Shown: positions 1 through 64,000 of the stretch, one piece after another
Position numbering within the stretch: the first letter of the stretch is position 1
How the letters are laid out: each line of letters begins with the position of its first letter
Origin: a virus
Lineage: Duplodnaviria > Caudoviricetes
IMG/VR virus record: IMGVR_UViG_3300047160_003205
Location: 14,845 to 78,844 of that record
DNA: 64,000 nucleotides
Reading direction: 5' to 3' (one strand)
Notes under the pieces: model-generated
Seen by the model: only the letters and a program-made list of their open reading frames with translations
Databases searched by the model: none
Told to the model about the DNA's origin: nothing
Translations under genes and position numbers: made by a program

Positions 1-12
1 TTCTCGGAATAC

Positions 13-450
13 TTACCTATCAGCGCGTTCTGTGAGAGCAAAGTAGACCACCTTTTCCACTTTGGACCGTTTGATCTCCAGAACCGAACCGCTCGCGATC
101 AGCTTTTCGTTGAGCTTTTTGATCGCGTAATCAGTCCCCTTTCCTTCTGGGTTGAGCGCACTCGCCGGAACCGGCGAGGGGGCATTTTCCGAGAGAAGCC
201 TGTAGATGTCGGCCCGCTTCGTCCCAGGACGAAGCTTCAGTTCGCCATTCGTGTATTGGTTGGTCAAGTGCTGCTCCTTAACGCGGGACTGCTCCTTGAA
301 CTTTCTTACTTCCCCTTCAAGAGCCTCGCAACGCCTTTCCGCTGTCACTCTGTCACTGAACCGCTTGATCTGCGGCTTGTTCAAAATCGCTGCCAACTTG
401 TTGTAATAGATGGCTAGACTTTTAACTGAGGGTTGCGAGTATTGATCCAT
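13..450 (-). CDS. Hypothetical DNA-binding protein, probable C-terminal winged helix
   Basis: 145 aa with N-terminal 'IKRFSDRVTAERR' module. C-terminal VP-x15-KKLN-x10-EI has the same spacing as the ATT-start ORF at 29073. Confidence 0.55.
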   Translation of the reverse strand: MDQYSQPSVKSLAIYYNKLAAILNKPQIKRFSDRVTAERRCEALEGEVRKFKEQSRVKEQHLTNQYTNGELKLRPGTKRADIYRLLSENAPSPVPASALNPEGKGTDYAIKKLNEKLIASGSVLEIKRSKVEKVVYFALTERADR

Positions 451-480
451 ACCTAATCTCGAATGGCACTTAACGCGGTA

Positions 481-1002
481 TTATCCCGCTTCCTTTTTGG
501 AAAAGAAAGTATTTCCTTCCTGCAGAATCTGTTTAACTCCTTGCCAATCCCAATTGGTTGGACCCCCGCTGCAAAACAAAAGGTGTGGTACGCCACGCAA
601 TCCATTCTCATGCAAGAGCCGAATATCTTTACCGTGTAAGAAATAAAGCTGATCATCTGGCGCCTCAGTCGGACTGCCCTTATAAATACGGCGAACGGCA
701 ATGTATACGATGCCGCCCGCTCGGAGATGCCGCTCAGTCCAGGCTATTTGCTCTGGAATGACGGTTGGTTTCCAAAAGTAAGTAAGCTTGTTCTCAACCC
801 ATAACTGGTGCCCATTTAAGCAAACGTTCATGTCTGGGACGCCCTTCTCCGTCGTCCAGGATTCAATGCTAACAATGTGGGCTTCAGGGATATGTTCCTT
901 GAAGAACTTCCGCATATTACCGTCTGGCAACGCTAAACTCCATGGCCATTGATTTGATGGTGAGGTCGATATCCAGCCCATCACCCTTATGGAAGGATCC
1001 AT
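481..1002 (-). CDS. PD-(D/E)xK nuclease, VRR-NUC/resolvase-like
   Basis: GVPD...WVENK...EQIAW...AGG motif order. True start probably downstream of 1002. Confidence 0.65.
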   Translation of the reverse strand: MDPSIRVMGWISTSPSNQWPWSLALPDGNMRKFFKEHIPEAHIVSIESWTTEKGVPDMNVCLNGHQLWVENKLTYFWKPTVIPEQIAWTERHLRAGGIVYIAVRRIYKGSPTEAPDDQLYFLHGKDIRLLHENGLRGVPHLLFCSGGPTNWDWQGVKQILQEGNTFFSKKEAG

Positions 1003-1192
1003 TTAGGGGAAGAGCCTTGGGATCAAAGCCATCCTGTCGAAGAATGATGTAGGCAACTGTACATGTTTGATTGAAAAAAATAGGGTTGATGTCGTCCTCA
1101 TCAAAGGACGCTACCCCTAGTAGGTCACCATTCATTGCCCGGGCTTCAATCTCACCGCGATTGTTCGAGTGATCGTAATTCATCTTGCCCAT
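917..1192 (-). CDS. Hypothetical protein
   Basis: 91 aa ORF between dnaE and the nuclease, co-oriented with both. Confidence 0.35.
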   Translation of the reverse strand: MGKMNYDHSNNRGEIEARAMNGDLLGVASFDEDDINPIFFNQTCTVAYIILRQDGFDPKALPLNGSFHKGDGLDIDLTIKSMAMEFSVARR

Positions 1193-4100
1193 CGAGTTCT
1201 CCTAGATACTTGATGGCGGACACTTTGATCATGCGAAAGTCGGGTGGTACAGTGCCCTTTATGGCGTACAAAGACTTCCCCGCACGCGCTTTATCCAACA
1301 TCTTCCGACCGATGCGCTCATAGTCAAACCGTCCGATCTTGCAGAAGATTTCATCCGTATCGTCGCAAAAGTAGGTGTTGAGAACCTGGGTGGGCCCGTT
1401 CAGCTTCCGCCCGTCCCGCTGCGCCAGCTTTTGGGCGTCGTTCTCGTCACGCCACTTAATGCGGCGAGCCATCGCTAAGATCACTACGTTGCCTTCAACT
1501 CCTGGCTGGACCCTCTCAATCGGTAGGATCGGGGTCACTATGTTGAGGGGCGGGGCGGACGTATCTGGGTGTAACCTCCGTATTTGAGCCTTTATGGGGT
1601 AGAGATCATCAATCTCTGTGCGCGCCTCAGTCAGCATTCGCTTAAGGGCTGGCTTGAGCTCGCGTCCGTCCTTACGACTAGCGAGCACTTCAAGAACTTT
1701 CTTCGGCCCAATGCCTTTAATCGCTGTGATGGGGCCGACAAGAACCTGACGTCCATCTTTCTCCGCAATGGACCAACGCTCAGTCGAAGCCTCGGGGTCA
1801 ACTGGGGTGTACGTGATCCCTTCTTTATCAAGCTCTCTAAGTATTGCCAGTTGGTTAGCTGGCTCAGCCTCCGCATCGAGTGTAGCGGCGGCGAACTCCA
1901 GCGGGTAGTGTGCTTTGAGCCAACAGCAGTAGTAGCTGACGAGACCATAAGCGATGGAGTGCGAGTTATGTGTGATAAGTCCATTCTCCAGCGCGAAATT
2001 ATGCTGCTCGGGCATCTCAATATCATAAGTCTCGCGGATACCGGCATCCTCTATCCTTTGGAGCTTCTTAATTGCTTGCTTATAGCCGTTCTCCCATACC
2101 TTAGTCCGGCCGTGGGCATAATGCCGCTTCTTATGGCAACTGTTACAGAGCCAAACTAGGTCTTCAGGTTGGTCCTTACCTGCATTAAAGTCGGTGTGAT
2201 GAGCTTCCATCCGGACTTTGAACTTCCCGCAATCTTCACATGGATCGTCCTGCCTTCGTTCTATGAACTGATCCTTGTAGAAGGCGACCCCGGTTGTCCA
2301 ACCTTTCCCATGTCCCTTTCCCTCTCCAGTAGGTTTATAGCAAGGGATCGGCTCAAACTCGACCGAGGTGAACTCGTCCCCCAAGCCAGCTTCCTTAATA
2401 GGTTTCCACTCGCCACTGATGAGGAAGCGATGCTCGGGCGTACATACGACTTGGCTTCCGTCATCAAATGTGTACCGCTTACAAAGCTTCTTGCCTGATT
2501 TGATGATCCGAACGGCCTTCTGCGGGCGGCCACGATCATCGGGGAACAGGCTGACGAGCCAAGGCTTGGACTTTTGTTGCTTTATCCAACGAGAGGGGGC
2601 TTCCTCATACTTCTCATACAGTTCAGCGATAGTTCTTTCTTGAGTATTGCAGCCTGCTATACTAAGTCTAAGCCTAGTCTCTCCATCTAAACACTTATTG
2701 AACGACCATGAGGCGTATGTACAAATCTGATCCCATATCTCTTTTGCCTTATCTTCTTCAATACCTTGAGATGTCGCTCCTGCTCTAAACTTTATCCAAT
2801 ACTTACCAAAAAATTCATCACCCAATATACCACTCATCGCGTGTCGAATGGCACCCGTATCTTCCCACGAGAACTGACCGATTTCACGAACAATACGTAG
2901 AACTTGCTCTTGATACAGTACAACCCCATAACTATCCTTAGTCAATTCAAGTAATAGCGGGTGTACCTGCGTGATCGGCTCCTCACCCCGCTTCCTCCGA
3001 ACCCAACGCGACGTTCCGCCCGTCGCGAGGGGGCCGGGACGGACGAGGGCCGTCATCGCCGCTACATCCTCAAACCGCGTGAACGTCACCTGGTTCGCGA
3101 CCGAACGCAGGGCGATCCCCGCGAACTGGAAGATGCCGGCGAAGTGTCCGTTATTGAGTACGTCAAATGACGCTTGATCATCGAGAGGAATTTTCTCTAG
3201 GAAGCCATTGGTTGGCTTCTCGCCGATCAACTCTAGGGTGCGCTCAAAGATTGAGAGTTGCTTCAGTCCCAGCGCGTCGATCTTTAAGAGGTTGAGCTCA
3301 GCCGCATCCTTCTTATCACACATGACAGACTTCGACCGCGCGTCCATGGCGACGAAGTCAATGAGGGGGTCTTCAGTGAGAACGACCCCCGCCGCGTGCT
3401 GGGAGGCATTTACAGGGTGTCCTTCGAACTTAGCGGCGATCAGGACCTCAGGATACTCATTCAACAAGGCCTGACCGGCCGCTGTCTCCTTCAGGGTATC
3501 TTCAAGGGTATTATTCGCGCGGCTATCCCCCGAAGTGCGTTCGATAAGGTGGTCCATAAGCTTGTCGGTGCGCCAGATTGGAATTCGTAAAGCTGCGCCT
3601 GCCGCTTTAAGGGCTGATCGTCCCTTGAACATCCCAACCGTTCCGAGCCTCGCCACCCGTTGGCTGCCATACTTTTCCTCCGCATATTGGAACACTAAGT
3701 CCCGGTTGATGTCCGAGAAATCCACATCGATATCAGGTAGCTCAAACCGATTAGCATCAATGAAGCGCTCAAACAGAAGATCGTGCTTGATGGGATCGAT
3801 CTCAGTGATGTTAAGACAGTAGCACACCAGGCTACCACCTGAAGACCCGCGACCAGGCCCAACCACCATCTTGGTCTTCGCCCAATTGACGATGTCGGCG
3901 AGGATGTAGAAGTAGTCATCGAAGTTCTTGTCACTGATGAGCTGTAGCTCGCGCGTCAGGCGCTCCTCATACGTTGGATCAGTGAGGTCTAGTCCTTTCG
4001 TGATAGCGCCATCCTCGCACATCTTCCGCAGGCTTATGGGTTTTTCTGGGACGAGGAGGTGGGCTTTCTTTAGTTGTGCTCGGCAGGCGTCTATCGCCAG

Positions 4101-4823
4101 GTTCCGGTTAGTGAAAGCGTCCGCGATCAGGTCGTCATCAAACCCCACGTTCAGGAAGTGGGCGCGAAGCTCATCATCCGAGAGGATGTAGCGAGGGTAG
4201 GATTGCGTGGAGGCCCGAAAGCCGAGAGCGATCCTGTACTCGTCCTGATCAGTGTCCCGGGGGAAGTAGTTGTCGGATGTGGCGATGAACCGCAGCCCCG
4301 CATTCCGAACGCGACGTACAAGACCAACAGGAGAACTAGGAGCGAGACCGACAAAGTAATCAGACCTCGCATCATAAGCCTCGCCCGGGAGACTATCCAG
4401 GAGCAATCGCTCCCCAGAAATCTTGATCAGCCCCGGTAGCTTAACGGCTTCATCTGCACTTAGCGTCGGTTCCTTTCCGGGGTTCCATGTGGCTTTGTAG
4501 ATGGCTCGATGAAGGTCACTTAGATCATCCTTCGCGAAAAACGACCAGTAGTCCACGGGCGGCTTGTTGAGCCCTAGGCTCGGGACCACCCCGATTTCCA
4601 CCCCATAAAGGGGGCGGATACCCGTCGTCTTACACATCTTTGTCCAGCGGACGAAGGCGAAGGTGGAAAGCCGGTCACTTATCGGCGCGACTGGTGATCC
4701 AATCTCCTGGAGTCGCGAGAGGACGGCTGGAAGATGGCCATAGGCGGTCTTGAAGCTATACCCGGTTCTGACTCGCATGGCTTTTATGCTGCCTCGGCGC
4801 AAACGCGATGAGATGGTGATCAT
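1152..4823 (-). CDS. dnaE: DNA polymerase III alpha subunit (family C), intein-containing
   Basis: PHP-like N-terminus (TGYSF, ATSDNYF), GPGRGSSGGSLV, LLFERFI, PDIDVDFS, SQHAAGVV, KIDALGL, LVRPGP, SFNK/SHSIAYG. Confidence 0.95.
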   Translation of the reverse strand: MITISSRLRRGSIKAMRVRTGYSFKTAYGHLPAVLSRLQEIGSPVAPISDRLSTFAFVRWTKMCKTTGIRPLYGVEIGVVPSLGLNKPPVDYWSFFAKDDLSDLHRAIYKATWNPGKEPTLSADEAVKLPGLIKISGERLLLDSLPGEAYDARSDYFVGLAPSSPVGLVRRVRNAGLRFIATSDNYFPRDTDQDEYRIALGFRASTQSYPRYILSDDELRAHFLNVGFDDDLIADAFTNRNLAIDACRAQLKKAHLLVPEKPISLRKMCEDGAITKGLDLTDPTYEERLTRELQLISDKNFDDYFYILADIVNWAKTKMVVGPGRGSSGGSLVCYCLNITEIDPIKHDLLFERFIDANRFELPDIDVDFSDINRDLVFQYAEEKYGSQRVARLGTVGMFKGRSALKAAGAALRIPIWRTDKLMDHLIERTSGDSRANNTLEDTLKETAAGQALLNEYPEVLIAAKFEGHPVNASQHAAGVVLTEDPLIDFVAMDARSKSVMCDKKDAAELNLLKIDALGLKQLSIFERTLELIGEKPTNGFLEKIPLDDQASFDVLNNGHFAGIFQFAGIALRSVANQVTFTRFEDVAAMTALVRPGPLATGGTSRWVRRKRGEEPITQVHPLLLELTKDSYGVVLYQEQVLRIVREIGQFSWEDTGAIRHAMSGILGDEFFGKYWIKFRAGATSQGIEEDKAKEIWDQICTYASWSFNKCLDGETRLRLSIAGCNTQERTIAELYEKYEEAPSRWIKQQKSKPWLVSLFPDDRGRPQKAVRIIKSGKKLCKRYTFDDGSQVVCTPEHRFLISGEWKPIKEAGLGDEFTSVEFEPIPCYKPTGEGKGHGKGWTTGVAFYKDQFIERRQDDPCEDCGKFKVRMEAHHTDFNAGKDQPEDLVWLCNSCHKKRHYAHGRTKVWENGYKQAIKKLQRIEDAGIRETYDIEMPEQHNFALENGLITHNSHSIAYGLVSYYCCWLKAHYPLEFAAATLDAEAEPANQLAILRELDKEGITYTPVDPEASTERWSIAEKDGRQVLVGPITAIKGIGPKKVLEVLASRKDGRELKPALKRMLTEARTEIDDLYPIKAQIRRLHPDTSAPPLNIVTPILPIERVQPGVEGNVVILAMARRIKWRDENDAQKLAQRDGRKLNGPTQVLNTYFCDDTDEIFCKIGRFDYERIGRKMLDKARAGKSLYAIKGTVPPDFRMIKVSAIKYLGELDGQDELRSLEQSR
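1965..2693 (-). mobile_element. Intein (243 aa) with HNH homing endonuclease, inside DnaE
   Basis: Starts CLDGETRL (Cys codon 2691-2693), has block B TPEHRF, ends ITHN before Ser+1. Internal CEDC...EAHH.D.N...LVWLCNSCHKKRH. Removing it restores SFNKSHSIAY. Confidence 0.93.
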
Positions 4824-4971
4824 CGCAATACGACGATTTTAGCCGACGCCGCTTTCCACAGAATAGAGCGTCAGCCATCTTCCAACGGCCTGGATCGTCA
4901 ATAATCCACTTGCAGCCATACTTATGTAGCTGCATCATCGTTAAGCCTTTGATGGGTGCTTTCCTAGCCAC
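4756..4971 (-). CDS. GcrA C-terminal-domain-like protein
   Basis: MMQL...GCKWIIDDP...FCG...SYCDDHHLIAF follows the GcrA C-terminal Cys/His pattern (CKWPIGDP..FCG..YC..H..AY). Confidence 0.7.
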   Translation of the reverse strand: MARKAPIKGLTMMQLHKYGCKWIIDDPGRWKMADALFCGKRRRLKSSYCDDHHLIAFAPRQHKSHASQNRV

Positions 4972-5035
4972 CGCTTCGCCTCGGACGAAAAAGAAAGTTT
5001 ACCCGAAACGAGGCTGTTTAAGCAATGAGAAAGAA

Positions 5036-5569
5036 TTAAAGATCACCCCTGCAGAACAGTTCGATACAACACTTTACTAGTGCGTCCACATCCGCTTTCG
5101 CCCGGTGTGCTCCCGTGAATCCTTCAGCAAAAAGCTGCTTATGTAGGTCCTGGAGCGATAGCCGGTAGCCCGTCATCCATACCGTCTGTTCCACTGTGCA
5201 CAGTACCCGGGGCCAGCGGATAGCGCGCTGAAGGCGCTGGTACTCTACCTCGACCATCTCAGTATCGAAGGACACATTGTGCGAGATGACGAGGGGGGCT
5301 GTCTCTAAGGTGCGCTGGATAAGGTCGGCGAAGTGGGGAAAAGGCGGCCTCTCGGCCACCATGTCATTAGTGATGTTGTTCTTCTTGGTTATGTCCTCGG
5401 GGATGGCCCGGATGGGCTTGATTAGCTCATCAATCTCACTGAGCCGGTCGCCCGTCTTCAGGTCCACGAGGACGCTGTTGAACTCGATTATCTCAGGCTG
5501 TTTATCGAGGGGGAGGGTACGATTGTTAAGGAGACCCGTGGTCTCCGTGTCGAATACTAACGCTAACAT
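5036..5569 (-). CDS. DEDDh 3'-5' exonuclease (Pol III epsilon-like)
   Basis: VFDTETTG, HNVSFD, HRAKADV (Exo I-III). Confidence 0.9.
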   Translation of the reverse strand: MLALVFDTETTGLLNNRTLPLDKQPEIIEFNSVLVDLKTGDRLSEIDELIKPIRAIPEDITKKNNITNDMVAERPPFPHFADLIQRTLETAPLVISHNVSFDTEMVEVEYQRLQRAIRWPRVLCTVEQTVWMTGYRLSLQDLHKQLFAEGFTGAHRAKADVDALVKCCIELFCRGDL

Positions 5570-5799
5570 TAGTTTTCGACTTCAGCACTGTATTCGTTAT
5601 CCCCATCCGCCAAATCATAGGTTTCTTCTTCAGGTTCGAAGAAGTCTTCATTCCAGTCTAGGACTTTTTGCCAAAAATCGCACCATTCCCCCACCCCCAG
5701 GTAATTAGGCCGTTTGACAATGCAGTTTTCTATCTCAACATAGTCACGGTATAACTCGATCTGGGCTATCAGACTCATGTTGGTTCCCCGTCTCGTCAA
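5569..5799 (-). CDS. Hypothetical protein
   Basis: 76 aa ORF abutting its neighbours in the operon. Confidence 0.45.
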   Translation of the reverse strand: MTRRGTNMSLIAQIELYRDYVEIENCIVKRPNYLGVGEWCDFWQKVLDWNEDFFEPEEETYDLADGDNEYSAEVEN

Positions 5800-6064
5800 G
5801 GGCTGCTAGGATTGCTGCATAGACGATCAGGTCTTCAATGCTATCAGGGTGGCCACTCGACCAATTAAACATGTATCGGCCGAGTTTAGCGACCATCGTC
5901 GTTAACACATGATAACGAGTGAAGTCCTGAGGGGACCGTAGGCGAACTCCGTTGGGAAAGAAAGTGCTAAGTGCCGCCCCGACACGCTCATAGTTGGCGC
6001 CATAAAGCTGTTCGCGTTCACTAAAGAGTGCTGCGGCAGCACTTAGCTTAGTTGGTGGACTCAT
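5744..6064 (-). CDS. Nucleotide-modification-associated helical protein (MazG/dNTP pyrophosphatase-like)
   Basis: ER...YG..Y...KLGRY...H.DSIEDLIVYAA pattern typical of small phage helical proteins found beside nucleotide-metabolism genes. Confidence 0.55.
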   Translation of the reverse strand: MSPPTKLSAAAALFSEREQLYGANYERVGAALSTFFPNGVRLRSPQDFTRYHVLTTMVAKLGRYMFNWSSGHPDSIEDLIVYAAILAALDETGNQHESDSPDRVIP

Positions 6065-6459
6065 TAGATTGGGCTATTACTTCCACCTGGACCATATGAA
6101 GTCCCGTCTGGATCAATCCACCAGTAAGGGCCATGGTCGCCATCGTTGGTCGGAACACGACGGACTTCATAGTGAATATTCCGAAGAGTGTCCTGACCTA
6201 CGAATTGTCCATTCGGTTCAACAAAACGGACATAACCTTGCCAGTTTTCTTCATCCTCAAGGTCCAGCCCCTTTTGAAGGGCTTTAGCATTAAGGGCGAA
6301 GTGTTCACCCATAGTCTTGCTACGAGTGATCTCAATAATAAGAACTTTCAGCTCTCGATTGTAGATGATTCGATTTGGGAAGTATCGTTTGGTGAAAGCC
6401 TCAGCTTTCGGCATGTACTTCCAGGCTCCCGTAAGGGAGGTCAAATCCTTCTGTCGCAT
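6064..6459 (-). CDS. Hypothetical protein
   Basis: 131 aa, translationally coupled to 5744-6064. Confidence 0.5.
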   Translation of the reverse strand: MRQKDLTSLTGAWKYMPKAEAFTKRYFPNRIIYNRELKVLIIEITRSKTMGEHFALNAKALQKGLDLEDEENWQGYVRFVEPNGQFVGQDTLRNIHYEVRRVPTNDGDHGPYWWIDPDGTSYGPGGSNSPI

Positions 6460-6484
6460 TGCACTCCTCCAGGGTGTCAGAGCT

Positions 6485-6991
6485 TCAGATCAGTTCAACA
6501 CGCTTGATCATCTTCAGATAGACGCCAAGCACCCGGAGAGTACCGTAAATGCGGTAATGGTAGAACCGCTTTCTTTCGATCAGATATGGATTGGTATGGG
6601 CTTCAGTCCACATCTCATAAATGATAGGAAATTCAAAGTCCTCAGGGAACTCCTCGACATGGATACCAATGTGGCTGAGGAAGGAGGGGTTCTTGCGGAA
6701 CCGCTTTTGCCAATAGGGGCTTTCAGACCCAAAGGTAACAATCTCAAGCTCAATGCCTAAATCGTAGTTGAACTCTAACAATGCAGCGACGGACCTGTAT
6801 TCTCTTTTCCGATGAACGGCTCGACCCATTGCTACATCGGTAATCCACTCGGCATGCTCTAAGCCGAACAGTTCCTTCAGCTTCTCCCGCGCGTCCGTAT
6901 CTACTGCATACCAGGCAACCTGATCAACAATCGCTTTTCCGAAGCGACCGATCAAGGGGGTCGCCATTGCTGGGGGAATTTCAGCCGCCAT
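6485..6991 (-). CDS. VOC/glyoxalase-like protein
   Basis: IVDQVAW...IELEIV...FLSHIGIHVE pattern of VOC metal-binding strands. Confidence 0.5.
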   Translation of the reverse strand: MAAEIPPAMATPLIGRFGKAIVDQVAWYAVDTDAREKLKELFGLEHAEWITDVAMGRAVHRKREYRSVAALLEFNYDLGIELEIVTFGSESPYWQKRFRKNPSFLSHIGIHVEEFPEDFEFPIIYEMWTEAHTNPYLIERKRFYHYRIYGTLRVLGVYLKMIKRVELI

Positions 6992-7679
6992 ATGGAATGT
7001 CTAGTCCTGCTAGGTACTTGTGACGTTCCTTCGTACTGAGAAGGAATGCGATGAACTCCGCCAGCACTTCAGGATCAATCTCTTCCCCCGCCTTTAGCGC
7101 GGCCAGTTGGTAGGCTTTCGCTTCTTCCTCGCTCCAGCCGCGCGTCTCCATCACCCGCTTCTCAATGAGACGGCTCATCTCCGTCCCCCTCAGCTTTCCC
7201 GGACTAATGGAGAACGCGGTGATGTTGTGAGTGACCTTAAGCTCACGCGCGAACTGGGCGGTTAGTATCTTGGCCGCGCCCTTACTCGCATTATAGGCCG
7301 CACTCGCAGTCATCGGTACGGTCGCCGCATTCGATACAATGTTAAGCACGGTTCCGCCGCGAAGGTTCTCCAACAGCGCCTTCGTGACAATGAAGATACC
7401 CTTCGCATTGGTATCCATCACCCTGTCCCAGCTATTACTGGAGAGGTCAGGAAGGTAAGCGACCTCATTGACCCCGGCGCAGTTGATGAGCCCGTCCAGT
7501 TCCAACCCTTTCAGGACCGCCGCTTCCTTAGCCACTGCCGCTTCGTCGGTGATATCCAACCCCGGCAGAGACCAATCAAAGATCGTGATCCCATTCGAGT
7601 TGAAGTGGCCAAACATGGCCTGGTAGATCGCCTTTCCCAATCCTGAGGACGCTCCGGTGATGACATAGCTCCTAGACAA
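6981..7679 (-). CDS. Short-chain dehydrogenase/reductase
   Basis: ITGASSGLG, INCAGV, YNASK (YxxxK), ISPG. Confidence 0.92.
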   Translation of the reverse strand: MSRSYVITGASSGLGKAIYQAMFGHFNSNGITIFDWSLPGLDITDEAAVAKEAAVLKGLELDGLINCAGVNEVAYLPDLSSNSWDRVMDTNAKGIFIVTKALLENLRGGTVLNIVSNAATVPMTASAAYNASKGAAKILTAQFARELKVTHNITAFSISPGKLRGTEMSRLIEKRVMETRGWSEEEAKAYQLAALKAGEEIDPEVLAEFIAFLLSTKERHKYLAGLDIPYGG

Positions 7680-8112
7680 GCTCAGGCCTCCGTGCCCTAA
7701 CCAGTAAGGTTGTGATGCCCTCCTCAGCCCAAGCAGCCGCTATCGCCTCATTATCCTCTAGGATCAGGCTGATACGGCGAAGATCACCGCCCATGGAAGT
7801 CCGGGCGATGTCGAGTTTCATGATTGCGGCTGGGCGATAATCGTCATTGCCGCGCATGTATAGCTCGGCGAACTCGACCCCGTGGTGAATCAGCCAAGTA
7901 AGCGTGATCCCCCGGTACTTCTCTGGCCGCCCGGTAAGGCAGATGACATGGTGCCCCGCTCGCGTGAGCGCGTTCACGAGGGCGATCATCTCAGTGATCG
8001 GCTCGTCGTGGACGGACGCTAGGTGGAAGGCGTCCCAGCCATCCTCATCGATCAGCTTCTCCCGGTGAAAGCCTGCGGAAAGGGTGTTGTCTACATCAGC
8101 GACGATTATCAT
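7672..8112 (-). CDS. HAD phosphatase (T4 PNKP phosphatase-like)
   Basis: DVDNTL, LTGRPE, LYMRG.DDYRP, LEDNE. Confidence 0.85.
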   Translation of the reverse strand: MIIVADVDNTLSAGFHREKLIDEDGWDAFHLASVHDEPITEMIALVNALTRAGHHVICLTGRPEKYRGITLTWLIHHGVEFAELYMRGNDDYRPAAIMKLDIARTSMGGDLRRISLILEDNEAIAAAWAEEGITTLLVRARRPELV

Positions 8113-8306
8113 TGGCCTTTGTCGGGTTCATAGAGGGTTCTTACATCAATGTCACGTGCGTATCCTGGATACTTAGAAGCGAATTGAAATCCATACAGGA
8201 AGCCATTCAGGAAGCTTTCCCGATCCAGTCCGGGTAGCTTCTCACGTGCATGATTATATGCATGCGCGATGACGTCTATTGCTTCGTCCTTGAGGATGGT
8301 GCTCAT
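8109..8306 (-). CDS. Hypothetical protein
   Basis: 65 aa with a 4-bp overlap to the next gene. Confidence 0.45.
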   Translation of the reverse strand: MSTILKDEAIDVIAHAYNHAREKLPGLDRESFLNGFLYGFQFASKYPGYARDIDVRTLYEPDKGQ

Positions 8307-9050
8307 TCATGAAGCCTTGATTAGATCAATCGCCTTAGCAATCTTTATCTTGGTCTCATGGTCGAGTGTTAAGGCGACCTCTTCTAGCATCCGTAGCCCC
8401 TTGTCGTACTTGTTCTCGAAAAATTGAGACGACCAAGGCCACACTCGCAACGTCTCCGCTTTCATCTGGCGGACAATATCTACATAAGCCCCTTGAACTC
8501 GGAGTGATTCACGCTTCTGAACCAGCTCCACAAGCGTGCGAAGGTTGTACTTAGCGATCCCATTCGTGTGGATGCCGCCCGGCAAAAGGTCACGGGCATC
8601 CTCTAGTGGCGTACCTCCCGCAACCTCATTTGCATAACAAGCAACGGCTTCTTCCATCGCTCTATCAAACATACCAGGAACGCCATTCCGGGTCGGTTTG
8701 GTCGCCGTCCACTTTGGTGTATCCCACGTCGCCTCGCTCATATCCGTGACGCGCTGGGACTGCATGGCGTAGGAGCCTGTGCGAGTACGGACCAGTTGAA
8801 GGCTCGTGTTTCGGCTCATTCTCTCGATGCAAAACACTAGGTCAACCATCTCCCATGAGGAAGGGATGGTCCCCGCCATGTACTCCATCTCGTCTAATAT
8901 GTTGCTCTCCGGTTCACTGAGCCGGAAAGCCCCCCAATTTCCCGGGGTTAAGCTGAAACGGGTGTTCTTCGTGAAGGCTAGGAGCCGGGCCGCATATAGC
9001 GGGTCGGGGTGCCCTTTGCCGGTGTAGTCGATGAGCGTGACTTTAGGCAT
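8307..9050 (-). CDS. thyX: Flavin-dependent thymidylate synthase-like (ThyX)
   Basis: QLVRTRTGSYAMQSQR (RHR-x7-S motif with H replaced by T), EDARDLLP, NLRTL. Confidence 0.8.
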   Translation of the reverse strand: MPKVTLIDYTGKGHPDPLYAARLLAFTKNTRFSLTPGNWGAFRLSEPESNILDEMEYMAGTIPSSWEMVDLVFCIERMSRNTSLQLVRTRTGSYAMQSQRVTDMSEATWDTPKWTATKPTRNGVPGMFDRAMEEAVACYANEVAGGTPLEDARDLLPGGIHTNGIAKYNLRTLVELVQKRESLRVQGAYVDIVRQMKAETLRVWPWSSQFFENKYDKGLRMLEEVALTLDHETKIKIAKAIDLIKAS

Positions 9051-9369
9051 CGATCTTCTCCGGGGTCTTCACTGGCCCTTCGGGAGCCTTTGTCCACGGC
9101 TTCTTCAGGGACTCCAGGACCTTTTGGAAGTCATCATTCTTACTCAACCGGCGGAAGCGTTCAGCATAATAGCCAATCTCCGGAATCACACCCAGGCTGA
9201 TTTCTTCCAGGTGGACTCCTTTCTCCCGCCCATCCTTTACCACCTTCCTGATCGTGTACTGGGCGTTTAGGATGAGAAAGGAACACATCCACGCTGATGC
9301 TTCCTTGTTCGCTTTTGGGGTGACATCGACGCAAATGACCACGTCACCTTTTCCTAGATCGTCAGACAT
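9043..9369 (-). CDS. Hypothetical protein
   Basis: 108 aa ORF downstream of a TATAAT element. Confidence 0.5.
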   Translation of the reverse strand: MSDDLGKGDVVICVDVTPKANKEASAWMCSFLILNAQYTIRKVVKDGREKGVHLEEISLGVIPEIGYYAERFRRLSKNDDFQKVLESLKKPWTKAPEGPVKTPEKIDA

Positions 9370-9383
9370 TACAATCCTCCGCG

Positions 9384-9398
9384 CCTTTCTTTATTATA
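9384..9398 (-). promoter_or_regulatory. Putative -10 element TATAAT followed by AAAGAAAG
   Basis: Minus strand reads GGGGTATAATAAAGAAAGG in the intergenic gap upstream of 9369. Confidence 0.5.
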
Positions 9399-9424
9399 CC
9401 CCGGATCAACGCTGCTATAGAATG

Positions 9425-10423
9425 CTAAAGAGAGAACGTCCAGCGCTGTCTCACCATATCATAGCGCCCGGCGTCCATCCATCCGGCAATGAGCCTGACG
9501 TCCTGTATGAGGCTATCCAGCAGCAGCCCAGGCCTCGCCGTCGCATAGCGCCCGAGCGAGAACACATTGTGCTTGTCGGTGGCCCAGTGGATGAAGAACC
9601 GCCGGGCGGTCTCTCGCACAGGCAATATCTTCTGGTAAGCTGAATACACCACTACCACTTCGCTCAGGTCTTCGTATTGCATCCCCAACAACTCCATGGC
9701 CTCAGTCGCAAGTTGGACTGCTACGAAGTTCTCTATGAGCTGGACATCTGGCACTTCTACAATGAGCTCATTCCCAGTTACAGTGATGCGAGTGAACCGA
9801 AAGGATGGATCAGGAACCAGGAGGCTGACATACGCCTCGCAATCCTTAATCCGTCCACGAATGTTCACGCCAGGGATATTCCTGAACTTAATATCCTCCT
9901 GATACGGATAATTGAGCGCGGCGGCGAGGGAAGGCATGGGGATCGTACTGATGTAAGGCCCCTCGCCACTGAAGTCGGCTGTGTGGCCAAATTCCAGGGC
10001 TCCACTCAACGGCTCCGCGAGCCTGGCAATGAAATCGGGTGGAGCGATATACCTAGTCTCAGTGACTAGTCCTTCAGTTATACTTCGATCAGACCGGCGA
10101 ATACCAGTGTTCTTGAAACTGTAGGAGAGGCAGTCTGCGATTGGATTGCGCCATGGAAGCGTGCCCTTGATCATGAGGACTTGCTTGAACGGGATACCAG
10201 TGGCATCACCGACCGCCCCCGTCCGGAAGCGGAGGGTGGCGGAGTGATTGTTGGGGAGTTCGGACTGTGATTCGAGGATGGTCGGCTTCCGGCGCAAGAG
10301 CAGGTTCCCTGCTAAGAGCCCTGCCATCCCTGCGCCAATGATTGTTACCATTCCACCCTCCGGAACGACGGCTGGGACATCACGCCCACTTACGGCTTGG
10401 AAGGCTCGGAGAGGACCTAACAA
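9425..10423 (-). CDS. FAD/NAD(P)-binding oxidoreductase (UDP-galactopyranose mutase-like fold)
   Basis: TIIGAGMAG dinucleotide-binding motif; C-terminal NVFSLGRYA. Start probably near MVTIIGAG. Confidence 0.72.
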   Translation of the reverse strand: MLGPLRAFQAVSGRDVPAVVPEGGMVTIIGAGMAGLLAGNLLLRRKPTILESQSELPNNHSATLRFRTGAVGDATGIPFKQVLMIKGTLPWRNPIADCLSYSFKNTGIRRSDRSITEGLVTETRYIAPPDFIARLAEPLSGALEFGHTADFSGEGPYISTIPMPSLAAALNYPYQEDIKFRNIPGVNIRGRIKDCEAYVSLLVPDPSFRFTRITVTGNELIVEVPDVQLIENFVAVQLATEAMELLGMQYEDLSEVVVVYSAYQKILPVRETARRFFIHWATDKHNVFSLGRYATARPGLLLDSLIQDVRLIAGWMDAGRYDMVRQRWTFSL

Positions 10424-10465
10424 GCACCGTCGCCACGCGCACCTACGCCTGAGACCGGAGCGGTG

Positions 10466-11269
10466 TCACATAGGCGCGCTGTCTGGATCCACTTCTTCGA
10501 ATTGGACGGGGGTCTCTACCATCTTCTCACCCGCCTCGAATGAGTTGTTTAGTTCTTCGCCCCGGTTGTATTCATCCTGCTCCTGGACCCAACCGGCATC
10601 CGAGATGTCCCAGGTCATCCAGGTTCCAGCCGCATTGGTGCGCGGCTTCGTCCGCAGCCGGTAGAGGCAAGCCCATGACGGCGGCTTCACCCCAAACGCC
10701 TTCTTCCGGTTCATCATAAACATCCAGTTCCGAGACACCGTATGTCCCGAGGATGTCATGGGAATGACGTAGGGGATCGCCATGTCTTCAAAGATGACAT
10801 AGCCCGTATGATAGCGCGTCTGTACCACCTCATTCCCATTGGGACGAACCCATCGGAACTTGTTGGGGTTCTGAGGGTCTTGCTTTTGCTCAGCGTCAGC
10901 CGGGCGCTCTAGGTGACGGCCTACAAAGCCGCCGCCTTTTGACCTGGGTATCCATTCAACCCAATCAACATGGAAGTAGCAAGGCTGGAACAATATCCCG
11001 TCATCCCCATTGATAGCGGGGACACCACTGTTCCGAAGCCATATTGCCCCCGCCTCTCCCCCTTCAACATAATTTGGGTCTTTCCTCTGAGCCTGTGGGC
11101 TTTGGGCTTGAAGGATATAAATGAGAGGGACGAGGTTGTCCTCCGCCCGGGTACTGACCCCCTTCCCGGCATCCTTAACGACTGACTCCTTGAGGAAGGC
11201 CGGAACAGTTCCGGGTTCGGGAACGGATGGAAGGTTGGTTTCTTCTGAGGCTGCTGCTTTCGCCATCAT
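10466..11269 (-). CDS. Putative ssDNA-binding/annealing protein
   Basis: Replication-module context, aromatic beta-rich core (YVEWIPR.KGGGFVGRH) and an acidic C-terminal tail. Confidence 0.5.
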   Translation of the reverse strand: MMAKAAASEETNLPSVPEPGTVPAFLKESVVKDAGKGVSTRAEDNLVPLIYILQAQSPQAQRKDPNYVEGGEAGAIWLRNSGVPAINGDDGILFQPCYFHVDWVEWIPRSKGGGFVGRHLERPADAEQKQDPQNPNKFRWVRPNGNEVVQTRYHTGYVIFEDMAIPYVIPMTSSGHTVSRNWMFMMNRKKAFGVKPPSWACLYRLRTKPRTNAAGTWMTWDISDAGWVQEQDEYNRGEELNNSFEAGEKMVETPVQFEEVDPDSAPM

Positions 11270-11895
11270 TTCTGGTCCTTGAGCTTGACGATACGGCCCA
11301 CTGTGCCGCCGATCTTGTCGAGGTCCGGTAGCTTGTGTTTCACTTCCACCTGTTCTTTTAGCCAGGCGGTAAGGGTCATGTTATGAACTGACTCGGCCAC
11401 AATGGGAAGATAACCCATTGCTTGGAGCTTCATGACTAGCTCCTGAGCCCGGGCGCGGTCCTCGCGGTTGAAAGGGACGGTGACGATAGTCTTGATAAGG
11501 TCTTTCGCATCCATCCCTTCCAGGTACGCGAAGCCCTCGGTGCGCTTCGTGTGGTCCCATTCCGCGCTAATGTTAGCGCGGTAGTAGGGGGAGGCCGTCG
11601 CGATCACCCCTGGATAGTTGCCCTCTGGGGGAAGGCTAATGCTATCGACCCCGACCTCATCAAACAGATCAGGCAAGTCTTTCATGTAGAGATTGTAGAG
11701 TGCGATGTTCGTCTCTTTAAGGCGGGCCTCTAGGTCCGCCTTCTCGCTTTCCATCGCTCTCGCGCCCGATACGGCGTCGCGGAGCCGCTGTAAGCGGTCG
11801 GCGCTAGGGGTAGATCGGTCCTCGGTGAGAAGCCGCCGTAGAGCCTCGGGCGGGCCGGAATTGGTGTCCGGGCTTTTTCTGGGCAATTTGGCCAT
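11266..11895 (-). CDS. Phage replication-module hypothetical protein
   Basis: Coiled-coil N-terminus, LPDLFDEVG and VHNMTLTAWLKEQ motifs; coupled to 10466-11269. Confidence 0.55.
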   Translation of the reverse strand: MAKLPRKSPDTNSGPPEALRRLLTEDRSTPSADRLQRLRDAVSGARAMESEKADLEARLKETNIALYNLYMKDLPDLFDEVGVDSISLPPEGNYPGVIATASPYYRANISAEWDHTKRTEGFAYLEGMDAKDLIKTIVTVPFNREDRARAQELVMKLQAMGYLPIVAESVHNMTLTAWLKEQVEVKHKLPDLDKIGGTVGRIVKLKDQK

Positions 11896-11990
11896 ATGGT
11901 AGGTGCTCCGTCGATCTCAGGAGCCTAATCCATATGGGAGTAGAAAGAAAGTGGAAAGTTATGGACAATTCATCTGTATGACATATAGAC

Positions 11991-12038
11991 AAAAAAGATG
12001 CGTCCCAGGCTTCCGGGGCTGTGGAAACCTGGGACGCC
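11991..12038 (-). terminator. Intrinsic terminator
   Basis: GCGTCCCAGG/CCTGGGACGC 10-bp inverted repeat followed by a T-run on the minus strand. A second hairpin lies at about 12039-12079. Confidence 0.6.
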
Positions 12039-12086
12039 GCTAAACCGCCAGTGGGTGGGGCTGGGGGCGGTTCAGCGAACTGATGC

Positions 12087-12485
12087 TTACTTGGGCTCCT
12101 TGATCAGGACCTCAGTCCAGAAGAAGCCCTTTCCAGGAACATAGGCCAGAACCCAAACGCTGGGCTCATCCTTCATTTCCGGAATCACAGGAAGCTGGGT
12201 CGGGAACAACGGGTGAGAGGGCGTGCCCGGGGGTAGCTCCGGAAGCTGATCCGGATAGATTGGCGCTGGAAGATGGGCCGGGAAGGATGGTTCGCCCGGC
12301 GCTGGAAGGTGCGACGGGTGGCCTGGGCCAGGGCCAGCGATGGGATGCTCCGGCGTGCCCGGGGGTGGCGCCACTGGCGGGGTAGGTGTAGGACGAGGCT
12401 CACCAGGCGGTTCGGCGATAGGGTGAACCGGGTGAGCGCCTGGATCTAGCTCAACCCAGGTAATCAGTGCGAGGTGCGAAGACAT
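12087..12485 (-). CDS. Pro/His-rich repeat protein
   Basis: HPI/HLP-P repeats, ending in WVLAYVPGKGFFW. Confidence 0.6.
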   Translation of the reverse strand: MSSHLALITWVELDPGAHPVHPIAEPPGEPRPTPTPPVAPPPGTPEHPIAGPGPGHPSHLPAPGEPSFPAHLPAPIYPDQLPELPPGTPSHPLFPTQLPVIPEMKDEPSVWVLAYVPGKGFFWTEVLIKEPK

Positions 12486-12624
12486 TGGTACTCCTAATGA
12501 GGGGAAGGCGGCGGACAGTAGTTGACCAGCACATAAGCCGCTCTTTCTGGCTGGTCAGTCGGCTGCTCCGGTGGCGGTGTTGGACACCCCTGCAACACCG
12601 TCCCGAGGATTACGGCCACAAGCA

Positions 12625-12849
12625 TCAGCGACGATGCCTATGGTGATGGTGCCGGTGCCTATGGTGCCCGCGCCGGCAGTCGGTCGCCAATTTGTACGAG
12701 GCCGGGATCATCCGGGGGCTCGCACTAGGCGGCGCGGCAGTCGACATGGAGATAGGGGCCGGGGACACGGGCTTCGGCATATCGACGCTCGTGGTGGGAG
12801 CCCCGGTCAGGAGCACATAGGCGGCGGCGTAGATGACTCTGTCAAGCAT
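12625..12849 (-). CDS. Small exported protein with His/Arg-rich tail
   Basis: Hydrophobic N-terminus; C-terminal CRRGHHRHRHHHHRHRR. Confidence 0.45.
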   Translation of the reverse strand: MLDRVIYAAAYVLLTGAPTTSVDMPKPVSPAPISMSTAAPPSASPRMIPASYKLATDCRRGHHRHRHHHHRHRR

Positions 12850-12898
12850 GACACTCTCCTAGGAATGAGCGCGGGGGAGTTTACCCCCCGCGTCATTA

Positions 12899-13843
12899 TC
12901 AGCCGCGTGGCGTCTTGGGCACCTCCTGCGTCGGTGGCTCGGGCGGGGGAGCCGCCTGAGGAGCCGCTTCCGGCGGTGGCGGAGGGGGAGCGCTGTAGAA
13001 GTTGATCGGCGGCGGCGCGGGAGGCGGGGTTGGCGGCGCGGGCTCGTAGGATGACGGCCCTTGCTGTTGATACCCTGCCGTTCCCGGACAGGGGCGTCCC
13101 ACCTTCTCGAAGGCTTCCTCGATCATCTTATCGCCGCAAAGGACGGCTCGCGCCGCTTCACGGTCGCCGGTCAGGTTCGCAACTTCGCGGGCGTTCAACC
13201 GGCGGACGCACGACTTGTCGGTCCAAGAGGACCCCAAGCTGAACCCCCAGCCCATACCAGCACCCCCAGCCGACGTAGAGCCCATACAGGTATCCGTGAG
13301 GGTCGTCGTCAGCGCGGGAGCATAGACATTTGGAGTTGACGTTACCCGCGTGCTCGTGTGATCGGGGATCGCCGGGCTGTTGAGAGTGATATCCTGGCGG
13401 TTCCCGGCGTTGGATGCCTGGTTCTGAGCCGACGAGTTGGCGTTCCCCCCCGTCGCGTTTCCCCCGTTGGCCTTCGCGACCGAAGAAGTGGAGGCCGACG
13501 AGTTGGCATTGCTGGTGGAGGTATCAGGTCCCACCGTGGTCGTCTGCGGCCCTACCGTCGTCGTCTGAGGACCGACAGTGGTCTGTTGACCACCGTTATT
13601 GGCGTTCGACGCGGACCCCGAGTTGGCGCCGCTCGTGGAGTTGGAGTTGGAGGTATCCGGGCCAACGGTGACGCCGCCGTTGTTAGCGGACGAGCCTCCA
13701 TTGGTAATGGAACCCTGCGTCTGGGTCTGGGCCTGGTTGGCGGCTGCGCCGCTATTCGCGGTGGAATCCGAGGATTGCTGCGCGAGCGCGGACCCTCCCA
13801 CCAGGACGAGAGCGAGGGCGCTCGTCAGAAGAAGCTTTTTCAT
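12899..13843 (-). CDS. Secreted N/S/G/Q/T-rich protein with Cys-containing C-terminal domain
   Basis: Start reassigned to MKKLLLTSALALVLVGGSALA (signal peptide, RBS AGGGG). TCMGS...DKSCVRRLNAR...LC...GRPC domain and Pro-rich tail. Confidence 0.75.
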   Translation of the reverse strand: MKKLLLTSALALVLVGGSALAQQSSDSTANSGAAANQAQTQTQGSITNGGSSANNGGVTVGPDTSNSNSTSGANSGSASNANNGGQQTTVGPQTTTVGPQTTTVGPDTSTSNANSSASTSSVAKANGGNATGGNANSSAQNQASNAGNRQDITLNSPAIPDHTSTRVTSTPNVYAPALTTTLTDTCMGSTSAGGAGMGWGFSLGSSWTDKSCVRRLNAREVANLTGDREAARAVLCGDKMIEEAFEKVGRPCPGTAGYQQQGPSSYEPAPPTPPPAPPPINFYSAPPPPPPEAAPQAAPPPEPPTQEVPKTPRG

Positions 13844-13916
13844 GGTGCCCCTATTTGAGGATGTTTTAAGACTGGAAAGGGCGGGGACCAAAGCCCCCGC
13901 CCCCCCAAAGCGCCCT

Positions 13917-14258
13917 TTAGTGCGCGGAGGCCGTCGCCGTGCCGTTTCCGGTCTGGAACGAGAACGAGCCGGTGAGGGCCGCGCCCGTCGAGCCGTTGAC
14001 GTTGACGGCCGAGCCAGTCGTGGTCGTGCCCGCATGCGTCGCCGAGAACACCGGCTGAAGGCTCAGCGCCTGAGCATTCGAGTTCGTGGTGTTCGTCGCC
14101 GTCGAAGCCGAGCCCGAAATGCCCGGACCGACTTGGACCGCTGCGCCGCCGCTGGCGACGGTGCTGGAGGCGGTCGCGGTCGTATCGGCGGCCGCAAGCG
14201 CCGAGCCCGCACCAGCGAGCACGGCAAAAGCGGCAACCGTTGCGAAAAGCTTCTTCAT
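13917..14258 (-). CDS. Secreted Ala/Ser/Thr-rich protein
   Basis: Signal peptide MKKLFATVAAFAVLAGAGSALA; low-complexity beta-prone mature part. Confidence 0.75.
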   Translation of the reverse strand: MKKLFATVAAFAVLAGAGSALAAADTTATASSTVASGGAAVQVGPGISGSASTATNTTNSNAQALSLQPVFSATHAGTTTTGSAVNVNGSTGAALTGSFSFQTGNGTATASAH

Positions 14259-14403
14259 GATTCGAGGTTCCTCTGCCCTACGTCGGGAATATGATCTCGG
14301 GAAGTGGCGTAGGGCGTCCCCCCACCCGAGAAACCGAACTTTCTTTATCCTACCCTAAGCGTTCTGCTTCCGCGCTGGTTTTCGTTCGCCCAGACGATTT
14401 TTC

Positions 14404-14619
14404 TCATTTCGAGCATGGCGGCGGTATGATCGTGACATATCGTGGCCTGACTTGAATTGAGATTGCCCAAAGGAGGAGCAGGAACCAGCCCAGCACCGTC
14501 CAGCCGAGTATAACGTTCAGAAAGAAAAGAGGAACAAAATCCCATGATCTTTTGCTGAGCGCTATCGACGTTGGCAGGAAGTACGCCGCCAACAACAACA
14601 CTAAGAGAACCCACTCCAT
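14404..14619 (-). CDS. imm: Superinfection immunity protein (T4 Imm family)
   Basis: YFLPTSIA...FFLNVILGWTVLGWFLLLLWA signature. Confidence 0.85.
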   Translation of the reverse strand: MEWVLLVLLLAAYFLPTSIALSKRSWDFVPLFFLNVILGWTVLGWFLLLLWAISIQVRPRYVTIIPPPCSK

Positions 14620-14658
14620 TGGACTTACCCCCTTTCAGCGACGGAACGGTAAATGCGC

Positions 14659-15894
14659 CTAAAACCAGGTGCGATAGTTGAAGTGTGACTCGCGGATTTT
14701 GACGAGGACGATGCGATAGCCCTTGTCGTGGACGACGACCTCGGTCATATCGTTGTTCATCTCCACGCCCTCTTTCTGGGTCAGGTCAATGGTAAGAACC
14801 GTCCGGACCCGCGTGCGTCGCCCGTTCTTATCACGGGCATAGACGGTGATCGGCCACTTCCCGTCGCCCTTCCCGCTGAAGGGGCTCGCGATTTCCGAAG
14901 GGAAGTAGTCGTCGCTCATCTTTCTTGACTTGGGAGCCCCCTCTTCATCCTCCTGTTCGTACATTTCCATTACTCCATGGGGGTCTTCCCTAAACCCATG
15001 TTCACCCAGCAGCATCCCCTTGGGATCGTACACTTCCACCCGGTACTTCGCATTCGTGGAGACGTAGGTGATATTGAGGATGTCGAGGACATCCTTCACA
15101 TCCTCGCCGTAGCGGTTGAGTTCCTCGGTGATGGCCTGGAGCATGTCGAAGCTGAAGTTGAAGATCATGGCGCCGAGGCGGACGACCGCTTCCAGCTTGG
15201 ACTTGTCTTCTAGGTTGACCCCGAGGTACTCGCGCACGAACGCCTCGTCCAACCCGCCGAACTCTAGGGCGTAGAAGATGCGGCCGGGGCGGTTGAGGAA
15301 GTTCTTGTCGATCTTGTACTTGTCGTTGCTCGTGATCACCATCAGCTTCTTGCTACTGAACGCGCCGTCGAACAACGTGAGGAGGGCTTCCTGCTTATCC
15401 TCCTCATGGTACACCTTCTCGAACTCATCGAACAGGACGAGGGCCGGTTGCTCGAACTTCCTGATGAACTCGTTGAAGTCTGAGCCCGCATAGGGCTCGT
15501 CCACCAGGAAGATCGGGTATCCCGCGTCCACTGCGAGATTGGCGAGGAGCTTCAGGAGGAGGGACTTGCCCGCCCCCTTGTTTCCGAACAGGAGCACGCC
15601 CGTCGTGGACGGGCGATCCGCGAAGGTGTTAAGAAACCGGGTAGCCATCTTCGGGCAAGAGCCATAGATGCGCTCCGGCAGTTCGAAGGGGAAGGTGCGA
15701 GTGAGGTGATACCCCACCAACTGATTGAAGTTGACGAGGTAGAACCCTGGCGGCACCCGGTCCAGGATGTCGCCGTCCAGTCGGGACGACACGAAGATGC
15801 GGGACCCGGTGGATCGGAAGACGGTGGGCTCTGCCGTTCCCTTCACCTTCCGCCTAACTTCGTGGATATCTGCTTTTTCCAACATTTTGTTCAT
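14659..15894 (-). CDS. AAA+ ATPase
   Basis: Walker A GNKGAGKS, Walker B LFDEFEK, sensor TSN, NRPGRI. Confidence 0.9.
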   Translation of the reverse strand: MNKMLEKADIHEVRRKVKGTAEPTVFRSTGSRIFVSSRLDGDILDRVPPGFYLVNFNQLVGYHLTRTFPFELPERIYGSCPKMATRFLNTFADRPSTTGVLLFGNKGAGKSLLLKLLANLAVDAGYPIFLVDEPYAGSDFNEFIRKFEQPALVLFDEFEKVYHEEDKQEALLTLFDGAFSSKKLMVITSNDKYKIDKNFLNRPGRIFYALEFGGLDEAFVREYLGVNLEDKSKLEAVVRLGAMIFNFSFDMLQAITEELNRYGEDVKDVLDILNITYVSTNAKYRVEVYDPKGMLLGEHGFREDPHGVMEMYEQEDEEGAPKSRKMSDDYFPSEIASPFSGKGDGKWPITVYARDKNGRRTRVRTVLTIDLTQKEGVEMNNDMTEVVVHDKGYRIVLVKIRESHFNYRTWF

Positions 15895-15920
15895 GCTTTA
15901 GTCTCCGCTGATGGGGTACG

Positions 15921-17348
15921 CTATTGAGGGATGGCGTAGTAGCCACCCCCCTGGTCGATAACCTCTTTCGCGAGGATCATCTTGTGGAAGGTCGCGTACA
16001 GGGGGCCTTCCTTGATATTATGCTTCTCGGCGAGCGACCGGATGTCGCTCGACTTGAAGTCCTTTCCTGCGTAGATCGACATGTCGTCGAGGATCAGCTG
16101 GCGGATATCATCGGTCGGCTCGGGGTCGGGGGGAGGCTGTTCTACCGGGACCTCATTTACCTGAAGCGGCGGAAGCCCATCCGCTAGCAGCGAAGGACGC
16201 GGCGGTAGCAACCGCAACTTGCCGCCCGGAAGCTCCTCAAATCGTCCGATATGGACGAAGTTCCGAACTTGCTTAAGGAGGGTGGAGCGCCCGAAGCCCT
16301 GGTGAAGAAGGCCCTCGGTGACCTCTAGCTTGTCGAAGGGAGCGCCGTGAAAGGACTCAGCTTTCGTTGTTATCGCTTCCGCCGCTTCCTCGCCCTTGAA
16401 CCTGAAGGGGGCTGGAGACGACGGCGGCTTAGGGGGGACCTTGGCGGCCCGGCTGAAGCTAAGGGGTTGATTACCCGGGACCTTGAGTACCCTGTACTGG
16501 CCCGAGCGGAACGGGCCAATCGACTCAAGATACCCGTTCCTACACAGCTTCGTGACCGCCACCGAGATAGAGCTCATCGACTGAACAAGCTCAGCCGCGA
16601 ATGGGTTAAGGTCCTGAACCTGAATAAGCTCCCCCACGACCCGACCCATCATAATCCGGTCCGCCATTGTGACCTTTTCAGAGGGGACCGCAGGGGCGGG
16701 AGTAAGTACTGGGATCGGAGTAGGCCGGTCGGGAGTAGGACCTGATTCCTCCGAGGGTTCCGCGTTTGGTCCCAAGCGATAAGTGGGCGGCGTGTCACTG
16801 ACGCGGACAATCCGCCGTAGCTCGGTAAGTTCTGAGAGCGTCTTCGGGAGCGACCCGATGGGGCGGTCGTCGCGCTGCCATGCTTTTACGATGTCATGGC
16901 GGGTTAGCTCGCCAGTGGAACTCTCCGCGATCTGGTCCACGGTGAACTGGCGGTGGGTCGCGTACTTCGGCTCAGGGTACTCGGGGTAGACGACACCGTC
17001 ATCCTTCGCCCGCTCCAGCGCCGAGTCCAGCGCTACCTCCATCAACGTTTCAGCAGGCACCTCGACCGTGACCTCCGGCAGGAACTCCGGAGGTTTCAGT
17101 AGCTCCGGATTGAACGCCGGAGCCGGGGGAGCCAACATTGGCGGCGGCTCTACGCGCGTAGGCTTAGACGGAGCCGCAACGACGGCCCGAACGGTGGCTT
17201 TACCGTCGCCGTTGATGTTCTGGACCCTAAAGTCCCAACGGGACGTCAGGAGGATTTCGATGAGGGCGAGCGCAGGCTTGTCCTCTAGGTCAATGATAAT
17301 GCGCTTACGCATGGGTGTTTTCCTGATTATCGAACTTGTCGAGTTCAC
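15921..17348 (-). CDS. Multi-domain protein with several short winged-helix-like units and Pro-rich linkers
   Basis: Repeated helix-helix-'YRL/YRV/LRLL/YYAI' units separated by Pro-rich spacers. Start probably MRKRII. Confidence 0.5.
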   Translation of the reverse strand: MNSTSSIIRKTPMRKRIIIDLEDKPALALIEILLTSRWDFRVQNINGDGKATVRAVVAAPSKPTRVEPPPMLAPPAPAFNPELLKPPEFLPEVTVEVPAETLMEVALDSALERAKDDGVVYPEYPEPKYATHRQFTVDQIAESSTGELTRHDIVKAWQRDDRPIGSLPKTLSELTELRRIVRVSDTPPTYRLGPNAEPSEESGPTPDRPTPIPVLTPAPAVPSEKVTMADRIMMGRVVGELIQVQDLNPFAAELVQSMSSISVAVTKLCRNGYLESIGPFRSGQYRVLKVPGNQPLSFSRAAKVPPKPPSSPAPFRFKGEEAAEAITTKAESFHGAPFDKLEVTEGLLHQGFGRSTLLKQVRNFVHIGRFEELPGGKLRLLPPRPSLLADGLPPLQVNEVPVEQPPPDPEPTDDIRQLILDDMSIYAGKDFKSSDIRSLAEKHNIKEGPLYATFHKMILAKEVIDQGGGYYAIPQ

Positions 17349-17591
17349 ATGTGATGAGGTGGACTGCCTCGTTTAGCTTCCTGATCTGCTCCTCGTTACT
17401 GTTACGCCTCCCGGGTTCTGGGATGAAGGGCGGAGCGTTGAGAAGCTCCCGCTTCCGCTTCTTCATCATTTGGCGAGCCGCAAACTGGAGAATGTGCCAG
17501 TGCTCGCGCCGAAGGGTTATTTTGATGGGCTGCTGGTAGTATGCCCGCTTCTTGGGGCTATTCGTCACGTCGCGTTTCACGCCGGGAGGTT

Positions 17592-17777
17592 TCATAGCTG
17601 GACTGTCACTCCGTCTGGAGAGATACGGTACAGCCTCGCGCTGGATTCGCCGGGACGGGAGAAGTGGAGGATGATGGACCGACCGTCGCGGCCCTCGCGC
17701 GTGGGAGGAGCCCCGTACTTCCTCGCCAATGCCGCGAGCGCCGATTTCTGGGCCGCTGTCTTCTTGATTTCTACCAC
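17592..17777 (-). CDS. Hypothetical protein
   Basis: 61 aa downstream of a TATAAT at 17795-17800. Confidence 0.45.
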   Translation of the reverse strand: MVEIKKTAAQKSALAALARKYGAPPTREGRDGRSIILHFSRPGESSARLYRISPDGVTVQL

Positions 17778-17831
17778 TTCCGGTCCTTCCCGCGATTATA
17801 GCCGAGGCGGCTAGGGAAAGAAAGCCCCTCA

Positions 17832-18014
17832 TTAAATTGTTATCGTTGGACGGGCGGAAGGCAGTTTCGCCGCTGCCTCTTTGAGGACTTTCAGTAGCTC
17901 CGTGTGGATATACTTGCGAATATGGAGGCGAATACTGAATATCGCCACGGTGTGTCCGAGCAGGTAGCCTGCTCCTGCGACCCCAAACAGGGCCGCCCAA
18001 TCTTCATGTATCAT
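17832..18014 (-). CDS. Small membrane protein
   Basis: 60 aa with one hydrophobic helix, downstream of TATACT at 18060-18065. Confidence 0.45.
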   Translation of the reverse strand: MIHEDWAALFGVAGAGYLLGHTVAIFSIRLHIRKYIHTELLKVLKEAAAKLPSARPTITI

Positions 18015-18139
18015 CTTTTGTCTCGCTTTTTGGAAACGGCGGGGGTTCCCGCGAGCTTAAGTATAGCCGAGCTACAATCTGAAAAAGAAGGCCCCTCAAC
18101 CCGCTGCAAAGGTTGAAGGGCCTGAGTTTCTCCCCTCCA

Positions 18140-19303
18140 TTAATTGATGCTTCGACCTTCAGTATCGTCATCTTCCGGCGGCACTTCCTCAGTGGAAGCG
18201 GCCTGGGTCATGGCCGGAAGTTGGGGTGGAGGTTCCGTGGACGGAGGATCAGCGTCCTTCGTCATTTCTTCCAGAAGGAGATCAGCCACCGTCTTCTTCT
18301 GCTCAGAAGCCGTCTTCCGAATGGCATCCAGTGAGGACTCAGTAAAGCCCATCGTCTTGAGGATGTCGGCGATGAACTCCGGGTTCTCCTTCACGTAGTA
18401 GCCCAAGGTGCCATAGCCGGGATAGCGGCTGTAGAACTCAGTCTCCCTCTGATAGGTCTTGGAGTTGGTGGTAGGCTCGGCCCAATTGAAGTAATGGGTC
18501 GTCTTCCGCTCGGCCGGGTCACGGTGGGCCTCTAGGACGGACCAGTCGGTACGGCACAGCTTACCCCTTAGCGCCATCAGGAACTTGACGTCCTGTTCCT
18601 CGCGGGGGCCGTGCTGAGAGAAGTAGCCCACGCTAAGGTTCGTGCACTCGGGGATAATGTCGATGTAGTTAGCCGTATCGGTGAAGGTCCCAGTCGGGTC
18701 TGGCTTGTACTTGCCGCCGAGAAGCATGCTCATTTGCTTCGCGAACGCCTCGGAACAACACCGCCCTCCCCATTGCTGGGTAATGACGGAGTCATAGCCG
18801 CGCCGGTCCAGGGCGACCGCGAACTTGATGCCTTTCAGAAGCTCGGCGTGGAACTGGGAAATGTACTTACTGCCCGTGCCGCCGGACTCCTCACCGCGAT
18901 GGAAGAGGTAAAGGCCCGGAACCTGCTTCTTGATCATATTCCAAACCAGCCAGAGCCCGGCGCCATCGTCCGCGCCTAAGCACTCGCCGATCTTGGGCTT
19001 GGTGAGCCGCAGGAAGCCGTCACGGAACTCGATCTCCTGGAACCCTGGCCGATGGTGCACGGTATCAGTATGGACGGACCACATGATGTTAGGGGCCGAG
19101 CCATCCGCGTTCACGACCCACTTCCAGTAGTTCCCGTGCCCATCGACCTTAACGTCGAGGGGGAGGATGAAACGCTTGATGAACGCGATCTCAGTCTCGC
19201 TATTGCCGGGGCGCTTGTAGCTCAGCATCGCCATAAGCGCTGGCGGCGGGGTAAGCGTGTTGGCTTTCTTTGGTGCCGGAACCGGCGCCGCATTGTTGTC
19301 CAC
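18140..19303 (-). CDS. Zn-dependent M28/M20-family peptidase
   Basis: HTDTVH, LGADDGAG, HRGEESG, NLSVGYFSQH. Confidence 0.8.
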   Translation of the reverse strand: MDNNAAPVPAPKKANTLTPPPALMAMLSYKRPGNSETEIAFIKRFILPLDVKVDGHGNYWKWVVNADGSAPNIMWSVHTDTVHHRPGFQEIEFRDGFLRLTKPKIGECLGADDGAGLWLVWNMIKKQVPGLYLFHRGEESGGTGSKYISQFHAELLKGIKFAVALDRRGYDSVITQQWGGRCCSEAFAKQMSMLLGGKYKPDPTGTFTDTANYIDIIPECTNLSVGYFSQHGPREEQDVKFLMALRGKLCRTDWSVLEAHRDPAERKTTHYFNWAEPTTNSKTYQRETEFYSRYPGYGTLGYYVKENPEFIADILKTMGFTESSLDAIRKTASEQKKTVADLLLEEMTKDADPPSTEPPPQLPAMTQAASTEEVPPEDDDTEGRSIN

Positions 19304-19328
19304 AATGGACCTCCTCTTGGATTGTGTT

Positions 19329-21014
19329 TTATTCAGGCGGTGGTGGAGGGTTTTCCTCGATTACGTCTCCTATGATGTTAAGGTCCAGATCAACGACTAT
19401 GCGGCGCCAATTGAAGTTGGGAACGCGCCGAACCTGTGGAGGATCGCCAACAATGGTCCAGGCTGTATTGACAGTGGTCACGAGGTGCTCCAACGGCGTC
19501 TCTTGGAGAAGGCTCTCATTCCGCTCGCCCCCTTTTTGAGGGTCGTGCTCGCGCGCTGAGGCCGCTGCGCGCATCTTCTTCGCTTTCACGACCCAGGCGT
19601 CCGCCTCATCGACACGGATGTAGAACTCGCCAACCGTCTTCGGGCGATAGGTGAGGCCGCCTGACTTAAAGGCGAGGGGCGACCACCATTCCTTGGTTCC
19701 GTCGAGGCGATAGACAATCTTGCCTTTACATTCGACGCGGGCCGTCCACCGAGTGCCAGCCTTACCGCATACGATTGTGTGCTTCCCCTCTAGGGCCCAG
19801 GCCTCAATGACTTGAAGGGTGTGTGCTATATAAGTTCCATTGTAGCCGCTCTCCCGCCAGTCCTGAACTTCGATCATCCGCGCCGCCGGATTGGCGGGAT
19901 TTATCAGGATGGTCTGGTTCGACCCGTTACAGATTCTGATATGACCTTCCCGGCTATTCAACCGATAGCACGGCGCACAGCAACGTTCCTCCACTGCGTT
20001 TAGGAAGCGGCGGAAGCTACCGCCATTGCCCTCGTTGAAGAGATTATTGCACAACCGGCATCTTACCGGCTCGGGCGGGGCATTCATCCAGCCGCCGTTG
20101 GAGCTGCCGGTTATCGTGGGATTATTGGTTAGGCACCAGTACTTGTCGGGCTCAGTCGGGTGCGTCGTAAGGCCGTAATAGTCGAGGTAGGGCATCATGA
20201 AGTAGCGAAGATGGGTCCCGGAGCCGCGTATCTTGCTTAGGCGGGCACCGTTGAAGATCGAGCGTCGCTCGGTCACGGAGAAGTATCCGAGCTCACGGAA
20301 GTGGGTCTCCATGGCACGGACAAACTCATGGGAGCCGTCGAAGTCGCCGCTATTAGGGTAGATACGGCCCAGGGCCTTCTTCTCAGGCCACACGACGGCG
20401 CGAGCCGCGTACTTATAGGGGCACCGCGATCCCGGCGGCTTCTCGATGTAGGCGATAGCCAAGTCGCCCGCGCCGTACACCTGAACCGACTGCTGATTCG
20501 ACATGCACGAATGCGGCCCGTTCGCATAGATGTCGATCATCTTCTTGGGGTCCTTGGTCATTTGGACCTCGTGAAGAACCTTCGGCGCATTGCCAGTCTC
20601 GAACCACTTGACGTAGTATTCAATCTGGCTGTCGCTCAGGTACTTGTAGAACTTCTTCAGGTAGCGGCCGGGCTTGAGGATGACGTACTTGCCGCGAGCG
20701 CCGTAGTTCTCATCAGGCGTGTACGCGATCATGGTAGGGTCCTTCTCCGCATAGTGGGCGAAGTGACCGGGGATAGCAGGGAGGCGGGCGCCCCACGACA
20801 GGGGCTTGTATTTCTTGCTCTTTATGAAATACTGCTCGCGCTCGCCGTAGAAGACCTCGAACACCTTGTACCTTATATCAATGTAATGGTATTGGCCACC
20901 AATGCCGAACTGCTCATACCACTTCGCCCATGCTGCCTCTAGGGTGTCCGCATAGAACTCATCCGACGGCGGATGATCCCGCGAAGTGGTGGAGAGCTTC
21001 CATAATTTCGCCAT
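19329..21014 (-). CDS. Hypothetical protein (561 aa) with Cys clusters
   Basis: Y.NGPHSCMS...ARAVVW...GRIY core and CRLC/CCAPC pairs; co-oriented with the peptidase. Confidence 0.6.
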   Translation of the reverse strand: MAKLWKLSTTSRDHPPSDEFYADTLEAAWAKWYEQFGIGGQYHYIDIRYKVFEVFYGEREQYFIKSKKYKPLSWGARLPAIPGHFAHYAEKDPTMIAYTPDENYGARGKYVILKPGRYLKKFYKYLSDSQIEYYVKWFETGNAPKVLHEVQMTKDPKKMIDIYANGPHSCMSNQQSVQVYGAGDLAIAYIEKPPGSRCPYKYAARAVVWPEKKALGRIYPNSGDFDGSHEFVRAMETHFRELGYFSVTERRSIFNGARLSKIRGSGTHLRYFMMPYLDYYGLTTHPTEPDKYWCLTNNPTITGSSNGGWMNAPPEPVRCRLCNNLFNEGNGGSFRRFLNAVEERCCAPCYRLNSREGHIRICNGSNQTILINPANPAARMIEVQDWRESGYNGTYIAHTLQVIEAWALEGKHTIVCGKAGTRWTARVECKGKIVYRLDGTKEWWSPLAFKSGGLTYRPKTVGEFYIRVDEADAWVVKAKKMRAAASAREHDPQKGGERNESLLQETPLEHLVTTVNTAWTIVGDPPQVRRVPNFNWRRIVVDLDLNIIGDVIEENPPPPPE

Positions 21015-21114
21015 GCTATATCCTCAAACCCCAGCGTGCGACCGCTACGAAAACGCGGCCCCTTTAAGATAAAGGAAGCCGCGCCCGACAGGAAGCGAAA
21101 GAAAGAAGGCAAGC

Positions 21115-21486
21115 TTAGACAGGTATGCTGTCCTGGCTTTCCTGAAATGCCTCAAACATTGCATCAGCCTCGGCTGAGGCATCCACCCAGTCGAGGACGG
21201 ACATGACGCCGATGCGCTTGAGAGCCGCCCACAGGTCACTGTGGGAGCTGTCAATGTCGGTATCATATTCATCCGGATACCCCGGATCACCGTTGGGTAA
21301 GGTGCGGACGCCGGGGATGACGGTGATACGGATGACGTCCCAGGTCTTCAGGCCCAGATGTTGTTGCTCCGGGTGCTCCGGGGAATACAGGTCGATGCCG
21401 TTCACTTCCCAATAATGGTTCTCAACCTTCCGGTAGGGGAAGCCATGGGCAAGGGCGAAGCGGCTAATGGTCTCATCGACATTCAT
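21115..21486 (-). CDS. Hypothetical protein
   Basis: 123 aa, coupled to the upstream ORF. Confidence 0.55.
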   Translation of the reverse strand: MNVDETISRFALAHGFPYRKVENHYWEVNGIDLYSPEHPEQQHLGLKTWDVIRITVIPGVRTLPNGDPGYPDEYDTDIDSSHSDLWAALKRIGVMSVLDWVDASAEADAMFEAFQESQDSIPV

Positions 21487-21701
21487 GAAAGGTTATCCAT
21501 TGCTTTAGTGGCGGCGAGGACGCGGTTGGGGCAGGGCTCAAGCTTACGACGCTTGCAGGTACAGCTGTCAGGAGCCTCATAGCGGACCTGACTGTTGAGG
21601 ACCCGCTCACAGCAGGCATAGGCCATCTCCCAATCGAATGGGGGTGTTCGCCGCGTGATAGTGGCGAACTTGATGGTTCCTGGCATCTTAGGGAAGCGCA
21701 T
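21483..21701 (-). CDS. Hypothetical protein
   Basis: 72 aa with RBS AGGAGG. Confidence 0.5.
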   Translation of the reverse strand: MRFPKMPGTIKFATITRRTPPFDWEMAYACCERVLNSQVRYEAPDSCTCKRRKLEPCPNRVLAATKAMDNLS

Positions 21702-21709
21702 GGTGCCTC

Positions 21710-22057
21710 CTATTCCAGTGTGGAGATATTGTCGAACAGGCCCTTTATGAAGGCCCCCGAGGCTTTCGCGTGCTTATAGAGGGCACGCTTCATGTTCGCC
21801 TTCGGGAGCGTAGAGAAGGGGAGAGAGACACGGACCTGCTCATCGCCGAGCGTCCCGTGGCAGTAGGTAATGTCCCACTCGGGGTAGCCGGGGTCGGAGA
21901 CCATCCGCAGGCGCGTGATGTAGAGACCCGGCTCCGTCCAATCAACGGTGCGCGTCGGATTGAAGTTCCTGTCGGCGTCGGATTGTGGATTGGTCTCGCG
22001 TACCCCGACGCGGGCCAGTTCCTCGGGGGTCCATGTGGTCATTGGTCTTTCCCCCAC
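21710..22057 (-). CDS. Hypothetical phage protein
   Basis: RLRMVSDPGYPEWDITYCHG motif; operon context. Confidence 0.55.
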   Translation of the reverse strand: MGERPMTTWTPEELARVGVRETNPQSDADRNFNPTRTVDWTEPGLYITRLRMVSDPGYPEWDITYCHGTLGDEQVRVSLPFSTLPKANMKRALYKHAKASGAFIKGLFDNISTLE

Positions 22058-22299
22058 AGGCGCTTCCAGTCGGCGTCGTCTAGGCCGCTCATCAGGAACT
22101 CCCGCTCCTCATCCGTCAGGTACGGGAAGGCATTTTGGATAGACATGCCGTCCTGCCACGCCTGATAGTCAGCGTAGTTCATCTTGAGGTGTCGCGTCTT
22201 AGTAGCAAATCCCGGCATGATCGGATAGACAGTGACGTCGGCTCCGAGCATATCCTGGTCCCACATGATCTCGCGGACAGGTTGATGCATTCCCGGCAT
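22039..22299 (-). CDS. Hypothetical early protein
   Basis: RBS AGCGGAGAACAC and TATACT element at 22344-22349. Confidence 0.6.
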   Translation of the reverse strand: MPGMHQPVREIMWDQDMLGADVTVYPIMPGFATKTRHLKMNYADYQAWQDGMSIQNAFPYLTDEEREFLMSGLDDADWKRLWGKDQ

Positions 22300-22479
22300 T
22301 ATCGTGTTCTCCGCTTTTTGTCGGCCTTTTCCGGCCTAACTTAAGTATAGACCGGAGACAGCGGGGACAGGAAGAAGAAAGAAAGGCGGACAACGGGGGC
22401 AGAACCAGCTGGGAGGCCCGTAAGCAGTTTTCTTTCTCCATGAACGGCGCGAGGGTCCTGGGTCGGTAGGGAGGACCAA

Positions 22480-24795
22480 ATGCCAAAGTTTCAGCATCCT
22501 CAGTCAGTGCTTGATTATCTCGGGCGCATTGGTGCGGAGGTGCTGAACGCAAGACGCGCTGTAATTCGCGAAACAGGGGGCAAGTATCCTAAAGACATTG
22601 CTAAGATATACATTCATCCTGACGGAACTGTAATCGCTTCGGATAAGCAATATGCCCCTAAGGAGGCTGAAGCCGAAGTGATGACGCTAGACCTGGTTAA
22701 GGTAACATTTCCTAAGTCACTAACAGTCCTCGATATGGATGGCTTAGTGGGGGCCGGGGCCAATCGTGGTATGCTAATCCCATTTTATACGCATAAGGGG
22801 GAAGCCGACCAGCGCATAAGCATGGTCCAGGAGTTCTGGATCGATGCTAATGGGGATAAGCAGTTTGTTTCTTGGACCTATATGAGCGATGAAGGGTGGG
22901 TAAAGGCTGAACCCGACGAAGGGCTCCCATTCTGGAAGCCTAAGCATCGGCGAGGAATGGATTGGCAACGGATCATGATACATGAGGGGGCAAAGTCGGC
23001 ACGAGCAGCGGATACGATTGTAAAAGAGCAGGTCGAGCATCCTTGGATTGATGTATTGTCGAGGTATGTGCATTGGGGGCTGATTGGGGGAGCCAACAAT
23101 CCAGGACGAACGAACTATGAGGAACTCCGGGATGAGAGACCGCGCGAAGTTGTGTATGTGTGTGACAATGATGATCTCGGGAAAAATGTCGTAAAGGAAG
23201 TCTCACGACTCTATGGACATTCGATGAAGGAAATAACCTTTGGTGAGGACTTTCGTGATTCATGGGATATGGCAGATCCATTGCCAGAGAAGTTCTTTAC
23301 AGCGACCGGGCGATATGTCGGTCCTGACTTAAAAAGGATGATGCACCCCGCGACCTATGCTACAAGGCAATTCGCTATAGATGGAAAGAAAGTAACAACC
23401 ATAAACAAAGACTTCCGAGAAGAATGGGTCTATTGCACAGAGCCTGAACTGTATATCCATCGAGATCATACGCATCGTATTCTCGGTACAAAAGCTTTCA
23501 ATAATCAGCTACGGCCCTATAGTCATGTACCTGACATCGCCTCGTTAATGAAGAAGGAGAAAAGCAACCAAACAACTCGGATACGCTACAATCCTAGTCA
23601 GAATCCAGGCATCTATAATGATGGACGGGGTGTCTATGTAAATACTTATGCTAAACCGACAATCGAAGCAGAGGAAGGGAATGTTGATATCTGGTTGGAC
23701 TACCTGAACGGATTTGTTGCTCAAGACTATGATCGCGATGAAATGTTTCGCTGGATGGCAACGCTTATCGAACGGCCTTCAATACGAATGAAGTATGGAT
23801 TGTTGCTAATAACAGAGACGCAAGGAACCGGGAAGAGCACCCTCGCCGCGAAGATACTGACTCCATTGATTGGAGAAGATAATACATCAGAACCTACTAT
23901 GTCTGATCTTATGAACCCTAAGTTTGGGAACTGGAAAGCTCATAGCCGCCTGGCTATTACTCACGAGGTCTATAGTAGTGGTTCTTCTATTCCTTATAAT
24001 ACATTGAAGAGCGTAATAACTGAAGATACGGCACCAGTAGAGAAGAAGTATCAAGATCCATATACAATTGAACTATGGACTCATGTTGTCGCTTGTTCCA
24101 ATTCGCGGCACGCCTTGAAACTAAAGGATGAAGACCGTCGTTGGCTTGTTCCTGAATTGAGGGAGGCTAAACGACCACAGTCCTTTTGGAATGCATTCTA
24201 TAATTGGTTAAGCCTTGAAGGAGGGCTGGGGAAGATTAAGTGGTCATTCATTGAATACCTAAAAACGCAGCCTCCTGTTTCGCGAGGGGCCGAAGCGCCT
24301 CTGACAGCTGCTAAGACTTCCATAATCAACGACAATCTGTATGCTGGAGGGTTAGCTGTTTTGAATGAATTGGTAAGCTATCACAAGGCTGTTAAGCATA
24401 ATGAGAATGGAGGGGGCATTGATCCTCTGTATTGGAAGTATGAACTACCATTCACGCCAAATGGACATGTTCGCGGGACGACTGAAATAGCGGACTTAGC
24501 AGCTAGGCGAGGTGCTGTGGTGTTTGATACTGATATGATCGATATGATTAAATGTCGCGTTTATGACAGAAGATTGCCAAATCACCCGATTGAAAGACTT
24601 CAGGATGTTCGGAAGATTGCTAAGTCTGTAGGGTTTAAGGCAGGAAAGAACCGTTGCTGGATACCCGAGCTTGGCTATAAGCGTCGCGGGGGGGTTGTTC
24701 TAAGTTTACAACAGGAACTTGTTGACATGACGATACCTGAGCTATATGAGAAAGGGGTCCCTATCATAGTGTTGAATATGGGACCTAACATGTGA
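22480..24795 (+). CDS. Primase-helicase (Toprim-like plus SF3/D5-like NTPase)
   Basis: IHEG.KSA, CDNDDLG, WDMAD; Walker A QGTGKST, THEV, VACSN; RBS GGAGG. Confidence 0.85.
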   Translation: MPKFQHPQSVLDYLGRIGAEVLNARRAVIRETGGKYPKDIAKIYIHPDGTVIASDKQYAPKEAEAEVMTLDLVKVTFPKSLTVLDMDGLVGAGANRGMLIPFYTHKGEADQRISMVQEFWIDANGDKQFVSWTYMSDEGWVKAEPDEGLPFWKPKHRRGMDWQRIMIHEGAKSARAADTIVKEQVEHPWIDVLSRYVHWGLIGGANNPGRTNYEELRDERPREVVYVCDNDDLGKNVVKEVSRLYGHSMKEITFGEDFRDSWDMADPLPEKFFTATGRYVGPDLKRMMHPATYATRQFAIDGKKVTTINKDFREEWVYCTEPELYIHRDHTHRILGTKAFNNQLRPYSHVPDIASLMKKEKSNQTTRIRYNPSQNPGIYNDGRGVYVNTYAKPTIEAEEGNVDIWLDYLNGFVAQDYDRDEMFRWMATLIERPSIRMKYGLLLITETQGTGKSTLAAKILTPLIGEDNTSEPTMSDLMNPKFGNWKAHSRLAITHEVYSSGSSIPYNTLKSVITEDTAPVEKKYQDPYTIELWTHVVACSNSRHALKLKDEDRRWLVPELREAKRPQSFWNAFYNWLSLEGGLGKIKWSFIEYLKTQPPVSRGAEAPLTAAKTSIINDNLYAGGLAVLNELVSYHKAVKHNENGGGIDPLYWKYELPFTPNGHVRGTTEIADLAARRGAVVFDTDMIDMIKCRVYDRRLPNHPIERLQDVRKIAKSVGFKAGKNRCWIPELGYKRRGGVVLSLQQELVDMTIPELYEKGVPIIVLNMGPNM

Positions 24796-24995
24796 GTTTG
24801 AGGGTAGTTAATAATGGTTCTTAGCTCTATCTCTATTTTTACAGCTACTTTCCTATTCTGTTCAAAAAAGAGGTAATAGAATATAGTAAAGGTAAAAGGC
24901 ATAGCAAAGGTAGGGGGGGTATATAGGGGGCAGTAATAGGAAGTCGCTGTGATTTTCGAGCCCGAGCTAGGAATCATTCTTAGGAGCTGGTGGAA

Positions 24996-25169
24996 ATGCC
25001 TTCGAAATGGGAAAAAGTTGATGAGTCTGAATGCGAACAAACTGATCGATTGAAGGTAGAAGGGGGTTATCTTTACAAAACAGTTGTTTGGAGTTTGAAT
25101 ACCGATAATGCATTGGCAGTTACAATGGTCTTTGTACCCGCTTCCCCTGTGACACAAATTCAGGGATAA
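24996..25169 (+). CDS. Small phage protein (57 aa, absent from ORF track)
   Basis: MPSKWEKVDESECEQTDRLKVEGGYLYKT...TMVFVP; upstream AGGAG. Confidence 0.55.
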   Translation: MPSKWEKVDESECEQTDRLKVEGGYLYKTVVWSLNTDNALAVTMVFVPASPVTQIQG

Positions 25170-25177
25170 TAGCTGAC

Positions 25178-25738
25178 ATGTCTGTTGGAAATGACCCTGA
25201 CCGTAAGACGCACGCGGTTGCGGCTACGGGGAAGCCCCTGCGCGGGTATCGGAGTGAGAGGCCATGGCCTGATAATGTGTTTGAGCTAATTTGCCAGGAG
25301 TATGAGGGTTCGAGCAAGGGCATTGACAAAATCTGTGAATCCCATCACGACTGGCCGTCGTATATGACGATTATGCACTGGATGGTAGACGATCCAGAGC
25401 TTCAAGCGCGGATGGAGATTGCTCGCCAAATTCACGCTGACTTCCTGGTCGAAGAGGCAATGATAATTGCCGATGACAAAACCCTCGACATCATTGAGAC
25501 TGAGAAGGGCTTCGTTATCAACAATGCGGCGGTGAACCGCGCCAAGCTTCAGGTTGAAACTCGCAGGTGGACAGCTGGAAAGCTTCATGCTGCGCGATTT
25601 GGCGAGAAGATGGATGTTCGGGGGGCAGGCGTTCAGCTTACCCAAGTCTTTGCTATGCCTAGCAATGGACGGGATGATGATGGGAAAGTGATTGAGGGCG
25701 ATAAGCCCAAATTGCTTCCATTCTCGAAGGATGACTAG
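25178..25738 (+). CDS. terS: Terminase small subunit
   Basis: N-terminal HTH, ARQIHADFLVEEA..IADD, RAKLQVETRRW...KL...FGEK (Sf6/P22-like). Confidence 0.85.
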   Translation: MSVGNDPDRKTHAVAATGKPLRGYRSERPWPDNVFELICQEYEGSSKGIDKICESHHDWPSYMTIMHWMVDDPELQARMEIARQIHADFLVEEAMIIADDKTLDIIETEKGFVINNAAVNRAKLQVETRRWTAGKLHAARFGEKMDVRGAGVQLTQVFAMPSNGRDDDGKVIEGDKPKLLPFSKDD

Positions 25739-25947
25739 ATGCGGTTGGGCCGTCGATAGGTCCCAACGCCGCCTACCAAAGCTGTTCTTATGCCACCTTG
25801 GACTGGGTTATGCCATTGGTGGTACATTGGGACCCAGCCTTTGCCGTTGTAGGCGCAACGCTTACAGGTCCATTTCCCTTCGACCTTGTGGGTAGCCACT
25901 GACCCGCAACTAGGGCATGGATAAGGATGCCTCCTGGGGAGCGTCAT
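25735..25947 (-). CDS. Small Zn-ribbon protein
   Basis: CPSC...CKRC. Confidence 0.45.
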   Translation of the reverse strand: MTLPRRHPYPCPSCGSVATHKVEGKWTCKRCAYNGKGWVPMYHQWHNPVQGGIRTALVGGVGTYRRPNRI

Positions 25948-26102
25948 TGCCCTTCCTCTTTCTCACGCTTCCGCTCGCGGTCAACGCGGTCGAGGATGCC
26001 TCCGCGTTCGCGAATCACTTGTCTCGCTTCCTCGGCGGCGCGGGGAGTGCCCCCGCGCCTCTCAAATTCACGGAACCATTGCTCTTTGTAGCTTGACATG
26101 TC

Positions 26103-26384
26103 CTACCTATCGAACGGAGGGCAGTCGCGGCCCTCGTTGAACCAGATGCCAATGGCGGGGTCGATCTGCGATACGCGCGCCAGGGTAGCGAAGGCATCCC
26201 ACCAGGAGGTGAAAGGTCCTGCCAGTTCAGGTTGCCCCCATTCCTCCCAAGGGGGGACCGCCGGGTGATCGTAGTAGTTCATCGCCTCGATGACGATGCC
26301 CGACTCGTAGTCGGTTTCGTTCACTTGGCAGTAGATGGTCAAATTTGCCCCCTTTAGACCATGTCCGGACGAACGAGCGTCCAA
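26103..26384 (-). CDS. Hypothetical early protein
   Basis: Part of a run of small minus-strand ORFs. Confidence 0.45.
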   Translation of the reverse strand: MDARSSGHGLKGANLTIYCQVNETDYESGIVIEAMNYYDHPAVPPWEEWGQPELAGPFTSWWDAFATLARVSQIDPAIGIWFNEGRDCPPFDR

Positions 26385-26563
26385 AAGCCGTCGTAGTCGC
26401 AGACGCAGAACTGCTTCCCTTCAGGGCCACAAATTCTAACGTCACCGTGGATTGCCTCGATATGGATCCACCAGTTGTAGTAGGGTCCATCCTTGTTAGT
26501 AACCAGCTTGATCGCCTCTGTTACGGCCGCGTTCGTAAACTCCAAATTCTCCGCTATCGACAT
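26354..26563 (-). CDS. Hypothetical early protein
   Basis: RBS GGAGAACAC and TATACT at 26587-26592. Confidence 0.55.
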   Translation of the reverse strand: MSIAENLEFTNAAVTEAIKLVTNKDGPYYNWWIHIEAIHGDVRICGPEGKQFCVCDYDGFWTLVRPDMV

Positions 26564-26609
26564 TGTGTTCTCCCCGACGACGCTCTAGTATAGCTTAAAG
26601 GCAGCTGAA

Positions 26610-26825
26610 TTAGCTATGCCTTTTATTAGCCCAAATTTGGCGAGCCTCTGCCGTCCAGCCCGAAGCCCATGCCGAGTGGGAAAGTGTGCCGGCTGTATAC
26701 GGGTTCAGATTCAATCCGAAATCATGCCGACGGGCATCTCTCCCAGCTTCTCGCGCCAATCTAATGTGTTCCGGCTCCCAACCCACGGGCCAGGAGGACG
26801 GATCGCCAAGATCGATCACGGGCAT
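26610..26825 (-). CDS. Small protein with ribosome-modulation-factor-like motif
   Basis: AGRDA...NPY...SAWASGW resembles the RMF G..A..G...CPY...W..GW pattern. Confidence 0.45.
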   Translation of the reverse strand: MPVIDLGDPSSWPVGWEPEHIRLAREAGRDARRHDFGLNLNPYTAGTLSHSAWASGWTAEARQIWANKRHS

Positions 26826-27025
26826 TATGCCCCCTTCTCAAATGTATGCCAGTCGAGGCCAGCTGCCTTAAGGCGCTTGCTCTCCTGGTAGCGTTCGTTG
26901 CGGGTCTTAAACCATTTGACCCTTAGTTGATTTGTCTCTGGATCGCGGTCCCCCTTAACAGCGATACCCCAGAGGGTATTGCCCTCGCCTACGATGTCTT
27001 TTGCTACGCCGAACCAGTCGGTCAT
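26825..27025 (-). CDS. Hypothetical early protein
   Basis: RBS AAGGGAGG; 1-bp overlap with the next gene. Confidence 0.55.
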   Translation of the reverse strand: MTDWFGVAKDIVGEGNTLWGIAVKGDRDPETNQLRVKWFKTRNERYQESKRLKAAGLDWHTFEKGA

Positions 27026-27036
27026 ATTGCCCTCCC

Positions 27037-27432
27037 TTATTTGCGACGAACGCCGAGGCCCGGAGGCACGCGGCAGTCGGCGTCGAGAATGTTCCCGAAG
27101 AGGCGAGCAAAGCGAACAATAATCTCCGCTTTGACGTCCTCGGAGTAGTTTGCGGCGTCGAGGATAATGTTCTGTAGAAGATCGAGTCCACAGGTGCCAT
27201 TGTCGTCGCGGTCGCGCGGGAGGGCATTAAGCGAGAGTCCTGCCTCGAAAGCTCTGATAAGCTCGCGCCCGTCTGTATCGGCGGGCGGGTCCGCTGCGAA
27301 AGCGATGTTGTCTACGGGCAGGGCTAGGGTCGCGAGGGTAGCGGTGTCTATCTCGTCGCCGTAGACAGAACCTAGCCTCTGGCGAAGCTCGGGGCTGAGA
27401 CGTACTTTTTTGTAAGGGTCGAAAGGCTTCAT
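27037..27432 (-). CDS. Hypothetical early protein
   Basis: RBS AGCGGAGAACA. Confidence 0.6.
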   Translation of the reverse strand: MKPFDPYKKVRLSPELRQRLGSVYGDEIDTATLATLALPVDNIAFAADPPADTDGRELIRAFEAGLSLNALPRDRDDNGTCGLDLLQNIILDAANYSEDVKAEIIVRFARLFGNILDADCRVPPGLGVRRK

Positions 27433-27486
27433 TCTGTTCTCCGCTAGGGAAAAGGAAAGGCAGCCGAAGCTGCCCTAGTTGTTTGA

Positions 27487-27771
27487 TTAGAGCCCCTCGA
27501 ACTCAGCGAGAAGCTCTCTGTCAGCTTTGCTTAGAGATAGGCCGCATTCGCGGCGGTCGTAGGCATTACCGAGGCGGCGCTCTTTGCTCGCCGTCCAGCC
27601 TGCTGGGCGCTCTTCGATTGTAAGGCGACGGCCCCAGTTGTCTACGTAGGTCCGGTCCCCGTTTACAGGGGGACGCCCTAGCTGTTTTTCTAGGCCCTTA
27701 AGGGCAGAAGCCTCGTCCGGGTACACATGGGAATGAACCCCGTCTTCGGCCGATATAAGCAGTACCCACAT
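27487..27771 (-). CDS. Hypothetical early protein
   Basis: RBS AGCGGAGAA. Confidence 0.6.
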   Translation of the reverse strand: MWVLLISAEDGVHSHVYPDEASALKGLEKQLGRPPVNGDRTYVDNWGRRLTIEERPAGWTASKERRLGNAYDRRECGLSLSKADRELLAEFEGL

Positions 27772-27799
27772 TTGTTTTCTCCGCTTTGTTATGTTCGGT

Positions 27800-28111
27800 T
27801 TACTCGGAAATAACGCGCCAGCGCCGCCGCCGCTCTTCAGGGGTTAGGACTGGGCGGTCGTTCGCTTTGAACTCGTCCGCGATCCCGAGCTTCGCAGTAA
27901 TGTCCGCGAAGCGAGCGAGCGCATCCTGGTGTTCGGGCGAAGCCTTAGCTCGCATTTGGTCGATAACATCCTCGTCCTCGTCTGGGTCGAGCCCCTCGAT
28001 TCTGTCGAAGAAGTCTTCGAAGTTCTCGGCAGTCCAGCCTTCGAACCGACTGTCTGCCTCGTAGGCGTCGAGCAGATCGGCTAGTTCGGGAAGCATTTGT
28101 TCGGGTCGCAT
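27800..28111 (-). CDS. Acidic hypothetical early protein
   Basis: RBS AGCGGAGAA; first gene after the TATACT promoter at 28139-28144. Confidence 0.65.
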   Translation of the reverse strand: MRPEQMLPELADLLDAYEADSRFEGWTAENFEDFFDRIEGLDPDEDEDVIDQMRAKASPEHQDALARFADITAKLGIADEFKANDRPVLTPEERRRRWRVISE

Positions 28112-28138
28112 TCTGTTTTCTCCGCTAGAGACGCCCCT

Positions 28139-28180
28139 AGTATAGCTTCGAGACAGCTGTAGCGTCTATGTCTTTCTTTA
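28139..28180 (-). promoter_or_regulatory. Leftward early promoter
   Basis: Minus strand AAAGAAAG-aca-TAGACG-N18-TATACT; same architecture as the plus-strand promoter at 39618-39657. Confidence 0.6.
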
Positions 28181-28193
28181 TCCCAGATACATA

Positions 28194-28449
28194 CACAAAT
28201 TTGGGCGCTTATACAGATACCCATCCAAATTTGGGGCCTGATACAAACACAAATTCTCGTATGTATACGGATGGTATAGTACACACAAATTTGGGCTGTG
28301 TACGGATTACCACACAAATTTGGATTAATGTAAAGCTTTATTAGATGTTAGCTTTATTCATATACGTCCACAAATTTGGTGAGCTAACGTTGTCTATGCC
28401 GGAATTCAGGCACAATGGTGACGCTTAGGCCACAAATTCCACACAAATT
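28194..28449 (+). repeat. CACAAATT(TGG) repeats (8 copies) in an AT-rich non-coding region
   Basis: Copies at 28194, 28226 (CAAATTTGG only), 28248, 28284, 28313, 28369, 28431, 28442. Core CAAATTTG is palindromic. Confidence 0.85.
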
Positions 28450-28561
28450 ACAACAACTTAGCTGACCTGGCTAGGCAATAGTGTCCCGTGGCTAGGTTTG
28501 TTCTTTCGTCCGTATAAGGACTACGGCTCAGCTGTCCCTGGACACTCGCAGATGGGCCCAG

Positions 28562-28611
28562 ACAATCCATCTGCTGACATACAATCCATCTGTTAAAGGA
28601 CAATCCATCTG
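28562..28611 (+). repeat. ACAATCCATCTG x3, 19-bp period
   Basis: Exact copies at 28562, 28581, 28600. Confidence 0.9.
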
Positions 28612-29072
28612 TGTGCCCCGCAGAGCCAGAGGACAGCGGCAGAGGACAGCGAACAGCTGTCTCTGAGCTCTGTCCGCCCCACCAGCGCCCACCAGGCAGG
28701 GCACAGCCGACAGCGCCCATCGGACATGCAGGCAGAGGCCATGCAGACACTAGTACAGTGCAATGCAAGATACCCAGACCCGATCCAGCGCTCAGCCGCG
28801 ACGATCGGTCGCGGTTCACAGGGGCGCGGCGGATCGTCGCGGAACGAAAGGGGAACGAGTATAGACGCCGAGTATTCGTCGCGAATACTTAGGCGAATAC
28901 TTCGAAGGGGGGCGCGGCGAAACGTCGCGGGCCTAGCTCCGCTATAGGGCTTCTCCCCTTCGCCTAGCTCGGCTATATCGGGGGTCCGGTCCGGTCGGAT
29001 CGGGGCTCGGGCCGCTCGGCCCGGGCGGAACGGCTCCCGAAGGGGAGCCCTAGCTAGGTAGGAGAGACCCCT

Positions 29073-29789
29073 ATTTCCGTCTATTCGAACGTCCCCCGCT
29101 ATCCCTTCTCCGGTTTCCGGGGAACCCTCTTCGCCGCCGTTCTCGCGAGCCCGGGCCGCTTCGTCCCGGTCCCGGAAGCGGTCGGGCGCGGCTTTAACGC
29201 GACGACGGCCGCGAAGAAAATTAACCTCCGCTTCGCCCGCGACGCGGCTCCCTTCGAAATCCGGACGCTCGGCCCGGCGAAGGCTCCGACCGAGGTCGGG
29301 CTCTTCGTCGTCGGGGCTATCGGCGAAGGCCGCGTCTCCCGCGATAGCCGCTCGGGCGAGCGGCGAACCGCCGCTAACGACGGCGCCGAAAACTTCGGGA
29401 AGGAACGGATCGTCCCGACGCTCGTCCGCTTCGCCGAGAAGCGCGAGGCCGTTTTCGCCGCTCGCGGCGAACGGATCGAAGCGGCTAAGGCCGTTCTCGC
29501 CGAAGAGGAGGCCGAGGCCGCTCCGGAGGCCGCGCCGCTCGCGCCCGAGGCCGCGCCCGAGGCCGCGCCCGCGCCCGAGGCCGAGGCCGAGGCCGCGCCC
29601 GAGGCCGCGCCCGAGGCCGCGCCCGACGCGCCCGACGCGCCCGAGGCCCCGACCGAGGCCGAGGCCGCGCCCGAGGCTCCCGCGCCCGAGGCCGCTCCGG
29701 AGGCCGAACCGACCGAGGCCGAGGCCGCGCCCGACGCGCCCGAGGCCCCGACCGAGGCCGAGGCCGCGCGCCCGCGTCGCCGCCGCTAA
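29073..29789 (+). CDS. ATT-initiated protein (238 aa): wHTH-like domain, acidic EAAP-repeat tail, RPRRRR end
   Basis: TAGGAGAGAC-N4-ATT; open to TAA 29787-29789; motif spacing shared with ORF 13-450. Absent from the ORF track. Confidence 0.8.
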   Translation: MSVYSNVPRYPFSGFRGTLFAAVLASPGRFVPVPEAVGRGFNATTAAKKINLRFARDAAPFEIRTLGPAKAPTEVGLFVVGAIGEGRVSRDSRSGERRTAANDGAENFGKERIVPTLVRFAEKREAVFAARGERIEAAKAVLAEEEAEAAPEAAPLAPEAAPEAAPAPEAEAEAAPEAAPEAAPDAPDAPEAPTEAEAAPEAPAPEAAPEAEPTEAEAAPDAPEAPTEAEAARPRRRR

Positions 29790-29794
29790 CCCTT

Positions 29795-29820
29795 TCGGGG
29801 GAGGCTCCGGCCTCCCCCGA
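29795..29820 (+). other. Perfect 11-bp hairpin between the two island genes
   Basis: TCGGGGGAGGC-TCCG-GCCTCCCCCGA; no T-tract on either side. Confidence 0.75.
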
Positions 29821-29852
29821 CCCCTTCCCTCGCTCCGATAGGAGAGACGACG

Positions 29853-30044
29853 ATTAAGACGCTCCCGACCCCGACCCCGGAAGCCGCCGCCTTCCGCCTT
29901 CTCGCCCGCCGCGCCGCCTTCGAAGCGGCCCGGCTCCGCGCCGCCGAAACCGGGCGCGCTACCGTCGCGGCGATTTACGCGCCGCGCGGGTTTCGCTCCC
30001 TCGGCGAAGGCGGGTTCCGCGCCTCGCCGGATTACTTCGACTAG
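29853..30044 (+). CDS. ATT-initiated protein (63 aa), Ala/Arg-rich
   Basis: Identical TAGGAGAGAC-N4-ATT context; MKTLPTPTPEAAAFRLLARRAAFEAARLRAAETG...SPDYFD. Confidence 0.7.
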   Translation: MKTLPTPTPEAAAFRLLARRAAFEAARLRAAETGRATVAAIYAPRGFRSLGEGGFRASPDYFD

Positions 30045-30050
30045 CCGCGC

Positions 30051-30122
30051 GCTATACTTCGCGGGCCGGGCGAATACTTCGCTACGGCCCGCGAATACTT
30101 CGCCGACCGCCGCGAATACTTC
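30051..30122 (+). repeat. GCGAATACTTC direct repeats, 21-bp period
   Basis: Exact copies at 30070, 30091, 30112 and a partial copy ending at 30060. Related copies at 28881 and 28893. Confidence 0.9.
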
Positions 30123-30256
30123 ACACACACACCCGGGGGCACGCTTCGCTCCACCACACTGCTTTCCAATGTCGTGAACCTTTGCTGTACACACGGCGCC
30201 ATAGAGCCACACAGTCCCGGAGGATGTAACCCACATTGATGCGGAATTGTACAACT

Positions 30257-30603
30257 TAACCATACCACACCCAACCTCACCCGACCAAGGAGGACCGAAC
30301 CCGACCAAACCCGACCAAACCCCACCTGACCACGTTGTGCCACACCAATCCAAACCTTGCCTCACCGTCCCTTACCAGCAGCAGACCAGACCGTACCTTG
30401 CCACAGCAGGGATTCACCGCACCTTACCACACCGAACCTCACAATAGCATACCTGACCGTACCCGAACAGACCAGACCCCGCCACACCTAATCTTATCAT
30501 ACCACACCTCGCCCAATCAGACCGTGCCGTACCATACCCGATTTTACCAAACCTGACCAGACCACGCCGCATCGGACCAAGCCCGACCACAGGATACCCT
30601 GCC
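30257..30603 (-). ncRNA. GGY-NN pentamer array, candidate guide RNA (VIPR-like)
   Basis: 67 pentamers in three phased blocks (38+5+24), 53 starting GGT/GGC. Begins at the first base after the RAMP gene stop codon. Confidence 0.8.
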
Positions 30604-31233
30604 TTAAGGTTGCGATAGCTCCCACTTAACCACTACGAAGCGTCCGAAGGTTGGCCGCATGTCCCCAAGCCCGACCAAGCGCCCCGCGTCGTCAATCACG
30701 CGCCGAAGAAACACTGGATCGATGTAATCTGACAGTTGCACCATGAACTGGAAGTCTGCTCGCCAGCCAGCCTTGATAGCTGGCCGTGTTCGGGTAACGG
30801 CACCCCGTTGCACCATTGCCCGTCGCCGGTCCTCGTAGTCCCACTTCGTGATTCCCAGCGAGGAGAGGTCATTCAAGCTGATTATGCCAGCACGGAACAG
30901 GTCCATTGCCGACTTTCTGGGCGACCTGGGGTCCTGTTGGAACTTGCTGGCATTGATTATGGAACCTCGCAGGTACTCCCCAGGAATAGAGATTTCCATA
31001 TCAGCATTGCGATAGACATAGGACTCCAAATTGTCAACCTTCTTGGCCTTCGACCCTTTTGGGGCCTTGGCCTTTGCCTCGACCTCATCCGTATTGTAGC
31101 GGTGAAACAACATTGGAGATGACCCCTCTAAGGTCATATCAACAATGTAGGGGACGCTCGCCTGAATAACGGGTTCGCCCCCATTGGAGGCTTGCTCCTC
31201 GGCTAGGTTAAGCAATTTGTCTCGGTTCAACAT
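30604..31233 (-). CDS. Solitary Cas7/RAMP-like protein (Vipr-like)
   Basis: IVDMTLEGSSPMLFH (RRM beta1), ISIPGEYLRGSII (like IPGSSLKG), C-terminal Gly loop GRLVGLGDMRPTFGRF. Start MLNRDK with RBS GAAGGGGG; alternative start 31269. Confidence 0.75.
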   Translation of the reverse strand: MLNRDKLLNLAEEQASNGGEPVIQASVPYIVDMTLEGSSPMLFHRYNTDEVEAKAKAPKGSKAKKVDNLESYVYRNADMEISIPGEYLRGSIINASKFQQDPRSPRKSAMDLFRAGIISLNDLSSLGITKWDYEDRRRAMVQRGAVTRTRPAIKAGWRADFQFMVQLSDYIDPVFLRRVIDDAGRLVGLGDMRPTFGRFVVVKWELSQP

Positions 31234-31272
31234 CGCCCCCTTCATTGGTTGTTGGTCCTTCCTCCCCAAACA

Positions 31273-31506
31273 TCATATCGAGCAGCCGCTCCTGTTGGGC
31301 TTCAGCTTCCACTGGATGGACCTGCTCCATGTGGTTGAGCATGCGAGGCCACCAGTTCTTTCCACCTTTCCCCTTAAAGGGCGGGATGGCGTAGTCACAG
31401 TAGCGGGCCTTGATGAGCCGCCCCTTCGCCTTGTAGTGCGCCTTGACATCCGCCACAGTGACCCTGGGGGTCTCTTCGATTGGGGTCTCAGCCATTCATC
31501 CACCAA
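31273..31506 (-). CDS. Hypothetical protein (frame ambiguous with 31208-31495)
   Basis: Two overlapping candidate ORFs directly upstream of the RAMP gene. Confidence 0.35.
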   Translation of the reverse strand: MVDEWLRPQSKRPPGSLWRMSRRTTRRRGGSSRPATVTTPSRPLRGKVERTGGLACSTTWSRSIQWKLKPNRSGCSI

Positions 31507-31858
31507 TTCATCAAGCGTTCAATAGCAATCCCGAGCCCCCACCCAGCCATTGTGAGCAGTATGAAGCCCCCGCCATAGACGATCACTCGCACAGTCCACT
31601 TCCCAGCTAGGTACGGGATCGAGGGCTTCAAGTCTTCATGCTCCCAGGCTTACGGAAGGCACTTTCAGGAATGCTTTTACTCCGCTGCCGGAGACGCTGA
31701 ATCGTTTCATTCCAGGCCTTCATGCGGCCATCTAGGCGCGTGCGAGCCTTCCGTAGCTTCCTCCTGGGATGCAATCCGTTCAGCTTCCCCACCATCTTCC
31801 TCCGTTCTTTCTTTATCCTACCCCGTCACAGCGTGCGTAGTCTATGCCCTTTCGACCT

Positions 31859-32113
31859 TCACCGTCCGCTACTTAACATATCCAGCATGAAGTCATGGGC
31901 CCAGTTCTGCTTATACCCACACACTGGGCAGGCCCACCCCGACCGGGTAGCCACCAGCTGGCCCAGGTCTTCGCGGTGCTCCAGGGCATAAGCCCGGTGT
32001 TCCTCGTCGCCTCGGTTGTCACCACATGTGAATGGATGCATGTACGGGGAGTTCTGCCACTGGTTGAGGGCCACGCACTGCTCCTCCGTGAAGGGAGCGT
32101 ATATCTTCACCAT
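31859..32113 (-). CDS. Hypothetical Zn-binding protein
   Basis: HPFTC...WACPVCGYKQ; RBS AGGAGG. Confidence 0.6.
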   Translation of the reverse strand: MVKIYAPFTEEQCVALNQWQNSPYMHPFTCGDNRGDEEHRAYALEHREDLGQLVATRSGWACPVCGYKQNWAHDFMLDMLSSGR

Positions 32114-32191
32114 TTCATTCCTCCTATCAGCAGGATCAGGCCAATGGTAGATGTCGTGAGACCAAACACCACCAGGAACAGTAGGAGCGCC

Positions 32192-32458
32192 TTAGTGCGC
32201 ATTATCGTTGGCCACTTCTTCCTTCAGGAGCCAATCGTAGGAGCCGTAGACGACGCTGTCGTCCTCCTCCATTGCCTGGGTGATGGCTTCATCCTCCACC
32301 ATCCCCAGCGAGATGCGCTTGAGCTTTATGAATCGCTTCCGCAGGTCGTCTCGCTTCACGAACTTCAACAGCCTCTCCCGCGTCTCCGCCGGCAGGCGGT
32401 TGGCCTTGTCTAGCTTTAACATCAGCCTCGCCTTCTCTAAGTCAAGCTGTTTCATCAC
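32192..32458 (-). CDS. Hypothetical protein
   Basis: 88 aa helical ORF in the operon. Confidence 0.5.
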   Translation of the reverse strand: MMKQLDLEKARLMLKLDKANRLPAETRERLLKFVKRDDLRKRFIKLKRISLGMVEDEAITQAMEEDDSVVYGSYDWLLKEEVANDNAH

Positions 32459-32461
32459 CAG

Positions 32462-32758
32462 CTAGGTCCAATCGGGCCATAAACGTGCCATGCATACCAC
32501 CAGTACTTCATTAGGTAGTGCTCCAGCCTGGGGTTGCGCGTCCTGAAACTGTTGAGCTTCTTCCGCCGGTACTTGCGCATCCGGTGGATGTGTGTCCACG
32601 GCCTCTTTCCCTTGGAGGTCCCGCAGTCGCTGTATGGCAGGCTCGAACCCACTGTATGTACTGTCTAGTACCCAGGTCCAATGTGGGGTATAGTAGCCAA
32701 TCTCAACCCGCTCCTCCATAACCCGGTAGACCCACATGCTCTCCGCCCTCCTGGCCAT
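32462..32758 (-). CDS. Hypothetical protein
   Basis: 98 aa ORF in the operon. Confidence 0.45.
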   Translation of the reverse strand: MARRAESMWVYRVMEERVEIGYYTPHWTWVLDSTYSGFEPAIQRLRDLQGKEAVDTHPPDAQVPAEEAQQFQDAQPQAGALPNEVLVVCMARLWPDWT

Positions 32759-32856
32759 GGTGATTATCGTTGTCGCTGTCGCGATTGTGTGGTGGATACT
32801 TCAGCAAATGCCGCTCCCCGCCCAGTTCCGATGGATTGTGAACATCCTTCTCGGAC

Positions 32857-33165
32857 TCATCGCTTTGCTGGTGCTCCTGTACTTTGTGGCGCCAATGTTG
32901 CACCTTGTCCACTAGCTAGCACATGTAGCTTGTGGTAGATATACACTGACCCTATCGTAATCACGACCGTCGCTACACTTATCAATGTGAGAAAGAGCAT
33001 TCCAAGCGCCACCCCCATCCAGCCTTCGGTGAACCAGCTCCAAACCCGCCGAGCCCTTCCCCACCCCCGCTTCGCGCACTTGCGCACCTGCCACCACCCC
33101 ATACGGAGGTCTTCCTTCAAGTCTTCCCACCAGCTCTCGCGGACCTCGTCACTTGGCATGATCAC
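32857..33165 (-). CDS. Membrane protein
   Basis: Long hydrophobic segment MGVALGMLFLTLISVATVVITIG. Confidence 0.5.
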   Translation of the reverse strand: MIMPSDEVRESWWEDLKEDLRMGWWQVRKCAKRGWGRARRVWSWFTEGWMGVALGMLFLTLISVATVVITIGSVYIYHKLHVLASGQGATLAPQSTGAPAKR

Positions 33166-33397
33166 GGATCCAGCTATCAGCGACCATCCGCATGAAAAAG
33201 CTTATGGAGAGACGTAGCTTGTGGGCGGCGTCCCGCACAGCGACAAACTCTCCGGGTGGGAAGTAGACACTAACTGCCACTGTCCTATCCTTCCCGGCCT
33301 CCAGTTTTCGCTGGAGTGCCTCTTGTCCAAGACTCCGCCGATTGTAGGGACGTTTCATCTCCGTTACGCTCCGTCCCCCTAGTCTAGTTGAAAACAA
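33149..33397 (-). CDS. Ribbon-helix-helix-like protein
   Basis: VSVYFPPGEFVAVRDAAHKLRLSISFFMR. Confidence 0.45.
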   Translation of the reverse strand: MFSTRLGGRSVTEMKRPYNRRSLGQEALQRKLEAGKDRTVAVSVYFPPGEFVAVRDAAHKLRLSISFFMRMVADSWIRDHAK

Positions 33398-35112
33398 AAA
33401 GAAAGTCGATGACCCGAGGAATTGTCGCGTGGCCTACATGGGGAAACACGAACTTTGTTGGCCAGTACCAGGCCGAGGAGTGGCCTGAGCCCCCGGAAGA
33501 CTGGGAGGCTACCCCGCAGCACGACCCGGAAGCTTTCAATGGCAGTGACCTTCCTCCCGAGAGCGACGCAATTCTGGCGGATGACACGGAGGAGGTGTAC
33601 CATCCCGGTCTTCACTCCTACGAGGGCGACAAGGGCTACGAGGACCCCGCTGAACTGACGGTCCTGAAGAGACGGCACGGGCCACTGAATGTGACGGCTC
33701 CTCAGCCGGGTCCCCAGATGAGGTTCCTGACGACGGCGGCTGACATCGCCATCTATGGCGGGGCGGCGGGCGGCGGGAAGACATGGGCGCTGTTGTTCGA
33801 GGCGTCCCGGCACATTAAGAACCCCTACTATGGCGCCGTCATCTTCCGCCGTACCAGTGTGCAAGTCCGGAATGAGGGTGGCCTGTGGGATGAATCTCTC
33901 CGCATGTACCCCGGCCTGGGCGGGGCTCCCCGCGAGCATGACCTTTGGTGGAAGTTCCCGTCCGGGTCCAATATCTCCTTCGCCCACCTGGAGCACGATA
34001 AGAATGCTCACGACTATCAGGGGGCACAGATCCCACTGATCGCCTTCGATGAGCTGACACACTTCACGGAAGCCCAGTTCTGGTACATGGTTAGCCGGAA
34101 CCGCTCCACATGTGGGGTGAAACCCTACATCCGTGCTACGTGCAACCCTGACGTTGACAGCTGGGTGGCAAAGTTTATTTCCTGGTGGATAAACCAGGAC
34201 ACTGGCTATGCTTACCCGGAGCGTGCGGGAAAGCTTCGGTACTTTGTCCGCATTGGTGATAAGCTCCACTGGGCATCTGACCCTAAAGCTCTGTCCCGCT
34301 TCCGCAATCCAGTAGACGGGAAGCCCATCAAGCCCAAGTCTGCCACCTTCATCCCGTCTAAGCTCACCGACAACAAGGTCCTGACCGAGTCCGACCCGGG
34401 GTATATGGCGAACCTGTTGGCGCTCCCTCTCGTGGAGAGGGAGCGGTTGCTGAATGGTAACTGGAAGATACGGTGGACGGGTCAACAATTCTTCAATGTC
34501 CAGAACCTACTCGTGAACGGGAGGCCGGTGGCGAACCCCACCAATACGGACAGTGTCTTCGCTGTACTCGACACAGCAAGTAAGACTGGTCATCAACACG
34601 ATGGCACGGCTGTCGTCTGGGTTGCGAAGAACAAGTACACTGGATATCCGCTGACGATACTGGATTGGGAGACGCTGCAGATCAGCGGGAACCTGTTGGA
34701 GAAGTGGTTGCCGTCCGTTTTTATACATGGTGAGAGACTGGCTCGTCGTTACGGCGCACGCGAAGGGTTCGTGGGTGCTTGGATTGAGGACAAGCAATCC
34801 GGAACCATTCTCCTTCAACAGGCACGTCGGCGGAACTTCAACGTCTTCCCGATTGAATCCAAGCTGACCCTCTTGGGCAAGGACGAACGCGCACTGAGTG
34901 TGAGTGGGTATGTTGGAACGGGGAAGGTCAAGGTAGCTGAAACCGCCTTCAATAAGACCCTCACCTATAAGGACATAACGCGGAATCATTTTCTCTCCCA
35001 GGTTGAAAGTTTCTCTATTGCCGACCCGGACAATAAGTCCCGGGCCGATGATTTGCTCGATTGCTTCTGCTACGCTGTCGCTATCGGCCTCGGCGATTGG
35101 GAAGGGTTCTGA
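33388..35112 (+). CDS. terL: Terminase large subunit
   Basis: YGGAAGGGKT (Walker A), FDELTHF (Walker B), RATCNP, DTASK, DDLLD nuclease motifs; acidic N-terminal extension. Confidence 0.93.
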   Translation: MKTKRKSMTRGIVAWPTWGNTNFVGQYQAEEWPEPPEDWEATPQHDPEAFNGSDLPPESDAILADDTEEVYHPGLHSYEGDKGYEDPAELTVLKRRHGPLNVTAPQPGPQMRFLTTAADIAIYGGAAGGGKTWALLFEASRHIKNPYYGAVIFRRTSVQVRNEGGLWDESLRMYPGLGGAPREHDLWWKFPSGSNISFAHLEHDKNAHDYQGAQIPLIAFDELTHFTEAQFWYMVSRNRSTCGVKPYIRATCNPDVDSWVAKFISWWINQDTGYAYPERAGKLRYFVRIGDKLHWASDPKALSRFRNPVDGKPIKPKSATFIPSKLTDNKVLTESDPGYMANLLALPLVERERLLNGNWKIRWTGQQFFNVQNLLVNGRPVANPTNTDSVFAVLDTASKTGHQHDGTAVVWVAKNKYTGYPLTILDWETLQISGNLLEKWLPSVFIHGERLARRYGAREGFVGAWIEDKQSGTILLQQARRRNFNVFPIESKLTLLGKDERALSVSGYVGTGKVKVAETAFNKTLTYKDITRNHFLSQVESFSIADPDNKSRADDLLDCFCYAVAIGLGDWEGF

Positions 35113-35169
35113 TGCTCATTGGATTAGTCTCTTGTCGCTATCGGCCTCGGCGATTGGGAAGGCTTCTAG
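35076..35169 (+). repeat. 30-bp exact direct repeat of the terL 3' end
   Basis: TGTCGCTATCGGCCTCGGCGATTGGGAAGG at 35076 and 35133, followed by gttcTGA and cttcTAG. Confidence 0.9.
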
Positions 35170-35424
35170 CTCCAGGTTGAACTTGTCCTCCTCCGGCAGC
35201 ATGTCATTGACGCTAAACAGCAGCGAGTTCATGACAGCCTTCATAAACTCGGCCTTCTCAATGTTGCTTTGAAGCTGGGTGAAGCGCCGTCCTACGATGG
35301 CGCCCAGCACCATACACACCGAGTGAACGGCGTCCCAGCCCTCCATGCCTTTGAGAAGCGCCAGTATCTCGCGCGCCTTGGCGTTTCGCACCTTAACGGT
35401 TTCATCCTCAGTCATAGCTGTCAT
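35116..35424 (-). CDS. Hypothetical protein
   Basis: 102 aa; its 3' end overlaps the second repeat copy. Confidence 0.5.
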   Translation of the reverse strand: MTAMTEDETVKVRNAKAREILALLKGMEGWDAVHSVCMVLGAIVGRRFTQLQSNIEKAEFMKAVMNSLLFSVNDMLPEEDKFNLELEAFPIAEADSDKRLIQ

Positions 35425-35758
35425 CCGTGTATTCTTGGGTTACGTCCGCCCACTCGCCCTCCTCAATGCCATTTATCTCCATCCACTTGTCCCAGATGTG
35501 AAACATGTTCATGATTTCCATGCCGGTCTTCGGCTGGTTCTTCAGCTTATACACTCGCCCGGACGCCGTGACCCCTTCATGCTTGATGGGGTCCCATTCC
35601 TCGATTGGGCTGCTCACGCGCCCGCTCATGGTTACATGGTTGAACCCCATGAAGTGTCGGGTGACGGTTGTCCCTTTGACGCGAACTTCAATCACGCGCC
35701 AGGGCGATAGCTCCGCCACGGGTTCATCCGAGACGGGGGCGGGAATGTGAATGGGCAT
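35408..35758 (-). CDS. Hypothetical protein
   Basis: WRVIE...RHFMG...GRVSSPIEEWD...TASGRVYKL motif; RBS GGAGG. Confidence 0.6.
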   Translation of the reverse strand: MPIHIPAPVSDEPVAELSPWRVIEVRVKGTTVTRHFMGFNHVTMSGRVSSPIEEWDPIKHEGVTASGRVYKLKNQPKTGMEIMNMFHIWDKWMEINGIEEGEWADVTQEYTDDSYD

Positions 35759-35901
35759 GCTAGCCTCCTCCAGTAAAGGTATTCGCGATCACATCTACGA
35801 TGAAGATGATCCCCATCAGCAGGAGTAGCACCAGAAAGCACAGGCCTAGGGCGGCAGCAATGAATCGCATCGCGTCCCTCTCCGCGACAGCCCTCTCGAT
35901 C

Positions 35902-36936
35902 TTAGTCGTCATAAGCCCTCTCCTCCCGCGCTTTTGCCCGCTCACGCGCAGCTTTCTGCTTAAGGGCCACGGACTTCATATGCTGCCGCCGCCGCTCGCG
36001 CTCCTCATCAGTGATCTTCATCCTCCAACCAATGGGGTGTAAGCGGCCCACCCTGTGTGTGGATTGAATATCGGGGAGCGGCCCGAGGTCGGTGGGAATG
36101 TCGGGCGTCGTCCCCAGAGGGATGGGTAGCCCCTTCCCCCGCGCGTATTCATACCGCCCTCTATTCTGCGCCTTTAGCATTTCCTCATTTGTCAGTGCCC
36201 GGGGCTTCCGTCCCCGTTTCGCTGGATTGTTCACTCGTTGATACCCCCGGTAGTTCAGTGACAGGTTCTTCGGCAACATTATCCTGTAGCGACGCACGCA
36301 CAACACCAGGACCTGGCGGATGCGCTCACGCGACACGCCGTGAACCTCCCCGGTCGCTTTCAGCGTCTCCAGCCGGATGTAGTCCCGCACGATATTCGCC
36401 CAGTACTCGGGCATGGACGGATAGATCGCGGCATTGTGCTCCTCGATCTCACGCGCCCGCGCCTTCTCCGCGTCATGCGCGAACCACACCTTCGCTTCCT
36501 CTTCCAACCGCGCTTCCTCCGCTTCCCTTTTATCCAGTGCCCTGATGTCGTCCGCCTTCAGTGTCGCCTCCGCCATCACTTCCGGGTCCGTCAACCAGAA
36601 CTTACTGACCGTGATCGGGTTCACGCCGCCGTACTTGTCGTACACATGGGATGCGACCCGGCCCGCGAGGATTTCGCTCACCACTGCGACCTTAAAGGCG
36701 TGTGGATACCTGGAGGGATACTTTGGCGCGCCCCATGCCGCCGCCCGCTCGCGGCGGCGCGCGTGCCCCAGCTTGCGGTCCTCGCGGGTGAAGCGGACCC
36801 TGTAGATTTTGGCGGCGGACTCCAGCTGTTTCACCCGGAAGCCCAGGGCTTTCGCGATGTCGATGCGGCTCACCCCTTCGGCGGCCAGCTTCCTGAGAAG
36901 CTTCTGCTTCTCGTCCGTCCAAATCCGCCTGCCCAT
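35902..36936 (-). CDS. Regulator with GcrA-like N-terminal HTH and sigma70 region-4-like HTH
   Basis: WTDEKQKLLRKLAAEGVSRIDIAKALG; TLKATGEVHGVSRERIRQVL. Confidence 0.65.
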   Translation of the reverse strand: MGRRIWTDEKQKLLRKLAAEGVSRIDIAKALGFRVKQLESAAKIYRVRFTREDRKLGHARRRERAAAWGAPKYPSRYPHAFKVAVVSEILAGRVASHVYDKYGGVNPITVSKFWLTDPEVMAEATLKADDIRALDKREAEEARLEEEAKVWFAHDAEKARAREIEEHNAAIYPSMPEYWANIVRDYIRLETLKATGEVHGVSRERIRQVLVLCVRRYRIMLPKNLSLNYRGYQRVNNPAKRGRKPRALTNEEMLKAQNRGRYEYARGKGLPIPLGTTPDIPTDLGPLPDIQSTHRVGRLHPIGWRMKITDEERERRRQHMKSVALKQKAARERAKAREERAYDD

Positions 36937-36982
36937 CGGCCCTTCCGCTCGGATATAGTCTAGCCGGTCGGAGAAAGAAAGT

Positions 36983-37393
36983 CTATGGCCCCGGTTCGTA
37001 CATCGCCGCGACCTTCAGCAAGACATTGAGCGTTTCCTCAGCATTGCTCACCTGCTCGGCATATTTCTCTAACCGCGCTCGCGCTGCGCTAATGTCGCGC
37101 TTCGCGGCCCGCATGTCACGCTTCCAGTACTTGATGTCATCCTGGATCTTCTCGATGTAGTAGTCGTAGGGCGTGGTCTTGACGACCACTTCCTTCGCGT
37201 CCGTCAGGCCGGGGATGTTGGACTGTGACAGCGATGGCTGAGCCAGTCCCTCCCCGATGTCGATTGCGGTCTTAAGGTGCTCAGCCGCTTGCCGCGCTAG
37301 TTCTCGTGCCTCTGGGCCCACAGGATCAGTCCTCTCCGGATAGGGGTTAGTGAAAGTCGCGTTAGCCTTGCCTATGATGTCTTCTTCAGCCAT
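36983..37393 (-). CDS. Coiled-coil hypothetical protein
   Basis: 136 aa in the operon. Confidence 0.5.
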   Translation of the reverse strand: MAEEDIIGKANATFTNPYPERTDPVGPEARELARQAAEHLKTAIDIGEGLAQPSLSQSNIPGLTDAKEVVVKTTPYDYYIEKIQDDIKYWKRDMRAAKRDISAARARLEKYAEQVSNAEETLNVLLKVAAMYEPGP

Positions 37394-38109
37394 GGGAATA
37401 GCCTTTCATGCCACCCCCGTCGCCTAACCACATGGACCTTTGCCAGTGGGTACTTCTTCCTTAGCTTTTCCGCCATTTCCTCAGTACGACACATCAGTTC
37501 GCGGATGATGACCCGCTCGGCGCGCCACCCCCGAACTCCCAACACATAGCGGTCATAGCGTTCCACGACCCCGGTGATAATCTTCACTTTATTCCCCGCC
37601 GGGCGGCCAGCGCTAGTTATGGCTTCGCCCCGGTCGGGGTGCCTCTTATGCATCCAGTTTCGCGGCAGCAGCCTCGCATGGATTCCGGCGTGCCCCCGCG
37701 CGCCTAGGTCCTCATCGTCAAAGTAGTTCGCTTCCAGTTCTTCGTCGGGCCACGGCGTCCCTTGGAAGGGCGAATATAGCCCTTCAAACTTCTCGGCCCA
37801 CATGCCGTAGTGCTGCGATCCGTCAGGACGGATAATCATGCGCGGCGCTATCCGGAAGCTTTCATACCAGAACCAGAACTTCCAGCCCAGGTGACTTCGG
37901 CGCTTCTCCCATGGCCAGAGCCACCAGCGTATAGACCGGCCCCAACTCATGCGAGCGAATGCCGCGATAATCCCTATGGTGATGAGAGGCGTGGAGGCCG
38001 AAGTGATCCAACCCGTTATATGGAAGGCGTCCCGCACGCCTTCCACCACGAGTATCAGGCCGAGGTTGAGCGCCCCCGCCGCGACGCCCATAAATAGTGG
38101 GCGCTTCAT
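37372..38109 (-). CDS. Membrane-anchored hypothetical protein
   Basis: Two N-terminal hydrophobic helices; HAGIHA motif. Confidence 0.55.
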   Translation of the reverse strand: MKRPLFMGVAAGALNLGLILVVEGVRDAFHITGWITSASTPLITIGIIAAFARMSWGRSIRWWLWPWEKRRSHLGWKFWFWYESFRIAPRMIIRPDGSQHYGMWAEKFEGLYSPFQGTPWPDEELEANYFDDEDLGARGHAGIHARLLPRNWMHKRHPDRGEAITSAGRPAGNKVKIITGVVERYDRYVLGVRGWRAERVIIRELMCRTEEMAEKLRKKYPLAKVHVVRRRGWHERLFPWLKKTS

Positions 38110-38288
38110 ACACGCTCTTTCTCGCGGGCTGGAGTCTTTAGGGGCTCACGCGGCGTCGGCACTTCCCGCTTCGCAGGCCAGGGCGGCACCTCCACCTTCC
38201 GGGTTCCATGCTCAATTACCTTGCCGATGTCCACGGTTTCCTCTTGCGGTTGTAGATTTTCCCCGACGCGATGGTCTTGGGGCGGCAT
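38106..38288 (-). CDS. Hypothetical protein
   Basis: 60 aa, coupled. Confidence 0.4.
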   Translation of the reverse strand: MPPQDHRVGENLQPQEETVDIGKVIEHGTRKVEVPPWPAKREVPTPREPLKTPAREKERV

Positions 38289-38333
38289 TGCCCTTGCGGC
38301 GACCGCACAGCCCTAGCGATGGGATTGCGCACC

Positions 38334-38759
38334 TTAACCTTTTTCATCTTCAAGGCCGAGTGCCTCCCGTTCCTCAGGCGTGAGCTTTGCTAAGGCTGCG
38401 CGCTTGAGAATTGCTTTTGCCCGCTGGTTGACTCGCGCCAGTTTCGCCTTCGCATCCGCCCGCTGATGCGCTTCCCACCAGTCGGCCAGCCTTCTCGCGA
38501 TTTGGACATGGGCGTCATAGACGATGGTCTCCATCTCCAGTGGCGCTAGAGCCTGCAGCCTCGCACACATGAACTGGGCGAGCTTATCCAGGTCTGCGAC
38601 CTTTCCCTCCCCCCGCTCCACCTTGATGATCCACACCGGGACCGTCTCGTGAAGCTCAGTGAGAAGGTAGGCCGCCATCTTCCCCATCCGCTTCAGCCGC
38701 GCTGGGCGCGGGTCGGGGCGGGCCGGCACCCCATTGTCCCAGTTATCATGGCACGGCAT
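38334..38759 (-). CDS. Hypothetical protein
   Basis: LARWWEAH...AKLTPEEREALGL type motif. Confidence 0.55.
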   Translation of the reverse strand: MPCHDNWDNGVPARPDPRPARLKRMGKMAAYLLTELHETVPVWIIKVERGEGKVADLDKLAQFMCARLQALAPLEMETIVYDAHVQIARRLADWWEAHQRADAKAKLARVNQRAKAILKRAALAKLTPEEREALGLEDEKG

Positions 38760-38915
38760 CTATTCAGTCCTCGTAGTGCCGCAAACGGTGCAGCGGTAGC
38801 GCGGTTGATTGTTGTTGCCGGTGGGGGGGCGCTTATTCATAACGCGCCGCGCCCTCCCATACTCGTGGTCCTGGAAGGTGGACTTACAGTCCGGGTTAAC
38901 GCAAACGAGAATCAT
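38760..38915 (-). CDS. Small Zn-finger protein (51 aa, absent from ORF track)
   Basis: MILVCVNPDCK...YRCTVCG. Confidence 0.55.
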   Translation of the reverse strand: MILVCVNPDCKSTFQDHEYGRARRVMNKRPPTGNNNQPRYRCTVCGTTRTE

Positions 38916-38928
38916 CAGTCATAGCCCC

Positions 38929-39276
38929 CTAGTTGGTGATCTTCTTCATGTCGGTCCGCAGCTCCTCGTCGGAGAGCTGGCGCGACTTGGCCGGGTCGCC
39001 CTCCTTCATGGAGATACCGGCGAGCTTTCCGATATGCGGGTCGTTGCCGACGAGCTTGTTGCCTTCAAGCTTGAGGACGCCCGACTGTAGCAGGCCATCG
39101 ATGAGGGTCAGGATGGTCGTGCCGGGCGGTAGGTTGTTGACGATCTCAGGGGGAAGCACGAACTTCATCCCCATGACCTCGTAGGTCGTCCAATCCTCGG
39201 GTGGCGTCTTCTCACCGGCCTTCTCATAGGCTCCGACGAGCTTTTGGACGACGAGCTTTTGTTTCTTGGTCGCCAT
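38929..39276 (-). CDS. Hypothetical protein
   Basis: 115 aa with RBS AAGGAAGG. Confidence 0.55.
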   Translation of the reverse strand: MATKKQKLVVQKLVGAYEKAGEKTPPEDWTTYEVMGMKFVLPPEIVNNLPPGTTILTLIDGLLQSGVLKLEGNKLVGNDPHIGKLAGISMKEGDPAKSRQLSDEELRTDMKKITN

Positions 39277-39575
39277 CAGTTCACCTTCCTTCGGGCTTGT
39301 TCGTATTCATACATTCGCTTCATCCCATCCTCGGTTACGAGGAAGGTGATCTTGAATTTGCGTTCCCCCAACACGAGGGCGGACGCGACAGCGTCCACGA
39401 AGAACTGGTTCTCGCCTGCTGCCGCCGCGAGCGCCTGAATCCGTTCAGGCTTCACCCACTCGGAGGTCCCGCCTGATTGCCACCCCATGAGTAGCATGAG
39501 GGCACGAGACATGGAGCGTCCTTCCGTCACACTCGACAACATTGGGACCGACGCCGTGAATTCTTCTAGGGTCAT
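39276..39575 (-). CDS. Hypothetical protein
   Basis: 99 aa with RBS AGCGGAGA. Confidence 0.55.
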   Translation of the reverse strand: MTLEEFTASVPMLSSVTEGRSMSRALMLLMGWQSGGTSEWVKPERIQALAAAAGENQFFVDAVASALVLGERKFKITFLVTEDGMKRMYEYEQARRKVN

Positions 39576-39617
39576 CGCAATCTCCGCTCGATCTTCTCCT
39601 TATTTTACCTCGAAAGG

Positions 39618-39657
39618 AAAAGAAAGTATAGACTTACAGCGGCGCTTCCCCTATACT
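39618..39657 (+). promoter_or_regulatory. Sigma70-like promoter
   Basis: AAAAGAAAG-ta-TAGACT(39629-34)-N17-TATACT(39652-57). Confidence 0.65.
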
Positions 39658-39663
39658 CGGAAA

Positions 39664-39809
39664 GCTAGGGGCCTCGCCCCGACAAAGCAGAGGAGGTTGG
39701 TGTTCTCCGCTCCAACTGGATGCGACCCTCCCGCCCCCCAGCGGTAACGCATCCCCCTAGTGGACCCCCGACGTAGAGCCCCCCAGCCCGAGCGTCGGGG
39801 GTCCTTTTT
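39664..39809 (+). ncRNA. Candidate small RNA (about 145 nt, four hairpins)
   Basis: Own promoter; stems 39696-700/39712-16, 39718-24/39748-54, 39762-73/39793-804, then TTTTT. No ORF. Confidence 0.6.
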
Positions 39810-39811
39810 CA

Positions 39812-40405
39812 TTAGATACCGAACACGTCGCGGACTTTGTCAATGATCCCGCGCTTCTCAGGATCAGGCGCGGGTTCAGTCACCTTCGGCACTGGATCGG
39901 GGATGCGTTCCACCTCAGGCTCCTCAATCCCACACCATTTTTTGACCCCATCATCATTGACCTTCACCGGCCCGTACTTGTTGATGAGCCGCCGAATCTC
40001 ACCAACATTGGGGGCTTTACTCCCTTCCTTCTCCATCCGCCGGTACTCCATGTCACGGATGAACCCGTAGGCCAGGTGCGCCGCCCTCGCCTCGGGCCGG
40101 ATTTCACGGGTTCGGTGCTTCCGGAGGCTCATGTATTCCTCCATGAGGTCGTCGGCTAGGGCTTGGTTCTGGTTCCGAACGGCCCAGGGGATACGACCAC
40201 CGACCCGCTTCTTGGGACCGATGACGGGAACGCCAAAGTGTTCTTCTTTTGAAGTGAAAGCTGCGATTGTAGCCTTCACCTTTTCCGGCGTGTCCTCGGG
40301 ACTACGCCGCTTCTTGCCGAGAAGTTTTTGTTCTTCGATGCGGATGCGCTTGGCTTCAGCCGTGAGGCCCGCAATCTTGACTCTGAGATAGCTCAACATT
40401 TCCAT
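39812..40405 (-). CDS. Phage hypothetical protein
   Basis: LRVKIAGLTAEAKRIRIEE...EARAAHLAYGFIR. Confidence 0.65.
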   Translation of the reverse strand: MEMLSYLRVKIAGLTAEAKRIRIEEQKLLGKKRRSPEDTPEKVKATIAAFTSKEEHFGVPVIGPKKRVGGRIPWAVRNQNQALADDLMEEYMSLRKHRTREIRPEARAAHLAYGFIRDMEYRRMEKEGSKAPNVGEIRRLINKYGPVKVNDDGVKKWCGIEEPEVERIPDPVPKVTEPAPDPEKRGIIDKVRDVFGI

Positions 40406-40500
40406 CGTTCCTGTGTGTTGGGTTGTTGCCTGAGATCACAGGAACTAAGGAGGCCACAGCGGGTATTCAGGTGAACGGCAAGTTATGCGCCTATCAGGAA

Positions 40501-40573
40501 TGGCGGCCTCGCCTGAGAGTCGAACTCAGCGGTATCCAGGATTGAAAGCCCAGCCGGTCCCACGACGCGAGCC
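40501..40573 (-). tRNA. tRNA-like element, anticodon TTC (Glu), shortened D-arm
   Basis: T-arm CTGAG-TTCGACT-CTCAG, anticodon loop CTTTCAA, acceptor GGCTCGC/GCGAG(G)CC and encoded G-CCA. Confidence 0.5.
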
Positions 40574-40615
40574 TCCGGGGAAAAAGAAAGCTTACCCCGG
40601 AGGCCGTTGCGGCGT

Positions 40616-40873
40616 CTATGTTAAATCAATCTTGAACCCGTGCGATTTCGCCGCACAGCGATGAAGCTCGACACGTTGCTCAGGCGTTAGCCCAGTCGCC
40701 GTGGCGATAATGTCGAGCCATTGGGGTGATGGGAGCTTACGTCCGTGAATCACCTCATTGAGATAACTTACGGACGTTCCGCTGCTCCTTGCTACCCGGT
40801 ACTGAGACATTCCTGCTGCGTTGAGTGCCGCCGAGACGGAACTCCCCAGCTTATTGTCACTTGAGGTCGACAT
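40616..40873 (-). CDS. XRE-family HTH protein
   Basis: MSQYRVARSSGTSVSYLNEVIHGRK; start reassigned to MSTSSD. Confidence 0.75.
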   Translation of the reverse strand: MSTSSDNKLGSSVSAALNAAGMSQYRVARSSGTSVSYLNEVIHGRKLPSPQWLDIIATATGLTPEQRVELHRCAAKSHGFKIDLT

Positions 40874-41600
40874 TGTCCACAATGGGCTCCTCGGGTTTCC
40901 CAGGGGTCGGAATGGGGCTAAGAGACGCCATGGGAGGTAGGTTGGCGCCGAGGGGCGCATTCTTCTTCCACCCAGTCGGGTCCCCAGAGGCCAGCTTCTG
41001 AGCGTCAGAGTAGCCGGCACTCATGGATGCCCCCCGCGCGAAGCTGGAGGTGTTCTGGGCGGTCGCCGCGAAGGCATTCTGGGTCGCTACGCGGTCCTTA
41101 CTGTAGCTAAGGGTGCTACCCCGAGCGATCCCGTACTGAGATGCCTGGGCATACGCATCGACTCCGCACCCCATGAAGATGAACTGCCACCCGAGGGCGG
41201 TCTTCTCCTTAATGAGAGACTGAAGCTCGATGGTCGTGTGCTCCCGGGAAGCGTTCTCGACCCCATCCGTCTGGATGGCGATCACGACCTTAGACCCTCG
41301 GTTCTTCTCCAGGGCCACCGCTTCCTCGACCGCCTTAATGGTCTTTACGGCGGCGTCCACGAGCGGGGTCCAGGCTCTCGGCAGGTAGGTCGTGCCCGTG
41401 AGCTTCGGCGCTTCGCTCACCGGGACATTCTTACAGGTCGTCTCGATGCTGATGGAATCGAACTGGACCAGGCTGAACGTCATGTCGGCTGGGTCTTCCT
41501 GGAGCTTGTCCAGATAGCCGTTGTAGGCTCCGATGGTGTCGTCTTTTACGGCCTCCATTGAGCCGCTCTTATCAAGCAAGAAGGTTACAATCGTTCCCAT
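40857..41600 (-). CDS. von Willebrand factor A domain protein
   Basis: MIDAS LLDKSGSM, TPLVDA, IQTDGVEN. Confidence 0.88.
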   Translation of the reverse strand: MGTIVTFLLDKSGSMEAVKDDTIGAYNGYLDKLQEDPADMTFSLVQFDSISIETTCKNVPVSEAPKLTGTTYLPRAWTPLVDAAVKTIKAVEEAVALEKNRGSKVVIAIQTDGVENASREHTTIELQSLIKEKTALGWQFIFMGCGVDAYAQASQYGIARGSTLSYSKDRVATQNAFAATAQNTSSFARGASMSAGYSDAQKLASGDPTGWKKNAPLGANLPPMASLSPIPTPGKPEEPIVDNVDLK

Positions 41601-41669
41601 TGCGGGCTCCTTTCGCTACCGGAGAATACTACGCTAGTAGCGAATGAGCCGCAATGCGATTTTTACTGG

Positions 41670-42071
41670 TTAGAAGCGGTCACGGTCGTGATCGCGGTCG
41701 TGGCCTCGGTCATGATCGTGTTCGTGATGCTCGCGGTCGCCGTGATGCTCGCGGTCCCGGTCGAAGTCGTGATCACGTTCACCCCGGAACTCGCGTCCAT
41801 GCCCGCGTTCCCAGCGGTCGCGGTCCCAGCCTCTCCAGCCTTCGCCACCGCCCCAACCATAGCCACGGTACCAGGCATAGTCGCACCAGTACCAGCCGGG
41901 GCCGTTCCAGCCATCGTCGTACCAGCAGTACTGATGGCCATTGAAGACGTAATCCTCAATGTCTTCGAAGGGATCGAAGTGTCGAAAGTGTCGCCATTGA
42001 GCCTGGGCCGGTGGCGCCATGCCGGTGACGACGAGTGAGGCCGCCGCAGCAGCCATAAGGGCTAGTTTCAT
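41670..42071 (-). CDS. Exported Trp/Gly-rich protein of alphaproteobacterial type
   Basis: Signal peptide, YCWYDDGWNGPGWYWC core, RDHD-repeat tail. Confidence 0.75.
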   Translation of the reverse strand: MKLALMAAAAASLVVTGMAPPAQAQWRHFRHFDPFEDIEDYVFNGHQYCWYDDGWNGPGWYWCDYAWYRGYGWGGGEGWRGWDRDRWERGHGREFRGERDHDFDRDREHHGDREHHEHDHDRGHDRDHDRDRF

Positions 42072-42126
42072 AGGAGGTCCAATCCTTTTGGAGCTTCACG
42101 TTCGGGGATGATAACGCCGGTGCAGA

Positions 42127-42141
42127 TTAACCGATCCTTAA
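42127..42141. promoter_or_regulatory. CtrA-type binding site
   Basis: Perfect TTAA-CCGATCC-TTAA in the divergent gap upstream of the portal gene. Confidence 0.6.
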
Positions 42142-42215
42142 AACTGGAAAGCAGGTTGAATGCCCTGGTATTTTAGGCTCCTACTAATAGTATACAGCGT
42201 TGGGGCCGATACTAC

Positions 42216-43808
42216 ATGGCAGAATTATCGGCCAACGGCTTAACATCCTCGCTTCAGGATTTGATCGACAATGGCGATATAAAGCCAGGCGAATCAATCA
42301 GTTACCAACTTTGTAAGGACCTTTACATCTATCACCCAATGGGGGCCAAGCTCGTGGATGCCCCTATCGCATTAGCCCAGACCCAAGAGCGTGAGATCGC
42401 CGTTCCGGCAGGGCCGGAAAGCCGTCTTATTGAGGCTTTCGAGCGCGAGTGGGAGGAGCTAAATGCTGACCGCTACATCGCGAATATTGCGCGATTGGCT
42501 CGGGTTTATGGGATTGCTTCTATTGCTGTCATTATTGATGGTGTTAAGGCGAGTACGCCCCTCGAATACAGCAAGCTCTATAAGCAATCGATCACGTTCT
42601 CGTGCTTCGACCCGCTGAATACGTCTGGTTCTTTCGTCCTTAATCAAGACCCCTTGGCCATTGACTTCCTGAAAATCATGGACATTCGGGTCCAAGGTGA
42701 AGCTTTTCACCGATCCAGGTTCGTGGCTATACAGAACGAAGACCCAATCTATATTGCGTTTAACACATCTTCTTTCGGTTTTACTGGCCGTTCTATTTAC
42801 CAACGGGCGCTGTTCCCGTTGAAGTCGTTTATCCAAACAATGTTGACTGATGACTTGGTGGCATACAAAGCTGGGGTTATTGTCACTAAGATACGCCAGC
42901 CAGGCAGTATCATTGACAAGGCAATGAGCTATATTGCCGGCCTCAAGCGAATGTTCGTGAAGGTCGCGGCAGTCGGCAACATCATCAGCATCGCCCCGGA
43001 CGAGGCGATTGAGACATTGAACTTCCAGAACCTCCACAATCCCTTCCAGATGGCTCGCAAGAACATCATTGACAATATAGCCTCAGCGGCGGGGATGCCG
43101 GCCCTCATCATCAATGAGGAGCCCCTCACGGATGGGTTCGGGGAAGGCATCGAGGACGCGAAGAAGATTGCCCAGTGCATCAACGGCATCCGCTTGTGGA
43201 TGCAACCATTGTATGCCTTCTTCGACAAGATCACTATGCATCGCGCATGGAATGAGGACTTCTATGCGGCGATCCAGCGGGACTTCCCCGAGGAGTATGG
43301 CGATAAGGACTACAACACGGCGTTCTATGAGTGGACCAATTCGTTTGATGCTATCTGGCCAAACCTCATCCAGGAGCCTGATAGTGACAAGGTGATGGTC
43401 GCCCACGTCAAGTTGAAGGCGGCGATTGAGCTGTTGGAGGTTTTGACGCCCCTCGTGGACCCGGAGAACAAGGCCCGTGTGATCCAGGCGACGATGGACA
43501 ACATCAATGCCATGAAGGACATGTTCTCGACGCCGTTCGAACTGGACTATGATGCGATCGCAGAGTACGTGCCGCCTGAACAGGAGATGATGCTCGCTAA
43601 GCAGGAAGGCGCGTTCGGGGGTGGTAATGGCGCAGCAGGCCCACCGAAGCCCAAACCACCGAACCCGATGCAGGATCGAATCAAGGGTAAGACTGACTCC
43701 AGCACCGCCGTCGCGGACCTGGCAGCGTACCAGAAGAAGATTAGGGATTCCAGACATTTTAGGAAACCGAGCCCCCGACTCACCTATGGCGACAGCAGCA
43801 ATGTATAG
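42216..43808 (+). CDS. Portal protein (DUF1073/Acb1-like family)
   Basis: ARVYGIA, FHRSRF, GFTGRS, IASAAGMP; first gene of the head operon. Confidence 0.85.
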   Translation: MAELSANGLTSSLQDLIDNGDIKPGESISYQLCKDLYIYHPMGAKLVDAPIALAQTQEREIAVPAGPESRLIEAFEREWEELNADRYIANIARLARVYGIASIAVIIDGVKASTPLEYSKLYKQSITFSCFDPLNTSGSFVLNQDPLAIDFLKIMDIRVQGEAFHRSRFVAIQNEDPIYIAFNTSSFGFTGRSIYQRALFPLKSFIQTMLTDDLVAYKAGVIVTKIRQPGSIIDKAMSYIAGLKRMFVKVAAVGNIISIAPDEAIETLNFQNLHNPFQMARKNIIDNIASAAGMPALIINEEPLTDGFGEGIEDAKKIAQCINGIRLWMQPLYAFFDKITMHRAWNEDFYAAIQRDFPEEYGDKDYNTAFYEWTNSFDAIWPNLIQEPDSDKVMVAHVKLKAAIELLEVLTPLVDPENKARVIQATMDNINAMKDMFSTPFELDYDAIAEYVPPEQEMMLAKQEGAFGGGNGAAGPPKPKPPNPMQDRIKGKTDSSTAVADLAAYQKKIRDSRHFRKPSPRLTYGDSSNV

Positions 43809-44202
43809 CGTCTCTCCCGATGAAGCCCGGAAGATGGCTTATAAGATTGAGTGCTTAGAGGAGAAGGTTGCCTACCTAGAGGCCGAGCTGGGGCTGAGTG
43901 ACAGCATCCAGTTAGAGATGAAGATGCGATCAGCGTTTGCCCTGATGCCCACTGACGCGAAGGTCTTGGCTACCTTCTACAGCGCCCGCGCCGGGCGGCC
44001 TCTCACTCGGGAGCACCTCGACGACATCATCTCGACGTTCTCCTGCCGTGAGCACGAGACGAAGGTGGTAGAGGTCTACATCTGTCGTATCCGCAAAATA
44101 CTGGGCTATGCCTCGATAGAGAACATCTGGGGTCGCGGCTACCGCTTGTCTCCTGAAGGGCGCGAGAAGGTGTCCTCTGCGATTGAGCCTGTCTATGCAT
44201 GA
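43801..44202 (+). CDS. OmpR/CtrA-like winged-helix DNA-binding protein without receiver domain
   Basis: KVVEVYICRIRKIL...IENIWGRGYRL; N-terminal coiled coil; overlaps both neighbours. Confidence 0.8.
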   Translation: MYSVSPDEARKMAYKIECLEEKVAYLEAELGLSDSIQLEMKMRSAFALMPTDAKVLATFYSARAGRPLTREHLDDIISTFSCREHETKVVEVYICRIRKILGYASIENIWGRGYRLSPEGREKVSSAIEPVYA

Positions 44203-44984
44203 ACTATTATGGCACGCTCACGAAGGCGCTGGATGACGTCCTAGAGCATGGCTACGATAGCCCAGCGCGCGTCGCCTACTGGGCGGGGCTGCTGAAGGAG
44301 ACCGCTGAGGATAGCTTCAAGGCTCCTGGCGAGATGGAGGGAAACCTCCGAAGGGCGCTAACGTCTACCTACAGCCGATTGGTGGACCGGGGTGGGGTCC
44401 TTCAGCTTCACCCCCACCTCAGTAAGGTCGCCCTCGACCGTTTGAAACCCCAGCTACAAGTGGAGCTAGACCGCCGGATCATGGCGGCGGCCTCGGTCGT
44501 GCGGATGCGGCGGGATGAGGCGATCCAATCGACCCTGCGGAATTTCATTGGGTGGGCCACCAGCGTTCCCAGCGGTGGTACTCCTTATATATATAGGCGC
44601 GCGAAGAAGGCTGAAATCCGCAGGCCGCTGTCTTCCGCGATGTTGTCCGAATCCAATGTGGTTATTGACCAGACGGGCAAGCTTACCTCCGCCGTTCACC
44701 ATTGCTTAGCCCATGAGTCCGGGGCCATCGCCGCGCAATGGCACTCTAAGTACCAACAACCAGGTTACAACTATCGCGAGGACCATAAGGAACGACACGG
44801 ACATGTGTACATTATCCGTGGCTCATGGGCCCATCAGGATGGGTTGATCGGACGGGGCGCGCGGTTTACCGACAGCATTACGCTGCCTGCAGAGGAGCCG
44901 CACTGTAAATGCAGATACAACTACCTGTACCGGCTAGACGAACTCCCCCCGGAAATGCTGACCCGCAAAGGTCGCGCGCACTGA
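44199..44984 (+). CDS. Head morphogenesis protein (SPP1 gp7/MuF-like)
   Basis: WHS...YNYREDHKER...PAEEPHCKCRYNY. Confidence 0.8.
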   Translation: MNYYGTLTKALDDVLEHGYDSPARVAYWAGLLKETAEDSFKAPGEMEGNLRRALTSTYSRLVDRGGVLQLHPHLSKVALDRLKPQLQVELDRRIMAAASVVRMRRDEAIQSTLRNFIGWATSVPSGGTPYIYRRAKKAEIRRPLSSAMLSESNVVIDQTGKLTSAVHHCLAHESGAIAAQWHSKYQQPGYNYREDHKERHGHVYIIRGSWAHQDGLIGRGARFTDSITLPAEEPHCKCRYNYLYRLDELPPEMLTRKGRAH

Positions 44985-45355
44985 GGAAGTGCGGGCCGTG
45001 TACGTTTTGCTGTACGGCGATGGGGATTGACGCCCTAGAGAAGCCCGGTTGGCAGCATTGTAAGCATGCTAGGTCTAATGGTTGCTCGATCTATCATGAT
45101 CGCCCGGATGAATGTCGGAATTTTAGCTGCTTATGGTTGTTGGGTTGGCTTCCGAGAAACATGCGGCCTGACAAGGTTGGCGGATTGGCTGCTATGTTCG
45201 CAGGAGAGAACTACATTTATGTCACTGGACGACGAGACGCCGGTATAATCGAAGCCCTGCGGGCCATGGGCTGGAGAGGCTTGATCAAGGTAGATAACTC
45301 GCGCTGGACGCCTGCTGAGCGGCGCGAGATGGGAGAAGGGTTCATACATGGCTAG
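44909..45355 (+). CDS. YkgJ-family Cys-cluster protein
   Basis: CGPCTFCC...CKH...CSIY..RP.EC..FSCLWL; start uncertain. Confidence 0.75.
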   Translation: MQIQLPVPARRTPPGNADPQRSRALRKCGPCTFCCTAMGIDALEKPGWQHCKHARSNGCSIYHDRPDECRNFSCLWLLGWLPRNMRPDKVGGLAAMFAGENYIYVTGRRDAGIIEALRAMGWRGLIKVDNSRWTPAERREMGEGFIHG

Positions 45356-45857
45356 CAGAACTGCATGGACGGCAGGTAATGGCGTTGGCCTAACCTGGAC
45401 CTCCTGTTTCGCTTCTGCCGATCTTCAAAGCTTAGCATACTTTAGCTCGGTTATGAGTTCGTCGGCCGACATCGCCAACGACACTTACCTCGATCAATAC
45501 GCGGATGTTGCCTGCCAGTTCACAATCGCGTCGTCTACCATCGCCGCTGGCGCCTACATGGCCCTATACCTGTTGGACAGGTACAACATCGATGGAACGA
45601 ACACTTGGTATGGTGGCGGCCTTTATGCTTCGGGCGGGACCCAATCGACCACTAACTTCCTGAGCGGTTTCGTAGGCTCAGTGGCCTTGGATACTAGGGC
45701 CACAGTGACGCTTATCCCGTGTATCTTCAAGGGCATCGTCCTGCCTCCGAGGCCATTCCGGTTTGGTATTCAAAACGGATGTGGGTTCACATTGAGCGCC
45801 ACGGCAGGCTCCCAGCGGATTTACTACACGACGTATAACGTCAACCTGAACAACTAA
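45348..45857 (+). CDS. Putative virion accessory protein
   Basis: Beta-rich, S/T/A/G-rich 169 aa, directly before the LamG/repeat gene. Confidence 0.55.
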   Translation: MASRTAWTAGNGVGLTWTSCFASADLQSLAYFSSVMSSSADIANDTYLDQYADVACQFTIASSTIAAGAYMALYLLDRYNIDGTNTWYGGGLYASGGTQSTTNFLSGFVGSVALDTRATVTLIPCIFKGIVLPPRPFRFGIQNGCGFTLSATAGSQRIYYTTYNVNLNN

Positions 45858-45861
45858 AGCG

Positions 45862-48800
45862 ATGGGGCACCTGCTCCTCCCAGGGCAAGACTGGGACCGC
45901 ACCGTTGTTAGCGGCACCCGGTTTAGTTCGCACCCGTACCCAGCGGCACGCATAGACTGGTCACACCCACTGACCGAAGGGTTGACCTTCTATTGCACCT
46001 TCGGCCAGGGCGGCCGGGAAATCGACCTTATCCGACAGGGTGCGTCGGCCAACAATGCTAGCCAAGCTATAATAGATGTGGGGACGGCTGGCATTGGGAT
46101 CCTGGCTAATTCCACCACTTCGAAGTCAGCCTGGGCCTATACCGCTCTTCCAAACATGTCGACTGGCGATTTTACCATCGCCACCTTGATGTGGGTCGGC
46201 ACTATTCCATCGAAGAAGGCGGTTACGATCTGCGGTCAGGATACGGCCGGGAGTACGCCCAACCTGGTATTAGGCTGGTCCAGCGCCACGATCCCATTGG
46301 TAACGTTGACGGTGGGCGGCACGGTAGTCACTCATACGGCTAGCCCGGTGGCGAATGCCGGAATGCAGATGTTCGCCGGCACGCGCCAGGCAGGCTCAGT
46401 GACTTGCTACTATCAGCAGGAAGGCCACCAGCTTCAGGCCACTACGCCGACGACCATTACAACTTCAGTCAGTAGTTCTACTACCCTTCCGTTCTTCGGT
46501 GGCTCGGGGTCCGCCCTCAGCGGAAGCTGGTACTATCTCGCCTTTTGGAACCGAGGACTCCAGGTAACTGAAATAGCGGAGCTGTGGAATGATCCATACC
46601 AGTTCCTAAGTTTTTACAACGACCCGGGGAACTTCACCCCATGGATGATGCCCCCATCAGGGCAAATCTATACCCGAAGTATATCAGCAACCAGCACTGA
46701 GTTAGTAAGAAGTTACATTGGAAGTCGTGGCAAGTTCTTCGGGGTTACGGACCATGAAATTATCTATTCACAGCAGGGGATCAATAAGAACGTCGGATCA
46801 TCGACGCCTATTCAGTCGATTGCCGCTGCTAAAGTGGCCAATAGGTCCATTGTTGTTGTTGCTACCAGTATGGCGGCTGCTGCTAAAGCGGTCTGGAGGG
46901 CCATTGCTGCCGTATCAACAAACCAGGTTGCAATTACTAACCAAGCTGTAAAACGCATCATTGTGACGCAGTCTCACATGGTGAGCGCGATTAAGGCATT
47001 GAAGAAGGGTGTTATTTTAACAACATCCCAGATGGTATCGCATATTAAAGCCGCGACAAGATGGCTTACGGGCGCCACTAATCCTGAAGTTGTTCATGTT
47101 ACGTCCACCCGTGCCCGCTTCCTGACGCCCATCTCAGTCGCGTCCGTTGAAGCCGTCCGAGTGTTGAAGGCCATATCGAGAGGGGTCAGTATCACTTCTG
47201 CCGAGGTTGTGAATGCTGTTTTCTCAATTGCTCACAACCTGATAATGACTATCGCGTCATCCGAAGTGGTGAATGCGGCGAAGGCTATCGCGAAGACGCT
47301 GGCCGCGATCATTGATCCTGAGGTGGTCGCCGCTACCGCTAACAAGGTGGTGGGTGCGCATAATGTCAATGTGAATGTCATTACAACCGAGGTCGTTAAC
47401 GCTTTTAAGGCGTTCGGGAAGGGCATTGGTGTAGTTTCCACTGAAATAGTGGCAGCCTTAATGTCACTATTGCGGGTTAGGACTGTCAACATATCCCAGT
47501 CTGAGGTGGTTAATGTTGCTAAAGCATTGACAAAGTTCGTGGGTTTAACCTCCACGGAAGTGGTAAATGCGGCGAAGGCCGTGGTTAAGGCTTTCTCGAT
47601 AACTGATCCGGAGAGCGTCAGCGCGGTCGCGATTAGGTCTTTCCTCAGGGCAGTCTCTGTTGTTTCTGCTGAAATAGTCAACGTTCCGAAGGCGGTTGTT
47701 AAGTTTATTCACGTTACCTCCACACAGCTGGTCAATTCGGCAAAGGTGATTGGGAGGGCGATTGGGGTTACGTCTACTGAAACGGCGGCCGCATTCGCCC
47801 AGAAAGCCTTCTTGAAAGCTTATGGAGCGGTATCTGCTGAAGTAGTGAATGTTGCGAGGGCGGTGGTAAGAGGGATCAGTCTTACCTCCACGGAAGTGGT
47901 AAATATTGTTCGGCAGCTGTCTCTAAGCCGAGTGTTGAATGTTTCTTCGACTGAAGTAGTCAACATTATAAAGGCGATTGGGCGTGCTATCAGCGTTACG
48001 TCCGCTGAAACTGTGGCGGCAACAGCTCAGAAAGCCTTCCTGAAATCTACGGGAGTGATATCCACTGAAGTAGTGAATCTGACTAGGGCGTTGGGTAAGG
48101 GAATTGGCCTTATCTCCGCTGAGCTGGTAAATGTCACTAGGCAGCTGACGTTAAGCCGTCTTCTGGGGGTACTATCCTCTGAAGTTGTCAATGCTTCGAA
48201 GGCGATAAGTAAGGCTGTCTCAGGGATCGTGGACCCTGAAGTGGTGAATGCCTCGGCGATGAAGGCATTCTTACGTCCGGTTGGTGTGGTATCAGCTGAA
48301 GTCGTGAATGTTGCTAGGACAGTTCTTCGGAACCTATTGTTGTCGGTCTTTGAGGCCGAGGCCATTGCTACGACTAAGAATGTTGGGAAGCGTGTTGCTT
48401 TATTCAGTACCGAGGTGGTTAATGCACTGAAGGGCTTTGGGAAAGCCTATAGCATCACTGACTCCGAAGTGGTGAATGCGACCGCGCAAAAGGCATTCTT
48501 ACGACCCGTTGGCGTAGTGTCTAACGAGGCGATTAACCTCTTCAAGAACATGGCGAGGGCCATTGGAGTCGTCTCCAATGAGGCGTTCGCAGTGGCTAAA
48601 GGAGTGGCTCGCTCCTTCGCTGTTATCTCGGCTGAGGTGGTTAACTCCACACAGACTCGGCCTGTCTCCAGGCTTTTTTCAGTCGCCAGCCCTGAAGTCG
48701 TCGCAGTCCTGAAAGGCCCGATAGGCAAGATCATAGGCATTACATCCAGTAGTGCCATTAATATTGTTAAGCTTATCAACAAGTTCTTGCACCTATTAGC

Positions 48801-49272
48801 GCCTCAGAAGGTCGGCATCATCTGGGTACCACCCTACAAGATCGTGGTGGTGTCCATTACGCAGGCCGAAGCTGTCCTTACTCTCAAAGCAACTGCCAAG
48901 ATTATTGGCCTGACGTCCCCTGAATATGTCATCAATATCTGGGGTCGCCCCAACAAGGTCATTATATCGACACAGATCGGACAGTCGTCTGTTGTTAATG
49001 TAATCCCGTCTGTCTATCCATTCGTCCCACCCGTCCCCCCGATCTCTCCACCCTTTCAGCCAGTTGGATGGTGGACTGCAATCCATACGCCTGAGACGGT
49101 GGCGATTGGGGATGTGTCTCCGCCTCTAGCGTATGCTGCTCCTTACAATGTTCACTGGCGCCGGACCCATGCTCCGGAGCCCGTTTTGACGGGCGCGTTG
49201 GCGCCGCCCGAACCTTTGAATATTGCTGAAATCTATTGGGTCAAGATGCACAAGCCAGAAACGGTGAATTAG
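45862..49272 (+). CDS. Fibre-like protein: LamG/concanavalin-like head and about 40 repeats of 18-20 aa
   Basis: FTIATLMW...LAFWNRGL..TEIAELWNDPY, then S[TA]EVVNxx[KR]Axx[KR]xIxVT repeats. Confidence 0.7.
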   Translation: MGHLLLPGQDWDRTVVSGTRFSSHPYPAARIDWSHPLTEGLTFYCTFGQGGREIDLIRQGASANNASQAIIDVGTAGIGILANSTTSKSAWAYTALPNMSTGDFTIATLMWVGTIPSKKAVTICGQDTAGSTPNLVLGWSSATIPLVTLTVGGTVVTHTASPVANAGMQMFAGTRQAGSVTCYYQQEGHQLQATTPTTITTSVSSSTTLPFFGGSGSALSGSWYYLAFWNRGLQVTEIAELWNDPYQFLSFYNDPGNFTPWMMPPSGQIYTRSISATSTELVRSYIGSRGKFFGVTDHEIIYSQQGINKNVGSSTPIQSIAAAKVANRSIVVVATSMAAAAKAVWRAIAAVSTNQVAITNQAVKRIIVTQSHMVSAIKALKKGVILTTSQMVSHIKAATRWLTGATNPEVVHVTSTRARFLTPISVASVEAVRVLKAISRGVSITSAEVVNAVFSIAHNLIMTIASSEVVNAAKAIAKTLAAIIDPEVVAATANKVVGAHNVNVNVITTEVVNAFKAFGKGIGVVSTEIVAALMSLLRVRTVNISQSEVVNVAKALTKFVGLTSTEVVNAAKAVVKAFSITDPESVSAVAIRSFLRAVSVVSAEIVNVPKAVVKFIHVTSTQLVNSAKVIGRAIGVTSTETAAAFAQKAFLKAYGAVSAEVVNVARAVVRGISLTSTEVVNIVRQLSLSRVLNVSSTEVVNIIKAIGRAISVTSAETVAATAQKAFLKSTGVISTEVVNLTRALGKGIGLISAELVNVTRQLTLSRLLGVLSSEVVNASKAISKAVSGIVDPEVVNASAMKAFLRPVGVVSAEVVNVARTVLRNLLLSVFEAEAIATTKNVGKRVALFSTEVVNALKGFGKAYSITDSEVVNATAQKAFLRPVGVVSNEAINLFKNMARAIGVVSNEAFAVAKGVARSFAVISAEVVNSTQTRPVSRLFSVASPEVVAVLKGPIGKIIGITSSSAINIVKLINKFLHLLAPQKVGIIWVPPYKIVVVSITQAEAVLTLKATAKIIGLTSPEYVINIWGRPNKVIISTQIGQSSVVNVIPSVYPFVPPVPPISPPFQPVGWWTAIHTPETVAIGDVSPPLAYAAPYNVHWRRTHAPEPVLTGALAPPEPLNIAEIYWVKMHKPETVN

Positions 49273-49308
49273 GGCGGCAGAAAGACCTTCCCCCGGAGAA
49301 TACGAACC

Positions 49309-49650
49309 ATGCCATTGACCGCCAAAGGCAACAAGATAATGAAGTCAATGGTGGAGCAATATGGCAAAAATCGAGGTAAACGCATCTTCTACGCATCCAG
49401 AAACAAGGGAACGATTGCCGGAGTTGACATGGTTGATGATGATGGTGACTTGATTATCAAGCATCTTTCTGATGATGATAATGAGCGGATGGCCGCTTGT
49501 CACCATCGGATGGATGATCTCAAGCGTCGAATGGACGCTGTAGAAGAACGGTTCGCTCGGGAACGGATCGACAAAGGGCACTGGATCGCCCGCACGACGA
49601 TACCTGCCGGGGAAAAGATTGAACGTAAAGTTAAGCAAGGCCGTGGCTAG
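49309..49650 (+). CDS. Small head-module protein
   Basis: MPLTAKGNKIMKSM..QYG...FYAS.NKG motif. Confidence 0.55.
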   Translation: MPLTAKGNKIMKSMVEQYGKNRGKRIFYASRNKGTIAGVDMVDDDGDLIIKHLSDDDNERMAACHHRMDDLKRRMDAVEERFARERIDKGHWIARTTIPAGEKIERKVKQGRG

Positions 49651-50690
49651 TGCAACAGTGCGCCGGCATCCTCATCCTGTCGGAGAACAATAATGCCCTC
49701 TTCCTTCTCCGATCCACTAAGGGAGATCACCCATTCGAATGGTGTCTTCCAGGCGGAAAGAGCGAGGATGGAGACGCCTCTCTCGAAGACACCGCCTGTC
49801 GGGAAACCAAAGAGGAGTGTGGCTATCGCGCTACTCCGGAGCGTATCACACTTCTCACTCGTACAGTCAATGAGGCGGAAGATACCGACTTCACCACCTA
49901 CCTGTGCCGAGTGAAGGGTGAGTTTGAAGCGAGGGTTGATGATGAGCACTTGGGCTATTGTTGGGCTCCCCTTGAGCACCCACCTGAACCTCTTCTTCCT
50001 GGGTGTAGGGTTGCTTGCCGCCGCATTGGTATGGTGGAGATTGACGTCGCTAAGGCTATGGCCGCCGGGGAGCTGGTGAGCCCTCAGACCTACGAAAGCA
50101 TCACCCTGTTCGCCGTTCGCATAACCGGCACTGGAAAGTCCTACCGACATAAGCTGGACGAGCACGTTTGGCGCGATCCAATCTTGTACCTGAATCCGGA
50201 GTTTCTAGAGCGTTGCAATGGGCTCCCGGTGATAATGGAGCATCCTCCCGGCTCGGTTCTGGACTCTAAGGAGTTCAACAAGCGGATGGTAGGGACCATC
50301 CTTTATCCCTACATTAAGGGGGAGGAGGTTTGGGGCATTGCGCGCATCATGGATGACGCAGCGATAAAGATGTTGTCGGATGCACAATTGAGCACGAGCC
50401 CGGCAGTTACTTTTGATTACCGCTCAGAGAACATTGAGGGAACGACAAAGAATGGTGAAAAAATCCTGATTGAAGGGAAGCCGTCGCTGGTAGATCACCT
50501 CGCAATATGTATGGAAGGCGTGTGGGATAAGTCGGGACCGCCGGTGGGAATTGATCGCACAGGAGCTGAAATGGCGGTGGCTGATTCAGTCGCTATTGAT
50601 TTTTCTGGGATAAGTGAGCTGACAAGTCAAATCAAGATGTTGGACGTTCGAATTAGCAACCATTTATCACGACGACATGCACACAATTAA
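49650..50690 (+). CDS. NUDIX hydrolase fused to DUF2213-type prohead protease
   Basis: GGKSE...TACRETKEECG Nudix box; NGLPVIMEHP, LSTSP, DHLAIC..GVWD. Confidence 0.82.
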   Translation: MQQCAGILILSENNNALFLLRSTKGDHPFEWCLPGGKSEDGDASLEDTACRETKEECGYRATPERITLLTRTVNEAEDTDFTTYLCRVKGEFEARVDDEHLGYCWAPLEHPPEPLLPGCRVACRRIGMVEIDVAKAMAAGELVSPQTYESITLFAVRITGTGKSYRHKLDEHVWRDPILYLNPEFLERCNGLPVIMEHPPGSVLDSKEFNKRMVGTILYPYIKGEEVWGIARIMDDAAIKMLSDAQLSTSPAVTFDYRSENIEGTTKNGEKILIEGKPSLVDHLAICMEGVWDKSGPPVGIDRTGAEMAVADSVAIDFSGISELTSQIKMLDVRISNHLSRRHAHN

Positions 50691-50771
50691 ATCCTTCGTA
50701 AAGCCGCTACCTCAAGATTGCGATTTATCGCTTCACACGCTCATGCGTGGTTCCAATACTGGAGATAGGAA

Positions 50772-51875
50772 TTGGTCCAGGATTCAAGGTTGATCCGCGC
50801 GGACGATGACGATGACAAGAAGCGCCATGACGATGACGACGATGATCGTCGTGACGATGCGTCGGCTGGAACCCGGCTGAAGAAGTTCATCACAGATGCC
50901 ACTTCCGCTCTTGATAGTTTGGCTAAGCGCATGGATGCGCTGGAGCGACGTCATCGAAAAGATGATGATGACGATGATGACCGGAAGGACGATGATGACG
51001 ACCGCCATCATTCCAAGAAGGACGATGATGACGACCGCAAGGATGACGATGACGACGACCGGAAAGACGACGATGACGACCGGAAGGACGATGCCCTTCC
51101 AAAGGTGAAGATCAAATCCAAGAAGGACGACGACTTGCCTGAGGGTGAAGAGCCTGAGGAAGCGGAGAAAGTCGCTGCTGATAAGAAGAAGAAGCGTCAC
51201 GATGATGACGATGACGATGACCGGAAGGACGATGCGAAGAAGACACCGGCTGCTTTCCTGAAGCACATGAAAAAGGACGACGACGACGACGACCGGAAGG
51301 ACGATGATGACGACGACCGAAAGGATGCTGGTCCGGTGGGTGGGCCGAACGCTCTGAAACACATTCGTCGTGACAGTCGGACTGATTCTGACGTCCATAA
51401 GCGCCTACGGCGTGCGGAAGAAGCTCTCCAGGACGTCATTAAGGCCATCCCCAAGCGTCGCACGGATGATGACATCCACGCCCTTTCGGATGTACAGGCG
51501 CGGGCTGATGAGGTTTATACAGCCCTCGGCAAGCGTGGAGCCCCACGCTTCCTGGATGGCGAAGACCTGATGGGCTACCGCCGTCGCATCGCTCGTGATC
51601 TCAAGGTCCATTCTCCGGAGTGGAAGGAAGTCAATCTCCACGCTATTACGGATGATTCGGCATTTGAAATCCTGGAACGGCGTATCTATGCGGATGCAAT
51701 GAGTGCGGCGCTGGCGCCGACGACAGCCGAACCCGGCACCCTTCGTCCGATCACCCGTCGTTCAGGCGGCCATGAGATCACTGAATATGTGGGTGAGCCT
51801 CGGACCTGGATGAATGATTTTTCGGGCCTTGGCCAAGCGGTCACTGGATCTATTACTGTTGGGAATCAACGCTAA
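50772..51875 (+). CDS. Scaffolding protein with Asp-rich RKDDDDDD repeats
   Basis: Position between protease and capsid genes; C-terminal AQARAD..Y..G...P..LDGE..MGYRRR. Confidence 0.7.
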   Translation: MVQDSRLIRADDDDDKKRHDDDDDDRRDDASAGTRLKKFITDATSALDSLAKRMDALERRHRKDDDDDDDRKDDDDDRHHSKKDDDDDRKDDDDDDRKDDDDDRKDDALPKVKIKSKKDDDLPEGEEPEEAEKVAADKKKKRHDDDDDDDRKDDAKKTPAAFLKHMKKDDDDDDRKDDDDDDRKDAGPVGGPNALKHIRRDSRTDSDVHKRLRRAEEALQDVIKAIPKRRTDDDIHALSDVQARADEVYTALGKRGAPRFLDGEDLMGYRRRIARDLKVHSPEWKEVNLHAITDDSAFEILERRIYADAMSAALAPTTAEPGTLRPITRRSGGHEITEYVGEPRTWMNDFSGLGQAVTGSITVGNQR

Positions 51876-52825
51876 TGGTTGCGACTGTTGCTACTAACCC
51901 CTTCGTCACGACGGTTGGCCAGGGCCTCTTTAGCGCGAATGCCACCACCAATGGCCTCGTTCAAGGGACGGCCTATCCGGACCCGAGCACTCGGATTTCA
52001 TTGCGTCGGGGCTGGCTAGCTTTGTCTGAGACCATTCCAATGTGGGGTGGGGTCGCGATCTATGAGAACGTCCCGGGCTTCACCTCCGGACAGCCAAACC
52101 AAGCACTGGGCGTCCAGGTGGGTCGAGCGACTTCAATCTTGGGCGGTTCCACGCCAATCGCGGGGTTCTCGGTCTTCGATCAGGCTTACGCCATGGTCAA
52201 TTCGCCCGCATCCCCAGTTCCGCTGGCGCCGTCGTATGGCCAGGTTAACAGTTATGCCCTGGGCAGCGGAGCCCGTGTCGCAGTCGCTTGCGACCCCGGC
52301 CTCGTGTCGGCCTGGGGTGGCCCGGTCGGTTCTGGCCCGGCATGGCAGAACGTTACCTTTGGCGGCGGTTCGGGTGGCCATCCTCCGATCACTTGGGACC
52401 TGACGAATCAGATACTTGTCCCGTACATTAACACGGGCACCACCCAGAACGTCTCAGCAGTTTCCTACGCTATTGGCACTGGCCTCGTCACCCTAACCAC
52501 TACGGCTCCAGTGAACCTGTCGCCTGGGGATTCAGTCTTTGTGGCGAACATCGGTGGGACTGGTTCGTTTGCCAGCTGCAACGGCGGTCCTTTTACCACT
52601 GTTACGGGTACCACTGGATCCACCGTCATCTACCAGATTGCTTCCGGTCTTACCATGACCACGACTGCGGGTGGCACCACGACAGTGAAGACGGGTACTA
52701 CCCCGCTTCCGGCGGCCCTGCTGGAAGTCCAGGCTTCCGGTTGTATGACTGTGGCTTATACTACTGCGACCAACACAGCCGCTTGGAACTTCTCCGGGGC
52801 CTGTGCTGTTATTCAACTGATCTAA
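51875..52825 (+). CDS. Capsid decoration/cement protein with inserted beta domain
   Basis: GLVQGTAYPDP, MWGGVAIYE, ARVAVACDP; immediately before the MCP gene. Confidence 0.7.
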   Translation: MVATVATNPFVTTVGQGLFSANATTNGLVQGTAYPDPSTRISLRRGWLALSETIPMWGGVAIYENVPGFTSGQPNQALGVQVGRATSILGGSTPIAGFSVFDQAYAMVNSPASPVPLAPSYGQVNSYALGSGARVAVACDPGLVSAWGGPVGSGPAWQNVTFGGGSGGHPPITWDLTNQILVPYINTGTTQNVSAVSYAIGTGLVTLTTTAPVNLSPGDSVFVANIGGTGSFASCNGGPFTTVTGTTGSTVIYQIASGLTMTTTAGGTTTVKTGTTPLPAALLEVQASGCMTVAYTTATNTAAWNFSGACAVIQLI

Positions 52826-52837
52826 TGGGACATTGAT

Positions 52838-53857
52838 ATGACCCTTCAGGCTCCTGCCTATACGATTACCCACCCGTCGTTTGAGGAACCGGAGATTTTA
52901 CTCCAGTACACCCAAGCGTCAGGGTTCCCTGACGTATTGGCGGGTGGTCAGCCCCGTATCCGCCTCGGGGAGGACGACCTGGTAATCTACATGAAGCAAT
53001 TGAATGTCCGCACTCGGGTGGCGGCTAGTCAGGCCAGCACCAACGAGTTGCCGGGTGTCGATATGGCGGCCTCGATGATCTCGACGGCCACTTATCGGCT
53101 TCAATGCCGGTCGATCTACGATCACCACGATGTGAGCGCCGGTGGTCACTGGGGCTTCTCGACGGTGGAAGCTTATCGCCTGGGGATGCGCCAGGCGCAC
53201 TTTACCCTCGCGAGGGATGCCTGCCTCTATGGCATGAACCCGGCGAATGGTGAAGGGCTTGTTAACGTTTCGGGGGCGGTGGCGGTGACGCTACCGGCTG
53301 ACCAGAATGGTAACACCAAGGTCACGACCTACGACAACGGCGCGATGGCCTTCTTCCTCAACCAGCAAATCCTTAACATCAAGACCCGAACCCTGCAACT
53401 CGGGATTGGCAAAGAGTTCACCATCCTCGGTCCCCAACGGACGCTTGGCTTGTTCGAATACTCTATTGTTCAGCTGGTCCAATATCAGCGCGTGGGCTCG
53501 GGGACGAACTCGACGGCGGGCGTGGTGAAGGATGTCCTCATGATGAATGGGGACCGATTGGCTTGGGTCTATGATGACTCCCTGATCGGGCAGGGGGCCG
53601 GTGGCTCGGATATGGTGATCCTCGTCATGCCGGAACTCACGAAGCCCGCTGGGCCTCGGATCAACACCAATGAGTTCGCCAAGATCAGCCCCGGGAACCC
53701 CACGAACACGACAATGTATGCCGATATGGCGGCCCCCAAGGAGATTATCTCACCGCTCGCGGGGGGTGCGACGGACTTCCTGACCGAATGGCGTATCTCG
53801 TCTGGTTGGGGTGTGCGGCCGCAAGCTCTCACTCTAATCAGTATGCCGTACTCGTAA
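52838..53857 (+). CDS. Major capsid protein (DUF2184-like)
   Basis: PEILLQY.QASG, YDHHD, YGMNP.NGEGL, WGVRPQAL. Confidence 0.85.
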   Translation: MTLQAPAYTITHPSFEEPEILLQYTQASGFPDVLAGGQPRIRLGEDDLVIYMKQLNVRTRVAASQASTNELPGVDMAASMISTATYRLQCRSIYDHHDVSAGGHWGFSTVEAYRLGMRQAHFTLARDACLYGMNPANGEGLVNVSGAVAVTLPADQNGNTKVTTYDNGAMAFFLNQQILNIKTRTLQLGIGKEFTILGPQRTLGLFEYSIVQLVQYQRVGSGTNSTAGVVKDVLMMNGDRLAWVYDDSLIGQGAGGSDMVILVMPELTKPAGPRINTNEFAKISPGNPTNTTMYADMAAPKEIISPLAGGATDFLTEWRISSGWGVRPQALTLISMPYS

Positions 53858-53887
53858 GCGTTTACCTATCAGCAGCAGGTATACAAT

Positions 53888-54457
53888 ATGGCTTACCTTT
53901 ATGTTGCGAATACGACGCAACAACATCAGATCGTGTTCTATCGGACTGATGTAGCGCCGCCCGGCGCGAACGTTCCCTTCACCGCTCCAAAACAACAGGC
54001 CATCCCTCCGGGGCGCCAGGTAACAGTGGGTGGGAACCTCGACAAGAATGAGCTTGACTTTGTGATTGAGCAGCTTAACCAGTATGGAATGGTTGGGGAA
54101 GTTGATATCCCCAACAATCTCCAGTTGATGGTCCATCCGTTCATCTTCAACATTGATCGCCCGATCAGCCCCCGGTCTATCCAGACAGTGATGGAACACA
54201 ATATGGGCATTAAGATGAATGAGGGGCAGCGGCGACGTGAGGCGGCGGCGATTGGGGCAAATCAGTCTCTCGCGTTGGCAGCTCAGACCGCGAACGTTCC
54301 GGACCCACGCCAGTTCGACGTAGAATACGAACAGATGGAGCTGACCTCCGACGAGAAGCGGTTGGAACAGGGCTTCCATGTCGTAAAGGATATGGCCGAG
54401 GTTCCAGCTACCAAAGTTAAACGCGGTCCTGGGCGGCCGAGGAAGAACCCAGTTTGA
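53888..54457 (+). CDS. Virion morphogenesis protein
   Basis: LYVANTTQQ.Q...YR; follows the MCP; ends KRGPGRPRK. Confidence 0.6.
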   Translation: MAYLYVANTTQQHQIVFYRTDVAPPGANVPFTAPKQQAIPPGRQVTVGGNLDKNELDFVIEQLNQYGMVGEVDIPNNLQLMVHPFIFNIDRPISPRSIQTVMEHNMGIKMNEGQRRREAAAIGANQSLALAAQTANVPDPRQFDVEYEQMELTSDEKRLEQGFHVVKDMAEVPATKVKRGPGRPRKNPV

Positions 54458-55008
54458 GCGTAACGGGCACCTATCTTCCTGGTGATGTTGGACTGTTCGG
54501 TGTTCCTTGGCCGCTCAATCCACAGCCAAACGAACCAGACTTTGAGACCTGGGTTTACACCTTCATGGGAATTCCCCAGGCAGCCCTGCCGCCGGGGAGC
54601 GTGTATTTTCAGTATGCATTTTGTGTTTCAATGTCGATTGTCAATCCCCAGCTCAATGTGGTTCCTGGTCCGAACTACATGTTGGCGGTCTATAACCTGG
54701 GTGGCGATTGCCTGATTAACTGGACACCCGATCAACCGGGTGTGTATTATCCCTCGCCCCCGGCTCCACCGGGTGGAACACCTCCTAACACAGGCTACTT
54801 CGCCTATCTCCGGGCTCAGTACAATACATTAGGTTTCACTCCAGGTATTATCACCGCTAGCAATGACCAGGGGACTGGGCAATCGATGCAACCCCTGGAT
54901 CAGTATAGAAACTTCACTATCCAGAACATGCAGCAGCTTAAGACGCCATGGGGGCGAGCATATCTGGGTTGGGCCTCAGCAGTCGGGACGCTATGGGGAC
55001 TATCATAA
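54454..55008 (+). CDS. Head-tail adaptor (DUF4054-like)
   Basis: YMLAVYNLGG, L.QLKTPWGRAYL. Confidence 0.7.
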   Translation: MSVTGTYLPGDVGLFGVPWPLNPQPNEPDFETWVYTFMGIPQAALPPGSVYFQYAFCVSMSIVNPQLNVVPGPNYMLAVYNLGGDCLINWTPDQPGVYYPSPPAPPGGTPPNTGYFAYLRAQYNTLGFTPGIITASNDQGTGQSMQPLDQYRNFTIQNMQQLKTPWGRAYLGWASAVGTLWGLS

Positions 55009-55018
55009 AGTAATTCTG

Positions 55019-55171
55019 ATGGATTGGTATGTATATCTTTATTGGGACATTGATGGAATACCTAGATATGTGGGAATAGGGAAACTTCCTAATCGTTGGG
55101 AAGTACATCTAACCAAGATGCATAATAAGCATCTGTATAATAAGATTCAGAAGTTTATCGAGCCAAGATGA
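55019..55171 (+). pseudogene. Truncated GIY-YIG homing endonuclease
   Basis: YVYLYWD.DGIPRYVGIG...R...H; AT-rich; stops after 50 aa. Confidence 0.6.
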
Positions 55172-55247
55172 CTGAACATAACCGACGCATTGCGCCTAAA
55201 GGGAATGCGGCTCGTCTAGCTAATCTAGCAGCCTTGAGGGAAGGCTG

Positions 55248-55715
55248 ATGCATCTTCATCTAGGCGTAGTTGATAGACCGTACCGGACAGTGCGGGGTGC
55301 CGGTCCACGGCGGCGGCGAAGGAGTGGCGCGGTTCGAAAGACGACCACTCAGGTCGCTGAAGCGTTGGAGAACCGCTACCATATCATGGAGACCTTCCTG
55401 GAAATGAAGCATACGGAGATCATGCATGATCTCGGAGAGGTCTCAAAAGACATCCTTGATTCTTCAGTCATGCCGGGTCCGCCTCCGACGCGCCACTACA
55501 GGCGGCTGGAACAGCGAGTTATACAACGCTTCCAAAACTTCATTCGTGAGCGCGAGATGGATGGGGTCATTCCAGGGGTTCCGACAATGGCCTCTTGGCG
55601 AGGGGTTAATCACAACCTCTCCCACCCCTACGCTCGTCGCAATCCCATTCGTCCCTCTTTTATTGACACCGGGCTATACTTGGGTAGCTTCAAAGCCTGG
55701 GTATCAGACGATTGA
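55248..55715 (+). CDS. Neck/tail completion protein
   Basis: LHLGVVD.PY...VAEALE.RYHIMETF...RPSFIDTGLY..SF.AWV. Confidence 0.7.
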   Translation: MHLHLGVVDRPYRTVRGAGPRRRRRSGAVRKTTTQVAEALENRYHIMETFLEMKHTEIMHDLGEVSKDILDSSVMPGPPPTRHYRRLEQRVIQRFQNFIREREMDGVIPGVPTMASWRGVNHNLSHPYARRNPIRPSFIDTGLYLGSFKAWVSDD

Positions 55716-57067
55716 GCTTCATCAACGAAAGCTTGGGCGGAGAAAACGGCCAACTCGCCAGCGCACTCCAAGCAGGCGTCGAGGTTCTAAGTGAAAATCA
55801 GACCGTTACGTTCGTCAAGTACGTTCGTGTCATCCTTCCGTTTGATGGCTATGTTTTCTGGGTAAGGGCTGATATCCTGAGCGAGTCCGCGTTAGAGAAC
55901 GCGGCAATGTACAATGCGCTGATCTTTAACCAGCCACTTCAGTCGTTGGCTGGGGCTCCTACCTTCGTGGCGAAGGGCTCTCTTCACTATGCTACGGCAC
56001 TCCAAGAGGACTTGACTGAGAGCTATGCGCTGAATCGGATGATCTTTACGGCAGAACAGGCGGTGAATCCCCTCGACGCCGTGTCGCCGATGGTTATGTA
56101 CTTGGCGACGATTGGCCCCTTCCGGTATGCGTTCAGCCAGCGTGAGAGCTTCTATAAGCAAGCGGGCCTGTGGCACTACCTAGGGGATACGGTCAATCCG
56201 ACCCTAGAGAACCAGATCATTGACGTTGTTGAGGACTTCGACGCGGACAACATCATCGTATCGAACAGTCTTCCGATATGGTTGAGCCTAAATAGCTTCT
56301 CAGGCACCTATATCCCGATGTTCCCGGCCTACCTGGTGCCAATGAACATGAAGCCGCCGTTCGGGGTGGTGGATGTGTATGAAGGGAGCCCGAGGGCGCT
56401 TCAAGCTTTCCCCCACATCGATCATCGCTCGAACCATTGGCAATTGGTCTCTGATTATGTCAAGATTACCCTTTATGGCCTCAGAAACTTCAACGCCCTA
56501 GACTATCAGGACTACATTCTTGACCAGAGCCTTAACACTGACGTGTTCGGAATCATGAACATGCCAGTGATCCGGGATGAAAAGAAGAAGCAAGTTGAGA
56601 TCAACATTATCGCTCAGAAGAAGTCGATTGAGTTTGAGATCAGCTACTACCAGCCGCGTATCCGTGAAGTCGCCCGCCAGCTTATCCTTCATTGCATCCC
56701 GAACTTCTGGATCTACCCGCAGGACCCGACGATAGTGCCGTTTGTAATTGATGTTCCGCTCTCTTATGAAGGGCCATTCACACAGAATGAAGTTCTGCCT
56801 CGCGTCCTGTTCATGGATACGACGACGCTTACTCGGGGGATCGCTTTCACGGCGAGCACTGGGAACTTTGAGATTGGCTTCTATGACCAGAACAATACGC
56901 TCCAGATCACTGTGATAGGGCTCACGGGACAAAACACGCCTCAGGTCACTTATGTCAATCCGCCATCCATCACCTTCTACATTAACCAATACCTAACCCC
57001 AGTCGTTATACAAGCCGATCCGAACCTGTTGGACCTGGCGGTCACTCTCGGAACGAACCCAACATGA
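55712..57067 (+). CDS. Head closure/tail terminator-like protein with C-terminal extension
   Basis: YV..ILP.DGYVFWV, GSLHY, V.ITLYGLRN, AQKKSIEFEISY. Confidence 0.6.
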   Translation: MSFINESLGGENGQLASALQAGVEVLSENQTVTFVKYVRVILPFDGYVFWVRADILSESALENAAMYNALIFNQPLQSLAGAPTFVAKGSLHYATALQEDLTESYALNRMIFTAEQAVNPLDAVSPMVMYLATIGPFRYAFSQRESFYKQAGLWHYLGDTVNPTLENQIIDVVEDFDADNIIVSNSLPIWLSLNSFSGTYIPMFPAYLVPMNMKPPFGVVDVYEGSPRALQAFPHIDHRSNHWQLVSDYVKITLYGLRNFNALDYQDYILDQSLNTDVFGIMNMPVIRDEKKKQVEINIIAQKKSIEFEISYYQPRIREVARQLILHCIPNFWIYPQDPTIVPFVIDVPLSYEGPFTQNEVLPRVLFMDTTTLTRGIAFTASTGNFEIGFYDQNNTLQITVIGLTGQNTPQVTYVNPPSITFYINQYLTPVVIQADPNLLDLAVTLGTNPT

Positions 57068-57399
57068 GTCAGCAGCACTTCTCGTCCTCTCCTAGCCAGT
57101 TGTTGATGATACGCAATCTTCACAAGGCTTGTCCGGTCTGTGATGCACCAGGAGAGTACCGATCAGATGAGTCAGTTAAGACAGGCTATCCTGAAGACAA
57201 AATTCAGGAGATGGTGGCGTTAGACCCCAGTAAGGCGTCGAAGGTACAATACTATCGACGCGGATGGCCTGAGGTTTGGGTTGAGATGAATGATGAGAGA
57301 CGAGGGCAAGGAGTGGGCGCCATTTGTCCTTGTTGTGGTAGTAAGCGCCCCCAACCGAAGCGTCTTCAGAATATCAGCTTTCTTGGAAGGTTGTTCTAA
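57064..57399 (+). CDS. Zn-ribbon protein
   Basis: CPVC...CPCC. Confidence 0.5.
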   Translation: MSQQHFSSSPSQLLMIRNLHKACPVCDAPGEYRSDESVKTGYPEDKIQEMVALDPSKASKVQYYRRGWPEVWVEMNDERRGQGVGAICPCCGSKRPQPKRLQNISFLGRLF

Positions 57400-57650
57400 T
57401 GAAGTGGACTTATACTGTTAATGGCGTCTCGCAACAGGTTCGCCCTGCTATTGCCACTGTTAATGGCGTAACGGTGAGCGCGCTCGTTCCTGAGGTTGAG
57501 GTTGAACTTTATGACCCACTGGGTCAGCAAGGGTCCGTTCAGCTTCATTTCCGCACTCCGGATGAACAGGCTTTTGCTAAGGCAACCTATAGGGATGGCG
57601 CCACCGTTGAGCTTGACCTGGGCGCTTTGGTAACGGCTCCTAAAGCGTAA
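57399..57650 (+). CDS. Hypothetical protein
   Basis: 83 aa, coupled. Confidence 0.5.
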   Translation: MKWTYTVNGVSQQVRPAIATVNGVTVSALVPEVEVELYDPLGQQGSVQLHFRTPDEQAFAKATYRDGATVELDLGALVTAPKA

Positions 57651-57652
57651 CC

Positions 57653-59053
57653 ATGGGAGTTATTGAAGAGCTTCGGAAGCCCAATGAGGCTGAGATTATC
57701 AGCATTCTCGGCAAATACGCCGAGACGCTACGCCAAGAGCATCGGTACGACACTTCCATCATTGCTGTAAAACGCGCCCTAAAGCTTGAACCTGAACACC
57801 CCGGTCTATGGGGCTCATTGGGCTGTTCCTATTGGCATTATGGAAAGTTTGAAGCCGCCTTGGAGCCATTGCTTAAGGCAGTGGAAGGAGCGCCTGAGGA
57901 ATGTTGTCATGTCGGCAACTTAGGGCTTCTTTACCATTCCTTGCGTGATTATGAGAAAGCTGAGGCTTGCTTTATTAAAGCAATGGCTCTCGCTAAGAAG
58001 AGTCGCAAGAAGGCGGCTCGGGTTGATTACTTGGGGGTCGTCTGGGACCTGGCTCTAATGCGCCTAGAGATAGGGGATTGGGAGCGCGGGCTCCAGGGCT
58101 ATGAGAGTAGGATTGAATTGAAAGCGGCCGGGCTTTACCCCAAAATGCCAGTTCCGATATGGCAGGGTGAGCCCCTGGACGGAAAGACGCTGTATTTACA
58201 GGCTGAACAGGGGTTGGGGGATCGCATCCTGTTTAGCCGATACCTTCAGCTTATCAAGGATCGCTGGCCCACCTGCACCATTAAGGGTTGCTTCAATGAG
58301 GCCCTCGCGGACTTGTTCTGGGAATACCGCGTACTGACCGAGATGTTGCCGCACGGCATCCCTTGGCCTGATGACATCGACTATGGCGTCTATCAAGCCT
58401 CCCTCCCTTACTTGTTGGGGACGCGGGTAGACACGATCCCGCTAGATCCAGGATATATCTACAAGCGTGTCAAGCGGCAGTATGACCTGGGAGGTCTCAA
58501 TCTTCCCTATCCCCGCCTGCCCTCCCTTAAAGTGGGTATCGCCTGGACAGGGAATCCAGGGCAGGCCAAGAATCACCTCCGAACAATCCCATTCGAAAAG
58601 ATGCTAACATTGGCAGAGAATGTCAATGTTACTCTTTACAGTTTCCAGGTTGGTTCTGGATCTGAGGCTATAAAGAAGGCGAATGCTGAAGAATTAGTGG
58701 TAGATATGGGAGCCACCCTGGAACGGGAGGGGTTTGTCGCGGCGGGCGTAGCAATGTTGGAGATGGATCTCATCGTCACCGTATGCACCTCTACTGCGCA
58801 TCTCGCCGGAAGCTTGGGAATTCCAACCTGGCTGCTTTTGAGCTGGGACCCTTATTGGATCTGGCTTAATCAAGGGGACACCACCCCTTGGTATCCCAGC
58901 ATTCGTATCTTTCGCCAAGACCGCCCTGGTGACTGGGATAGTGTCATGAATAAGGTGCTGGCGGAACTCCCATCTTTAATTGTGACACCTTTAACTGCCG
59001 ATAAGGTGGACCCCGGTACTTTTTACCCCACCTTAGAACGGCTGGCGAGTTAA
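57653..59053 (+). CDS. TPR-repeat glycosyltransferase (GT9-like C-terminus)
   Basis: Three or four TPRs, then EQGLGDRILFSRY, GIAWTGNP, DLIVTVCTS.AHLAG.LG.PTWLL...W.W. Confidence 0.9.
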   Translation: MGVIEELRKPNEAEIISILGKYAETLRQEHRYDTSIIAVKRALKLEPEHPGLWGSLGCSYWHYGKFEAALEPLLKAVEGAPEECCHVGNLGLLYHSLRDYEKAEACFIKAMALAKKSRKKAARVDYLGVVWDLALMRLEIGDWERGLQGYESRIELKAAGLYPKMPVPIWQGEPLDGKTLYLQAEQGLGDRILFSRYLQLIKDRWPTCTIKGCFNEALADLFWEYRVLTEMLPHGIPWPDDIDYGVYQASLPYLLGTRVDTIPLDPGYIYKRVKRQYDLGGLNLPYPRLPSLKVGIAWTGNPGQAKNHLRTIPFEKMLTLAENVNVTLYSFQVGSGSEAIKKANAEELVVDMGATLEREGFVAAGVAMLEMDLIVTVCTSTAHLAGSLGIPTWLLLSWDPYWIWLNQGDTTPWYPSIRIFRQDRPGDWDSVMNKVLAELPSLIVTPLTADKVDPGTFYPTLERLAS

Positions 59054-59065
59054 GGAGCAAATCTA

Positions 59066-59737
59066 GTGGCTAACCAAGCAGTCGCTACCTATCCCGGTCG
59101 CTCCCTGATTTGGGGCCGGATGAAGGGCCTGATGACTGAGGCGAAGAACATTGGCTGGGGGACTTCTTCGACAACCGCCTCAACCTATTCAAACGTCAAC
59201 CTGTTTCAGCCAGCAACTGAACCTCGGGTGGCGGGAACTTCGTCTTATGCTTCTCCCGCTTTTGCCCAGTTAGGGGACACTTACCAGGTCACTGGATCGA
59301 TCACTTGTTCGACCGGCGCGAAGACTATCACGGAAGTAGGGTTGTTTGATACGACCACCTCTTCCACTTCCACCACCATTTCGAACTCGCTGGCAGTCGG
59401 TACGACCGTTATCACCTTTGGCGTCAACCCAGGGCCCACCGTCTCCAACTATTATATCCAGGTCCTGAACGAGACGATGCTGGTGTCGGGAGCGAACTCG
59501 ACCACCCTTACCGTCGTCCGAGGGCAGCTTGGGTCGGCGGCTGGTACTCAGGCCTCGGGTTCTCCCGCGACGATTGGTGGCGATGGCGGGGCTTTCGCGA
59601 ATGGTGGTCTGGGTGGTCAGAATGCCACTGTGGGTGCGGCCCAGGGTGGGGATATGTTTATCCACGCCGACTTCGCGGGTGTCGCGCTCAATGTGAATGA
59701 CTCGATTTCGTTCACCATCACTGACACGCTGACCTAA
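59066..59737 (+). CDS. Tail-collar/fibre-attachment-like structural protein
   Basis: IGWGT...EPRVAGT...DTYQVTG..T...TITEVGLFD...DF..VALN.NDSISFT. Confidence 0.55.
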   Translation: MANQAVATYPGRSLIWGRMKGLMTEAKNIGWGTSSTTASTYSNVNLFQPATEPRVAGTSSYASPAFAQLGDTYQVTGSITCSTGAKTITEVGLFDTTTSSTSTTISNSLAVGTTVITFGVNPGPTVSNYYIQVLNETMLVSGANSTTLTVVRGQLGSAAGTQASGSPATIGGDGGAFANGGLGGQNATVGAAQGGDMFIHADFAGVALNVNDSISFTITDTLT

Positions 59738-59743
59738 GAGGAG

Positions 59744-60391
59744 GTGTGGGTGCGAAATGCAACAGGCACCTACGATCCCTCCTTGTTTGATGTTGCTTCG
59801 CTAAAACAAGCCAAGTCCATCATTCTTACGCGCGAGGGGATTGGTGTTGATGAGCGCTGGGAGAAAGAGACAGCCTGGACGACCCCTCTAGTCATTGAGA
59901 AGCTGGGCCTTACCGCTTCGTCCCGGGTATTGGACTATGGGTGCGGGGTTGGACGGATGAGTAAGGCGCTGATCGATGCGATGGAATGTCATGTTGTTGG
60001 TTATGATATAAGCAGCAATATGCTGGGCCTGGCCCAGAACTATGTCAAGTCTCGCAATTTCAGGCCTATCCCAGAAGGAGTGAAAATCCCAGTCGTTCAT
60101 TCCGCCATTTCGATCTGGGTCCTTCAACACTGTTACCATCCTGAGGTCGCTATTGAGGCGATCTACACCGCCCTCGTCCCTGGCGGGAAGTTGTTTCTCC
60201 TTAACAATGAGGCGCGTGCCCTTCCAGTAAGGTTGAAGGATAAGGTGACACGGGCCTTTATGAATGATAGAGTGGACCTTAAGGCGCTGTTGGATGAGCG
60301 CTTTAGGGTGTTGGAAAAGGGGCGACTTCCCAAAGAGCTGATGCCGGTCGGCCCGCAATATAGCTATTGGGCTGTGCTAGAAGCGAGGTAG
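59744..60391 (+). CDS. Class I SAM-dependent methyltransferase
   Basis: VLDYGCGVGR, GYDIS, WVLQH, LVPGGKL. Confidence 0.9.
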   Translation: MWVRNATGTYDPSLFDVASLKQAKSIILTREGIGVDERWEKETAWTTPLVIEKLGLTASSRVLDYGCGVGRMSKALIDAMECHVVGYDISSNMLGLAQNYVKSRNFRPIPEGVKIPVVHSAISIWVLQHCYHPEVAIEAIYTALVPGGKLFLLNNEARALPVRLKDKVTRAFMNDRVDLKALLDERFRVLEKGRLPKELMPVGPQYSYWAVLEAR

Positions 60392-60394
60392 TTC

Positions 60395-62449
60395 ATGGGA
60401 ACTATCACTCGCATTCATACGTCGGCTAGTAGCGGATCTGATACTATCCCCTATGGCGCGCAGTCCGTCTACCTGGAGGTAGGCGGCGGTGGTGGCGGCG
60501 GGGGCGGGGGTTCGGGCGGAGTAAGTGGCGGTGGTGGAGGGGGCGGTGGCTTCGTTAGCTATACCCTGGGACCTTTTACCAGTGCCGATTGGGGTAAGAC
60601 CCTAACTTGGGCGGCTGGGGCTGGAGGTCCCGGCGGGCTTCCGGGTAATGGCGGGACCATAAGCAACTCGTCCTATATCACTAATGGGACGTATGGTGGG
60701 ACCTTCAACCTATCATGCGGCGTTTCGGGCGGTGGGGTGGCTAACGGAGCCGGGGGGACGGGTGGCAATGCATCTGGTGGTACTGTTAACACTCCCGGGA
60801 ACAATGGAGCTAACTCCGTTATTGGTACGGCAGCAGGCGGGGCCGGGATCGCCGGCACTCTCATAACCTCTGGGGCTGGTGGGAATGGGATCATAAACAG
60901 CACCGGGTTAGCCGGAACGGATGGATCTGTTGCCTTCCAATACACTGTGAGTGTAAACCCTACAATTCACAATCCCCAAGCCGCACACGCCTATTGGTCT
61001 CAGAAGGGGTTAATACACACCTCTATCGCTTCCGCCCTATCTGCTATTGCTTATGCGTCGCACTTTATGATTATGAACATTATTAGTGGCGAAGTTGTCA
61101 ATCGGACGAGCACCATTGTAAAACCTCCTTTTCAGGTCACTTCTGGTGAGGCGATCTCACTCTTTAAGGCAGTATCAAGATCAGTTGGCACTTTTCAGGC
61201 TGAAGTTGTTAACCTACAAAAGGCCATTCTGAAACGCTTGGCTATCATCAGCCTCCAGGCCGTTCACTTAATCCGCGCCTTCCCTTTCAGGCGAGCCATT
61301 ACGCAAAGTGAATATGTCATTCGGCAAAGCGCCATAAACAGGACCTTCTCCGTATCGGAAGGGATAGTCCCCAACATTCGGAAGGCTATCTTCCCTCAGC
61401 CCTACCAGGTCGCTACCCCTGAGGTGGTTAACCAGGTTTGGACCTTTATGCGGGGGCTCTCCATAACCCAGGCACAAGCCTTCTCGCTTCAGAAGGGCCT
61501 TACGAAGCTGTATAGTGTTACCACTACTGAAGTGGTAGCAATAATGCGGGTACTGGGGAAGGCTTTCAGTACTGTTGATACACAAGCTCTCAGCATCCAG
61601 CGCGCAATGGCTAGGGCTTACAACATAACCTCACTTGAGGCTGTTCGGGCCATAAAGGCGACGGGGAAAGCCTGGACTGTTGTTTCAAATGAGGTGGTTA
61701 ATGCGGCTAAGTCAGTAGGCAAGCCATTCATTGTTGTTGATACTGAGCAAGTTGCTTTGTCGCAGAAGAACCTCGCGAAGATGGTTTATGTGACGAGTTC
61801 GGAGACGGTCCTCGCGATTGTGCGTGCTGGGAATAAGCACCTTAACCTGATAAGTGCAGAAGCGATTGGGGTGCTTAAGGCATCCTCGCGGACCTACACT
61901 ATCTTCCAGAACCAGTCCTCACGTCTCCAGAAGTCAGTGGTCCGTATCCTTGGCGCTGGAACGGCGCAGGTTATCAACCGCACTGCTGTTGCTATCACTC
62001 GGAGTATCAGCCTCATAAGCGCCGAAGTGGCGAATCAAGTCTCGCTGAAAGCGAAGCTATTCCCAGTGAGCACTTCGGAAGCTCAGGTAATCAATACTAT
62101 CAGGACGCACTACGCGGGCTATGGCGTAGTGGTCCATGTTGCGGAACTCCAGGTCATTAATCGAGCTGTCCTGGTACTACGAACCATTAGCATTGTCAGC
62201 GCTCAGATTGTCTCCGCCGCGCGCCTCTTCCCTCTTCGTGCCGCAGCGATCCAAGCGGAAGCGGTCGCCAACAAAAACATTGTCGTTAAGGTCATCAGTA
62301 TCATCTCCGCTCAGTCTGTCATCCGCATCGGTATCTTTGCTAAGTTCGTCTTTGTTTCCATGAACCAAAAAGTGACCGCTCCCACGTTCTCATTTCTTCA
62401 TCGAAGACGGCAGCTGCTAATGCTAAGGTACAAGAATACCGGCACATAA
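60395..62449 (+). CDS. Gly-rich head plus 18-aa repeat fibre-like protein
   Basis: EVGGGGGGGG glycine-rich domain, then the same xEVVNxxKAxxR-type repeats as 45862-49272. Confidence 0.68.
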   Translation: MGTITRIHTSASSGSDTIPYGAQSVYLEVGGGGGGGGGGSGGVSGGGGGGGGFVSYTLGPFTSADWGKTLTWAAGAGGPGGLPGNGGTISNSSYITNGTYGGTFNLSCGVSGGGVANGAGGTGGNASGGTVNTPGNNGANSVIGTAAGGAGIAGTLITSGAGGNGIINSTGLAGTDGSVAFQYTVSVNPTIHNPQAAHAYWSQKGLIHTSIASALSAIAYASHFMIMNIISGEVVNRTSTIVKPPFQVTSGEAISLFKAVSRSVGTFQAEVVNLQKAILKRLAIISLQAVHLIRAFPFRRAITQSEYVIRQSAINRTFSVSEGIVPNIRKAIFPQPYQVATPEVVNQVWTFMRGLSITQAQAFSLQKGLTKLYSVTTTEVVAIMRVLGKAFSTVDTQALSIQRAMARAYNITSLEAVRAIKATGKAWTVVSNEVVNAAKSVGKPFIVVDTEQVALSQKNLAKMVYVTSSETVLAIVRAGNKHLNLISAEAIGVLKASSRTYTIFQNQSSRLQKSVVRILGAGTAQVINRTAVAITRSISLISAEVANQVSLKAKLFPVSTSEAQVINTIRTHYAGYGVVVHVAELQVINRAVLVLRTISIVSAQIVSAARLFPLRAAAIQAEAVANKNIVVKVISIISAQSVIRIGIFAKFVFVSMNQKVTAPTFSFLHRRRQLLMLRYKNTGT

Positions 62450-62485
62450 AGGGCCTCGATAGGTTGGATCGGTAAGATAACACTG

Positions 62486-62779
62486 ATGTCAGGCGCATTG
62501 CTTCCCGGCCAATTCGCGACTCAGCTGGGCTATGTCCAGATGACGACTATCTCGGCGGCCACCGCCCTGGTCGTTCCAGTGGGCGCGACCTATGCCCTTC
62601 TCCAGGCGGAAGCCCAGGATGTAAGGTGGCGGGATGATGGGACGAACCCGACCACGACGGTTGGGATGCTGCTAAAGGCTGGGCAAGACCCTAGCGGGTT
62701 TACGGGGGATCAGATCAAAGCGATGCTGGTTATCCAATCCACCGCAGGAGCAATCCTCAACATTTCGTACTACAAGTAG
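62486..62779 (+). CDS. Small virion protein
   Basis: LQAEAQDVRWRDDGTNPT..VGMLL motif. Confidence 0.6.
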   Translation: MSGALLPGQFATQLGYVQMTTISAATALVVPVGATYALLQAEAQDVRWRDDGTNPTTTVGMLLKAGQDPSGFTGDQIKAMLVIQSTAGAILNISYYK

Positions 62780-62789
62780 GAGTGAACGG

Positions 62790-63188
62790 ATGCCTCAAGG
62801 TCCACTCAGTACTCTAACGGTTGCGAAGTCCCAGGCCGGTGGCGTGGCGCCGCTGACGGCGGATGCGTCCGGCGTCCCGATGACCACCTCGGGGGGCCTT
62901 AGCTCGGCGCTCAACGTGACGGCGGCAACAGTCATTAAAGCGTCGCCAGGGCGGCTAATCAGGCTGGTGATCCTTACGCCTGGAACTACCTCGGGCGCTT
63001 GGACTTTTAATGACACGACAACCGTGGGCGGTGCGGCAGCAGCCAATGCTATCTTCAGTATGGCCTTTGGTTCGACTGCCAACGTCGCGGGCGCAGTTAT
63101 CTACCTGGATTTCCCGTGTCAGAATGGGATTGTTCTGTCGGCCGTTCCAGGTGGTGGCTCTCCAGTGGCAGCGATTAGCTACGTCTAA
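62790..63188 (+). CDS. Small virion beta-sandwich protein
   Basis: VIKASPGRL...D......YLDFPC.NGIV. Confidence 0.6.
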   Translation: MPQGPLSTLTVAKSQAGGVAPLTADASGVPMTTSGGLSSALNVTAATVIKASPGRLIRLVILTPGTTSGAWTFNDTTTVGGAAAANAIFSMAFGSTANVAGAVIYLDFPCQNGIVLSAVPGGGSPVAAISYV

Positions 63189-63205
63189 GCTCTTGGGAGA
63201 CTAAC

Positions 63206-64000
63206 TTGGCAGTTACATCGACTAGTATTGTCGTCGTTAACGTCACCCAGACGGTAGCGCCGACACCAAGTATTCTCCAACAGTCGGGCGCGTTGATTAG
63301 CCAGGGAGGCACCAATAAGGCGGCTAACACCCTCACGCTGGTCCCGAACCTTTCGACGCTGAATGGTATCCTGGCGGCTGCTAAGCCCATAAGCACATTG
63401 ACCTGGGCTGGTAACGTAGTGACCGCGACCACTACCGCGCCCCACGGATGGACGGTGAGCGATCAGGTCTTGGCCGTGATCGCGGGGGCTTCCCCGGCGG
63501 GGTACAATGGAACCGTCACGATTACCATTACCGGGGCCAGCACTTTCACGTATCCGCTGACCCCGAACCCGGGTACAATGTCAGTTCCGGGGAACGTGAC
63601 GCTATGGAGTGAGTCCGAGCTTCTCCAGATGGGCACCACCTACTTCGCCCAGAATGGTGTGAACGCGGTCTACGTCCTGGAGCTTGGGGAAGGGACGCCC
63701 TCGGAAGGGGTGACGGCCCTTAGTGCCTGGATCAATACCAATCCCGGGATCATCTATTCGTACCTGGTCCCGCGCGAATGGGACAACAACTCCTCCTTCC
63801 TCGCCTTTCTGACGAACTTCAACGCGCCTGCCGCTAAGACATACTTCTTTGTCACGACGACCCAGGCCAATATGGCCAACTATGCGGGGGATAAGTGTGT
63901 CTTCGCGCTCGTGGAAGCGCCTGGTGTGGCGGCGACGGAGTTCTCTTGCGCGGCCCCATTCTCAGACACCCTCTCCTTTAACCCTGGGTCCTCGACCCAG
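63206..64000 (+). CDS. Tail sheath protein (partial; runs off the window)
   Basis: GGGAGA-N5-TTG start; IVVVNVTQTVAPTPSILQQSGALISQGGT, ELLQMGTTYFAQ, YLVPREWD. Open to 64000. Confidence 0.75.
   Translation, partial: MAVTSTSIVVVNVTQTVAPTPSILQQSGALISQGGTNKAANTLTLVPNLSTLNGILAAAKPISTLTWAGNVVTATTTAPHGWTVSDQVLAVIAGASPAGYNGTVTITITGASTFTYPLTPNPGTMSVPGNVTLWSESELLQMGTTYFAQNGVNAVYVLELGEGTPSEGVTALSAWINTNPGIIYSYLVPREWDNNSSFLAFLTNFNAPAAKTYFFVTTTQANMANYAGDKCVFALVEAPGVAATEFSCAAPFSDTLSFNPGSSTQ

Follow-up and report, generated by a model that had tools for sequence, protein, structure and literature searches.

The phage genome studied here (78,844 bp; the window is the 64,000-nucleotide stretch of it that was analysed, and its coordinates are used throughout) contains an island in which the dinucleotides CA and TG do not occur. 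A recount found 0 CA and 0 TG over 28820-30122 (1303 bp), where about 130 are expected, and each of the other 14 dinucleotides is present, in agreement with the preliminary description of this DNA. The void coincides with a putative expression cassette and recurs around homologous genes in divergent relatives. Its best explanation, to which we give about an even chance, would be that of a target-free immediate-early cassette which evades a factor reading CA/TG.

The void is far beyond chance. CA/TG occurs at a rate of 0.1216 per step genome-wide, giving P ~1e-73 for a void of 1302 steps, and mononucleotide shuffles of the island produced 130 +/- 9 CA/TG with a minimum of 99. Elsewhere in the 78,844-bp genome no gap exceeds 59 bp, and the longest in 35 other phage loci (408 kb) is 105 bp. 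Outside the island CA/TG is normal, with an observed/expected ratio (o/e) of 0.98 for the genome. One-third of all possible point changes in the island would create a CA or TG; none has been fixed. The edges are as sharp as had been described, the void being bounded by the CA at 28819-28820 (TTCACA followed by GGGG) and the next CA at 30122-30123 (CTT followed by CACACACACA), and CA/TG is above expectation in both flanks, including the left one already noted as CA-rich. The void takes in non-coding DNA with a promoter-like region, two coding regions and every codon junction, so that codon bias offers no explanation, as had been argued from the depletion of coding and non-coding DNA alike.

The odd composition and the lack of a close match among GenBank phages (megablast and blastn) might raise the suspicion of an assembly or sequencing artefact or a chimaeric insertion, a caveat entered in the preliminary description. 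This reading is already refuted, and its probability is virtually nil: contigs from four other soil-metagenome runs cross both junctions with 0 differences (the comparison concerns contigs, not read starts), the stretch is present in 24 public sequencing runs, and JGI and ENA assemblies made independently contain homologous voids. No RNA run holding the stretch is listed among the public runs. A target-site duplication, considered for the 6-bp direct repeat TTCACA at both edges, was dropped since the syntenic L037 locus has no such repeat.

As judged from its sequence features, the island is an expression cassette that runs from promoter/operator-like sites to terminal hairpins and holds two genes on the plus strand:

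28796..28814: perfect palindrome CCGCGAC-GATC-GGTCGCGG, just beyond the left edge; first of three related operator-like sites, a putative operator.
28820..30122: CA/TG-free island; GC 73% against 55% for the genome, CG o/e 1.46, TA o/e 1.52.
28825..28842: inverted repeat CGCGGCG-GAT-CGTCGCG(G), 7-bp stem and 3-nt loop; second operator-like site or hairpin.
28862..28889, plus strand: promoter-like TAGACG-N16-AATACT, a putative promoter by consensus resemblance.
28881..28904, plus strand: two GCGAATACTT(C) units, with an inverted GAGTATTCG at 28870.
28913..28930: inverted repeat CGCGGCG-AAA-CGTCGCGG; third operator-like site or hairpin.
29032..29049, plus strand: hairpin GGCTCCC-GAAG-GGGAGCC, its loop of GNRA type; the Shine-Dalgarno of ORF-A follows 10 nt downstream.
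29060..29068, plus strand: Shine-Dalgarno AGGAGAGAC of ORF-A, 13 nt from its first base to the ATT.
29073..29789, plus strand: ORF-A, 238 aa, ATT start; sole copy in the genome, GC3 0.82.
29797..29818, plus strand: hairpin GGGGGAGGC-TCCG-GCCTCCCCC, past the ORF-A stop codon.
29840..29848, plus strand: second Shine-Dalgarno AGGAGAGAC, identical to that of ORF-A and again with a 13-nt offset to the ATT.
29853..30044, plus strand: ORF-B, 63 aa, ATT start, Ala/Arg-rich; no homologue found.
30052..30122, plus strand: four (C/G)(T/A)ATACTTC units in 21-nt phasing; 3' end of the cassette.

The promoter-like site resembles the leftward early promoter of the phage, TAGACG-N18-TATACT (28168-28139), and looks like a CA/TG-free substitute for TTGACA/TATAAT; promoter and transcription start are assigned here by a consensus guess. 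The full unit GCGAA-TAC-TTCGC within 28881..28904 is able to form a 5-bp hairpin, and the region of the ATACTTC units contains a 17-bp hairpin (~30058-30095; folding z-score -3.3). Repeats of the form CGCGACGA..TC, akin to the palindrome at 28796..28814, occur upstream of the L037 island. A scan for terminators gave no consensus match within the window's island, and no Rfam family was matched. No T7-like RNA polymerase was found in the phage despite CTATAGGG-like motifs, a search in which the control for that family gave no match anywhere.

ORF-A contains no Met, His, Gln, Cys or Trp, and is composed of an N-terminal domain, a tail of acidic A/E/P repeats and RPRRRR at the C-terminus. The AlphaFold model of the N-domain (pLDDT 73) resembles ScpB, BaeR, GlnR and PrrA best, all weakly (Z 4.6-4.7), and no sequence-profile match was found for this candidate OmpR/PhoB-type winged-helix domain. 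With this predicted winged-helix-like domain, acidic tail and Arg-rich C-terminus, ORF-A looks like a nucleic-acid-binding regulator-like protein. Many Arg and Lys residues are conserved in its family, with 34 invariant columns among 7 homologues. Neither ORF-A nor ORF-B has a match in Pfam, PHROG, PADLOC, PDB or Atlas; Foldseek returned nothing significant against PDB and BFVD, and the ESM Atlas held no usable match. The acidic tail of ORF-A hints at an anti-defence role.

Homologues of ORF-A with 45-75% protein identity are encoded in five other metagenome contigs (L037, L038, L039, L040 and L041/L042) from different JGI and ENA samples, with 97-198 nt differences per ~390 aligned nt. They were recovered only by a full HMMER scan and a word-index search; tblastn-type scans with ORF-A or its alignment gave nothing in viral_contigs, metagenome_contigs or genome_contigs. 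Dinucleotide counts in related phages, proposed in the preliminary description as a check, show that all homologues lie within CA/TG voids or strong depletion, the voids measuring 777 to >1000 bp and including promoter-like upstream sequence. In L038, L040 and L041 the TG of the ATG start is the sole CA/TG in the gene. The void copy of L037 (L037s) starts with ATC, and ATT starts behind a strong Shine-Dalgarno are found in the window genes and the second gene of L041. The voids of L038 and L040 end 0-17 nt beyond intrinsic-terminator-like hairpins, as does the depletion in L039, a locus that is partly relaxed and whose leftover CA/TG sites are mostly synonymous or at junctions; from its sequence, L039 looks like a case of relaxation from a void ancestor. 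L037 carries a second, paralogous copy with normal CA/TG. The ORF-A family is present in all six islands, the second genes vary between lineages, and no homologue of ORF-B was found in related loci. No void was found in the TerL relatives L002-L007, and a search for uncalled ATT-type islands with a codon-aligned antisense ORF found none. Matches of a GAATACTTC-repeat pattern in L008-L023 were rejected as chance, no void being present there.

Codon choice in the island follows the neighbouring codon strictly. For two-fold codons ending in Y, the counts are 22 T : 0 C before codons starting with A and 0 T : 82 C before those starting with G (Fisher 5e-23); the same junction counts in normal genes are 33:80 and 74:66. 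The void is retained at 45-75% identity, the junction codons are strictly context-dependent and the voids end just past terminators: CA/TG is kept out of both strands, coding or not, by purifying selection that has acted over the long term on the nucleic acid itself. Alternatively, a mutational process, such as local hypermutation or biased repair (e.g. transcription-coupled deamination, T:G to C:G repair), might turn CA/TG into CG or TA. Both products are enriched across the islands (CG o/e 1.2-1.5, TA o/e 1.5-1.7), as transitions from CA/TG would give, and the edges match a transcription unit. Against this, the proteins have kept their function at 45-75% identity, ATT or ATC stands at identical Shine-Dalgarno spacing in two genes with ATG kept where present, T-ending codons occur exactly where C-ending ones would make CA, and 0 of ~130 sites would need a mutator outpacing mutation several hundred-fold over five lineages. 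We therefore regard a mutational origin as highly improbable. Repeat-induced point mutation and deaminase hypermutation likewise remove CA/TG and generate TA or CG; the island genes, by contrast, are intact and conserved, GC is high and the synonymous choices are adaptive. GC3 periodicity is kept and Shine-Dalgarno sequences with ATT, ATC or ATG starts are intact, unlike in a hypermutated or RIP-like pseudogene.

In the evasion explanation, a factor would read CA/TG, most probably on DNA serving as transcription template, and each site would lower expression slightly. All sites would be purged by selection because the cassette must be expressed while the reader is active, and in two lineages the purge would extend to the start codon, changing ATG to ATT or ATC. 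The reader could be a defence of the host or of a rival phage, countered by the cassette products, or else the cassette's own product, giving self-immunity by site avoidance. A more specific version, which we put forward tentatively as the less likely side of the balance, is that an undescribed mechanism in soil bacteria or rival phages reads bare CA/TG, either in the DNA of an incoming phage or in its transcripts, and shuts off expression one site at a time, and that a lineage of phages answers with a dinucleotide-free, ATT/ATC-initiated immediate-early cassette at the genome end by the packaging site, whose product would neutralise it. Since CA/TG is normal in the remainder of the genome, a reader that destroyed DNA would be lethal to the phage all the same, unless the phage were protected by timing or reversibility. 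Literature searches returned no CA/TG-specific system, and we know of no CA/TG-specific nuclease, modifier or binder. DarT-type ssDNA ADP-ribosylation was rejected as the reader, DarT1 having no consensus motif and DarT2 motifs being T-rich tetramers. Anthracycline-type intercalators, which prefer CA steps, were set aside on the grounds that the island is enriched in CG steps, which are likewise good sites.

Avoidance might instead operate on RNA, the transcripts being free of sites for an endoribonuclease or RNA-modifying enzyme acting at CA and/or UG, in host abortive infection or phage shut-off. The void stops right after the terminators and so matches the transcription unit, a per-site cost tolerating one AUG suits stochastic cleavage or modification, and the defence enzyme CmdT provides a precedent in reading the GA dinucleotide in mRNA (PMC11618068). 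However, CA and UG are equally absent, which would call either for one enzyme with two unrelated specificities or for each strand to yield essential transcripts, and the void includes putative promoter/operator DNA that lies 40-80 nt ahead of the likely start. The absence is thus not confined to the sense strand, as it is in ACA-less mRNAs, and we consider an RNA-level target unlikely.

The preliminary description had offered two readings of its own. In the first, the phage would modify its DNA in a TG/CA context and this segment would stay unmodified for host RNA polymerase, replication or packaging; in the form weighed here, the DNA would be hypermodified and the cassette spared for immediate use by host RNA polymerase or a DNA-binding protein. 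Phages with dinucleotide-context base modifications are known, including deazaguanine at GA in phage CAjan, as are partial thymidine hypermodifications, and a ThyX/SDR/HAD/flavoenzyme cluster is present in the genome. Searches of the genome for an N6/N4 or C5 methyltransferase or TGT/DpdA found none, however (PF01555, PF00145 and PF01702 being absent), the ThyX/SDR/HAD (HAD-PNKP) cluster belongs to ordinary nucleotide metabolism families, and the early genes behind TAGACG-N18-TATACT have normal CA/TG yet also need transcription. To our knowledge no hypermodified phage retains an unmodified island. This reading gained no positive support and appears quite unlikely. The second, that a first-entering segment avoids a defence reading TG/CA, comes closest to the comparative data: the void is a promoter-to-terminator cassette, is selected in relatives and adjoins the terminase-side boundary. 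Its remaining parts, namely the order of entry, the defence itself and an anti-defence function, we infer from this pattern.

A further possibility is that only self-immunity is involved. ORF-A would bind or act on CA/TG-rich DNA, nucleating on the enriched flanks and silencing or coating it, and its own gene would be site-free so as to stay expressed. The presence of the family in every island, its predicted winged-helix-like fold with conserved basic residues, the CA/TG-enriched flanks with their (CA)5 and the normal L037 paralogue, which could be autoregulated, would all suit such a role. Nevertheless, silencing would also hit the other phage genes, which contain CA/TG, the second island genes differ between lineages, and the binding specificity of ORF-A is an assumption; we judge self-immunity as the sole cause to be decidedly improbable.

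Evasion by a must-be-first region has several known parallels. The first-step-transfer DNA of T5 has no EcoRI sites, and T7 has an early region with ocr. In Murciavirus, motif-free leading (early) regions decide Type I RM sensitivity (PMC12455610). As in these phages, a short region of the present genome lacks a motif carried by the rest, and the region is variable, lies beside packaging genes and may hold early or anti-defence genes. It differs in that the avoided word is a dinucleotide, reshaping codons, amino-acid content and starts, and in that the cognate defence is known there, whilst first entry is putative for the island. Vertebrate RNA viruses suppress CpG against ZAP, and with ZAP and CmdT alike an immune factor reads a dinucleotide, to which viruses can respond by a change of composition. 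There the CpG depletion is genome-wide or partial, and for CmdT none is reported; the island's purge is absolute, restricted to one cassette and present on both strands. MazF-resistant ACA-less mRNAs, and transcripts poor in T4 RegB (GGAG) sites, remain functional by lacking a nuclease site. Those are strand-specific RNA motifs of 3 to 4 nt, whereas the island also lacks the reverse complement and includes putative non-transcribed promoter DNA. Restriction sites of 4 to 8 bp are known to be avoided, and animal viruses show a statistical bias against CpG; we found no earlier report of an absolute cassette-wide dinucleotide purge kept through deep divergence. The purge has gone as far as eliminating five amino acids and the canonical start codons, leaving natural cases of genes that use ATT/ATC starts and a 15-letter amino-acid alphabet. 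The pattern implies a CA/TG reader outside the current catalogue of defence and counter-defence systems. If true, this would be the first bacterial parallel to dinucleotide immunity of the CpG/ZAP type, and CA/TG-free sequence would provide a handle for finding the reader. Long dinucleotide voids also offer a simple alignment-free search for 'must-be-expressed-first' phage genes.

The flanks of the island contain the following features:

28180..28611: AT-rich iteron field (ACACAAATTTGG, 5-6 copies) together with GACAATCCATCTG in three copies; repeats of these types also flank the island of L037.
30122..30139: boundary element (CA)5-CCC-GGGGG; it is conserved in L040 and L037, where it lies on the terminase side of the island.
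30186..30255: palindromes TGTACA / TTGTACAAC, common to the L037 flank; operator-like.
30257-30603: GGY-NN pentamer array, with the Vipr gene beside the island.
30604-31269, minus strand: Vipr gene; 135 bp separate the VIPR locus from the island.

The islands share the boundary GTGCCCCC..(TG)n, and TerL adjoins the island in L039 and L040. A position beside this (TG)n/C-run element on the large-terminase side fits a packaging site or genome end, possibly the first-entering one. The orientation of the cassette relative to the boundary in the window phage and L037 differs from that in L040. The relatives encode an Sf6-type TerS, often linked with headful packaging, which gives no fixed first-entering end.

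The neighbouring Vipr gene and array bring to mind VIPR, which silences rival-phage regulators via DNA binding and has no PAM or dinucleotide requirement (bioRxiv 10.64898/2026.04.26.720920, 10.64898/2026.04.26.720927). The island was rejected as a component of the VIPR locus, as the void does not co-occur with the vipr gene and GGY-NN array in relatives. Since the void is absent in 13/13 Vipr-bearing relatives and the L037, L039 and L040 islands have no vipr alongside, the VIPR system is, on this comparison of loci, a separate insertion and a module independent of the island.

The interval from 28820 to 30122, referred to here as the island, contains neither CA nor TG. Recounting agrees with the preliminary description on this point, the last CA lying at 28819-28820 and the next at 30122-30123, and all 14 of the other dinucleotides are present, as it had stated. 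It estimated that about 100 CA/TG steps were missing; 2000 shuffles of the island's bases gave 130 +/- 9 (minimum 99), and an independent-steps calculation puts the probability of the void, a run without CA or TG on either strand, at ~1e-73. Across the complete 78,844-bp IMG/VR phage record of which the window is part, the CA/TG rate is 0.1216 per step and the longest gap after the island measures 59 bp; gaps in the other symmetric dinucleotides never exceed 363 bp. The longest CA/TG gap in 35 other phage loci (408 kb, GC 24-71%) is 105 bp. A CA-rich flank had also been noted, and both flanks exceed the CA/TG level predicted by their own composition. GC content is 73% in the island versus 55% in the genome, and CG (1.46x) and TA (1.52x) are enriched relative to expectation. 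The absence of CA/TG is the one rule that the island follows absolutely: AC/GT is slightly depleted, and trinucleotides are otherwise all present.

Twenty-four public soil-metagenome runs contain most of a 2.4-kb stretch. Four of these, excluding the likely source run, were independently re-assembled, giving contigs without a single difference, which begin at 28300 or 28715 and reach 29569, or begin at 29740 and reach 30202-30397. Each junction is thus independently bridged, and short-read unitigs are interrupted only at an internal A/E/P-coding repeat. An assembly artefact, which the preliminary description had named as a possible refutation, can be virtually dismissed.

The island sits in a 2.5-kb gene-poor zone between leftward replication/early genes and rightward packaging/structural genes.

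Features of the island and its surroundings (window positions)
Leftward arm: DnaE-type polymerase, primase and a TerS-like gene (25178-25738)
Left of the island: AT-rich iteron field ACACAAATTTGG
Left of the island: GACAATCCATCTG, three copies
28796 (just outside the left edge), 28825 and 28913: three related palindromes/hairpins
28862-28889, plus: promoter-like TAGACG-N16-AATACT (consensus guess)
28881-28904 and 30052-30122, the island's two ends: GCGAATACTT units, near-palindromic CGAA-TAC-TTCG
Inside the island, upstream of both frames: hairpin with a GNRA loop
29073-29789, plus: ORF-A, 238 aa, ATT start 13 nt after the first base of the Shine-Dalgarno sequence (SD)
29853-30044, plus: ORF-B, 63 aa, ATT start 13 nt after the first base of the SD
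30604-31269, minus: Vipr RAMP-like gene (PHROG 4652)
Rightward arm: TerL 33388-35112; portal at 42216

As had been claimed, the void spans coding and non-coding DNA, with promoter-like sites, hairpins and two frames all inside it. ATG, GTG, TTG and CTG are impossible on either island strand; both frames are preceded by an identical SD, AGGAGAGAC, with the ATT at exactly the same offset, and both show coding periodicity with G-rich first positions (GC by codon position 0.69/0.55/0.82 and 0.72/0.64/0.84). A 17-bp hairpin (folding z-score -3.3) lies at the 3' end, and no Rfam family matches the island. The promoter-like sequence is akin to the phage's leftward TAGACG-N18-TATACT (28139-28168, minus); these TAGACG-N16/18-(T/A)ATACT sites are themselves without CA/TG. 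The TerS-like gene is homologous to the Sf6_terminase genes of two metagenome contigs, L037 and L039; it is separated from TerL by 7.6 kb, in which lie the iterons, the island and also the VIPR module.

Three homologues (E-values 1e-39 to 1e-20) came from a full HMMER scan with the N-domain of ORF-A, and two more from a profile search. All share a ~140-aa conserved domain, an acidic Ala/Glu/Pro-rich tail and an Arg-rich C-terminus (RRRR, RRERRR), and ORF-A belongs to a real protein family. It is single-copy in the phage genome and has no match in Pfam, PHROG, PADLOC, PDB sequences or Atlas. An AlphaFold model from seven sequences (pLDDT 73) weakly resembles winged-helix domains over residues 1-80 (Z 4.6-4.7; ScpB and the OmpR/PhoB-type BaeR, GlnR and PrrA). 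Many invariant Arg/Lys residues and the Arg-rich C-terminus, which may resemble the arginine-rich RNA-binding motifs of lambdoid N proteins, point to a predicted nucleic-acid binder. Pure self-immunity, in which the cassette would be spared its own product, is judged quite improbable.

In L038, L040 and L041/L042 the single CA/TG in the ORF-A-family gene is the TG of its ATG start, and the surrounding void extends over at least 826, 935 and 1030 bp, respectively. L037 has a complete 777-bp void holding a paralogue (1645-2148, minus; SD AGGAGG, ATC start) missed by gene finders, and, 1 kb away, an ordinary paralogue (3208-3900, plus; ATG start, CA/TG observed/expected 0.75). The two flank one field of iterons and CAGATGGATTG repeats, types also found beside the window island. 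L039 is intermediate (observed/expected 0.28), its leftover sites being mostly GCA codons, CAA codons and codon junctions. The L041 island encodes a second gene (828-1112, plus; 94 aa, SD AGGAGG, ATT start) unrelated to ORF-B, so islands carry variable cargo. Amino-acid identity between void genes is only 45-75%, with 97-198 differences per ~390 aligned nucleotides, yet a CA/TG would arise from one in three of the possible point changes and from 37-44% of transitions. Selection has therefore maintained the void through long divergence, and a mutational process is very unlikely to be its source.

Codon usage indicates what is selected. Two-fold pyrimidine-ending codons in void genes end in T in 22/22 cases before an A-starting codon and in C in 82/82 before a G-starting one (elsewhere 74% C-ending), against 33 T : 80 C and 74 T : 66 C, respectively, in normal genes of the same phages (Fisher 5e-23). 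Codon choice thus depends on the next base, which bears out the earlier contention that codon bias cannot explain the void, and selection acts on the nucleic acid itself. W, M, Q and H of normal homologues correspond to F/Y, V/L/I, R/K and R in void copies. Even normal family members contain few M, H, Q, C or W residues, which suggests that they descend from void-type ancestors.

The extent of the void appears to be that of an expression unit, its promoters being consensus guesses. In L038 it stops at the base following the terminator T-run (GGGCCCTTTTTT|CACC) and in L040 17 nt past the terminator; depletion in L039 stops at the terminator, and the window and L037 voids stop beyond terminal hairpins. 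Upstream, voids reach into promoter-like and UP-like sequence, 42 nt (window) and 33 nt (L037) beyond TAGACG. If these promoter assignments are right, the constraint covers untranscribed DNA, which favours a DNA-level reader; a reader acting on RNA seems unlikely.

Modification by the phage of its own DNA in a TG/CA context, the first reading offered in the preliminary description, is quite unlikely, as N6/N4 and C5 methyltransferases and TGT are absent from the genome. The ThyX cluster comprises ThyX, an SDR, a HAD-PNKP phosphatase and a DnaQ-like exonuclease. A T7-like RNAP was not found in the genome, although the family's control also matched nowhere. We give an even chance to an immediate-early cassette avoiding the target sites of a CA/TG-reading factor that acts on the DNA template. 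This factor could belong to a host or rival defence, or be a product of the cassette itself. The pattern requires that every CA/TG step, wherever it falls in the unit and on whichever strand, carry a cost; in some lineages an ATG start is worth more than this cost, in others less. Such a cost fits a stochastic hit at each site, by binding, nicking, modification or cleavage, that would lower cassette expression. Since a DNA-destroying reader would kill the phage via the remaining genome, the reader is more likely reversible, time-limited (leading-end exposure) or confined to expression.

The literature searched did not describe any phage cassette free of a dinucleotide. Among the closest precedents, immunity reading a dinucleotide is exemplified by ZAP, which reads CpG. 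The others are CmdT, which reads GA (PMC11618068), motif-free leading regions (PMC12455610) and site-less mRNAs. Avoidance as a strategy is already known; what is new is its scale, symmetry, completeness and coding consequences, and the reader it implies.

The right flank is the VIPR module (30257-31269, minus), the Vipr gene followed by ~53 GGY-NN pentamer units, which are grouped into blocks with short breaks in between. VIPR needs neither a PAM nor a dinucleotide (bioRxiv 10.64898/2026.04.26.720920,.720927), and 13 Vipr relatives carry the array without a void, so it is a module apart from the island. Gene and array are conserved in these 13 viral contigs amid otherwise unrelated flanks, so VIPR behaves as a mobile module.

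The window and L037 are syntenic (primase, TerS, small genes), and in L039 and L040 the island lies immediately upstream of TerL in divergent orientation. A TerL-side boundary, ..GTGCCCCC(GGG/C)(TG)4-5.., is common to the window (reverse strand), L040 and L037, with the void starting at once; in the window an insertion of ~2.9 kb (small genes and the VIPR module) separates boundary from TerL. In cos phages, the DNA on the side of the packaging site opposite terL is the last to be packaged and the first to be ejected. By analogy this may hold for the island side, although the Sf6-type TerS is a reason for caution. The CGAA-TAC-TTCG unit, present at both ends of the island, also occurs in L040 at 1292-1301. 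There the cassette has the opposite orientation with respect to the conserved (TG)n boundary, so it may be able to invert. On the strand continuing from the cassette, positions 30122-30600 (plus) show strong strand asymmetry, being C/A-rich and G-poor, with GC skew down to -0.45. A rightward transcript leaving the island would be C-rich and G-poor, resembling a Rho-loading region, and would run antisense to the vrRNA array.

Follow-up and report, generated by a model that had tools for sequence, protein, structure and literature searches.

A TG/CA-free island in a tailed phage and two predicted genes within it that appear to start at ATT

In Escherichia coli, initiation at AUU is established for infC, where the codon serves regulation, as IF3 controls its own synthesis through it; both infC and pcnB are AUU-initiated genes of this species. 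The two predicted phage genes considered here, ORF1 and ORF2, resemble them in that AUU stands behind a Shine-Dalgarno sequence and is presumably decoded by the initiator tRNA. A case of the infC type should have AUU where orthologues have their start codon, again behind a Shine-Dalgarno sequence, and this is what we found. However, AUU here (AUC in a relative, L007) is apparently forced by a ban on TG throughout the cassette, and ATG is used by those ORF1 orthologues in which the ban is relaxed or absent.

Three groups of phages offer parallels at the DNA level. The CA/TG-poor block of Wifcevirus is depleted in the same step, which we confirmed in phage WFC, and the phages are related, sharing a flavoprotein-ThyX-DnaE module. 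The Wifcevirus ban is nevertheless leaky, since it spares ATG, promoters and G-CA contexts and leaves about 36 steps per kb, whereas the ban in our phage is absolute (0 in 1301 nt) and the ATG start codons are lost; a location in a terminal repeat has not been shown for our phage. Phage marks aimed at the T in TG are represented by M6, ViI and phiW-14 (5-HMUDK pathway) and by the NTG-preferring T-dioxygenase 5mYOX176; published work (PMC6449724, PMC13229309) describes T hypermodification at TG/TC as well as a T-dioxygenase with a preference for NTG. M6 shows a palindrome asymmetry like that of our phage, but the 50 kb of M6 that were examined contain no TG/CA-free island comparable to ours, no known enzyme of the pathway was found in our phage, and a mark has not been shown chemically in its supergroup. 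The first-step-transfer (pre-early) region of T5 is comparable as a distinct set of probably early genes subject to a special constraint. We know of no dinucleotide ban described for that region, and first entry has not been shown for our island. No description of TG/CA-free islands was found in the literature.

Here, we analyzed a window of 64,000 nt, that is, the whole stretch of DNA under study, from the 78.8-kb genome of an uncultured phage. TG and CA together occur at 0.12 per position genome-wide. Within the island they do not occur at all, against about 129 expected from base composition, and the next-longest gap between such steps elsewhere in the genome is 59 nt. GC content rises from 55% outside, and CG and TA, the transition neighbours of TG and CA, are both enriched. 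The features of the locus are listed in Table 1.

Table 1. Features of the TG/CA-free island and its surroundings, in coordinates of the window.
Feature	Position	Strand	Remarks
AT-rich control region	28190..28460	.	About 8 iterons CACAAATTTGG, read by eye
Left flank	28517..28820	+	Highest TG/CA density of the genome (41 per 200 nt), predominantly CA on + strand
Hairpin across left edge of island	28796..28842	+	Very stable, −37.3 kcal/mol, z = −5.5; last CACA in loop
TG/CA-free island	28821..30121	.	1301 nt, 73% GC, CG o/e 1.45, TA o/e 1.53
Palindromic motif GCGAATACTTC(GC), two copies	28881..28903	+	Inverted copy before, at about 28868; candidate operator sites
Putative ribosome-binding context of ORF1	29059..29072	+	TAGGAGAGAC-CCCT; exact match to ORF2 context
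ORF1 (predicted)	29073..29789	+	ATT start, 238 aa, TAA stop
GC-rich hairpin 3' of ORF1	29795..29820	+	11-bp stem, no U-run, −26.7 kcal/mol, z = −3.55
Putative ribosome-binding context of ORF2	29839..29852	+	TAGGAGAGAC-GACG; exact match to ORF1 context
ORF2 (predicted)	29853..30044	+	ATT start, 63 aa, TAG stop, basic (pI 10.7), no homologue
Three GCGAATACTTC motifs in strong hairpin region	30070..30122	+	21-nt spacing; −38 kcal/mol, z = −3.8

The right edge of the island lies at the element with the three motifs and is followed directly by (CA)5CCC. The sequence GAATACTT is found seven times in the genome, and five of these copies are at the two edges of the island. The left flank includes three copies of ACAATCCATCTG, a repeat that also flanks the L007 island, and the iteron motif is present in L007 as well. 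A promoter-like site lies upstream of the island at 28539-28566. No sigma-70 promoter was found inside the island, where a promoter of this type cannot exist; this counts against the reading preferred below. An intrinsic terminator with a T-run was also not found inside, and Rfam gave no match in 28000-31000.

The length of an open reading frame is no evidence in this region, because TGA is impossible and GC content is 73%, so that all six frames have long open stretches. The coding evidence comes from other sources. The frame of ORF1 has a classical coding signature, and a coding signature is present in the frame of ORF2. With a codon model derived from other island genes, ORF2 scores +25.9 bits, more than any other of the six frames. 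A 590-aa ORF on the minus strand was rejected as a shadow, since the antisense frame shares third codon positions with ORF1/ORF2 and always scores lower. None of the three ORFs belongs to a Pfam or PHROG family. The preliminary description of this locus had reported an identical context before both ATT codons, and the match is exact: TAGGAGAGAC-N4-ATT occurs only twice in the window (29059-29075 and 29839-29855), and AGGAGAGAC-N4-ATT had no match in 100 dinucleotide-preserving shuffles. As a separate observation, the context of ORF1 is similar to that of the neighbouring early genes, CTAGCGGAGAA(A)CAnnATG.

Three close homologues of ORF1 were found (51-60% identity). Their N-termini align with ORF1 residue for residue, and 51 residues are invariant across four proteins. 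Aligned codon 1 is ATG both in L008 and in a non-island paralogue of L007; the L007 island has ATC at this position, and this phage has ATT. An AGGAG-type ribosome-binding site precedes all four starts, and in this phage and the island copies of L007 and L008 it lies 5-8 nt upstream. The constraint itself is conserved in the relatives. L007 has a TG/CA-free island of 777 nt, and the island of L008 is at least 827 nt long, with the start ATG as its only TG. In L009, a stretch of 1261 nt has no HCA/TGD and normal GCA/TGC; its ban is limited to HCA/TGD, and its aligned start is ATG-C. It appears that a conserved phage gene takes ATT, ATC or ATG at one position, depending only on the strictness of the surrounding TG ban, and that a DNA-level constraint can override the start-codon rule. 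The public record of L007 has no gene call for the island homologue, which is in line with the view in the preliminary description that standard gene callers miss both ORFs. Genes of this kind would be invisible to such callers and hence to protein databases, and word-free islands may hide early genes in many phages.

Further relatives were sought in several ways. Island DNA and protein had no match in 50,697 phage records, and pattern scans of IMG/VR, JGI metagenome contigs and GTDB genomes gave no additional members of the ORF1 family. Small terminase and primase used as queries returned L007 only, or nothing. Six relatives found via the large terminase (L001-L006) had no word-free island in the parts examined. 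Two distant homologues (P0007 and P0011) are on contigs shorter than 1 kb and hence have no genomic context.

From these results, ATT initiation of ORF1, as proposed in the preliminary description, is strongly supported as that of a real gene, although the support comes from sequence comparison and there are no translation or transcription data. The same proposal for ORF2 has weaker support. This ORF has no homologue and no translation data, and we regard it as probably real because its Shine-Dalgarno context is exactly that of ORF1 and its coding score is the best of six frames. Since every NTG codon is banned, both genes would start at AUU, 7 nt after a strong AGGAG. No tRNA genes were found in the phage and therefore no special initiator tRNA; decoding of AUU by the normal initiator tRNA is our inference.

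Strong selection at the DNA level had also been suggested earlier, and the coordinates and sequence statements made with that suggestion are all correct, including the lack of Met, Trp, Cys, His and Gln in both products (0 observed, where the proteome of the phage itself would predict 29.7; P(0) = 2.6 × 10−14). Our synonymous resampling with phage codon usage gave 56 TG/CA for ORF1, with no fewer than 35 in any of 5000 trials, and 13.7 for ORF2, where the minimum was 4; the observed number is 0 in both. At codon junctions, a codon ending in C precedes a codon starting with A in 0 of 28 cases in ORF1, and a codon ending in T precedes one starting with G in 0 of 131. Because synonymous sites and codon junctions also obey the ban, the selection acts on the nucleic acid. 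The amino acid replacements in the island copies (W to F/Y, M to I/V/L) are conservative, which agrees with the earlier suggestion.

It may be argued that the island is instead a mutational product, in which local hypermutation (CA to CG, TG to CG) has left decaying or untranslated remnants of ORFs. The enrichment of CG and TA and the rise in GC content accord with this. However, such a process would turn W, M and Q into R, T and R, respectively, whereas these residues of the non-island paralogue correspond to F/Y/L, I/V/L and R/F/A in the island copies. A T-to-C change also cannot make ATT or ATC from ATG. The residues invariant across the four proteins, the intact AGGAG at correct spacing in three independent islands and the sharp island edges, located at hairpins, are further evidence against it. 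Hypermutation is ruled out by the substitution pattern, and we find this explanation scarcely credible.

Some other causes were considered and set aside. Purging of spurious start codons does not fit because the true ATG is purged as well, and DNA stiffness does not fit because the rule differs between relatives by one flanking base. There was no supporting evidence for primase sites, Chi, PAMs or DNA phosphorothioate motifs as the cause; TG is the PAM of Cas12c.

Judged from its sequence, the phage belongs to the Pbunavirus/Wifcevirus supergroup. The module common to this phage, Pbunavirus and Wifcevirus comprises a flavoprotein, a divergent ThyX, PNKP/HAD and SDR proteins and the adjoining DnaQ/DnaE, and the order is shared (flavoprotein, ThyX, PNKP, SDR, DnaQ, DnaE, SNF2 helicase). 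The relationship within the supergroup is distant, because flavoprotein identity is only about 33%.

We then compared the avoidance of 6-bp palindromes (o/e < 0.5) between those containing TG/CA and those free of it. In this phage, 0/15 palindromes with TG/CA were avoided against 18/44 without (p = 0.0025). Similar values were obtained for WFC (0/15 against 10/32, p = 0.019) and PB1 (0/15 against 13/40, p = 0.0115). In M6, the positive control with T marked at TG/TC, 2/10 with and 23/28 without were avoided (p = 0.0009). The unmodified phages phiKMV (5/13 with, 20/31 without) and T7 (7/15 with, 17/31 without) had no such asymmetry. The lineages of this phage, WFC and PB1 are kin, and their statistics are not three independent tests. 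With this calibration on M6, T7 and phiKMV, the test suggests that Pbunavirus and Wifcevirus have a TG-directed protection which has gone unrecognised. Wifcevirus phages have been published as resisting restriction systems without known protection, and TG-directed protection, if true, would explain this. However, they resist EcoRI despite 38 GAATTC sites, which have no TG/CA, and CATG and TGCA, both 4-bp palindromes, are rarer than expected in the genome of our phage (o/e 0.69 and 0.73); both observations count against a TG mark.

The ban could be explained as follows. Something that reads TG/CA would select on the nucleic acid, and in one relative the banned word is only TGD/HCA. This reader is inferred to be a sequence-specific molecule because related phages differ in their rule, NCA against HCA, and the three-letter variant points in the same direction. 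The supergroup phages (Pbunavirus, Wifcevirus and this phage) may put a protective chemical mark on TG, which is inferred and not shown. A cassette free of the target word, with its leader, two putative ribosome-binding sites, two predicted genes, hairpins and palindromic operator-like sites, would then remain ordinary unmarked DNA and could be transcribed or bound by host proteins before, or independently of, the remaining genome. We consider it fairly probable, in the absence of translation or transcription data, that this is a self-contained TG/CA-free cassette with two AUU-started genes, that its ban results from selection on nucleic acid, and that escape from a TG mark is the preferred cause. 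Escape from a TG-directed DNA mark, taken by itself, is an inference to which we give a little less than an even chance. The forced non-ATG starts and the HCA/TGD variant of the rule are new.

No enzyme that would write such a mark was identified in this phage. Tet_JBP and ParB (ParB_N) were absent from the six frames, and none of about 45 proteins scanned against Pfam and PHROG, without a profile dedicated to 5-HMUDK, belonged to a known hypermodification family such as dUMP hydroxymethylase, 5-HMUDK or aGPT-Pplase. By sequence, the flavoprotein matched neither PaMx11 gp47 nor another flavoenzyme of solved structure. The scans gave only the divergent ThyX, the HAD/PNKP phosphatase, the SDR and the amine-oxidase-like flavoprotein. 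PB1 has the module and the palindrome asymmetry without a TG/CA-poor island, so the mark alone does not require an island. It remains speculative, and in our view doubtful, that the module makes an undescribed covalent modification of TG (TGD in some lineages) throughout the supergroup, and that, in some members, a single early cassette avoids the target word so as to be the only part arriving in the cell as plain DNA. If true, this would apply to a supergroup that includes widely used therapeutic Pseudomonas phages, and the extreme case described here would cost five amino acids and the ATG start. Pbunavirus and Wifcevirus are cultured, which makes the idea directly testable.

The genes and their ATT starts could also be real if the ban were a defence evasion, in which the cassette is exposed to host nucleases or PAM-dependent systems before phage protection works and the removal of TG/CA strips it of many recognition sites. 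The cassette would then resemble DNA that enters first, such as the first-step-transfer region of T5. The phage is clearly under heavy restriction pressure, with ten 6-bp palindromes nearly absent from its genome; CCGCGG is missing from the island (0 observed, 6 expected) as it is from the remaining genome; and CA/TG is depleted 3-6-fold at the right end of WFC. However, the remaining genome avoids none of the 15 TG/CA-containing palindromes. Such sites are thus harmless or already protected there, which leaves no motive for a purge in the island only, and no set of restriction sites comes close in breadth to a ban on a word of two or three letters. The genome ends give no support either. The assembly is circular and its contig was cut within a gene, which makes the 97-bp end repeat an assembly overlap and leaves the physical ends unknown, and a small terminase of Sf6 type suggests headful packaging. 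We regard defence evasion as unlikely.

A second alternative places the selection on RNA, so that cassette transcripts without UG/CA would not be bound by an RNA-binding repressor or cut by an endoribonuclease, for example a toxin of the host or an RNase with which the phage shuts off its host. Precedents are known in the ACA-specific RNases of the MazF type and in mRNAs engineered to lack ACA. The island coincides with a hairpin-bounded unit of leader, genes and 3' hairpins, and the L008 island ends directly after a terminator with a T-run, both of which would suit this explanation. However, TG and CA are reverse complements of each other and are both absent from one strand, as a reader of double-stranded DNA predicts; reading at the RNA level would call for two specificities with no relation to each other, unless both strands were transcribed. 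The relaxed rule of L009 is also strand-symmetric (HCA with TGD), and the genome-wide palindrome asymmetry is a signal at the DNA level. Selection on RNA is therefore very unlikely in our judgement, and selection through a DNA reader, with escape from a TG mark, remains the preferred reading.

ORF2 would encode a small basic protein of unknown role. In ORF1, an N-domain with pI 10.2 is followed by an acidic Ala/Glu/Pro tail (pI 4.05) and a C-terminal RPRRRR. An AF2 model of residues 1-80, built from only 4 sequences (pLDDT about 80), was compared with solved winged-helix domains, for which an H-S-H-H-S-W-S fold would be expected; its best VIA Z was 6.6 (BaeR, PrrA, GlnR, ScpB; rmsd 2.8 Å over 72 residues), and Foldseek gave E-values of 0.5 or worse. 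The N-domain is tentatively predicted from this model to be winged-helix-like, and DNA binding is inferred without binding data. With the same reservation, ORF1 is probably an early regulator or an origin-binding protein of the adjacent iteron region. The predicted fold is like that of OmpR/PhoB-type and ScpB-type winged-helix domains, and the gene adjoins iterons, a parallel to iteron-binding Rep proteins. In contrast to all of these, ORF1 has no sequence-family membership, and its only domain leads into a long acidic tail of low complexity and then RRRR.

The island at positions 28821-30121 contains no TG or CA, although its base composition predicts about 129, and the second-longest TG/CA gap of the genome is 59 nt. 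The source contig, from an uncultured phage, is 78,844 bp long with a GC content of 55.5%, and the GC content of the island is 73%. Its CG and TA steps, the transition neighbours of TG and CA, are both enriched (observed/expected, o/e, 1.45 and 1.53, respectively). No other DNA of the genome is as dense in TG/CA as its two flanks, with 41 and 35-37 occurrences per 200 nt (genome mean 24.2, sd 5.1). Strong hairpins are found at the island borders, and five palindromic GCGAATACTTC(GC) motifs are almost confined to the two edges. The contig ends overlap by 97 bp within a gene; because this overlap interrupts the gene, it was regarded as an assembly overlap and not as a physical end.

Coordinates of the features (positions in the window unless another source is named)
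Feature	Position	Strand	Description
ORF1	29073-29789	+	ATT start, 238 aa
ORF2	29853-30044	+	ATT start, 63 aa
TAGGAGAGAC-N4-ATT, ORF1	29059-29075
TAGGAGAGAC-N4-ATT, ORF2	29839-29855
Pentamer region	30257-30603	-	about 67 successive pentamers, ACC at fixed phase (GGT on minus strand); GC skew -0.44, strong strand asymmetry; downstream of 221-aa gene; adjoins right edge of island after (CA)5CCC
221-aa gene	30604-31269		sole match PHROG 4652, function unknown
P0003, ORF1 homologue	contig L007, 3208-3900		230 aa, 60% identical to ORF1; ordinary ATG gene, long acidic tail
Fourth ORF1 homologue	contig L007, 1648-2148	-	ATC start, short tail; inside second TG/CA-free island (777 nt); uncalled in public record
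P0004, ORF1 homologue	contig L008 (850 nt)		188 aa, 51% identical to ORF1
P0006, ORF1 homologue	contig L009		239 aa
Flavoprotein module	5744-10423	-	flavoprotein, ThyX, HAD/PNKP phosphatase, SDR, small unknown proteins; adjoins DnaQ and DnaE
Flavoprotein	9425-10423		332 aa, phage-specific, amine-oxidase-like
Large terminase	33388-35112
344-aa protein	35902-36936	-	N-terminal GcrA-like segment; HTH/sigma-70 region 4-like motifs
Gap in PB1 (Pbunavirus)	PB1 58593-59510 (L015 8593-9510)		about 900 nt, unannotated, after primase gene and terminator; then lone plus-strand gene between terminators

The preliminary description had claimed that Met, Trp, Cys, His and Gln are missing from both products, and that this implies strong selection at the DNA level. 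The absence was confirmed: none of these five occurs among the 299 internal residues, against 29.7 expected (P = 2.6 × 10−14). Synonymous resampling with the codon usage of the phage gave an expectation of 56 TG/CA for ORF1 (minimum 35 in 5000 trials) and of 13.7 for ORF2. At the codon junctions, third-base C, though the commonest, never precedes an A-starting codon (0/28), and third-base T never precedes a G-starting codon (0/131). W, M and Q of the non-island paralogue are replaced in the island copies by F/Y/L, I/V/L and R/F/A, respectively. If CA or TG had been hypermutated to CG, these residues would be expected to be R, T and R; this is not the pattern seen, and hypermutation was rejected. 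Judged from these resampling, junction and substitution data, all of them sequence evidence, the TG/CA ban results from selection, as had been claimed, and not from mutation. No publication on CA/TG-poor blocks was found in the literature, and an absolute ban, at the cost of the ATG start and of five amino acids, is new.

The length of an ORF is no evidence in the island, because TGA is impossible there and long open stretches exist in all six frames. One of them, a 590-aa ORF on the minus strand, is the one gene callers would prefer. Our codon model was trained only on the N-terminal part of ORF1 and on two homologous island genes of other contigs. It gave +46.1 bits for the ORF1 tail, which had been left out of training, and +25.9 bits for the ORF2 frame, the highest of the six; the leader, the intergenic spacer and the 3' region scored around zero or below. 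The 590-aa ORF behaved as an antisense shadow frame, second best every time, and was rejected as a gene. The frames of ORF1 and ORF2 have a G frequency of 0.47 at codon position 1, the GC minimum at position 2 and a GC3 of 0.82-0.84. ORF1 is almost certainly a real gene. ORF2, for which no homologue was found in the related loci or in a large protein collection, is probably real.

It had also been proposed that the ATT starts are forced by TG exclusion and that both ORFs share one context. The shared TAGGAGAGAC-N4-ATT is indeed present before both and occurs twice in the window; AGGAGAGAC-N4-ATT had 0 matches in 100 shuffles. The strongest support for forced starts comes from the orthologues, whose N-termini align residue for residue: the first codon is ATT in ORF1 (ISVYSNVPRYPFSGFR), ATC in the L007 island copy (ISTFSKLPANPFSGYR), and ATG in both the L008 copy (MTTLSNIPSFPFSGFR) and the non-island paralogue of L007 (MPVIAYTGPDYPFSGFR). 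AGGAG is located 5-8 nt before the first codon in this phage and in the L007 and L008 island copies. The start ATG of L008 is the sole TG within at least 827 nt, and the L009 gene starts with ATG-C. This series of ATT, ATC, ATG and ATG-C follows the strictness of the ban and is new. As far as sequence comparison can tell, the change from ATG to ATT or ATC coincides exactly with the TG ban turning absolute. In ORF1, ATT is the only in-frame ATN from the upstream stop to codon 50; ORF2 has an ATA five codons before its ATT, and this ATA is itself part of the Shine-Dalgarno sequence. The ribosome-binding context of the island resembles the CTAGCGGAGAA(A)CAnnATG of the neighbouring early genes minus its CA. 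AUU initiation is already known; translation from AUU is inferred here. No tRNA genes were found to be encoded by the phage.

All members of the ORF1 family have a conserved N-domain (about 140 aa, 51 residues invariant), followed by an acidic Ala/Glu/Pro tail that varies in length. They end in RRRR, except for the L007 island copy, whose last residues are PRKGR. In the AF2 model of ORF1 (four sequences), residues 1-80 have a pLDDT of about 80 and the topology H-S-H-S-S. The solved structures that match it best are effector domains of the OmpR/PhoB type and winged helices of ScpB, with a middling Z of 6.6 (rmsd 2.8 A, 72 residues); Foldseek gave no significant match for this model. In a few proteins, a profile search recovered the domain as a fusion with other modules; one of the partners weakly matches the uracil-DNA glycosylase superfamily. 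About eight CACAAATTTGG iterons in an AT-rich region lie next to ORF1, as do three ACAATCCATCTG repeats; both elements recur in L007 and, like the palindromic GCGAATACTTC(GC) motifs, are candidate binding sites. We infer, without binding or expression data, that ORF1 is a DNA-binding early regulator or an origin protein. The two L007 paralogues are arranged divergently around one iteron region. The L008 ENA contig is almost nothing but island: it begins inside the island and stops 23 nt past its end. The flanking DNA may have been poorly assembled or sequenced, or coverage may merely have been low.

The cultured-phage relatives of the flavoprotein belong to Pbunavirus (291 records) and Wifcevirus. 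The gene order flavoprotein, ThyX-like, PNKP/HAD, SDR, DnaQ, DnaE and SNF2 helicase is common to this phage and both genera. Therefore, the phage is a distant member of a Pbunavirus/Wifcevirus supergroup. The two genera have already been described as distant relatives (PMC11990801), and the link of this phage with them is new.

The first impression of L009 was of partial depletion only. However, each of the 51 CA/TG steps left there is G-CA: HCA/TGD is missing across 1261 nt (second-longest gap 41 nt), and GCA/TGC is at a normal level or above. This HCA/TGD variant of the word rule is new. The right end of the Wifcevirus WFC is depleted of CA/TG 3-6-fold; ATG makes up 37/63 of the residual steps in its CA/TG-poor block and G-CA 29/63, and TCA[A/C/G] is absent. 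The difference of a single flanking base between the relatives' rules speaks for a protein that recognises a specific sequence and against a physical property of DNA.

To see whether the avoidance of restriction sites is linked to TG/CA, the 6-bp palindromes with o/e < 0.5 were counted where the maximal-order Markov expectation was at least 4, with the island masked.

Avoided 6-bp palindromes with and without TG/CA
Phage	With TG/CA	Without TG/CA	Fisher p
This phage	0/15	18/44	0.0025
WFC (Wifcevirus)	0/15	10/32	0.019
PB1 (Pbunavirus)	0/15	13/40	0.0115
phiKMV (unmodified, P. aeruginosa)	5/13	20/31	0.18
T7 (unmodified, E. coli)	7/15	17/31	0.75
M6 (T hypermodified at TG/TC)	2/10	23/28	0.0009

Among the palindromes nearly absent from this phage are CCGCGG (0 vs 27.7 expected), CGATCG (2 vs 24.5) and CTCGAG (0 vs 14.5). 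Unlike this phage, WFC and PB1, the unmodified T7 and phiKMV avoid palindromes of both kinds; CAGCTG, CTGCAG and GTGCAC are wholly absent from phiKMV. M6, whose T hypermodification at TG/TC has been reported (PMC6449724), has the same asymmetry as the three phages. Since its asymmetry is like that of M6, the supergroup behaves like a phage with chemically protected TG. This calibrated genomic test is new; it points to TG-directed protection in the supergroup and suggests that such protection has gone unrecognised in therapeutic Pbunavirus phages.

The reading given most weight, though still a tentative one, is that the ban is due to the phage's own TG-directed mark, a chemical modification whose existence and writer are both inferred. 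A phage T-dioxygenase with NTG preference has been published (PMC13229309). In published restriction data on Wifcevirus, EcoP1_I is the exception to resistance, and its sites are as numerous as those of EcoCFT_II, which is resisted. The EcoP1_I site, AGACC, has no TG/CA. The EcoCFT_II site is presumably CACAG, which the WFC site counts fit. However, no writer enzyme was identified for the mark, PB1 has the palindrome asymmetry yet no island, and CATG and TGCA are under-represented in this phage. EcoRI, whose site has no TG/CA, is also resisted by Wifcevirus phages despite 38 sites, and the three lineages are kin, hence not independent tests. The ban may otherwise be defence evasion by the first-exposed DNA, which we consider unlikely, or have a cause at the RNA level, which seems quite improbable.

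The PB1 gap is the place where synteny would put an island, and its TG/CA density is no more than slightly reduced (13 per 200 nt). The flavoprotein module is kept in the same order in WFC and PB1, its ThyX being very divergent (E = 0.03 to solved ThyX), and may be a pathway for modifying nucleotides or DNA, with no chemistry assigned to it. Rhizobium and Methanoculleus virus terminases match the large terminase at 60-68% identity, over residues 101-370 only, and its full-length relatives have only about 29% identity, so this gene is either a mosaic or contains an insertion. In alphaproteobacteria, GcrA is a regulator responsive to DNA methylation, so the GcrA-like 344-aa protein may point to the host or to a phage transcription factor.

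What the first reader, a model, noticed from the sequence alone, without database searches (positions are those of the whole stretch)
30257..31233. Solitary Cas7/RAMP-like gene followed directly by a GGY-NN pentamer array: candidate non-CRISPR RNA-guided system (VIPR-like)
Seen: the 209-aa ORF has RAMP/Cas7 hallmarks (TLEGSSPML, ISIPGEYLRGSII, terminal Gly loop VGLGDMRPTFGRF), and no other cas gene or CRISPR repeat is in the window. Its TAA is followed at once by GGC-AG GGT-AT ..., a 347-bp run of 67 pentamers, 53 starting GGY. Established: Cas7 polymerises along guide RNA with a fixed nucleotide period. Inference: many copies of this protein coat the array RNA, bind the constant GGY triplets and display the NN pairs as a gapped guide, perhaps against competing phages or host genes. 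I recall recent reports of phage 'VIPR' systems (Cas7-like Vipr plus GGY/NN RNA). That is from memory and needs checking; if correct, this locus is a new member with new guides rather than a new class.
Basis: partly seen in the sequence, partly recalled or inferred. Interest (0 to 1): 0.95.

Follow-up and report, generated by a model that had tools for sequence, protein, structure and literature searches.

The report
Phage VIPR system: Vipr plus guide array
An uncultured 79-kb phage carries a small Cas7-like gene followed directly by about 68 five-base GGY-NN repeats; this is a genuine new example of the VIPR RNA-guided DNA-silencing systems first described in 2026 preprints, so it is real but not a new kind, and what its guides target is still unknown.

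Summary
On the minus strand, a 209-aa gene (30604-31233) ends in TAA. It is followed at once by 68 pentamers, 53 of them GGY-NN (P about 3e-61). Positions 1-3 are nearly fixed and positions 4-5 nearly random. One correction: the array is not in a single register, because an 11-nt break and a 1-nt shift split it into three blocks.

The protein is a Vipr:
- A family profile matches the solved SUSP1 Vipr (PDB 36pp) at E 2.7e-10.
- Four of the five residues that hold GGY in SUSP1 Vipr are conserved.

In 75 of 82 relatives' loci a GGY-NN array lies next to the gene, on the same strand in all but 65 bp.

This clade differs from the SUSP1 model. I found no accessory (vap) gene, no conserved 3' tail and no promoter-like site. 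The array abuts the stop codon, closest to the paper's "staggered" arrays.

The 1-nt-skip code works in this clade: a relative's guide matches rival vipr genes, including this one at 22/26. I found no convincing target for this phage's own guides.

This scan already holds 158 VIPR notes from at least 134 genomes. Verdict: new member of a known kind.

The parts
30604..31233 (-). vipr gene. It encodes a 209-aa minimal RAMP (Cas7-like) protein with an RRM core, an N-terminal helical insert, a thumb (about residues 126-157) and a G-loop, GLGDMRPTFGRF (188-199).
30414..30603 (-). vrRNA array block A. It has 38 pentamers in one register, 29 of them GGY-NN, and starts at the base after the TAA stop. 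That is probably about three guides.
30403..30413 (-). An 11-nt non-repeat break (ATCCCTGCTGT) that shifts the pentamer register.
30378..30402 (-). vrRNA array block B. It has 5 pentamers, 4 of them GGY-NN, followed by one extra base (30377).
30257..30376 (-). vrRNA array block C. It has 24 pentamers, 20 of them GGY-NN, in runs of 8 (two with a purine at position 3), 8 and 6 units separated by AACGT and TCCTT. A degenerate 25th unit, AGTTG, runs to 30252.
30758..30796 (-). Site inside vipr (thumb-coding codons, about T147-A158) that a related phage's first guide (L053) matches under the 1-nt-skip rule at 22 of 26 NN bases. The skipped bases fall on wobble positions.

Best explanation
This is a phage-encoded VIPR system. 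The 209-aa protein is a Vipr, a minimal Cas7-like RAMP. The 347 nt after its stop codon encode vrRNA guides made of GGY-NN pentamers. I infer the working by homology to the SUSP1 system. The array is transcribed together with vipr as its 3' extension. Vipr protomers polymerise along the RNA, one per pentamer, holding each GGY and presenting each NN pair. The filament then binds double-stranded DNA whose sequence reads xNN xNN ..., with one base skipped per unit, and blocks transcription of the bound gene. The likeliest targets are genes of a competing phage or other mobile element in the same host. With 68 units and guides of about 8-13 units in this clade, the array would give roughly 5-8 guides. 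Shown here: the array, the homology, the fold, the conserved GGY-contact residues, the conserved gene-array linkage across relatives, and that the skip code predicts real targets in this clade. Inferred: transcription, processing, RNP formation, silencing, and the target class.
For: 1. The array is far beyond chance, with fixed GGY and near-random NN.
2. Sequence homology to the experimentally solved SUSP1 Vipr: profile E 2.7e-10 across almost the full length, and pairwise E 1e-8.
4. The SUSP1 GGY contacts H17, R138, D177 and R179 align to H44, R150, D191 and R193. H44, R150 and R193 are invariant and D191 nearly invariant (90% or more) in 36 homologues. K33 aligns to K59.
5. In 75 of 82 relatives' loci a GGY-NN array lies within 600 nt of vipr. 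Same-strand arrays total 15,733 bp against 65 bp on the opposite strand, and 40 arrays start within 40 nt of the stop codon.
6. The genome is a phage, with terminase, portal, DNA polymerase and primase, and has no CRISPR array or cas genes.
7. The 1-nt-skip rule holds in this clade. The first guide of L053 matches other phages' vipr genes in wobble phase: L019 24/26, L030 and L023 23/26, this window 22/26, its own gene only 20/26. About 0.003 matches this good are expected by chance. The pattern matches the vipr-targeting guides with lower self-match reported in 10.64898/2026.10.15.759431.
8. The array does not match its own genome above shuffled controls, as the paper reports for its own systems.
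Against: There are no expression data. I found no convincing target for this phage's own guides, despite seven pattern scans of IMG/VR, one metagenome scan and one genome scan. There is no accessory vap gene, no conserved structured 3' tail and no promoter-like site for the array. How individual guides would be cut out is therefore unknown, and this differs from the only experimentally dissected type. The residue that stacks on G2 in SUSP1 (W178, which is F in most relatives) is M192 here. 15 of the 68 units are degenerate.
Confidence: 0.9

Rival explanations
1. The locus is a decaying or inactive VIPR remnant. The protein is a true Vipr homologue, but the array, with 22% degenerate units and two register breaks, no longer yields working guides.
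For: 15 of 68 units are not GGY, and canonical runs are only 2-8 units long. No target was found in any collection. M192 replaces the aromatic residue that stacks on G2.
Against: The gene is intact and keeps the other conserved family residues checked. Relatives show about the same share of degenerate units, roughly 10% G-n-Y, and so does SUSP1. In relatives, degenerate units inside guides still pair in register with predicted targets. 13 of the 15 degenerate units keep the pyrimidine at position 3. My target searches required exact matches and were therefore insensitive.
Confidence: 0.07
2. The array is mainly a cis-acting 3'-UTR element that binds Vipr to regulate vipr mRNA stability or translation. 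On this reading it is not a source of trans-acting DNA guides.
For: The array starts at the base after the stop codon, with no promoter or terminator of its own. In relatives it runs straight into the next gene's ribosome-binding site.
Against: The NN positions are near maximum entropy and differ completely between relatives. That is the signature of guide information and would not be needed for a pure protein-binding platform. A relative's guide decodes to a real gene in wobble phase.
Confidence: 0.02
3. The pentamer tract is a protein-coding or purely structural low-complexity repeat, and its position next to a RAMP-like gene is coincidental.
For: Open reading frames of 40-70 codons run through the tract on both strands because it lacks stop codons.
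Against: A 5-nt period with 1-nt and 11-nt register shifts does not fit a conserved reading frame. The tract's ORFs match only other arrays. The gene-array linkage is strand-specific in 75 of 82 loci.
Confidence: 0.01

Closest known systems
Type II VIPR of Escherichia phage SUSP1 and the Pseudomonas fulva prophage (bioRxiv 10.64898/2026.04.26.720920 and .720927; PDB 36pp)
   Same: Both have a homologous Vipr protein (24% identity, profile E 2.7e-10) with the same fold elements and GGY-contact residues. Both have GGY-NN pentamer RNA genes next to vipr on the same strand and are phage-borne. Both have occasional internal degenerate units. The 1-nt-skip code and vipr-targeting guides are seen in this clade too.
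   Different: SUSP1 has a vap1 gene after vipr, and four separate vrRNAs of about 100 nt, each with 9-16 repeats and a conserved 3' tail of about 40 nt with a pseudoknot. Here I found no vap, no tail and no separate units. There is one continuous array of about 68 units starting at the stop codon. W178 is replaced by M192.
VIPR systems with 'staggered' vrRNA arrays (fig. S18 legend of 10.64898/2026.04.26.720920)
   Same: Both have a continuous pentamer array in which one guide runs directly into the next. This clade shows that in L053, where a 13-unit guide is followed seamlessly by further units.
   Different: I know this only from a figure legend. No sequences, type assignment or supplement were available, so I could not test identity with that architecture or place the locus in any of types I-VII.
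Cas7-family RAMPs of class 1 CRISPR-Cas (Csm3 of type III-A, Cas7 of type VII, Cmr4)
   Different: Sequence identity is 10-16%, and no Pfam or NCBIfam Cas7 model matches. There is no CRISPR array, no Cas10, Cas5, Cas6 or small subunit. The period is 5 nt with 2 of every 5 guide bases read, not 6 nt with 5 of 6 read.

Membership tests
VIPR (Vipr + vrRNA) | The protein is homologous to an experimentally characterised Vipr. | tested here: met
   A profile of 36 homologues matches PDB 36pp_D 'SUSP1 Vipr protein' at E 2.7e-10, residues 31-201 against 5-188. The single sequence gives E 2.3e-4. BLASTP against the SUSP1 CDS gives E 1e-8 and 24% identity over 187 aa.
VIPR (Vipr + vrRNA) | Residues that hold GGY in SUSP1 Vipr (H17, R138, D177, W178, R179). 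| tested here: met
   These align to H44, R150, D191, M192 and R193 (with residue roles). Four of five are identical; H44, R150 and R193 are invariant and D191 nearly invariant (90% or more) in alignment A1. The stacking W is F in most relatives and M here.
VIPR (Vipr + vrRNA) | Tandem YNNGG/GGYNN repeats (at least 4, typically 9-16 per guide) next to vipr, with GGY conserved and NN hypervariable. | tested here: met
   There are 68 units, 53 of them GGY. Entropy is 0.56-0.85 bits at positions 1-3 and 1.92-1.99 bits at positions 4-5. 75 of 82 relatives have same-strand arrays.
VIPR (Vipr + vrRNA) | No CRISPR array and no other cas genes; phage or proviral context. | tested here: met
   No spaced repeats occur in the 78.8-kb genome. 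There are no cas hits. Terminase, portal, DNA polymerase and primase are present.
VIPR (Vipr + vrRNA) | An accessory vap gene in the locus (typical of the family, not universal). | tested here: not met
   No flanking ORF of this phage recurs next to vipr in 81 relatives. No neighbour family is present in more than 15 of 81 loci. The neighbours have no family hits.
VIPR type II (SUSP1-like) | An invariable structured 3' tail (pseudoknot) capping each vrRNA. | tested here: not met
   There is no repeated tail within the array and no Rfam or hammerhead match. The 3' flank folds no better than shuffles, z -1.2. Relatives' arrays run into the next gene's ribosome-binding site. SUSP1 tails were seen in the positive control.
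VIPR (Vipr + vrRNA) | Natural targets that match under the 1-nt-skip rule at >=80% of NN bases. | tested here: inconclusive
   For this phage's guides I found only chance-level candidates. For the clade the rule holds: the L053 guide matches vipr genes at 24/26, 23/26 and 22/26, in wobble phase.
VIPR (Vipr + vrRNA) | vrRNAs are expressed and co-purify with Vipr, and the RNP represses matched dsDNA. | not testable with these tools
   This needs sRNA-seq, pull-down and reporter assays.
Class 1 CRISPR-Cas Cas7 (Csm3/Cmr4/type VII Cas7) | Encoded with a CRISPR array and partner cas genes, and matched by curated Cas7 sequence models. | tested here: not met
   There are no Pfam, NCBIfam or PADLOC matches, no CRISPR-like repeats, and only fold-level similarity at 10-16% identity.

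The most novel reading that the evidence does not exclude
This very large, mostly uncultured clade (over 5,600 protein clusters at 90% identity) may be a VIPR architecture not yet dissected. In it, guides would be made from the vipr mRNA's own 3' extension, with no tail, ribozyme, promoter or accessory protein. Guide ends would be set by non-G 'punctuation' units or by the Vipr filament itself. In this phage, one such 8-unit guide (30292-30331) would silence a conserved 126-aa gene of an abundant unrelated phage family.
Probability: 0.2. Interest if true: 0.5.

Novelty: new member of a known kind. Interest (0 to 1): 0.3.

Why it matters
VIPR is a newly described class of RNA-guided DNA recognition, proposed to predate CRISPR, so each verified natural system adds guides and architectures to a small experimental base. 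This locus shows three things:
- A Vipr clade that is almost absent from cultured phages, with one GenBank relative mis-annotated as an HTH regulator, is abundant in metagenomes.
- It keeps the GGY-binding residues.
- It works with a stripped-down layout of gene plus one continuous array, and obeys the same 1-nt-skip code, including guides aimed at rival vipr genes.

It does not change the picture of what VIPR is. Its practical value is as a compact candidate for studying how guides are made without a tail.

Tried and rejected
1. A single-sequence AlphaFold run gave pLDDT 37 and was unusable. The run with an alignment worked.
2. Self-targeting: the best matches of the array to its own 78.8-kb genome equal shuffled controls.
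3. Guides against 81 relatives' loci: nothing reached 17/20 or better.
4. IMG/VR exact scans:
   - A4-A12 and C10-C19 gave 0 hits.
   - C1-C8 gave 32 hits, C17-C24 gave 6, A14-A21 gave 19 and A24-A31 gave 2. All were unrelated and none extended.
   - C10-C17 gave 31 hits, about 24 of them from one phage family, in wobble phase inside a 126-aa ORF (L082:6235-6612). But 16 specified bases give about 30 chance hits. No second guide converges on that family, and the family shares no genes with this phage. I keep it only as a weak candidate.
5. Metagenome scan of A4-A12: L185 extends to 11 perfect units (A2-A12). It lies at the 3' end of a bacterial yloV-like gene with the skipped base off the wobble position. 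Chance probability is about 0.1-0.2, so I rejected it.
6. Genome scan of A24-A31: 96 hits, none extending.
7. The idea that M192 (loss of the G2-stacking aromatic) relaxes G2 and explains the G-n-Y units: rejected. Relatives with F have the same share of G-n-Y units, about 10%.
8. The idea that relatives' arrays broadly target this phage: only the L053 hit on vipr.
9. Hammerhead ribozymes or other known RNAs between guides: none.
10. Host identification through terminase relatives: uninformative.
11. Assignment to VIPR types I-VII: not possible, because the paper's supplement is not held.

Full report
**Observation.** The gene and the array lie on the minus strand. The ORF at 30604-31233 encodes 209 aa and has a good Shine-Dalgarno sequence (AAGGGGG) before its ATG. 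Its TAA is followed with no gap by GGCAG GGTAT ....

Read in one register from 30603, GGY falls in phase 0 for 38 units (30603-30414). An 11-nt break, ATCCCTGCTGT, then shifts the phase. Five more units follow (30402-30378), then one extra base, then 24-25 units (30376-30257, or to 30252).

GGY occurs at 3.85% of minus-strand positions, so 2.6 of 68 are expected (binomial P about 3e-61). Positions 1-3 carry 0.56, 0.85 and 0.85 bits of entropy and positions 4-5 carry 1.99 and 1.92 bits. All 16 dinucleotides occur. 13 of the 15 degenerate units still have a pyrimidine at position 3. A scan of the whole window finds nothing comparable; the only other hit is an 8-unit chance run inside a coding ORF at 52309-52348.

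**The protein.** Pfam, NCBIfam and PADLOC give nothing. PHROGs gives phrog_4652, of unknown function, at E 5.7e-16. Against PDB sequences, the only hit is 36pp_D 'SUSP1 Vipr protein'. The single sequence scores E 2.3e-4, and a profile of 36 homologues scores E 2.7e-10 over residues 31-201 against 5-188. I fetched the SUSP1 locus (KT454805.2, L170). BLASTP gives 24% identity over 187 residues at E 1e-8.

The cryo-EM paper names the SUSP1 residues that hold GGY: H17 and D177 for G1, R138 and W178 for G2, and R179 for Y3. In the printed alignments these correspond to H44, D191, R150, M192 and R193. K33 corresponds to K59. H44, R150 and R193 are invariant and D191 nearly invariant (90% or more) in the 36-sequence alignment. 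Position 192 is F in most relatives.

**Family and linkage.** The family is large. 5,645 clusters at 90% identity score E<=1e-3. There are 1,153 representatives at 50% identity, and 374 IMG/VR contigs encode a relative. Only one GenBank phage has a relative, DSL-LC04, where it is annotated as an HTH regulator.

In 75 of 82 relatives' loci a GGY-NN array lies within 600 nt of the gene: 18 upstream only, 32 downstream only, 25 both. 40 arrays start within 40 nt of the stop codon. Same-strand arrays total 15,733 bp against 65 bp on the opposite strand. The NN content differs completely between relatives.

**Context.** The window is bases 14845-78844 of a single 78,844-bp contig. The contig encodes a terminase large subunit, a portal protein, a DNA polymerase and a primase, so it is a phage. 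The genome has no CRISPR-like repeats.

**Comparison with the published systems.** VIPR is described in three 2026 preprints. Vipr is a minimal RAMP. vrRNAs are 9-16 YNNGG repeats, with a conserved 3' tail in type II. The RNP binds dsDNA by pairing only the NN bases and skipping one target base per unit, and it represses transcription. Natural targets are satellites, prophages and other VIPR loci. Seven types with various array layouts are described (tandem, staggered, hammerhead-interspersed, single).

As a positive control, the SUSP1 intergenic regions show separate vrRNAs, each with a hairpin tail. This locus differs in these ways:
- No flanking ORF is conserved next to vipr in relatives, so I see no vap.
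- There is no repeated tail.
- There is no ribozyme or other Rfam match.
- There is no promoter-like site, and the only terminator-like matches in 29900-32300 are at chance level and lie away from the array.
- The 3' flank folds no better than shuffles.
- In relatives the array runs into the next gene's ribosome-binding site.

The nearest published description is the 'staggered' array of fig. S18. The supplement is not held, so I could not assign a type.

**Does the code work in this clade?** I decoded all relatives' arrays with the 1-nt-skip rule and compared them with all fetched loci. The first guide of L053 (units 2-14 after its stop codon) matches the thumb-coding part of other phages' vipr genes. 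The scores are L019 24/26, L030 and L023 23/26, and this window 22/26 at 30758-30796. Its own gene scores only 20/26. The skipped bases fall on wobble positions. About 0.003 matches this good are expected by chance.

This repeats what the third preprint reports for SUSP1-family phages: vipr-targeting guides with lower self-match. Five further independent 8-of-8-unit matches were found where about one was expected. They suggest guides of about 8-13 units, and they show that degenerate units inside a guide still pair in register.

**Targets of this phage's guides.** There is no self-match above shuffled controls and no match in relatives' loci. The collection scans accept only exact patterns.

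In IMG/VR, most seeds gave either nothing or unrelated chance hits. The C10-C17 seed is the exception. It is the eight canonical units between AACGT and TCCTT. About 24 of its 31 hits belong to one phage family. They fall in wobble phase on codons 64-71 (GDRKRKPC) of a 126-aa ORF of unknown function next to an endolysin gene. Sixteen specified bases give about 30 chance hits, no other guide converges on that family, and the family shares no genes with this phage. It is a weak candidate only.

The metagenome scan gave one 11-unit perfect match (A2-A12) in a bacterial yloV-like gene. It is off the wobble phase and within chance. The genome scan gave nothing that extends. The targets remain unknown.

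**Verdict.** This is a new member of a known kind (VIPR). It belongs to a large, mostly uncultured clade with a tail-less, vap-less, continuous array. Earlier notes of this scan report the same kind of system 158 times in at least 134 genomes, so it is not rare in this survey. Confidence that this is a VIPR system is 0.9. Its function as a silencer of competing mobile elements is inferred by homology.

Noticed in passing
L053:3124-3188 (IMGVR_UViG_3300045282_000100) against window 30758-30796: The first guide of a related phage's 100-unit array decodes, under the 1-nt-skip rule, to the conserved thumb-coding region of vipr genes. It matches L019 at 24/26, L030 and L023 at 23/26, this window at 22/26, and its own gene at only 20/26. 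This is a guide aimed at rival VIPR systems that avoids its own gene.
   Followed up: yes
window 28600-30130: Directly downstream of the array on the minus strand lies a stretch of 75% GC with 12-nt and 18-nt tandem repeats (CCGAGGCCGCGC, 29508-29769) and three 21-nt repeats containing GAAGTATTCGCG (30054-30122). Other agents' notes call 28821-30122 a CA/TG-free island with ATT-started genes. I did not test that claim.
   Followed up: no
L082:6235-6612 and about 23 homologous IMG/VR loci (L084-L112): An abundant phage family carries a conserved 126-aa ORF (phrog_24524, unknown function) next to an endolysin gene. Its codons 64-71 match the window's guide units C10-C17 (30292-30331) exactly and in wobble phase. 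This could be a real target or chance.
   Followed up: partly
OR003939.1 22429-23046 (L290:2465-3082): The only GenBank phage relative of this Vipr, in Phage DSL-LC04 (61.5 kb, from lake water), is annotated as a 'helix-turn-helix transcriptional regulator'. GGY-NN arrays lie just upstream of it (L290:2176-2428), so the annotation is probably wrong.
   Followed up: partly
window 1155-4823 (-): The 1,223-aa DNA polymerase also matches HNH endonuclease families around residues 852-970. This suggests an inserted homing-endonuclease or intein-like segment.
   Followed up: no
window 31211-31495 (-): A 95-aa ORF with no family match overlaps the vipr start by about 25 nt, which suggests translational coupling. 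It has no homologue next to vipr in 81 relatives, so it is probably not a vap.
   Followed up: partly
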